From positions 1 to 4,788 of the IMG/VR virus record IMGVR_UViG_2693429642_000015: 4,788 nt of DNA; one strand, written 5' to 3'. Positions 1 through 4,788 of the stretch are shown here, piece by piece (position 1 is the stretch's first letter; the number at the start of each line of letters is the position of its first letter). The notes beneath the pieces were generated by a model. The model did no database searches and was not told the DNA's origin. It saw only the letters and a program-made list of their open reading frames with translations. The DNA comes from a virus. Its lineage: Duplodnaviria; Heunggongvirae; Uroviricota; Caudoviricetes. A program made the translations under genes and the position numbers.

Positions 1-128
1 ACCTTCTGACATTCACGGTCAACCAGGCTAACACGTAGAACATGCCCTGCAGGCGTGGTGTACCACTGACCCGGACGAGGACAACGGAAAGTATGATTGG
101 TAAACCGTTTGAAAATATTCCGGATCAT
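1..128 (-). CDS. Partial CDS (5' end only, continues past window start); hypothetical early-operon protein
   Basis: ATG at 128..126 on the minus strand overlaps the TGA stop (127..125) of the upstream Rha-family gene (plus-strand 125-128 = tcat, i.e. ATGA). The frame then stays open for 42 codons to the window edge (MIRNIFKRFTNHTFRCPRPGQWYTTPAGHVLRVSLVDRECQK...). Too short to appear in the supplied ORF track. Product not recognisable from this fragment. Confidence 0.35.
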   Translation of the reverse strand, partial: MIRNIFKRFTNHTFRCPRPGQWYTTPAGHVLRVSLVDRECQK

Positions 129-985
129 TTGCGCCCCCTTACCTCTGAAGGGTTCAGCGACAAATTTATGAGACTGGCCAGTAGCGCCGCGTCGTTGATG
201 CGGTCATACAGACTTACAGCCAGCGGGGATTCGGCTTTTGCCAACATGGGATAAAGCTGCTGCAGCCAGACCTTGTGGATTACCGACAGGTGGGAGTAAA
301 GCACGCTGGCGTTATCTGCGGCATCGCTCAGCGTGGATGGCTTTGAAAGCAGTTTTTCCATCTGGTTAAAGGCATTTATGTATGCCTCTTTGAACCGGGC
401 AGCACGTTTACCAGTGAAGCCCATGGCAAGAAACGCAAAACCGTCGCGGGTGATTTGGTAACAAGGGAGTTTGCGGCCTGATGCGTCGGTGTATTCACTT
501 AACACAAAATTGTGTTCAGTAAATTCAGCGGAACATTCGAGGTTTCTAATTCTATCTAAAACCCGCTCATGCCGTTTAGTAAAGTAATTAGCTACTGCAA
601 GAGATGTGGTGACAACGCGACCATTGATAATCGTGATTTCAGGGTGAGATTGGGTTGGGAGAGTAGTCATGGTGACAGCCCCTATGTTGAATTCAATGAA
701 CTCACCACCAAGGCTTTCCACGACCATATAGGTGGTGAGACGTACAGGGGTGGAAATACCGGTCAACATAGAACCCGGCCCAACCGAAGTTGGCCCTGCA
801 CGCCCCACCATAATTTGGGCGTAACGATGCTCATGACACGAAAAAACCGCATGAGCGCGGTTGTGCTCTATATTGAATTTCGGGTTTCCACGCCCGGCCC
901 CCGCTTTATAAGGTGCCTGAGCAGTGTAACGTCCCGGAATTGCAGAATCAATATGCAAACGGTTATTTGCCGTTAAACTATTCAT
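125..985 (-). CDS. Rha-family phage regulatory protein (Rha-like domain at residues ~106-190); 286 aa as drawn, alternative start at 670 would give 181 aa
   Basis: The 286-aa ORF is in the supplied track. The segment MTTLPTQSHPEITIINGRVVTTSLAVANYFTKRHERVLDRIRNL... matches, from memory, the characteristic N-terminus of Rha-family proteins (Pfam Phage_pRha-like). The ATG at 985..983 overlaps the TGA stop of the upstream CII-like gene (plus-strand 982-985 = tcat). The internal Met at 670..668 is preceded by a G-rich SD-like stretch (AGGGG, about 8 nt upstream) and begins exactly where Rha proteins normally begin. The upstream 105 codons (Gly/Pro/Arg/His-rich) are unrecognisable. Confidence 0.7.
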   Translation of the reverse strand: MNSLTANNRLHIDSAIPGRYTAQAPYKAGAGRGNPKFNIEHNRAHAVFSCHEHRYAQIMVGRAGPTSVGPGSMLTGISTPVRLTTYMVVESLGGEFIEFNIGAVTMTTLPTQSHPEITIINGRVVTTSLAVANYFTKRHERVLDRIRNLECSAEFTEHNFVLSEYTDASGRKLPCYQITRDGFAFLAMGFTGKRAARFKEAYINAFNQMEKLLSKPSTLSDAADNASVLYSHLSVIHKVWLQQLYPMLAKAESPLAVSLYDRINDAALLASLINLSLNPSEVRGRK

Positions 986-1551
986 GCGTTAGTTTCTCCA
1001 CAACCAGAAGCAATCGACGCCACGACGCCCGGAGCTGCACACTCGCGGGCGTTACTCTTTTCTGGAGCGCAGAAGATTTTGTAGACCAGTGCTGCATGCT
1101 CCTGGAGCTTCGAAATTGAAAGATACAGTTCGTCGTTAATTGCTGTTTTCTCATGCGGTTCCACTACCCCATCTTCGATTGCCGAACGAATCTGCTTTGA
1201 GTAACTCCCGATCTGTTCGATGACTTCCAGCAGACGCTGGTTAATATCGGCGTTGTCCACATCCTCGACGTCAGGAAGAGACACAAAGACGCCATTTGCA
1301 GACTGCGCCACAGCGTCAGCAATGAAGTGAGTTCCACCAGCACGTTGTAAAATCATTGCCCATCCCAGCGGGAAAATCTGATCGCCATCGGCACGAAGGC
1401 GATTGAATAAAGCGTTCTCTGTTACATCCAGCCACTCAGCAGCTTCAGCGTAACCCCCCGGCAACGCCGCGATAGTTTTTCTGACAGCTTTCACGTACCA
1501 CTCAGGCTGTTTTTCTACTTTCCAGTGATGCTTACCCACGGTTAGCCTCAT
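982..1551 (-). CDS. CII-like early regulatory protein (phage 186 CII / CP76-type or YdaT-position protein)
   Basis: 189-aa ORF in the supplied track, immediately downstream of the Cro-like gene on the same strand, which is the cII position. The segment ENALFNRLRADGDQIFPLGWAMIL resembles, from memory, the HTH region of phage 186 CII-type regulators (…LRNKLNPDQPH…). The ATG at 1551 has a weak SD; an in-frame GTG four codons downstream has a GAGG SD at 6 nt spacing, so the exact start is uncertain. Being a real CDS is more certain than the family assignment. Confidence 0.6.
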   Translation of the reverse strand: MRLTVGKHHWKVEKQPEWYVKAVRKTIAALPGGYAEAAEWLDVTENALFNRLRADGDQIFPLGWAMILQRAGGTHFIADAVAQSANGVFVSLPDVEDVDNADINQRLLEVIEQIGSYSKQIRSAIEDGVVEPHEKTAINDELYLSISKLQEHAALVYKIFCAPEKSNARECAAPGVVASIASGCGETNA

Positions 1552-1582
1552 CGTTCTGTGGTTAAAAATTGAAGGTGTTCTG

Positions 1583-1783
1583 TTAATCTTTCGGATAGAT
1601 ATCCGGTCTTAAGTCAGATTTCGTAATTGCACCTGACGTGCATTGCTCAAGTTTTTTAGCCAGCACAAAACTGGCTTTTTTATAACCATTGAAAACCAGC
1701 CGTAAGTAGCCTGGTGTTGAGCCAACTTTTCCGGCCAACTCGCCCTGCTGTTCTTTGGTTAAAGAGTCCCAATACGCTTTCAT
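1583..1783 (-). CDS. Cro-like small HTH regulator (YdaS-like), 66 aa
   Basis: Minus-strand ORF; the track gives a start at 1807, but the second Met at 1783 (MKAYWDSLTKEQQGELAGKVGSTPGYLRLVFNGYKKASFVLAKKLEQCTSGAITKSDLRPDIYPKD) is preceded by a strong SD (GGAGG, minus strand 1798..1794, about 10 nt upstream). Small size, HTH-like middle segment and C-terminal LRPDI motif recall Rac YdaS / Cro-like proteins. It is divergent from the CI-type repressor gene, the classic cro position. Confidence 0.7.
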   Translation of the reverse strand: MKAYWDSLTKEQQGELAGKVGSTPGYLRLVFNGYKKASFVLAKKLEQCTSGAITKSDLRPDIYPKD

Positions 1784-1788
1784 ACAAT

Positions 1789-1807
1789 ATGTACCTCCAA
1801 TATACAT
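1789..1807. promoter_or_regulatory. Candidate operator OR-a (ATGTACC-TCCAA-TATACAT), overlapping the Cro-like gene SD/start region
   Basis: 7-5-7 imperfect inverted repeat whose half-sites (ATGTACC / ATGTATA) match those of the perfect palindrome at 1839-1857 and the PL-associated sites at 2593-2631. A weak minus-strand promoter candidate (TTTAAG 1833..1828, 16-nt spacer, TAGTAT 1811..1806) would place this site at the PR-like -10/TSS. Confidence 0.45.
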
Positions 1808-1838
1808 ACTACATGATTGAGATGAACCTTAAAGATAC

Positions 1839-1857
1839 TTGTACCCTATCGGTACAA
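1839..1857. promoter_or_regulatory. Candidate operator OR-b: perfect palindrome TTGTACC-CTATC-GGTACAA
   Basis: Perfect 7-bp inverted repeat with a 5-bp spacer, read directly from the sequence, located in the divergent repressor/cro intergenic region. Same half-site family as the sites at 1789-1807 and 2593-2631. Confidence 0.6.
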
Positions 1858-1873
1858 AGGTTTTAATTTCGTT
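1839..1873 (+). promoter_or_regulatory. Candidate PRM-like promoter for the repressor gene, giving a leaderless mRNA
   Basis: TTGTAC (1839-1844), 17-bp spacer, TTTAAT (1862-1867; 5/6 to TATAAT); the predicted start falls on or next to the A of the repressor ATG at 1874. There is no convincing SD upstream of that ATG (AAAGG is 12 nt away), consistent with leaderless translation as for lambda cI from PRM. Weak -35 match, so tentative. Confidence 0.3.
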
Positions 1874-2548
1874 ATGAAAACAGTCCATGACATCCGGCGG
1901 TCTAACGCCAGAAAACTGAGAGATGGTGTTGGCGGGAATTCTTCCTTTGCCACCATGATTGATCGCGAGCCAACCCAGACCAGCAGGTTTATGGGAGATG
2001 GTGCTACTAAAAATATCGGTGACAGCATGGCACGGCACATCGAAAAATGTTTCGACCTGCCTGTCGGATGGCTTGATCAAGAACACCAGACAACAAACAT
2101 CACAAAAAAACCTGATGTTTCAATTACTAACAAACAAATAACGTTAGTCCCTGTCATATCATGGGTACAGGCCGGAGCATGGAAAGAAGTTGGCTATTCT
2201 GAGGTTGATTTGAGCACAGCAGAAACTTATCCCTGCCCTGTACCCTGTGGCGAAATGACTTATATCTTGCGGGTGATTGGTGATTCAATGATTGATGAGT
2301 ACCGCCCGGGAGACATGATTTTTGTAGATCCTGAAGTCCCTGCCTGCCACGGTGACGACGTTATTGCATTGATGCACGATACAGGCGAAACCACCTTTAA
2401 GCGGTTGATAGAAGATGGAACACAGCGTTACCTCAAAGCATTAAACCCAAACTGGCCTGAACCTTACATTAAGATCAACGGTAATTGCTCTATAATTGGC
2501 ACAGTAATTTTCTCAGGAAAACCAAGAAGATACAAAATAAAGGCCTAA
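1874..2548 (+). CDS. cI: CI-type prophage repressor: N-terminal DNA-binding (HTH-like) domain plus C-terminal S24 (LexA/CI-like) autopeptidase domain
   Basis: 224-aa ORF in the track. The C-terminal region VIGDSMIDEYRPGDMIFVDPEVPACHGDDVIALMHDTGETTFKRLIEDGTQRYLKALNPNWP...GTVIFSG aligns by eye with the lambda CI / LexA catalytic domain (GDSM serine nucleophile, TFKRL lysine). The linker motif VQAGAW (Ala100-Gly101, nt 2171-2176) matches the lambda CI Ala-Gly autocleavage context VQAGMF. Divergent from the Cro-like gene and followed by an intrinsic terminator. Confidence 0.85.
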   Translation: MKTVHDIRRSNARKLRDGVGGNSSFATMIDREPTQTSRFMGDGATKNIGDSMARHIEKCFDLPVGWLDQEHQTTNITKKPDVSITNKQITLVPVISWVQAGAWKEVGYSEVDLSTAETYPCPVPCGEMTYILRVIGDSMIDEYRPGDMIFVDPEVPACHGDDVIALMHDTGETTFKRLIEDGTQRYLKALNPNWPEPYIKINGNCSIIGTVIFSGKPRRYKIKA

Positions 2549-2559
2549 TCAATATTTAT

Positions 2560-2582
2560 AACCTGCTTCGGCAGGTTTTTTT
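2560..2582 (+). terminator. Rho-independent terminator of the repressor gene
   Basis: Stem AACCTGC (2560-2566) / GCAGGTT (2571-2577) with a TTCG tetraloop, running into a T-tract (2576-2582), 12 nt after the repressor stop codon (2546-2548). Confidence 0.7.
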
Positions 2583-2586
2583 ATAC

Positions 2587-2614
2587 TTGACAATGTACCC
2601 TTGAGATACATAAT
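2587..2614 (+). promoter_or_regulatory. PL-like sigma70 promoter (early-left promoter)
   Basis: TTGACA (2587-2592, perfect -35), 16-bp spacer, CATAAT (2609-2614; 5/6 to TATAAT). Predicted TSS about 2621. Interdigitated with operator-like repeats, the arrangement expected for a repressor-controlled early promoter. Confidence 0.6.
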
Positions 2615-2631
2615 GTATCTAAAAGAAACAT
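2593..2631. promoter_or_regulatory. Tandem candidate operators OL-a (ATGTACC-CTTGA-GATACAT, 2593-2611) and OL-b (ATGTATC-TAAAA-GAAACAT, 2613-2631)
   Basis: Two adjacent 7-5-7 inverted repeats with the same half-site family as the OR sites. The junction forms a perfect palindrome GATACAT-A-ATGTATC (2605-2619) spanning the -10 hexamer. OL-a lies in the promoter spacer and OL-b covers the -10/TSS. Confidence 0.5.
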
Positions 2632-3097
2632 GTCACAGGCAAGATTAAACAAAATTTGGTTGTAACACGGCGTATGGCACATGCGTCGTTAGCGGTCTGG
2701 GGACGTTAAAGGGGACAATCCACTCCTTGCTCGGGCAAACAAACCAGGTAGCCGGAATGTGCAAGTCAATGAGGATGCTGATAAGACGCCTAACCAGCGT
2801 GGCGGTTCGGTTTGACACCTGGGAAGAGACCAGGGTGCAACGATGAGGGCATTTATGGAACCGCGACAAAGTGTGGTGCCGTAACTGGCTAAGTGCTCTC
2901 AGCGTTGTGGTGAATGCGCAGGCTGATGCACGAAAGACATTGCAGCTATTGCGGAAAAGAGCTGTTCGGCGGGGCAATTAAACGCCCGTGAGAGTCTGAA
3001 ATAACCGCAAGCCGGAGATCAGCATCGGTCACCACAGCAGCCACTGCTTTGGCGGTACCAGTTTGTACACTTGCTTCCGGCTGGTACCGCTCTTTTT
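2621..3097 (+). ncRNA. Candidate untranslated early-left transcript or long structured leader (about 480 nt, no credible ORF) between the PL-like promoter and a strong terminator
   Basis: From the predicted TSS to the terminator, stops occur in all three plus frames; the longest ATG-initiated plus-strand ORF is 29 aa, and others are 11-25 aa without good SDs. The only track ORF here (minus 2645..2977) has a TTG start, no Met and a low-complexity Arg-rich translation. GC is about 54% by hand count versus about 40% in the adjacent rdgC-like gene. Several local hairpins are visible (e.g. 2817-2823/2831-2838, 2970-2988). Transcript status is inferred, not demonstrated. Confidence 0.3.
3051..3097 (+). 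terminator. Strong rho-independent terminator (tL1-like) upstream of the rdgC-like gene
   Basis: Perfect 10-bp stem GCGGTACCAG (3052-3061) / CTGGTACCGC (3081-3090) enclosing a 19-nt loop, followed directly by TCTTTTT (3091-3097). Confidence 0.65.
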
Positions 3098-3220
3098 ACA
3101 AAACAGAGAAGAGCATCACCGGACGACGGGCTCATAACCCAATCCACCCGGGCGGCTGCCACCGCAGGTGTTCTTCTCTGTTTTGTGGAGAAACTAATAT
3201 CTTGTGCAGAGGAAAATAGA

Positions 3221-4138
3221 ATGAAATTACCAAAATTTCGTAACGCAATTGTGTACCGAGCAACATTACCTAGTATACAGGCTATTGAAGGTCATCTTCT
3301 CGAACTCCCTTATTCTGAAATCGGGGAAACAGAACTTTCACGGTCCTCTTTTGTAGAGAATCCTGTCACTGGTGAACTGGTAACTCCGATATCTGGTGGG
3401 TACGCAATGGTAATCCGTCATGATCAGAAAATAATTCCCCGACATGTCGTCATGAAAGAAGCTAATTCTCGAATCCAAACAATCGAAAATATGTCCGGGA
3501 ATAAATTAAAGCGTGCCGAACGACTGACCATTATTGATAACGTACGAGTAGATCTATGCAAACAGGCATTTGTTAAGTCTACGCTGATTCTTGCATTGTA
3601 CAGCACTGATGAGAAATTATTGGTAATCAACACAACCAATAAAATAATAGCCGGTATGGTATGCGCAATGCTGATTAAGGTTGTCGGTTCAGTGAAAACA
3701 GAAACAATCAACATCAGTGATATCAAGAATGGACTGACTACACGCCTGAATAACTACATCAATGGTGCAGCCAATGCATTTGAAGGATTCACTGTCGGAA
3801 ATTATATTCAGCTATCACGCTACGCAGATCAAAAGGAAATTATTCGCTACTCAGCTGAGCATGAGTCAATTCAAAGCGAACTGGCCGATAGCCTTAGTAG
3901 TAGTTTCACTGCTGATAAAATGGAGTTATCCGGTTGCGGTGTGACCTTCATTCTTACCGAAAATTTCCATTTTTCGCGCATCAATACTCAATCTCAGACA
4001 TTTAATGATGAAGATGATAAAGCATTCCAGTGGCGTCATCAGACTGGCGCTGACCTTTTCCAATTCAGCAAGGTAGTTAATTTGATGTGTGACCTTCTTT
4101 CTTACAAAGAAGATAAAAGCCAAAATCCAACAACTTAA
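3221..4138 (+). CDS. RdgC-family recombination-associated protein (phage-encoded), 305 aa
   Basis: ATG at 3221 preceded by SD GAGGA (3209-3213, 7-nt spacing). The N-terminus MKLPKFRNAIVYRATLP... parallels E. coli RdgC (MLWFKNLMVYRL..., from memory), with further collinear similarity through the first ~170 residues. The track's TTG start at 3071 lies inside the terminator and is rejected. AT-rich coding sequence typical of phage genes. It may correspond to the CPS-53 yfdQ position, but I cannot confirm that. Confidence 0.75.
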   Translation: MKLPKFRNAIVYRATLPSIQAIEGHLLELPYSEIGETELSRSSFVENPVTGELVTPISGGYAMVIRHDQKIIPRHVVMKEANSRIQTIENMSGNKLKRAERLTIIDNVRVDLCKQAFVKSTLILALYSTDEKLLVINTTNKIIAGMVCAMLIKVVGSVKTETINISDIKNGLTTRLNNYINGAANAFEGFTVGNYIQLSRYADQKEIIRYSAEHESIQSELADSLSSSFTADKMELSGCGVTFILTENFHFSRINTQSQTFNDEDDKAFQWRHQTGADLFQFSKVVNLMCDLLSYKEDKSQNPTT

Positions 4139-4143
4139 AAAAA

Positions 4144-4185
4144 TTGCAGCAATCATCCCATGTCAAATGGGCTGGATTGCTGCAA
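4144..4185. repeat. Long interrupted inverted repeat / hairpin in the rdgC-like to yfdR-like intergenic region
   Basis: Perfect 11-bp arms TTGCAGCAATC (4144-4154) / GATTGCTGCAA (4175-4185), plus an inner 5-bp stem CCCAT (4157-4161) / ATGGG (4167-4171) with loop GTCAA. An A7 run (4137-4143) lies immediately 5' on the plus strand, so on the minus strand the hairpin is followed by T7, a terminator-like configuration for minus-strand transcription. Confidence 0.5.
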
Positions 4186-4228
4186 TCAAAATTCAGAGCG
4201 GTGCAGCGCATATAACGTGGAGAACAAA

Positions 4229-4765
4229 ATGTCATTTATTAAAACTTTTTCCGGGAAGCATTTTTATTATGACAAGATAAATAAAGACGACATCGTGATT
4301 AACGATATCGCGGTTTCCCTTTCAAATATCTGCCGCTTTGCCGGTCATCTTTCTCATTTCTACAGCGTCGCCCAACATGCGGTGCTTTGCAGCCAGCTGG
4401 TACCGCAGGAATTTGCTTTTGAAGCATTAATGCATGATGCAACAGAAGCGTATTGCCAGGACATCCCCGCGCCACTGAAACGCCTTCTTCCTGACTATAA
4501 ACGGATGGAAGAAAAAATAGACGCCGTAATCCGTGAGAAATACGGGTTACCTCCTGTTATGAGCACGCCAGTGAAATATGCCGATCTCATTATGCTGGCA
4601 ACCGAACGTCGCGATCTCGGGCTTGATGATGGCTCTTTCTGGCCAGTACTGGAAGGTATCCCGGCAACAGAAATGTTCAAAGTTATTCCACTGGCTCCGA
4701 GCCATGCCTACGGGATGTTTATGGAGCGCTTTAACGAGTTATCGGAGTTACGCACATGCGCATGA
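4229..4765 (+). CDS. yfdR: HD-domain 5'-deoxynucleotidase-like protein (YfdR-like), 178 aa
   Basis: ATG at 4229 with SD GGAG (4219-4222, 6-nt spacing). The track's upstream ATG at 4160 lacks an SD and lies inside the hairpin. The translation carries the HD motif (HLSHFYSVAQH...MHDATEAY). Length and sequence match my recollection of E. coli K-12 CPS-53 YfdR, but this should be verified by search. Confidence 0.75.
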   Translation: MSFIKTFSGKHFYYDKINKDDIVINDIAVSLSNICRFAGHLSHFYSVAQHAVLCSQLVPQEFAFEALMHDATEAYCQDIPAPLKRLLPDYKRMEEKIDAVIREKYGLPPVMSTPVKYADLIMLATERRDLGLDDGSFWPVLEGIPATEMFKVIPLAPSHAYGMFMERFNELSELRTCA

Positions 4766-4788
4766 ATGTTTTCGAAATGGAAGGGTTT
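4756..4788 (+). CDS. Partial CDS (start only); next gene of the yfdR-like operon, possibly yfdS-like
   Basis: ATG at 4756 with SD GGAG (4744-4747, 8-nt spacing), in frame with a second ATG at 4762 that overlaps the yfdR-like TGA stop (ATGA). Open to the window end (MRMNVFEMEGF...). Identity cannot be judged from 11 codons. Confidence 0.35.
   Translation, partial: MRMNVFEMEGF

Follow-up and report, generated by a model that had tools for sequence, protein, structure and literature searches.

The "Ash" extension of a prophage Rha gene is a probable RNA immunity cassette lying within an open reading frame

Does the open reading frame that precedes the Rha domain in this stretch of viral DNA (the window, by which we mean all of its 4,788 nt) encode a further protein domain, or is it open for some other reason? 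The frame of the Rha-family protein extends upstream of an internal methionine, Met670, by exactly 105 codons (315 nt, region 671..985) and begins with an ATG that overlaps the TGA of the CII-like gene to form an ATGA; the initial annotation had pointed out both the extension and the overlap, and the ORF list and the sequence confirm them. The gene upstream is a CII-like regulator of the YmfL family (Pfam Phage_CP76, 52 bits; NCBIfam YmfL NF041471, 169 bits; phrog_101, CII-like). A GGAG situated 10 nt 5' of ATG 985 completes a GGAG-10 nt-ATGA junction spanning 999..982, from which a translational coupling of the CII-like gene to ATG 985 appears plausible, and PGAP places the gene start at this ATG in a relative with 100% identity (L001).

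The Rha domain proper lies, as had been perceived at the outset, downstream of Met670, which has an SD of its own, an AGGGG 8 nt ahead of the ATG. The Pfam domain (PF09669, Phage_pRha; 108.1 bits, GA 29.9) occupies aa 126-211 of the long ORF, or aa 21-106 when counted from Met670, and the short form is recognized by TIGR02681 (102.2 bits, cut-off 45.95). Mismatches to its relatives pile up at third codon positions (712/571/1853 over the three positions). The internal Met670 is the start at which Rha is regulated, and at the other end of the gene its TGA (127..125) shares bases with the ATG of the gene that follows. The PHROG relatives of the Rha product carry anti-repressor labels. The extension differs in composition from this protein: Gly, Pro, Arg and His make up 29% of its residues vs 17% of the remainder, a bias that had been remarked upon together with a high GC content; the latter is raised only mildly (50.5% vs 46% for the window).

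The extension had been said to match nothing recognizable, and this proved to be incorrect, since the Rfam families isrK and C4, Pfam Phage_ASH and several PHROGs all match it. We conclude that the 315 nt 5' of Met670 are an RNA immunity/anti-immunity cassette of the P4 / Gifsy-1 / P1 type and not a protein domain; the two curated RNA families and their target sites account for it (Table 1). Among the options offered initially, that of a separate element or a non-coding region was essentially right, in the form of a cassette of RNA genes.

Table 1. Coordinates of the genes, RNA elements and signals of the locus within the window
Feature	Position	Strand	Details
CII-like / YmfL-family regulator gene	982..1551	(-)	189 aa; stop TGA 984..982
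SD-like GGAG and ATG of the long eta-like ORF	983..999	(-)	GGAG 999..996, ATG 985..983; from the sequence
Long frame-0 ORF ("Ash" + Rha)	125..985	(-)	286 aa; ORF list
Candidate constitutive promoter	923..951	(-)	-35 TTGATT 951..946, 17-nt spacer, -10 TACACT 928..923
IsrK / P4-seqA-type sRNA	840..916	(-)	Rfam RF01394, 57.7 bits (GA 50), E 7e-11
Upstream C4 target a1	891..885	(-)	GUGGAAA; inside IsrK-like RNA
Upstream C4 target b1	876..865	(-)	UCAAUAUAGAGC; inside IsrK-like RNA
C4 / P4-CI-type antisense RNA	728..815	(-)	Rfam RF01695, 82.4 bits (GA 45), E 9e-16
C4 loop b'	774..763	(-)	GUUCUAUGUUGA
C4 loop a'	756..750	(-)	UUUCCAC
C4 operator RNA	671..727	(-)	a2, 9-nt element, b2, local hairpin
Downstream C4 target a2	721..715	(-)	GUGGAAA
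9-nt element, complementary to 3' strand of C4 stem	709..701	(-)	GGUGGUGAG
Downstream C4 target b2	690..680	(-)	UCAACAUAGGG; overlaps SD AGGGG 683..679
Rha-family regulator, short C4-controlled form	125..670	(-)	181 aa; ATG 670..668

The long ORF runs, in frame with Rha, through the promoter, the IsrK-like RNA, its terminator, the C4 RNA and the operator. The candidate promoter would have its transcription start near 916; it is unchanged throughout alignment A1, the diverged L003 included, and it aligns with the position of the Gifsy-1 isrK promoter and with P4 PLE. It fits 8 of the 12 consensus positions and was therefore missed by a scan requiring 9 of 12. The IsrK-like RNA, whose folding energy alone is unremarkable (z 0.28), ends at an intrinsic terminator (hairpin 862..845 followed by a U run, from a terminator scan). 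Its a1 and b1 targets were recovered both by their complementarity to C4 and by a repeat finder; the c4-a1b1 model RF03163 reaches only 18.8 bits, under its GA of 46.7, but the two sequences are nonetheless present and C4-complementary. The C4 match covers the full length of its model. In the operator a local hairpin sequesters AUG 670, and Rha starts 9 nt past b2 with no separate ORF in between. Mature C4-family RNA is cut from a longer precursor by RNase P in P1 and P4, and the RNAs of the window may likewise be processed; the candidate promoter is presumed to be active. A search for tRNA and tmRNA genes gave none.

The identity of these RNAs is borne out by their structure, their complementarities and their covariation. 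The C4 RNA (MFE -44.5 kcal/mol, z -5.2) folds into the Rfam consensus, a long basal stem with two hairpins. Across 53 representatives 99.4% of the cells are paired and 16 of the 27 pairs have changed on both sides, values reached in none of 500 shuffles; in slid controls the paired share is 32-46%, some columns being fixed by the search pattern, and one pattern match that was due to chance (L237) was left out of the structure count. The duplex of b' with b2 (-17.8 kcal/mol) covers the SD of Rha, and a' pairs with a2 at -10.2 kcal/mol. A C4 RNA gains about 7 kcal/mol when it pairs with the targets of its own cluster instead of those of other clusters, and in all clusters examined a1/a'/a2 and b1/b'/b2 covary three ways, with at least 11 a specificities; the repeat finder had located the a and b target copies independently. 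From these complementarities, C4 would be expected to repress Rha.

How, then, should the protein matches be read? That the extension is a real folded "Ash" domain, fused to Rha and possessing a biochemical function of its own, is the view embodied in PF10554, the PHROGs and PGAP. Phage_ASH is matched above its threshold (GA 26) by the extension alone (33.5 bits) and by the full ORF (38.9 bits, aa 20-116), the PHROG families include it, the long ORF is the form given in PGAP annotation and by phage depositors, and the literature on Stx phages contains Rha/Ash domain proteins (PMC8951638). We nevertheless regard such a domain, which had been proposed initially as a novel fusion, as very improbable. 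Codon-level conservation, which had been suggested as a check, is absent when the extension is compared with its relatives: mismatches are spread evenly over the codon positions (618/726/591), without the third-position bias seen in Rha and in the CII-like gene (83/85/430), and the variability of C4 has no 3-periodicity (entropy by codon position 0.83/0.86/0.85). The extension is not under selection at the amino-acid level, and its variation tracks RNA pairing and target complementarity instead. Moreover, the same "domain" stands before unrelated products, L003 is annotated as frameshifted, and a search of the extension against NCBIfam found no model match. The historical "cI protein" ORF of P4 gives the same Pfam Ash match, located exactly over the Rfam C4 match that marks the CI RNA. 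The family owes its name to the P4 ORF, which likewise scores above GA, and P4 epsilon falls in another family. All this indicates that what PF10554 captures is an isrK+C4+operator RNA locus in conceptual translation, possibly a transit-only one, and not a domain under selection for its amino acids.

The other strand deserves a brief consideration, because open plus-strand frames had also been noted here, and a plus-strand ORF (569..976, 135 aa) is indeed almost as long as the region. An opposite-strand gene, an origin of replication or an array of protein-binding sites (the last two as had been suggested for the non-coding case) is the least credible of all the readings and can hardly be entertained. 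The plus-strand ORF has no Pfam family match; the repeats are a/b target copies and RNA stems only, with no iterons or tandem arrays; an AT-rich dip is absent; and the terminator and the covariance-model matches are on the minus strand.

The openness of the frame is a separate matter. The caution that an open frame alone is weak evidence was well founded: judged on the window alone, in dinucleotide-preserving shuffles this frame is stop-free in 126/5000 (2.5%) and any of the six in 471/5000 (9.4%). The open frame is thus weakly significant within the window, and it is the comparative data that make it significant. A frame-agnostic DNA pattern yielded 240 loci in 49 clusters, which are themselves related by descent; 34 of the 49 have no stop in frame 0, 12 none in frame 1 and 3 none in frame 2. 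Inside C4, frame 0 has 7 stops where 20.6 are expected. Phase was measured by the a1-to-core distance, the a1-to-a2 distance being a poor measure because of small compensating indels between C4 and b2. In the open class, which is defined by the absence of stops and is for that reason partly enriched for in-phase spacers, the a1-to-C4 spacing takes 15 distinct values and yet falls in a single residue class modulo 3 in 32 of 34 clusters, vs a 7/6/2 split in the closed class; over all 49 clusters, without conditioning, the distinct spacer lengths split 15/6/3 by phase. The ATG after b2, which every cluster has between +117 and +127 relative to the C4 core, is in phase in 23/34 open clusters vs 5/15 closed ones. 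An SD+ATGA junction occurs in 11/34 of the open-frame clusters with 8 unrelated types of upstream gene, P4 (ORF88/alpA) and 9 other clusters having the same junction as the window. Downstream, the frame carries on into Rha, Bro-N, epsilon-like or Kil-sized products, which indicates that the cassette is portable. The frame and its coupled start have been maintained in the evolution of these loci.

A simpler account would retain the cassette as a non-coding leader, its frame open by descent or chance, with Rha translated from Met670 only and ATG 985 unused. Taken for the window alone, the shuffles leave room for it; the intrinsic terminator falls within the proposed long ORF; amino-acid-level selection is absent from the extension; and stops in this frame occur in 15/49 clusters that function with them, in P1, the type system, and, just upstream of C4, in Gifsy-1. 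The RNA system can therefore work without read-through translation, against which the long SD-ATG spacing at 985 (10 nt) also counts. We consider this account unlikely, however, since the spacers stay in one residue class, the downstream start is in phase more often in the open class than in the closed one, C4 is depleted of stops and SD+ATGA starts recur beside unrelated upstream genes. In addition, P4 eta is reported as translated in a later summary of the P4 work (PMC10111431), and the window has suffered a 291-nt deletion that left the frame intact. This in-frame deletion was not seen in any relative examined: its junction is absent from 247 loci (all but the P1 locus) and from the best eight of the listed E. 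coli matches, all eight of which carry the 291-nt block. The copy in the window may come from a prophage in decay. The initial supposition that the frame merely happens to be open was probably wrong, because diverse relatives share not only the open frame but also the phase of the spacer, the downstream start in phase and the SD+ATGA coupling; evolution probably keeps both the frame and the coupled start, and the frame is not open by accident.

The reading that we prefer, and hold to be probable, is that of an RNA cassette set in a maintained frame whose read-through translation overrides the RNA switch, as in P4. A later summary of the P4 work describes eta as coupled to an upstream alpA homologue, with CI and seqA inside eta, and states that translation of Eta from upstream-initiated transcripts prevents termination, the termination so prevented being the CI-dependent (Rho-dependent) one (PMC10111431). 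By analogy, in the lysogen the internal constitutive promoter (about 951..923) would give a short IsrK/seqA-like RNA that stops at the terminator (862..840), and transcripts reading through it would yield the C4/CI-like antisense RNA (815..728). The a' and b' loops of the latter would pair with a2 and b2 right ahead of Rha; as b2 overlaps the SD, the Met670 start would be blocked on these transcripts and the downstream genes held off, while a1/b1 inside IsrK could compete for C4. Upon loss of the repressor, the early rightward operon would be transcribed from farther upstream, and ribosomes ending the CII-like gene could re-initiate at ATG 985 and translate across the terminator, C4 and the operator. 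Such translation would protect the upstream-initiated transcript from both C4 and termination, and would yield a long Ash-Rha isoform. That the long ORF is really translated, and that this counteracts termination, are predictions drawn here by analogy with P4.

A second precedent suggests another entry point for the ribosomes. In Gifsy-1, orf45 begins at the AUG on the C4 5' edge, is translated and is required for the translation of anrP, and IsrK, acting in trans, activates it, as experiments on that locus indicate (PMC4825925). Translation in the window could similarly start at AUG 811..809, be activated in trans by IsrK and proceed into Rha, the segment 985..812 being irrelevant. This AUG, at the 5' edge of C4 and in frame 0, equals the orf45 start and has the identical context (AAUUAUGGUGGGGCGU), and an ATG occupies this place in 47/49 clusters, in frame 0. 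Against this, the AUG is within the conserved basal stem of C4 and its conservation may be structural, many closed-class loci have stops 9-30 nt after it, and the window is without the orf45 stop, its frame being fused to Rha; the conservation of the frame upstream of C4 and the ATGA coupling would also be left unexplained. We retain it as a possible but rather doubtful alternative, one that is compatible with the P4-like reading preferred here.

Taken jointly, the P4-like reading and the census raise the possibility that IsrK/C4 genes embedded in a translated frame are a general design and not a peculiarity of P4, a proposition for and against which we see the chances as about even. In some two-thirds of C4 loci, among them those of lambdoid prophages like the present one, selection may keep one frame open and in phase with both neighbors while leaving the amino acids unconstrained. 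If this were true, ribosome transit itself would be the anti-immunity signal that frees upstream-initiated early transcripts from RNA repression and termination, the "Ash domain" would be a by-product peptide, and the long Ash-Rha would mark the induced state and the short Rha the leaky state.

The value of the result is mainly that of a correction of annotation; the kind of cassette is already known from the RNA immunity of P4, Gifsy-1 and P1. Out of 5426 complete E. coli genomes, 2123 contain a match to the window DNA, and the closest phage relatives of this DNA include Stx-converting phages. In the Rha/Ash "transcriptional regulators" annotated in prophages of E. coli, the "Ash" portion is best understood as a regulatory cassette of RNAs, and the start sites, domain architectures and functional guesses attached to these proteins need revision, an example being the replication role proposed in Eru-type Stx phages (PMC8951638). 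Situated after the CII-like gene and before the remainder of the early-right operon, the cassette would act as a checkpoint at the level of RNA. Its exchangeable a/b specificities (at least 11 a-types) would define immunity groups, which bear on prophage induction and on the cross-immunity of co-resident prophages. It is also a clean case of simultaneous constraint by a structured RNA and an open frame, with the lesson that an open frame and a Pfam match are no proof of a protein domain.

Three known systems allow the cassette to be placed. The immI locus of P1/P7 (c4 - icd - ant1/ant2) shares with the window the C4 family, the placement of a1/b1 ahead of the RNA and of a2/b2 behind it, where b2 falls on the RBS of the first ORF, an Isr-like terminator hairpin between b1 and c4, and, in the curated P1 annotation, nested in-frame isoforms (ant1/ant2) and ATGA coupling within the operon. 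It differs in that stops in all three frames across a1..b2 leave the P1 cassette outside any ORF, a separate small icd ORF (absent between b2 and Rha in the window) precedes ant and is translationally coupled to it, the promoter carries a C1 operator, and the product is Ant instead of a Phage_pRha protein.

The Salmonella Gifsy-1 locus (isrK - orf45 (STnc1160) - anrP) resembles the window in its tandem of isrK and C4 with equal spacing and an aligned promoter, in the AUG at the C4 5' edge with its identical context and frame, and in that b2 is immediately followed by a regulated gene belonging to the Bro/antirepressor network. However, a stop two codons ahead of orf45 closes the Gifsy-1 frame, and the end of orf45 overlaps the start of anrP as ATGA; the frame of the window stays open all the way from the CII-like stop and continues into Rha, to which it is fused. 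AnrP, an ORF6N protein, showed no homology to this Rha when the two were compared. The Gifsy-1 locus adjoins antQ in the late region, away from the immunity region.

The P4 locus (PLE - seqA - cI RNA - seqC - kil in eta) has, like the window, a promoter, an isrK/seqA RNA with its terminator, a C4/CI RNA and a target over the RBS, all traversed by a long ORF (through seqA, CI and seqC; P4 frame 0: -333..+318) that is in frame with a short regulated ORF, overlaps the stop of the upstream gene in an ATGA and gives the same Pfam "Ash" translation. P4 is a satellite with alpA upstream, whereas here the host element is the early-right operon of a lambdoid prophage, with cro-like and CII/YmfL-like genes upstream and presumably a repressor-controlled promoter of the PR type in place of PLL. 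The regulated product of the window is a 181-aa Rha-family protein vs the 65-aa Kil, its a/b specificity sequences differ from those of P4, and its a1-to-C4 spacer is 84 nt shorter (-95 vs -179). With these differences, the long ORF of the window corresponds to P4 eta and the short Rha to P4 kil.

The window appears to be a lambdoid prophage's immunity region (see table). The ATG of the long ORF (985..983) overlaps the TGA of the CII-like gene (984..982) and has a GGAG 10 nt upstream; its first 105 codons (985..671) are free of stops, and the Pfam Rha domain (residues 126-211 of 286) begins just past an internal Met at 670, which is preceded by AGGGG 8 nt upstream. The open extension, the ATGA overlap and the internal Rha start with its own ribosome-binding sequence, all described in the initial annotation, are confirmed. 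Its caution that an open frame alone is weak evidence was also justified: this frame stays open in 2.5% of dinucleotide-preserving shuffles and any of the six in 9.4%, and a plus-strand ORF (569..976) overlaps the extension as well. The supposed GC-richness is real but mild (50.5% vs. 46% for the window). At its other end, the TGA that stops Rha (127..125, -) shares bases with the ATG (128..126) of the gene behind it, which exits the window, and the same is seen in the relative L001; ATGA coupling thus chains the CII-like gene to the long ORF and the long ORF to the gene after it.

Features of the immunity region and of the RNA cassette within the long ORF
Feature	Position	Strand	Remark
cI-like repressor, S24 peptidase	1874..2548	+	
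Cro/YdaS-like gene	1807..1583	-	opposite to repressor
CII/YmfL-family gene	1551..982	-	
Long ORF	985..125	-	286 aa
Candidate promoter	951..923	-	promoter-like sequence; -35 TTGATT, 17 nt, -10 TACACT
a1	891..885	-	GUGGAAA; upstream pair, within IsrK
b1	876..865	-	UCAAUAUAGAGC; upstream pair, within IsrK
Intrinsic terminator	862..840	-	AACCGCGCUCAUGCGGUUUUUU; at IsrK end
b'	774..763	-	12-nt C4 loop; complementary to b1 and b2
a'	756..750	-	single-stranded stretch after CCGGUA; complementary to a1 and a2
a2	721..715	-	GUGGAAA; downstream pair, between C4 and Met670
b2	690..680	-	UCAACAUAGGG; downstream pair, overlaps SD (683..679)

A palindrome, TTGTACCCTATCGGTACAA (1839..1857), separates the divergent repressor and cro-like genes, and related GTACC/GATAC half-sites (2596..2632) overlap a strong sigma70-like promoter (TTGACA-16-CATAAT, 2587..2614, +) directly after the repressor gene and its terminator; these are likely operators for the repressor at the rightward and leftward early promoters. 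Between this promoter and an RdgC-like gene lie some 600 nt (region 2587..3220) in which no credible ORF or Rfam match was found. The stretch has a folding z of -3.66 and contains a terminator-like hairpin with a U run (3052..3090) and a 25-bp stem (3098..3122 / 3162..3186). Of 5426 E. coli genomes, 2690 hold pieces of it, most of them unannotated; pieces are also present at 486 plasmid places, one of them on a P1-like phage-plasmid beside tRNA genes. The stretch may serve the leftward early operon as a long non-coding leader or RNA.

The initial annotation recognised nothing in the extension and considered that it might be a novel fused domain. Matches do exist: its translation scores above threshold against Pfam Phage_ASH and also matches several PHROG "regulator" families, and the long ORF is annotated as a gene by PGAP and by phage depositors. 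Nonetheless, the domain interpretation is rejected. The historical "cI gene product (AA 1-137)" ORF of P4 gives the same Ash match (59.7 bits), which sits exactly over the Rfam C4 match marking the CI RNA, and the isrK model matches P4 seqA. When codon-level conservation was checked against relatives, mismatches at codon positions 1/2/3 were flat in the extension (618 / 726 / 591), unlike those in the CII-like gene (83 / 85 / 430) and Rha (712 / 571 / 1853); within C4, a 3-periodicity of variability was sought and not found. Furthermore, this "domain" stands in front of products that are unrelated to one another (Rha, Bro-N, epsilon-like derepression proteins, Kil-sized peptides and unknowns), and in one relative the region is annotated as frameshifted. 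The P4 match, the flat codon positions and the unrelated products together indicate that the Ash match is the translation of an RNA locus. P4 epsilon, equated with Ash in one paper, falls in a different Pfam family.

What the extension does contain is almost certainly an RNA cassette. An Rfam scan returned isrK (RF01394; 916..840, -; 57.7 bits vs. a gathering score of 50), C4 antisense RNA (RF01695; 815..728, -; 82.4 bits vs. 45) and a sub-threshold c4-a1b1 match (929..877, 18.8 bits). The fold of the C4 segment agrees with the consensus of the family (-44.5 kcal/mol, z = -5.2), and the b'-b2 duplex is predicted at -17.8 kcal/mol. The promoter-like element aligns with the Gifsy-1 isrK promoter and P4 PLE and is unchanged even in a diverged relative. 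The suggestion that the region might be non-coding was therefore right in substance, but the origin or binding site proposed is replaced by RNA genes: a blind repeat finder returned no iteron-like repeats and recovered exactly the a1/b1 and a2/b2 target pairs.

Covariation of the target sites is already visible, three ways, in the differing specificities of the window (b' CUAUGUUGA, b2 UCAACAUAG) and of two relatives, L002 (b' CUUUGGUGA; b1 = b2 = UCACCAAAG) and L003 (a' GUGCAAA with a1, a2 UUUGCAC; b' CCGUUGAC with b1, b2 GUCAACGG). Two public collections were searched for the C4 core with a DNA pattern blind to reading frame. The 240 loci obtained (Enterobacterales, Pseudomonas, Aeromonas, Endozoicomonas and others) comprised 203 unique spans, which fell into 56 clusters at ~85% identity. 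All four sites were located in 49 clusters by complementarity to each cluster's own C4; among them the a sequence takes at least 11 forms and the b sequence many, and pairing with a cluster's own targets is ~7-8 kcal/mol better than with those of other clusters. Within C4, 99.4% of cells are paired across 53 representatives, with changes on both sides in 16 of 27 pairs, vs. just 32-46% of cells in slid controls.

A 9-nt element between a2 and b2, GGUGGUGAG (701..709, -), has its complement in the 3' strand of the C4 basal stem, CUCACCACC (731..739), and covaries with that strand across clusters (e.g. GGCGAUAGC / GCUAUCGCC in P4). In 38 of the 49 clusters, pairing with the element of that cluster reaches at least 8 nt (34% for cross pairs), which points to an alternative fold that the transcript may adopt before processing. 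Two viral contigs, L013 (3682, 4338) and L023 (9728, 11040), have two same-strand C4 cores, 656 and 1312 nt apart, and these are tandem RNA immunity cassettes.

Could the frame merely happen to be open, as the initial annotation allowed? Stops, spacer phase and coupled starts across the clusters make this improbable, although the clusters share common ancestry. Stops were counted from 20 nt upstream of a1 to the C4 end, in frames set relative to the C4 core; frame 0, that of the window's long ORF, is also P4's. Stop-free clusters number 34, 12 and 3 of 49 in frames 0, 1 and 2, and ungapped C4 has 7, 30 and 54 stops, against 20.6, 37.2 and 53.2 expected from independent column frequencies. The a1-to-C4-core distance takes 15 values (-175 to -85) in the 34 open clusters, yet 32 share one residue class mod 3, a figure partly enriched by defining "open" through the absence of stops; the 15 closed clusters divide 7/6/2. 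The ATG after b2, whose phase played no part in that definition (upstream span only), is in phase in 23/34 open vs. 5/15 closed clusters. In 11 of the 34, the frame-0 ORF opens at an ATG overlapping the TGA of an upstream gene (at least 60 aa), with SD-like GGAG/GGGAG 8-13 nt upstream, and these upstream genes are of eight unrelated kinds, including AlpA-like and CII/YmfL-like. That the frame is open and in phase in two thirds of diverse C4 loci, with no amino-acid-level constraint, may be new in quantitative terms.

Two C4 architectures can be distinguished: ORF-embedded (34/49 clusters, including P4 and the window) and free-standing (15/49). In the latter every relevant frame has stops, the spacer phase is arbitrary and so is that of the downstream start; several of these loci come from Pseudomonas genomes. 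The type system, P1 (L248 3256..3471), outside the 49 clusters, has stops in all three frames.

The window has its own peculiarity: it lacks a 291-nt (97-codon, in-frame) block of its nearest relatives, with flanks 100% identical. In the block (L001 3106..3395), which separates the YmfL-like gene from the isrK promoter, lies a DUF4222 gene of 60 aa, and the deletion (junction 955/956) ends just upstream of the -35. None of 247 fetched loci, the P1 locus not among them, has this junction, and the best eight E. coli matches listed for a junction-spanning query all carry the extra block.

These observations suggest how the locus may work. In the lysogen, the internal promoter would produce IsrK and C4, and C4 would cover the SD of Met670; given the complementarity and covariation, control of this start by C4 is probable. 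Upon derepression of the early-right promoter, ribosomes could re-initiate at ATG 985 and translate through the cassette, overriding both terminator and C4 and so permitting expression of Ash-Rha and of downstream genes. By analogy and from the frame statistics, such read-through translation is, on balance, favoured.

There are published precedents for this scheme. According to the summary of Forti et al. 1999 in Mageeney et al. (PMC10111431), P4 CI and seqA lie inside the eta ORF, eta translation prevents termination, and the truncated form, Kil, is translated on read-through only. In Gifsy-1, a 45-codon ORF is translated and is needed for translation of the downstream antirepressor-like anrP, and short IsrK activates this ORF in trans (PMC4825925). 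The present analysis places the start of that ORF at the AUG bordering the C4-like RNA on its 5' side, in the same frame. The window merges the two layouts: it has the same AUG (811..809) in frame, with no stop before Rha, and the frame is open back to the CII-like stop. P4 (L004 ~8510..8600, -) has ~80 extra nt before the CI RNA relative to the window and Gifsy-1 alignment; the stretch opens with a second AUUAUGGUGUGG motif and resembles a degenerate second copy of C4's 5' part.

Other phages, such as APSE (PMC7313666), have been noted to carry isrK and C4 in tandem, and P4 and PICIs to have CI embedded in a "Bro-network" gene. It follows from the data on C4 loci that what is called the "Ash domain" in the Rha/Ash proteins of E. 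coli and Stx prophages should be read as an RNA cassette. The window locus belongs to the Rfam isrK and C4 families. In its working it most resembles P4 immunity: in both, a short ORF is nested in a long one that has a coupled start. It has the a/b operator logic in common with P1 immI, whose icd and Ant it lacks, and the orf45 start in common with Gifsy-1.

Follow-up and report, generated by a model that had tools for sequence, protein, structure and literature searches.

Several phage RNAs have been described whose position or architecture invites comparison with the locus considered here. In HK022, a lambdoid phage that lacks N, the put RNA binds the zinc-binding domain of the RNA polymerase beta' subunit and suppresses termination. 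Like the present unit, put lies directly downstream of PL; it differs in being only about 70 nt long, in comprising two stem-loops, in occurring as two copies (putL and putR) and in its genomic contexts. The C4 and CI RNAs of phages P1 and P4 are processed by RNase P from the leader of an early or immunity operon and carry acceptor-like terminal stems, and Roberts, Allison and Verma (2007, J Gen Virol 88:3187) reportedly found immunity mediated by transcription termination in phage SfV. DicF, encoded in the dicB operon of the cryptic lambdoid Qin prophage of E. coli K-12 (RF00039), is reportedly released from the operon mRNA through cleavage by RNase E and RNase III, its end being formed alternatively by termination (Faubladier et al. 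1990). A homo-oligomeric cage is one of the characteristics of the large phage RNAs ROOL and GOLLD. Like the RNA described below, they are encoded by phages and prophages, often adjoin tRNAs and have complex pseudoknotted folds, and a tRNA may sit in the variable region beside their conserved domain (PMC12286853). STnc100 and PasD are prophage sRNAs with distinct seeds and targets (PMC13192938), copies of STnc100 having been placed downstream of stx2 in the literature. The stable RNAs of phage T4 (rnaC and rnaD, or species 1 and 2; 119-139 nt) abut phage tRNA genes on the same strand, again a placement resembling that of the present unit. The early-left leader of N-less lambdoid phages, such as SfV, cdtI, mEp460 and several Stx2 phages, has hitherto been blank. 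The present data fill it with a modular RNA unit.

Results

Position, coding content and composition

The window analysed here is a stretch of 4,788 nucleotides from a tailed phage (IMG/VR record IMGVR_UViG_2693429642_000015), within which positions 2621-3097 constitute a real non-coding RNA unit of three conserved modules, namely a 5' domain, a tRNA-shaped cassette and a DicF-type terminator. The unit follows a cI gene whose product is an S24 repressor (Pfam Peptidase_S24), and a PL-like promoter, identical in sequence to one found in SfV, stands immediately 3' of the cI terminator. From the promoter sequence, transcription would start near 2621, and the inverted repeat that overlaps the promoter would be bound by the repressor. 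The features are as follows.

2560-2577 (feature 2560-2581), + strand: intrinsic terminator of cI, a 7-bp stem and T-run
2587-2614, + strand: PL-like sigma-70 promoter TTGACA-16-CATAAT, matching the consensus at 11 of 12 positions
2593-2631, no strand assigned: operator-like inverted repeat overlapping the promoter, with 19-nt arms that are 79% complementary
2668-2834, + strand: conserved pseudoknotted core of the 5' domain (covariance model R1, 135.6 bits, E 7e-42)
2668-2676 with 2680-2688, + strand: core helix P1
2692-2699 with 2745-2752, + strand: core helix P2, its apical insert containing CCUUG
2747-2765, + strand: near-invariant 19-mer of the core
2765-2767 with 2801-2803, + strand: core helix P3
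2786-2789 with 2797-2800, + strand: core helix P4
2792-2795 with 2809-2812, + strand: pseudoknot of the core
2818-2822 with 2830-2834, + strand: core helix P5
2839-2906, + strand: helix P6, about 15 bp (2839-2853 with 2892-2906) around a variable hairpin (dG -33.4, z -4.1)
2907-3036, + strand: tRNA-shaped cassette with acceptor-, D- and T-like arms and a covarying scaffold
3036-3048, + strand: small hairpin AGCAGCCACUGCU between cassette and terminator
3051-3097, + strand: strong intrinsic terminator (dG -21.2 kcal/mol, z -4.3)
3095-3198, + strand: post-terminator hairpin with a 23-bp stem (3095-3189; dG -47.1, z -6.7)
3221-4138, + strand: RdgC-family gene (Pfam), the first protein gene of the operon
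4229-4765, + strand: YfbR-like HD-domain gene (Pfam)

The original prediction held that a repressor-controlled, ORF-free, structured RNA region ending at a terminator takes the slot of lambda N, and this reading is supported. The first gene after PL is rdgC, no N-like ORF follows the promoter in the window, and no N gene is annotated in mEp460. No credible ORF is found in 2621-3097, where the plus-strand ORFs measure 39, 26, 36 and 25 aa; as had been claimed, the longest ATG-initiated plus ORF has 29 aa (MCKSMRM..., nested in the 39-aa TTG ORF) and the single long ORF is antisense, Arg-rich and free of internal Met (2645-2977, 110 aa, TTG start). A Pfam search of all ORFs in 2621-3097, the antisense one included, returned no match. 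In mEp460 this antisense ORF is annotated as a hypothetical protein, and the region is a mosaic that has segments in common with unrelated phages. The GC enrichment that had been put at about 54% versus about 40% was likewise recovered (0.535-0.545 over 2701-3100 versus 0.38-0.45 in the next gene), with a positive G over C skew on the + strand, and relative to shuffles the full 477 nt gave a folding z of -2.6 on the + strand versus -1.26 on the - strand. Neither ARAGORN nor the Rfam tRNA model detected a hidden tRNA gene in the window. The 9-bp complement between 2774-2782 and 3018-3026, to which attention had been drawn, is present; however, it is at chance level, as dinucleotide shuffles contain 0.46 such 9-mer seeds per sequence, and it lies outside the conserved fold, the actual structure being the set of conserved helices described below, which could not be discerned from the one sequence. 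This pairing is impossible in cdtI and Ayreon, since their cassette is of a different type next to a near-identical core, and its reading as a P4-style seqA/seqB pair was dropped, the complement being both at chance level and not conserved.

The 5' domain

The 5' domain (2668-2906, about 240 nt), comprising P1-P6 and the pseudoknot, is the new part of the unit. Covariation among homologues, proposed with the original prediction as a check, was found: across 33 diverse homologues 97.9% of the cells are paired and 11 pairs have changed on both sides, a level reached by none of 500 shuffles and to be compared with 28-48% in slid controls. One pseudoknot pair switches from C-G to A-U with zero mismatches among 70 metagenome copies, and P6 covaries such that, over 24 variants, 5' strands pair with their own 3' strands at -18.3 kcal/mol versus -12.5 with foreign ones. 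The tRNA-shaped module begins precisely where the 3' strand of P6 ends. The junction nucleotides are near-invariant, as is the 19-mer across genera. A long-range pairing of GCACAU (2677-2682) with AUGUGC (2757-2762), proposed by RNAalifold, was set aside as it conflicts with the covarying P1; both of its sides are invariant, so that covariation cannot assess it. None of the Rfam 15 families was matched by the 5' domain, and a literature search with the exact 19-mer sequence returned no paper. An identity of the core with PasA or PasC was ruled out, these being late-region sRNAs of which PasA measures 84 nt. A likeness to T4 rnaC and rnaD was also considered and rejected, as inspection revealed no sequence resemblance, and rnaC differs in having a canonical T arm.

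The 5' domain occurs in more than 120 viral contigs and in genomes of about 23 Enterobacterales species (one chance 19-mer match having been discounted from these counts), in 1375 of 5426 complete E. coli genomes and in about 590 plasmid records, and in neither of the latter two sets is it ever annotated. Model R1 matches 78 of 80 metagenome loci that had been chosen by an independent motif, and by the same model there is a single copy in the whole mEp460 genome and a single copy in the window. Carriers include lambdoid phages of several immunity types, in which the domain stands just 3' of the repressor gene, P1-like phages, in which it stands in the ban operon, and epsilon15-like phages. In at least 63 of 152 loci the gene immediately preceding the domain, in the same orientation, encodes an S24 repressor, and these loci cover two major repressor clusters; mEp390, with a further repressor, is also a carrier. 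A same-strand tRNA or tRNA-shaped RNA adjoins the 5' domain or lies within about 16 nt of it. In P1 a gap of 16 nt separates trnI from the core, which belongs to the ban operon under C1 control; it stands just ahead of ban, about 2.3 kb away from Pban, and is accompanied neither by P6 nor by the 3' cassette, from which it follows that the modules need not act together. In phiV10-type phages a tRNA-Arg begins exactly at the position of the cassette start, in register. In epsilon15-like phages the 5' domain heads a small island closed by a conserved terminator, and several of these and other loci have a second terminator behind the unit's own.

The tRNA-shaped cassette

The cassette is closed by an acceptor-like stem, GUGGUGA/UCACCAC plus A, and its D-like loop (2920-2927) and T-like loop (3016-3024) are complementary to each other (GCUGAU/AUCAGC), a variable insert of about 80 nt taking the place of the anticodon arm. 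The geometry is that of a tRNA in its 7-bp acceptor stem, 2-nt spacer, 4-bp D stem and a T stem that abuts the 3' strand of the acceptor, and the scaffold covaries, with 97.9% of cells paired and 5 compensatory pairs. The cassette has no anticodon arm and no canonical D or T loop, and it is called a tRNA neither by ARAGORN nor by Rfam. Relative to mEp460, two pairs in the D- and T-like stems of the window's cassette are weakened, which counts against the explanation favoured below. A proposed remnant of a small zinc-ribbon or HNH gene (MRRLMHERHCSYCGKEL, 2914-2991) was rejected, as its bases are those of the conserved D-like arm and it has no Pfam match.

The closest described architecture is that of STnc100 (RF02076), in which a UGGUGA...CACCA closing stem encloses a 5' hairpin, variable middle hairpins and a 3' hairpin abutting the closing stem, followed by an intrinsic terminator, an arrangement that the window shares. 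The window differs in its arms, GCGC-AGGCUGAU-GCGC (D-like) and GCCGG-AGAUCAGCA-CCGGC (T-like), and in that its cassette is an internal part of the PL transcript, preceded by a domain of 240 nt, whereas at the one canonical STnc100 locus examined a promoter-like sequence stands directly upstream. The Rfam STnc100 model (gathering score 47 bits) found no match at E<=10 in 2870-3110 of the window. The cassette and terminator of SfV, which have their cassette ends and terminator in common with the window, match the full-length model at 39.5 bits (E 7e-7), below that gathering score, and a canonical member scores 84 bits and has the scaffold seen in the cassette. The cassette is a distant relative of the STnc100/PasD family of prophage sRNAs. 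Since the window's own cassette and terminator match none of the STnc100, DicF, C4 and tRNA models of Rfam at E<=10, the links to STnc100 and DicF go by way of SfV, cdtI and Qin. The original suggestion of a novel RNA holds for the 5' domain and does not hold for the 3' third, whose relatives among prophage sRNAs, reached through these intermediates, are already known, namely the STnc100/PasD superfamily and, for the terminator, DicF; the whole is a mosaic of modules. A search for base-pairing targets of the cassette insert, covering the flanks of ten cassette types and the whole mEp460 genome, gave none above shuffles, the matches to the flanks being chance-level 8- to 11-mers.

The terminator and the dicF locus

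The strong terminator foreseen at the end of the region is real, with perfect 10-nt arms (3052-3061/3081-3090) followed by UCUUUUU; it had been missed by a simple scanner solely because its loop exceeds 8 nt. Whether the context is lambdoid or epsilon15-like, the unit ends in a conserved GGCGGU...ACCGCC-UUUUUACA hairpin. SfV and Qin have the terminator but not the core, and P1 has the core but not that terminator. Homology to DicF is seen in the 5' arm of the terminator together with its lead-in, UUUGGCGGUACCAGUUU (3048-3064), and the preceding AGCAGCCACUGCU hairpin occupies the position that the 5' part of DicF has in Qin. The Qin locus is likewise a repressor-controlled early-left operon of a lambdoid prophage and presents the same order of elements, in that a P6-type helix (its 3' strand aligned) is followed by a cdtI-type tRNA-shaped cassette and an sRNA hairpin with an intrinsic terminator; the 5' arm UUUGGCGGUAYCAGUUU is common to DicF and the window, and a long stem follows the terminator in both. 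However, the window lacks approximately the first 19 nt of DicF and has a different loop and 3' arm, so that the known DicF seeds are absent, and the RNA of the window comes directly after the promoter, whereas that of Qin is preceded by three small genes (ydfABC). Model R1 has no match in Qin, and the Rfam DicF model has none in the window; weak matches to the latter model were obtained in SfV (E 2) and BUCT711 (E 0.06). A resemblance of CGCUCUUUUUACAA (3087-3100) to boxA was discarded, as it is conserved in neither SfV nor mEp390. At the base of the post-terminator stem, the terminator U-tract is paired with a conserved tail, UUGUGGAGAAACUAAU, and hairpin and tail are retained in at least three sequence types. 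This hairpin lies beyond 3097 yet forms part of the unit, and is a candidate for cleavage by RNase III, or for masking a Shine-Dalgarno sequence, when transcription reads through.

Discussion

Taking the comparative evidence as a whole, we favour, with some confidence, a model in which the unit is an early precursor RNA that is cut into stable trans-acting RNAs and whose terminator throttles the rdgC operon. This model proposes that upon inactivation of the cI-type repressor, the PL-like promoter would produce an RNA of about 477 nt, most transcripts ending at the strong terminator, such that the unit would form the first element of a repressor-controlled leftward early operon. By analogy with dicF of Qin, the primary transcript is then probably cleaved to yield individual stable RNAs that would work in trans during early lytic growth, possibly by an RNase P-type cut at the acceptor-like stem and by RNase E, with a further candidate cut by RNase III in the 3095-3189 hairpin where transcripts read through. 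The portion consisting of cassette and terminator is probably a base-pairing sRNA, and the terminator would at the same time curb transcription of rdgC, the yfbR-like gene and the genes beyond them. The modules, with their conservation, structure and genomic contexts, are observed, and transcription, processing and trans action are inferred from them. Several points count against this model: a strong terminator stands ahead of the early-left genes, for whose expression the model does not account; the core of P1 has neither P6 nor the 3' cassette; the window's own cassette and terminator match no Rfam model; and the search for targets of the cassette insert in the flanks and in the mEp460 genome gave none above shuffles. 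The design would join DicF and STnc100/PasD, hitherto isolated sRNAs, in one larger precursor.

A more tentative proposal, which we consider possible and somewhat doubtful, concerns the 5' domain itself. It may represent a new class of structured RNA that acts in trans, whether by binding a protein or ligand, by catalysis or by self-assembly, and that is partnered with the attached tRNA or tRNA-shaped RNA, an enterobacterial counterpart of ROOL and GOLLD that is switched on in the first minutes after prophage derepression. The unit differs from those RNAs in its smaller size (a domain of about 240 nt, about 480 nt overall) and in its Enterobacteriaceae hosts, and the Rfam models of ROOL and GOLLD do not match it. 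If the proposal is correct, the domain might counter tRNA-targeting host defences or retune translation, and such an RNA would have been overlooked despite being carried by P1 and a quarter of E. coli genomes. In any event, P1, Shiga-toxin phages and about 25% of complete E. coli genomes carry a highly conserved pseudoknotted domain that neither Rfam 15 nor RefSeq annotation includes. The system lends itself readily to genetic tests, and the 5' domain is well suited to work on its structure and function.

Four other explanations were weighed against the precursor model. The possibility raised originally that the region is a decayed gene, or else a functionless recombination scar, is scarcely credible: the mosaic nature of the region and the annotated antisense ORF would suit it, but there is no Pfam match, no common reading frame is kept among homologues (none is open in four of them, and indels are not multiples of three), and compensatory base changes and a near-invariant 19-mer persist across genera. 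Very unlikely indeed is a riboswitch or attenuator leader, in which formation of the terminator at 3097 would depend on recognition of a ligand, a protein or a tRNA by the 5' domain; in its favour are the complex pseudoknotted fold, the near-invariant, aptamer-like junction nucleotides and the place upstream of a terminator. However, about 215 nt and an independent tRNA-like module separate core from terminator, no conserved anti-terminator pairing was found, and each occurs without the other, the core in P1 and the terminator in SfV and Qin. The antitermination option, in which the 5' domain would be a cis-acting processive antiterminator like HK022 put that replaces N, binds the transcribing RNA polymerase and reads through 3097 and later terminators, is very unlikely. 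It draws on the position of the element, which follows PL directly in phages where no N gene occupies that place, on the strong terminator between PL and the early genes, and on the remark that a put-type mechanism may operate in a related phage without N (PMC12315714). Yet inspection of the HK022 putL sequence revealed no motif in common with the unit, and model R1 finds nothing in the HK022 PL region; moreover, there is a single copy per genome versus putL and putR in HK022, the P1 copy lies far from Pban and just before ban, the epsilon15-like copies head an island with its own conserved terminator and in several cases a second one, and the terminator, in co-varying with the unit, behaves as the 3' end of the latter rather than as an obstacle to be overcome.

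The remaining alternative, which is unlikely, is an immunity RNA of the P4 CI, P1 C4 or SfV type, in which an RNA processed from the leader would base-pair with early RNA still being transcribed, whether from its own phage or from a superinfecting one, and so force transcription to stop at 3097. SfV has the window's cassette ends and terminator, a passage in PMC3475682 cites Roberts et al. 2007 for ncRNA-mediated superinfection immunity, and the acceptor-like ends of the cassette resemble those of processed C4 and CI RNAs. However, the complementarity of the cassette does not exceed chance, either in the flanks of the ten types or in the whole mEp460 genome, and because PL is repressed in the lysogen, the RNA would be absent when immunity is needed, unless cI transcripts read through. 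The Rfam C4 model (clan CL00128) has no match in 2560-3230, and it identifies a genuine C4 RNA elsewhere in the window, at 728-815.

Organization of the region

The unit at 2621-3097, directly behind a PL-like promoter, is a prophage RNA locus of the processed dicF/STnc100 type in a new form, with a widespread structured domain that had so far escaped annotation. The window as a whole represents the immunity region of a lambdoid prophage of the SfV/cdtI/mEp460 type and has the following features.

125-985, minus strand: Rha/antirepressor gene (Pfam)
728-815, minus strand: C4 antisense RNA (Rfam, 82 bits)
840-916, minus strand: isrK-like RNA (Rfam, 57.7 bits)
877-929, minus strand: weak match to the c4-a1b1 target (Rfam)
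982-1551, minus strand: CII-like gene (Phage_CP76, Pfam)
1583-1807, minus strand: cro-like ORF
1874-2548, plus strand: S24 repressor gene (Pfam)
2560-2577: terminator of the repressor gene
2587-2614: near-consensus promoter TTGACA-16-CATAAT, 3' of the repressor terminator and overlapped by an operator-like inverted repeat
3221-4138, plus strand: RdgC gene (Pfam)
4229-4765, plus strand: YfbR-like HD-domain gene (Pfam)

The RNA features at 728-929 (minus strand) lie upstream of the Rha/antirepressor gene; within the PR operon they form a module that is like P1 immI or Gifsy-1 IsrK. The Pfam Phage_ASH match of ORF 125-985 (aa 20-116) overlies these RNA genes, and the ORF is probably called too long.

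The original prediction described 2621-3097 as an ORF-free, structured stretch and suggested that it could be a novel early RNA or a decayed gene; the observation is real, and the interpretation partly right. The unit holds no credible plus-strand ORF (longest ATG-started, 29 aa), an antisense Met-free ORF is present (110 aa), and Pfam matches were found for none of its ORFs. GC content is 0.54 vs about 0.40 downstream, the plus-strand fold beats shuffles (z -2.6; minus strand, z -1.26), and the strong terminator consists of perfect 10-nt arms (3052-3061/3081-3090) followed by UCUUUUU (dG -21.2, z -4.3). The 9-bp complement 2774-2782/3018-3026, to which long-range pairing had been ascribed, is present but does not exceed chance (shuffles give 0.46 such seeds), and it is unable to form in cdtI and Ayreon, in which the core is near-identical and the cassette is of another type.

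Spread and mosaic make-up

Megablast places copies of 2648-3197, 96-99% identical, in mEp460, cdtI, Ayreon and many Stx2 phages; these copies either bear no annotation or are simply called hypothetical proteins. Sensitive blastn breaks the region into segments common to unrelated phages.

2654-2831: P1 and P7, directly 3' of trnI in the C1-controlled ban operon
2667-2910: phiV10-type phages, directly 5' of tRNA-Arg
2891-3039: a P1-like phage, directly 3' of tRNA-Thr; also Klebsiella phages
3050-3198: SfV

The unit comprises a 5' domain (2668-2906), a tRNA-shaped cassette (2907-3036) and a terminator (3051-3097). The proposed Rfam check gave no Rfam 15 family in 2560-3230, nor did ARAGORN find a match there, and the core of a consensus-like relative likewise matched no Rfam family. 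Of 5426 complete E. coli genomes, 1375 contain the 5' domain, as do about 590 plasmid records (P1-like), in every case without annotation.

Fold of the 5' domain

The same element follows PL in mEp390, which has a different repressor, and compensatory changes are already visible on alignment with it. Searching for exact copies of the near-invariant 19-mer GGUAGCCGGAAUGUGCAAG (2747-2765) brought up over 120 viral contigs and about 23 Enterobacterales species genomes, with 115 distinct cores; as homologues were gathered with exact-motif seeds, this diversity is a lower bound and seed regions appear more invariant than they perhaps are. From this retrieval, one chance match was set aside, as were MAG contigs that are probably mis-binned. 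Among the GTDB MAGs, L020 and L032 are labelled Oscillospiraceae and Bacillota; in L020 the 19-mer is a chance match within unrelated sequence, and in L032 a genuine core lies on a contig of 1.7 kb, which is probably mis-binned enterobacterial phage DNA.

In the covariation analysis, 97.9% of cells were paired under the model of helices P1-P5 plus a pseudoknot (33 diverse copies) and 11 pairs were changed on both sides, in 67 cells; 0 of 500 shuffles reached these values, and slid controls gave 28-48%. The pseudoknot, formed by the P4 loop NCACC with a downstream GGUGN, switches from C-G to A-U with zero mismatches among 70 metagenome copies. A sixth helix, P6 (2839-2853 with 2892-2906), surrounds a variable hairpin and also covaries (own partners, -18.3 kcal/mol vs -12.5 for foreign ones), its 3' strand ending at the first base of the tRNA-shaped module. 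R1, the covariance model of the core, scores 135.6 bits in the window (2668-2834) and is found once per genome, with no match in SfV, HK022, the T4 tRNA cluster or K-12 Qin. It matches 78 of 80 metagenome loci from an independent-motif scan, and the exact 19-mer is present in 66 of the 78, so that its invariance is not merely an artefact of the first search. The 5' domain shows the features typical of a functional tertiary fold. In many relatives, YCCUUGA/CCUUG recurs in the P2 apical loop (window ~2725-2731) and the unit terminator-hairpin loop; it is complementary to CAAG within the 19-mer, and is possibly a loop-receptor or protein-binding motif.

The cassette and the terminal hairpins

A same-strand tRNA adjoins the core in 47 of 152 loci (ARAGORN). 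In P1-likes, tRNA-Ile/Met(CAU) ends 16 nt 5' of the P1 helix; in phiV10-types, tRNA-Arg begins exactly after the P6 3' strand (GCGUU, then G), a slot filled in the window by a 130-nt cassette of tRNA geometry. Its acceptor-like stem of 7 bp (GUGGUGA/UCACCAC, then A) is separated by 2 nt from a D-like stem of 4 bp, whose loop is AGGCUGAU. About 80 nt of insert stand where a tRNA has its anticodon arm, and the T-like stem (loop AGAUCAGCA) abuts the acceptor 3' strand. The D and T loops are mutually complementary, covariation is seen in the D- and T-like stems (97.9% paired, 5 compensatory pairs), and some relatives have the canonical T loop GGUUCGAUUCC. At least 10 cassette types keep these ends and differ in the insert, which suggests, from sequence comparison, that cassettes are exchanged at conserved junctions.

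In lambdoid as in epsilon15-like phages, the unit ends in a terminator hairpin of conserved form, GGCGGU...ACCGCC-UUUUUACA. Directly 3' of the terminator, 3095-3198 holds a further hairpin (23-bp stem, 3095-3189; dG -47.1) whose base is the terminator U-tract paired with the conserved tail UUGUGGAGAAACUAAU. Hairpin and tail are kept by at least three unrelated stem sequences, with UUGUGGAGAARCYAA as the tail in all, and the predicted structure might serve as an RNase III site or mask a Shine-Dalgarno sequence.

Relation to STnc100 and DicF

The window's ties to both RNAs run via intermediates. A canonical Rfam STnc100 (84 bits) is one such cassette with its terminator; the SfV element, which has cassette ends and terminator in common with the window, matches the full model below the gathering score (39.5 bits, E 7e-7), and the window's own cassette has no STnc100 match. 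STnc100 and its relative PasD have been described as prophage sRNAs whose seeds and targets differ (PMC13192938, PMC12370729). The K-12 Qin dicB operon has the same layout as the window unit, namely a P6-type 3' strand, a cdtI-type cassette, DicF, a long stem enclosing an SfV-type cassette, and dicB. The DicF lead-in and 5' arm UUUGGCGGUAUCAGUUU equal window 3048-3064, and in relatives the unit terminator hairpin gives weak DicF matches. The opening 19 nt or so of DicF are missing from the window and the loop and 3' arm differ, so the hairpin is not DicF by Rfam model or seed content. Within Qin, the dicF-dicB spacer (locus L281, 2455-2585) holds the SfV/STnc100-type cassette GUGGUGAAUGCGGCUGAGCGC...CACCUGGAGGCACCAGGCAC, with the long stem GUGAAUUUUGUGAUG/CAUCACAAAAUUCAU around it, and the ydfC-dicF spacer a P6-like helix and the cdtI-type cassette.

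Model and alternatives

The observed modules, folds, conservation and contexts permit a model in which PL would fire upon derepression and most transcripts would stop at 3097. DicF is processed by RNase E and RNase III, or ended by termination; by analogy, the precursor would probably be cut into stable pieces, with the acceptor-like stem as a plausible RNase P-type site; on transcripts that read through, RNase III could plausibly cut at the post-terminator hairpin. Cassette and terminator together would probably work as an sRNA that base-pairs with host transcripts; a search within the phage gave no base-pairing target of the cassette.

For practical purposes a decayed gene can be dismissed, given the lack of Pfam matches, the absence of a conserved reading frame across 5' domain homologues, and length differences that are not multiples of three. 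A put-like antiterminator is unlikely, as the element has no likeness to putL, is single-copy, lies distally in P1, and belongs to a unit that is closed by a conserved terminator of its own, behind which several epsilon15-like and other loci have another one. It is possible that the cassette is an immunity RNA of the P4/C4/SfV type, although target complementarity was not found and a genuine C4 system already occupies the PR side of the window. A riboswitch is also unlikely, since the core and the terminator are each found without the other.

Other loci

In the P1-like phage JL22 (L005, 2501-2649), a window-type cassette directly follows tRNA-Thr in the ban operon and is overlapped on the opposite strand by an annotated plp lipoprotein CDS; in P1 itself, the annotation of this operon includes a 'dicF-like region'. 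Epsilon15-like Uetakevirus phages (L004, L008, L156, L157, L158) have an ORF-poor island of about 1 kb between portal-side genes and terminase, upstream of which a simple scan found no consensus promoter. The island holds the core then tRNA-Arg(UCU) in phiV10-type phages and BUCT711, and the core then a cassette in Tyrion; it is closed by terminators, two in tandem in phiV10-type phages and Tyrion. Downstream of the island, Enterobacter phage Tyrion (L008, 3098-3162) carries a match to the Rfam int-alpA RNA at 44 bits, above the gathering score.

Follow-up and report, generated by a model that had tools for sequence, protein, structure and literature searches.

The small RNAs IsrK and C4 are embedded in a PR operon, 5′ of an antirepressor gene. 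IsrK carries a terminator, and its read-through yields the downstream mRNA in Gifsy-1, while C4 is matured by RNase P. In phage lambda, a large irregular hairpin immediately precedes the first gene of the PL operon, and this N-leader hairpin is an RNase III site. HK022, a lambdoid phage without N, passes terminators with put, an RNA element located just 3′ of PL that comprises about 70 nt folded into two stems, with copies after both PL and PR. In the dicBF operon of the Qin prophage, the small RNA dicF has its own intrinsic terminator inside a repressor-controlled, PL-type operon; in work citing Faubladier et al. (1990), its formation is ascribed to termination and to RNase III/RNase E processing, with no internal promoter. 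Finally, sRNA-17 is a 193-nt RNA of an mEp460-like prophage in E. coli K1 RS218, defined by 5′/3′ RACE and Northern blot (E. coli K1 RS218/UTI89; Front Microbiol 2020;11:574833; PMC7719688). It is detected in the uninduced lysogen, a deletion phenotype is reported, and ArcA binds, in EMSA, a fragment amplified as the 'promoter of sRNA-17' (PMC7719688). That paper treats sRNA-17 as a free-standing, ArcA-regulated gene and makes no mention of PL, a tRNA-like fold, kinship to STnc100, a long hairpin or consequences for the early-left genes.

The window analyzed here (4,788 nt, the whole stretch under study) is the immunity region of an N-less lambdoid prophage, in which a sRNA-17 homologue occupies the leader of the early-left operon. 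Its features are the following:

728-815, minus strand: C4 RNA (RF01695), in the PR operon, 5′ of the Rha/antirepressor gene
840-916, minus strand: IsrK RNA (RF01394), in the PR operon, 5′ of the Rha/antirepressor gene
PR operon, minus strand: Rha/antirepressor gene
982-1551, minus strand: CII/CP76 gene
1583-1807, minus strand: Cro-like gene
1874-2548, plus strand: cI-like repressor gene (Pfam Peptidase_S24)
2560-2577: terminator of the cI-like gene
2587-2614, plus strand: PL-type promoter TTGACA-16-CATAAT, 3′ of the cI-like gene and its terminator
2593-2631: two operator-like palindromes, ATGTACCCTTGAGATACAT and ATGTATCTAAAAGAAACAT, overlapping PL
2654-2903, plus strand: module A, a conserved structured RNA (core about 2664-2850, invariant 21-mer at 2745-2765, leader AAGUGCUCUCAGC at 2891-2903)
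2904-3096, plus strand: sRNA-17 homologue, 193 nt, a cloverleaf-like relative of STnc100 (ends from the supplements of PMC7719688)
3051-3097, plus strand: intrinsic terminator of sRNA-17 (stem 3051-3063/3079-3091, C3092, U-run 3093-3097)
3093-3191, plus strand: long hairpin with a three-way junction, directly 3′ of the terminator stem
3183-3197, plus strand: end of the conserved block, TTGTGGAGAAACTAA, followed by the mosaic joint to the variable first gene
3221-4138, plus strand: rdgC-like gene, the first early-left gene
4229-4765, plus strand: YfbR/yfdR-like 5′-deoxynucleotidase gene

PL matches the consensus at 11 of 12 positions and is the top-scoring promoter of the whole window in a sigma-70 scan. 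TGTAC half-sites are common to its operator-like palindromes and to the OR palindrome at 1839-1857, and SfV carries the same PL/operator sequence. The identities originally proposed for the two early-left genes agree with Pfam, with PF04381 matching the rdgC-like gene (E = 5e-31) and PF12917 the yfdR-like gene (24.3 bits, slightly below the cut-off; yfdR is the K-12 annotation). A GAGG lies 8 nt 5′ of the rdgC-like ATG, and no credible ORF is found in the roughly 600 nt between PL and this start codon. Hypothetical ORFs annotated over the region in relatives (mEp460_036/037 and the Ayreon ORFs) are not conserved, and protein coding was rejected. The interval instead holds a block of about 570 nt of structured non-coding RNA with three parts in the order module A, sRNA-17 with its intrinsic terminator, and the long hairpin. 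From 2648 to 3197, the block is 98% identical in mEp460 and PhiR63_1; Ayreon, cdtI and Stx2c phages have related versions. Of 5426 complete E. coli genomes, 2689 carry part of the block. The loci compared below were gathered by exact-match patterns, so that proportions among them are not an unbiased census. The block always finishes at GUGGAGAAAC(U/C)AA; what comes directly after GGAGAAACYAA is one of at least four unrelated first genes.

The hairpin and U-tract at 3051-3097 had been predicted to stop most PL-initiated transcripts, and the existence of this terminator hairpin is confirmed. A perfect 10-bp inverted repeat (GCGGTACCAG/CTGGTACCGC, 3052-3061/3081-3090) extends, when G-U pairs are counted, to a 13-bp stem with a folding energy of -20.7 kcal/mol; it is followed by CUUUUUACA, which gives the RNA tail CUUUUU. 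Among 300 dinucleotide shuffles of the whole window, four contain a comparable site, meaning a perfect stem of 10 bp or more, a loop no longer than 20 nt and five or more T in the 9 nt that follow. The G+C-rich stem and the immediate U-run are those of an intrinsic terminator, but the loop of about 15-19 nt is longer than the typical 3-8 nt. The hairpin was skipped by the built-in terminator scan because that scan accepts loops of 3-8 nt only. Relatives retain the hairpin and the motif CYUUUUUACA despite different stems (E. coli, Citrobacter, Salmonella and phiV10-like versions). From the terminator to the rdgC-like gene, the distance is 124 nt.

The published data on sRNA-17 place an RNA end at this hairpin. 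The published RNA begins with GUUGUGGUGAAUGCGC and finishes with GCGGUACCGCUCUUUU, corresponding to 2904-3096 of the window, and its first 16 nt are identical to 2904-2919. Likewise, the published alignment listing opens with aaaagagcggtaccagccgg, the reverse complement of 3052-3096, and closes with gcgcattcaccacaac, the reverse complement of 2904-2919. The knockout primers correspond to 2890-2928 and to the complement of 3048-3086. Taken together, the published blocks and primers match the window at 2890-2928 and 3001-3096, with two differences in the 96 nt compared directly. When the RACE-defined RNA of the near-identical K1 prophage is mapped onto the window, its in vivo 3′ end is U3096. 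Judged by this sequence correspondence, the terminator at 3051-3097 is the mapped 3′ end of sRNA-17, and the K1 RNA is the same element as 2904-3096, likewise residing in an mEp460-like prophage. The earlier view of the hairpin as an operon terminator is right in that a real RNA 3′ end lies ahead of the genes; it has to be revised in that the hairpin is not free-standing, being the terminator of sRNA-17. PasB, considered as a synonym of sRNA-17, was rejected as a different RNA that is located in structural-gene operons.

The 5′ end of sRNA-17 has a structural counterpart as well. Ten base pairs between GUUGUGGUGA (2904-2913) and UCACCACAGC (3029-3038) form a closing stem that is found in both the MFE and the centroid fold of the isolated RNA, and the mapped 5′ end, G2904, is exactly the first base of this stem. 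Neither the sigma-70 scan nor direct reading reveals promoter-like hexamers 5′ of 2904. Because the mapped end lies at the foot of an acceptor-like helix, RNase P-type maturation is a plausible origin of the 5′ end. Since sRNA-17 is detected in the uninduced lysogen and ArcA binds its presumed promoter, a PL-independent source of the RNA may exist in addition.

sRNA-17 has a recognizable kinship to STnc100 (RF02076), a family of which PasD is another reported relative (bioRxiv 10.64898/2026.05.13.724894). The two have the 5′ box AGCGUUGUGGUGAAUGCG and the closing stem GUUGUGGUG/CACCACAAC in common, contain several hairpins in the interior and end with an intrinsic terminator. An alignment with the versions of SfV, Salmonella 118970_sal3, Ayreon and Klebsiella IME207 shows the 5′ box, the 3′ box CACCACAAC and the terminator in common, while the interiors differ; together with the Rfam structure line, it gives sRNA-17 the STnc100 architecture of closing stem, multi-hairpin junction and terminator. 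The STnc100 model scores the SfV version at 39.5 bits and the Salmonella version at 37.5 bits, both below the gathering score of 47. In the SfV version, which has an identical terminator, the STnc100 terminal hairpin is the terminator at issue here. For the window copy, no STnc100 match is obtained in Rfam even at E <= 10 because its interior differs, and a search with the whole leader at the same threshold returns only two meaningless matches (hairpin ribozyme and MIR1094). On the basis of alignment, sRNA-17 is thus best described as a relative of STnc100 and not as a member by the Rfam criterion. The two also differ in context, as canonical STnc100 copies are reported near stx and lysis genes, whereas sRNA-17 follows PL.

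The resemblance to tRNA genes is one of position and ends. Phages of the phiV10 type have the identical upstream sequence, leader AAGUGCUCUCAGCGUU included, and continue with a genuine tRNA-Arg(UCU), which begins GUGGCAU where sRNA-17 has GUGGUGA. What sRNA-17 shares with this tRNA-Arg is limited to position, leader and acceptor-like stem. In Klebsiella phage IME207, tRNA-Ser and tRNA-Arg lie about 100 nt 3′ of the sRNA-17-like element. A tRNA gene in the window was considered and dismissed (none by ARAGORN, no RF00005 match in Rfam). The block might be the decayed remnant of a tRNA gene cluster, without present function and with the terminator as a leftover; a tRNA slot with tRNA-like ends that both ARAGORN and the Rfam tRNA model reject, and the mosaic composition of the block, are what such decay could leave behind. 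Yet, identity of 96-99% across many prophages, presence in so large a share of E. coli genomes, compensatory changes in module A, an RNA with defined ends and a reported deletion phenotype, and retention of the block by infective phages make a relic barely credible.

Module A, the first part of the leader, is a conserved element in its own right. Its invariant 21-mer has at least 120 matches in viral contigs, and 120 of the 122 scorable copies among the matches listed adjoin a tRNA or tRNA-like element. In P1-like phages, a tRNA(CAU) precedes module A, which lies between trnI and ban; in phiV10-like phages, module A is followed by the tRNA-Arg and in lambdoid phages by a sRNA-17/STnc100-type element. 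Six helices with 30 pairs in all are 99% paired over 74 distinct sequences, with changes on both sides at ten pairs. These covariation and pairing values are reached by none of 500 shuffles, and slid controls give 30-48% pairing. No reading frame is open across the core in all homologues, among which the frame is broken by indels. Module A has no match in Rfam, and a literature search with an invariant 15-mer from it gave none either. It is accordingly a well-supported structured RNA without an Rfam family that is common to very different phage types.

This bears directly on the K1 study, whose EMSA primers map to 2654-2900 of the window and thus to module A. The qPCR amplicon of that study starts in module A and extends into sRNA-17, implying that the two are co-transcribed. 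The reported sRNA-17 'promoter' would, on this evidence, be a conserved RNA. A more far-reaching interpretation, which we advance tentatively and rate at rather less than an even chance, is that the PL leader is a cassette of three structured RNAs derived from a phage tRNA operon, with module A representing an undescribed, widespread class of stable phage RNA that is released by RNase P-type cleavage at the adjoining tRNA or tRNA-like element. If so, a class of about 190-250 nt would span P1/P7, phiV10/epsilon15-like and lambdoid phages and would always travel with a tRNA or a tRNA-like sRNA-17/STnc100 element, and the ArcA-bound 'promoter of sRNA-17' would really be the module A RNA gene.

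Directly 3′ of the terminator stem, the long hairpin comprises the following helices:

3098-3117/3167-3186: P1, 20 contiguous base pairs
3093-3097 with 3187-3191: P1 extension, in which the terminator U-run pairs with GGAGA in five weaker pairs, for about 25 bp in total
3119-3151: P2, with the apical GGG-CUCAUAA-CCC at 3128-3140
3152-3165: P3

Pairing in P1 reaches 98.5% across 55 distinct variants, which come from phages of E. coli, Shigella, Citrobacter and Salmonella. One pair of P1 is compensatory (G-C to A-U in 10 sequences) and five are changed on one side. Over the entire hairpin, two of 38 pairs are changed on both sides, which by that measure is no better than shuffles; covariation is thin because the element is so conserved. 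The U-tract of the terminator always precedes the hairpin, while the terminator stems vary between host groups. This constant linkage to the terminator, together with at least four different first genes behind it, indicates that the hairpin serves the transcript and not one particular gene. RNase III cuts hairpins with a near-continuous helix of about two turns (at least 20 bp), and P1 has this length, so that the long hairpin is a plausible RNase III substrate. Similar to the N leader of lambda, it lies immediately 5′ of the first PL gene; unlike lambda, which has N, boxA and boxB, the window lacks these, and its hairpin follows a terminator and a small RNA gene. The tip of P2 (CGGGCUCAUAACCC) matches the anticodon arm of E. 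coli tRNA-fMet. Mimicry of initiator tRNA was discarded, as relatives have the loops CUCAUUA, GUCAUAA or UUAAUAA; the CAU is not strictly selected, given this variation. In the K-12 prophage CPS-53, yfdP-yfdT are present and the long hairpin and small RNA are absent. RNase III and Term-seq data from K-12 are therefore uninformative for this element.

The original prediction also held that the rdgC-like and yfdR-like genes have no good promoter of their own, and this is confirmed. A consensus scan finds no sigma-70-like promoter between 2615 and 3620. Direct reading of the TAATAT at 3195-3200 shows a -35 with only two of six matches. This hexamer lies just beyond the conserved block, reads TAATAC in the nearest relative with an rdgC-type first gene and is missing from three other downstream joints. 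As the genes have no recognizable promoter of their own, early-left transcription from PL must cross the terminator. It is improbable, in our judgment, that an unrecognized promoter in 3098-3220, be it weak, activator-dependent or read by another sigma factor, drives these genes instead. The TAATAT is there, and the consensus scan is crude, having missed the promoter that must exist 5′ of the phiV10-like tRNA cassette. However, the scan result, the poor -35 and the poor conservation of the hexamer speak against such a site, and 3098-3191 is conserved as a helix, not as promoter hexamers.

Expression of the two genes was accordingly predicted to depend on read-through or on processive antitermination, the latter encoded elsewhere or by the upstream RNA itself. 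Passage through the terminator stands as the route to the genes, but antitermination finds no support. No N-like ORF is found from PL to the terminator and no conserved ORF in 2615-3220. A boxA search of the window (13-mer, up to three mismatches) gives three matches against 3.04 expected, none of them in the leader; the boxA-like CGCUCUUU at the foot of the terminator (3087-3094) was set aside because it is not kept in the SfV or Salmonella versions. The putL and putR sequences of HK022, extracted from NC_002166, share only chance 9-mers with the window, which also lacks any two-stem resemblance to put and a copy after PR. No element of the leader is repeated 3′ of PR, and only the 15-mer at 3183-3197, which recurs on the minus strand at 1003-989, is common to both operons. 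In mEp460, no N-like gene is annotated in the early-left operon, and the only annotated antiterminator is a late, Q-like one. The upstream RNA itself fares no better, as 96 of the 177 loci with the same terminator, long hairpin and early-left operon have no module A, including the functional phage SfV (a proportion that again reflects exact-match sampling); module A is therefore not needed to pass the terminator.

Processive antitermination, in which a phage factor or a put-like leader RNA such as module A would make the polymerase resist the sRNA-17 terminator and later ones, is for these reasons distinctly unlikely. Some features would suit it: the early-left genes do sit behind a real terminator without a promoter, module A is a conserved structured RNA that lies 30-70 nt 3′ of promoters in lambdoid and phiV10-like phages, and in a phiV10-like phage two terminator-like hairpins stand between module A and the next gene. 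In P1, however, ban comes right after module A, and no terminator lies between them. The bolder version, in which module A modifies RNA polymerase in cis in the manner of put, is disfavored by the loci without module A.

The explanation we prefer, and hold to be somewhat better than an even bet, is an operon-embedded small RNA with a leaky terminator, by which the early-left genes are expressed through partial read-through without a dedicated antiterminator. A dedicated antiterminator encoded elsewhere, an efficient insulator and an unrecognized promoter retain appreciable probability as rivals. In the preferred scheme, the roughly 600-nt leader transcribed from repressor-controlled PL would be a series of stable-RNA genes and not an mRNA leader. 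A fraction of the polymerases would stop at U3096 and yield sRNA-17, whose 5′ end at G2904 would be produced by cleavage at the foot of the acceptor-like stem, for which RNase P is a plausible candidate given the shape. The remaining polymerases would read through into the rdgC-like, yfdR-like and further early-left genes. In the read-through RNA, the U-run of the terminator and the next 90 nt would fold into the 25-bp helix, and RNase III cleavage there, proposed from the shape of the hairpin, would cut the mRNA free from the stable RNAs, set the 5′ end of the mRNA and provide a second way of forming the same 3′ region of sRNA-17. Most simply, the terminator is an attenuator that simultaneously produces a small RNA. 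As in the dicBF operon, a small RNA stands between a repressor-controlled prophage promoter and genes without a promoter of their own. The two RNAs are unrelated in sequence; dicF is a 53-nt base-pairing RNA preceded by ORFs, whereas sRNA-17 is a tRNA-like RNA of 193 nt in an untranslated leader, with a maturation pathway deduced from its fold.

An alternative is that the element is an insulator: efficient termination would mainly serve to prevent leaky PL or sRNA-17 transcription from switching on the early-left genes in lysogens, and these genes would be expressed only weakly. With its stable stem and fair U-tract, termination could be efficient. The mapped RNA 3′ end, the detection of sRNA-17 in uninduced lysogens and the retention of a terminator in every variant despite differing sequence are in line with insulation. 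On the other hand, the large loop and the C-interrupted run of five U, read from sequence, argue against maximal efficiency. The early-left operon of the complete relative mEp460 packs its genes closely along some 5 kb of a single strand and ends with exonuclease and excisionase genes, for which no other promoter is evident. The functional phages SfV, mEp460, cdtI and Ayreon all keep the layout, and the conserved helix that incorporates the U-run exists only in read-through RNA. We consider a pure insulator unlikely.

The arrangement bears on the timing of recombination and excision genes in N-less lambdoid phages, which have to be expressed without N. Part of the block occurs in about half of the complete E. 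coli genomes and in SfV-, mEp460-, cdtI- and Stx2c-type phages, so that stable-RNA genes and a terminator open the early-left operon in an entire N-less branch of lambdoid phages. The published, virulence-associated sRNA-17 can accordingly be re-read as a PL-linked, tRNA-like relative of STnc100. The same design principle recurs in the other operon of the window with different RNAs, IsrK and C4, and there the terminator of IsrK (845-862 plus U-run) is canonical.

Module A, a conserved structured RNA, occupies the segment between the PL promoter and the small RNA sRNA-17. The regions that bear on it are the following.

Window 2654-2903 (core 2664-2850): module A, conserved structured RNA
P1 (L004) 1500-1690: copy of module A
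E. coli O157 typing phage 10, phiV10-like (L003) 1488-1745: copy of module A
Same phage 1380-2030: stand-alone cassette, the same as that of the window
SfV (L005) 1289-1760: slot between PL and the STnc100-like element
Klebsiella phage IME207 (L007) 2001-2148: region of the leader and an sRNA-17-like element

In module A, 99% of the cells are paired and 10 of 30 pairs are compensatory; a search for an Rfam family returned none. In a published account, the same DNA is regarded as the ArcA-bound promoter of sRNA-17 (PMC7719688). The module ranges over P1-like, phiV10-like and lambdoid phages, and among the matches listed a tRNA or tRNA-like gene adjoins it in 120 of 122 copies. In the phiV10-like phage, the order runs from a promoter-like TTGACA through module A, tRNA-Arg(UCU), a terminator and a second terminator to a gene, the first terminator (GGCGGUGAUGG...CUAUCACCGCC-CUUUUUACAG) being related to that of the window. 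Since the same cassette is an independent unit there, this suggests that a phage tRNA cassette entered the PL leader of the lambdoid phages.

In SfV, orf33 replaces module A between a PL identical to that of the window and the STnc100-like element. A candidate small ORF on the opposite strand, unannotated and judged by eye from the sequence, follows orf33. The PL-proximal slot therefore behaves like a moron insertion site. Window positions 2890-2937, which comprise the leader and a 5' segment of the sRNA-17-like element, show about 90% conservation among virulent Klebsiella phages that are otherwise unrelated. Short matches (40-45 nt) occur in many phages of Klebsiella, 160-kb ones among them. 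In IME207, the sole Klebsiella phage examined in detail, the element adjoins tRNA genes.

Further features lie downstream of sRNA-17 and in the PR operon.

3127-3140: CGGGCUCAUAACCC, tip of helix P2 in the long hairpin 3' of the sRNA-17 terminator
3183-3197 (plus) and 1003-989 (minus): 15-mer TTGTGGAGAAACTAA, one copy per divergent operon, in transcript sense
4143-4185: hairpin of 12 bp with a 19-nt loop, after the stop codon of the rdgC-like gene and ahead of the start of the yfdR-like gene
728-916 (minus): C4 antisense RNA (82.4 bits) and IsrK (57.7 bits)
125-985 (minus): 286-aa ORF spanning both RNA genes

The P2 tip has the same sequence as the anticodon stem-loop of the E. coli initiator tRNA. 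The 7-nt loop reads CUCAUUA, GUCAUAA or UUAAUAA in relatives, so CAU is not strictly kept. The plus-strand 15-mer lies at the long hairpin's 3' foot, which is the site of the mosaic joint. The minus-strand copy is found where the cII-like gene ends and provides GGAG upstream of the next ORF; the 15-mer may be a recombination linker.

The intergenic hairpin carries its T-run on the side of the minus strand (TAAAAAAA, 4136-4143) and therefore looks like a terminator against antisense transcription entering the early-left operon rather than one for PL transcripts.

C4 and IsrK are flanked in the PR operon by the cII-like gene on one side and the Rha gene on the other. The Pfam Phage_ASH match in the 286-aa ORF (residues 20-116) falls exactly over these RNA genes, and this family may therefore consist in part of translated RNA genes.

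Follow-up and report, generated by a model that had tools for sequence, protein, structure and literature searches.

One of the closest described relatives of the operon studied here is the yfdPQRST cluster of CPS-53 (KpLE1) in Escherichia coli K-12. Noguchi and Katayama (2016; PMC4776307) reported that YfdR binds DnaA in a Phe46-dependent manner and moderately inhibits the binding of DiaA and DnaB, that inhibition of initiation needed yfdQ together with yfdR plus one of the two genes yfdS and yfdT in elevated copy number, that deletion of the K-12 genes gave no phenotype, and that YfdR has far lower affinities for nucleotides than YfbR does. For the second protein family concerned, RdgC, Briggs et al. 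(2010; PMC2965237) studied residues of the E. coli protein in the electropositive fingertip (R97, K98, K100 and K101), in the gate (R118 and F120) and in the horseshoe dimer interface (Q212, E218, H222 and K227), and the RdgC fold has since been recognized in RexA (Adams et al. 2024; PMC11077077). RdgC homologues located beside cI in lambdoid early-left regions were described by Zheng, Casjens et al. (2025; PMC12315714), who suggested a RexA-like role for them, possibly exerted on the cI transcript, found a yfdP/yfdQ/yfbR-like trio to be common in early-left operons, and proposed that a lambdoid class with 'no Rec module, high Chi' relies on host RecBCD/RecA. The window analysed here, a stretch of 4,788 nucleotides from a member of the Caudoviricetes (IMG/VR record IMGVR_UViG_2693429642_000015, positions 1 to 4,788), combines elements of these systems.

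A six-frame list of open reading frames and profile searches revealed a standard lambdoid immunity region in the window (Table 1), whose cI gene is named ymfK or assigned to the LexA family in the annotation of near-identical prophages. Between cI and the rdgC-family ORF, a stretch of about 670 nt holds no credible gene. The terminator at the end of cI, annotated as such in phages Ayreon and SfV, is directly followed by the best sigma-70 match of the region, the predicted early-left promoter, the spacer of which contains the operator motif TGTACCCTTGAGATACA (2594-2610). The same motif is present in the OR sites at 1790-1806 and 1840-1856, between cro and cI; TGTACC-N6-RTACA sites were thus found three times (1790, 1840 and 2594) against 0.09 expected by chance. 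This supports a position of rdgC and yfdR behind a repressor-controlled leftward promoter, and the repressor control of the operon claimed in an earlier note made from the letters alone was borne out at the sequence level by the shared operator motif and by the agreement of the promoter with 11 of 12 consensus positions.

Table 1. Features of the window, with coordinates counted from its first nucleotide.
Feature	Position	Strand	Description or evidence
Rha-type regulator	125-985	minus	ORF list and profile searches
CII/YmfL-like protein	982-1551	minus	ORF list and profile searches
Cro/YdaS-like protein	1583-1807	minus	ORF list and profile searches
cI-type repressor, LexA/S24 peptidase family	1874-2548	+	Pfam Peptidase_S24, E 1.5e-26; phrog_4, transcriptional repressor
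cI intrinsic terminator (predicted)	2560-2582	+	7-bp stem, UUCG loop, T-run; terminator scan
Early-left promoter, pL-like (predicted)	2587-2614	+	TTGACA-16-CATAAT; 11/12 consensus positions
Conserved pseudoknotted RNA (module b)	2668-2912	+	core 2668-2839; optional 3' extension to ~2912
Module b, helices P1 and P2	2668-2688; 2692-2699/2745-2752	+	covariation
Module b, helix P5 and pseudoknot	2786-2789/2797-2800; 2792-2795/2809-2812	+	covariation
Module b, helices P6 and P7	2818-2834; 2758-2761/2836-2839	+	covariation
Terminator-like hairpin	3051-3097	+	stem 3051-3061/3081-3091, T5 at 3093-3097; fold of variants
Y-shaped hairpin	3093-3191	+	outer stem 3093-3117/3167-3191; adjoins the 5' side of the first early-left ORF
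Y-shaped hairpin, arms A and B	3119-3130/3138-3151; 3152-3154/3163-3165	+	RNAalifold
RdgC-family DNA-binding protein (by homology), prophage subfamily	3221-4138	+	305 aa; Pfam, phrog_724, 2OWL
rdgC/yfdR intercistronic hairpin	4143-4186	+	12-bp outer stem, without T-run; -29.4 kcal/mol, z -3.4
yfdR, HD-domain phosphohydrolase	4229-4765	+	98% identity to K-12 CPS-53 YfdR; phrog_318
yfdS, 5' end (DUF551 in K-12)	4756-4788	+	first 11 codons; cut off by the window end

The first gene of the operon begins with an ATG preceded by AGAGGAAA, and the RdgC-like identity assigned to its product in the earlier note was confirmed by a full-length match to Pfam RdgC (PF04381; 108.5 bits, cut-off 25, with residues 6-280 aligned to positions 3-278 of the 298-position profile), by a match to phrog_724, by a sequence match to E. 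coli RdgC (2OWL; E 1.4e-9, 17% identity) and by the monomer fold of RdgC with its base, centre and finger domains. Its homologues are all about 305 aa long. However, the best score against the NCBIfam equivalogs NF001460-62 was 87.8 bits (cut-off 330) and the best subfamily score 91 (cut-off 227), and because these scores are far under the cut-offs and the identity to chromosomal RdgC is so low, the protein is placed by its sequence in a separate prophage subfamily and not among the equivalogs of chromosomal rdgC; its function may therefore have diverged. In contrast to chromosomal E. coli RdgC, it is prophage-borne, its gene opens an early-left operon under repressor control, and among 5426 complete E. 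coli genomes only 24 have this rdgC. In a pairwise alignment to 2OWL, to be read with caution at this low identity, three of the four fingertip equivalents (N94, K95, K97 and R98) are basic and the gate phenylalanine is kept as F117, with R118 replaced by Q115; of the horseshoe interface, only E220 (corresponding to E218) is retained in what is an uncertain alignment, and since Q212, H222 and K227 are not conserved there, formation of a ring is not assured.

The second gene encodes a protein that shares 174 of 178 residues with K-12 YfdR over the full length and is thus, on this evidence, its orthologue, as the YfdR-like label in the earlier note had implied. The HD motif (H...HD) is kept, with AQH and MHDATE aligning to the same residues of 2GZ4, and is covered by a Pfam YfbR-like match that narrowly misses the cut-off (24.3 versus 25.9); PGAP labels the gene 5'-deoxynucleotidase. 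At 98% identity, binding to DnaA domain I and 5'-deoxynucleotidase activity could plausibly be transferred from the K-12 protein. The start of yfdS overlaps the yfdR stop codon, and the residues encoded in the window (MRMNVFEMEGF) are identical to the N-terminus of K-12 YfdS and to that of the complete yfdS in a 98.9%-identical prophage locus (L001). The locus therefore resembles CPS-53 in its yfdR, in the overlapping start of yfdS and in the orientation and position of both genes in the early-left operon, but differs in that an RdgC-like gene replaces yfdP and yfdQ (DUF2303), and neither the immunity region nor the leader has survived in CPS-53, so that only 4189-4788 of the window matches it. 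The work on YfdQRST and DnaA to which the earlier note had referred exists and agrees with what was stated there. Of the set that it found necessary, the window holds a complete yfdR and, for the yfdS/yfdT part, the beginning of yfdS; accordingly, the proposed orthology stands for YfdR and for the 11-residue N-terminus of YfdS but not for YfdQ, without which the K-12 inhibition did not occur and which is absent from the window.

The phage has no homologue of the N protein. In the near-identical prophage L001, the stretch from rdgC to int is free of a recombination module, and 13 Chi sites occur in 21 kb (0.74 expected), one Chi site being located in the window itself (1334-1341). The lack of a Rec module and the many Chi sites match L001 to the class described in PMC12315714. 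We read the locus as the promoter-proximal part of the early-left (pL-type) operon of an N-less, Chi-rich, temperate lambda-like phage without a recombination module, the two proteins of which are most likely independent modulators, and give this reading a probability of roughly 0.55. In a lysogen, the operon would be silenced by CI bound to the promoter operator. Once the prophage is induced or a cell is infected, transcription would start near 2621 and cross the leader, passing the pseudoknotted RNA, the terminator-like hairpin and the Y-shaped hairpin at the ribosome-binding site, before it reaches accessory genes arranged in slots, the first occupied by the RdgC-like gene, the second by yfdR and the third by yfdS. 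Judging from homologues, the RdgC-like protein would be expected to form a ring-shaped dimer that clamps DNA non-specifically and limits the strand exchange and co-protease activities of RecA, and YfdR belongs to the HD phosphohydrolases, its K-12 counterpart binding DnaA domain I. Most likely, each of the two would modulate host DNA transactions by itself, being non-essential and not part of an obligate machine. The analysis shows the identities of the genes, the fold, the promoter and operator motifs, the limits of the cassette, the statistics of its neighbours and the covariation of the RNAs; we infer the timing of expression, the clamping of DNA, the effects on RecA and DnaA at this locus, and the function of the leader. 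It counts against this reading that phages of a class thought to depend on host RecBCD/RecA would hardly be expected to carry an inhibitor of RecA, and a relative of such an inhibitor in a recombinase-less, Chi-rich phage represents a pointed and testable oddity.

The slot structure became apparent from comparison with related phages. Window positions 956-3197 and 4184-4788 share 93-98% identity with numerous phages and prophages (e.g., cdtI, Ayreon and the SLK172 prophage) that carry yfdP-yfdQ instead of 3198-4183. The rdgC gene is thus exchanged exactly for the yfdP-yfdQ cassette, with breakpoints at 3197 and 4184; homology to the yfdQ-type phages restarts at 4184-4189, and the right-hand breakpoint falls on the 3' arm of the intercistronic hairpin. 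In a set of 72 viral loci with a near-identical YfdR, the gene on its 5' side encodes YfdQ in 58, RdgC in nine and neither in five. Viewed from the other gene, the RdgC-like gene opens the early-left operon, as its first ORF from the cI side, in nearly all of 98 loci, and yfdR comes directly after it in 47 of them, whereas the remaining 51 have no YfdR in the sequence available (a few of those contigs stop at or just past rdgC); in most RdgC loci of the Klebsiella type, the place of yfdR is taken by a small ORF together with a ParB-like gene. The arrangement of the whole window is carried by two of the 5426 complete E. coli genomes. Because of the split among the 72 YfdR loci and the 51 RdgC loci lacking YfdR, the operon is, as far as gene content and sequence indicate, better viewed as a series of slots that hold alternative cassettes than as an obligate two-gene module. 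Strict co-inheritance of RdgC and YfdR was rejected, since neighbours vary and allele identities are uncoupled (RdgC 90% with YfdR 68%; RdgC 69% with YfdR 70%).

These distributions also bear on the proposal that the genes form one host-takeover module, in which the RdgC-like protein fills the role of YfdQ alongside YfdR and YfdS and blocks DnaA-dependent initiation at oriC early after induction. The place directly before yfdR that the RdgC-like gene fills is exactly that of yfdP-yfdQ, the K-12 phenotype needs the slot-1 protein together with YfdR and YfdS/T, and the overlap of yfdR and yfdS suggests translational coupling; furthermore, the adjacency recurs in divergent lineages (Serratia, Ewingella and Buttiauxella), where RdgC identities of 47-60% go with YfdR identities of 54-65%. 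Against it, the RdgC-like protein showed no likeness to YfdQ by BLASTP, profile-profile comparison or fold, and the YfdQ model (pLDDT 75) matches neither RdgC nor RexA. In addition, YfdR occurs with neither partner, the RdgC-like gene often occurs without YfdR, the alleles of the two reassort independently, and the K-12 effect was seen at multicopy only, with deletion of the genes having no phenotype. We therefore consider such a module unlikely. The observation in the earlier note, which had put forward a candidate host-takeover module, is confirmed and its interpretation finds partial support: the adjacency of the genes and their promoter are real, but the variable slot and the absence of YfdQ weaken the notion of a 'module'. 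The adjacency in the divergent pairs could nevertheless reflect joint function and not only gene order, and this counts against independent modulators. As clean alternatives before YfdR, the RdgC-like gene and yfdP-yfdQ provide a natural experiment on the share of slot 1 in the YfdR/DnaA effect.

The position of rdgC also recalls lambda RexA, and an RdgC homologue made together with the repressor might bias the switch between lysis and lysogeny or act in superinfection exclusion. This role has been proposed for lambdoid RdgC homologues (PMC12315714), with which the window protein shares the placement on the cI side and the class of phage without Rec module and with many Chi sites; the common fold of RexA and RdgC (PMC11077077) and the retention of the place at the cI-proximal edge of the early-left region in nearly all of the 98 loci are in line with it. 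However, lambda Rex consists of a RexA-type protein and an adjacent RexB co-transcribed with cI, an arrangement that the locus does not have: the window protein has a true RdgC fold and no RexB partner, and its gene has its own predicted repressible promoter instead of relying on the cI transcript. An action by way of the cI transcript is disfavoured here because a terminator, a promoter with operator, a long leader and the terminator-like hairpin separate cI from rdgC. A RexA-like function appears doubtful for this protein, and independent modulation of host DNA transactions remains the reading that we prefer.

It is quite improbable that the RdgC-like ring serves in counter-defence, shielding phage DNA or its ends from nucleases or from RecA- or retron-linked defence with YfdR as unrelated cargo: although this class of phages has no RecBCD inhibitor, early-left operons often carry anti-defence genes and overexpressed E. 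coli rdgC was among the retron toxin/antitoxin triggers in one screen, PADLOC gave no match (with a library of defence, not counter-defence, systems), the literature searched gave no evidence of a counter-defence role for any phage RdgC, and Chi-rich phages are thought to use RecBCD and not to avoid it. A component of a defence system was rejected as well, PADLOC being without matches.

Both proteins belong to annotated families and are already named by PGAP, and RdgC beside cI was noted in 2025; the most novel feature of the locus is the RNA of its leader, the structures of which are absent from Rfam and apparently undescribed. The leader (2621-3220, about 600 nt) is non-coding and precedes rdgC. 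The region 2549-3197 is conserved and mosaic, with parts present in 2689 of 5426 E. coli genomes, where they are without annotation. A coding function of 2549-3220 was rejected: against homologues of 87-89% identity, substitutions are distributed 17/14/16 over the codon positions, and indels measure 10, 8 and 22 nt. Neither a 110-aa ORF on the minus strand (2645-2977) nor a 56-aa ORF (3049-3219) had family matches, PGAP annotates nothing in the leader, and a tRNA or tmRNA remnant was rejected since ARAGORN found none.

The first of the leader elements, the pseudoknotted RNA (module b), consists of five helices and a pseudoknot and includes the invariant 19-mer GGUAGCCGGAAUGUGCAAG at 2747-2765. 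Among 33 sequences of less than 94% identity, 98.0% of the cells are paired as predicted, compared with 26-48% when partners are slid; ten pairs have changed on both sides, one of them in the pseudoknot, and none of 500 shuffles reached the score. RNAalifold on seven sequences likewise gave ten compensatory pairs. The terminator-like hairpin that follows was compared in 26 distinct variants, of which 21 form a stem of 9-13 bp (-18 to -23 kcal/mol) succeeded by T5-7, and the stems differ among variants, i.e., the changes are compensatory. This hairpin is probably an internal terminator. The base of the Y-shaped hairpin uses the T-run of this terminator-like hairpin, and its arm A contains the near-invariant CAUAACCCAAUCC. 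RNAalifold on 18 sequences recovered 39 pairs of the Y-shaped hairpin, 14 with compensatory changes, and pairing was 97.7% against 41-57% with slid partners (0 of 500 shuffles). A covariance model found the structure once per phage, always before the first ORF, whether rdgC or yfdP.

Among the nearest analogues is the put RNA of HK022: in both cases a structured RNA lies between pL and the first early-left gene, and both phages are without N. Counted from the predicted start of transcription, the elements described here begin after about 45 and about 470 nt, but put of HK022 begins at +1; they are larger than put and include a pseudoknot, and HK022 has a putL/putR pair, each member lying a short way downstream of an early promoter, where one copy is present here. 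An identity with the put pair of HK022 was rejected on account of the single copy per phage and because the covariance model found no copy in HK022 and an nhmmer search with module b gave nothing in the HK022 immunity region. In the N leader of phage lambda, a large hairpin, the RNase III hairpin, adjoins the first ribosome-binding site, and the Y-shaped hairpin adjoins the first ribosome-binding site in the same manner. The leader RNAs may act in cis on the early-left operon of N-less phages, controlling its read-through, processing or translation, and they may explain early-left expression in the absence of an N protein. A further reading, which we hold with less confidence than that of the operon as a whole and consider less likely than not, is that the leader comprises two undescribed classes of cis-acting phage RNA, the pseudoknotted element of ~170-250 nt and the Y-shaped hairpin, that replace N without a protein, the RdgC-like protein tuning host RecA in phages whose growth depends on RecBCD/RecA. 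As N-less, Chi-rich lambdoid phages are a large group, such a device, if real, would stand in for N in them, either by antitermination past the internal terminator or by control of processing or translation.

With permissive thresholds, Rfam 15 gave nothing above 24 bits in 2549-3230 and nothing on the copies of the pseudoknotted RNA in Uetakevirus phages and phage P7, and a literature search with the invariant leader sequences returned unrelated primer matches only. The invariant 19-mer of the pseudoknotted RNA matches at least 120 IMG/VR contigs. In Uetakevirus phages, a copy of this RNA is located about 100 nt upstream of tRNA-Arg(UCU), and in phage P7 one is flanked by tRNA-Ile and ban, within the ban operon (P1/P7), which C1 controls; the element is always found on the transcribed strand.

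The pL leader carries a conserved pseudoknotted RNA, module b, with the 19-mer GGUAGCCGGAAUGUGCAAG invariant within it; a search of Rfam returned no family for this module, and no coding signal was found in it. Module b is also present in the ban operon of P1 and P7, and Uetakevirus phages carry it 5' of tRNA-Arg. In phage P7 (L005), the module b relative occupies 2501-2684, a short block at 1204-1241 matches window 2892-2929, and the model of the Y-shaped hairpin gave a weak match (32 bits) at 1125-1224, so that three modules of the pL leader have relatives in the C1-controlled tRNA-ban operon of this phage (L005 1125-1241 and 2501-2684). Repressor-controlled early operons of two unrelated kinds therefore have RNA modules in common.

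The Y-shaped hairpin, which directly follows a terminator-like hairpin and contains the near-invariant sequence CAUAACCCAAUCC, is present in one copy per phage and is always located immediately 5' of the first early-left ORF, be it rdgC or yfdP. Neither of the two hairpins matched an Rfam family. Another stable hairpin, lacking a T-run, separates rdgC from yfdR. The RdgC cassette has its right-hand breakpoint (4184-4189) at the 3' arm of this hairpin.

RNA features and Chi site in the window
Feature	Position	Strand	Support
Module b, conserved pseudoknotted RNA of the pL leader	2668-2912	+	strong covariation support
Terminator-like hairpin and T5	3051-3097	+	covarying stem
Y-shaped hairpin	3093-3191	+	14 compensatory pairs
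Hairpin between rdgC and yfdR	4143-4186	+	12-bp stem, -29.4 kcal/mol, z -3.4
C4 antisense RNA	728-815	-	Rfam, 82 bits
isrK	840-916	-	Rfam, 58 bits
Chi site (GCTGGTGG)	1334-1341	-	

Some distant RdgC-like homologues (P0111, P0113, P0116 and P0119; 37-38% identity, 376-385 aa) possess an additional FtsK-gamma winged-helix domain (PF09397), a domain content consistent with a DNA-directed role of the phage subfamily. In Klebsiella phage ST101-KPC2phi6.3 (L009, 5023-8316) and a second Klebsiella phage locus (L010, 5023-7245), the place of YfdR downstream of the RdgC-like gene is taken by a 300-bp ORF and a ParB/Spo0J-like gene, followed in L009 only, and not in L010, by a DGQHR-domain gene. This arrangement is a further alternative filling of the early-left slots.

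The 286-aa 'Rha/Ash' ORF (125-985) contains both the C4 and the isrK match in its 5' part and also bears the Pfam Phage_ASH match. The long ORF and this match probably overlie a P1 immI-like C4/isrK RNA control region, which is predicted to precede a shorter Rha/antirepressor gene.

The host prophage (L001 1-21073; 98.9% identical to window 956-4788) has no recombination module and holds 13 Chi sites in 21 kb, where 0.74 would be expected; 10 of the 13 lie on the same strand. It is thus a member of the lambdoid class termed 'no Rec module, high Chi'.
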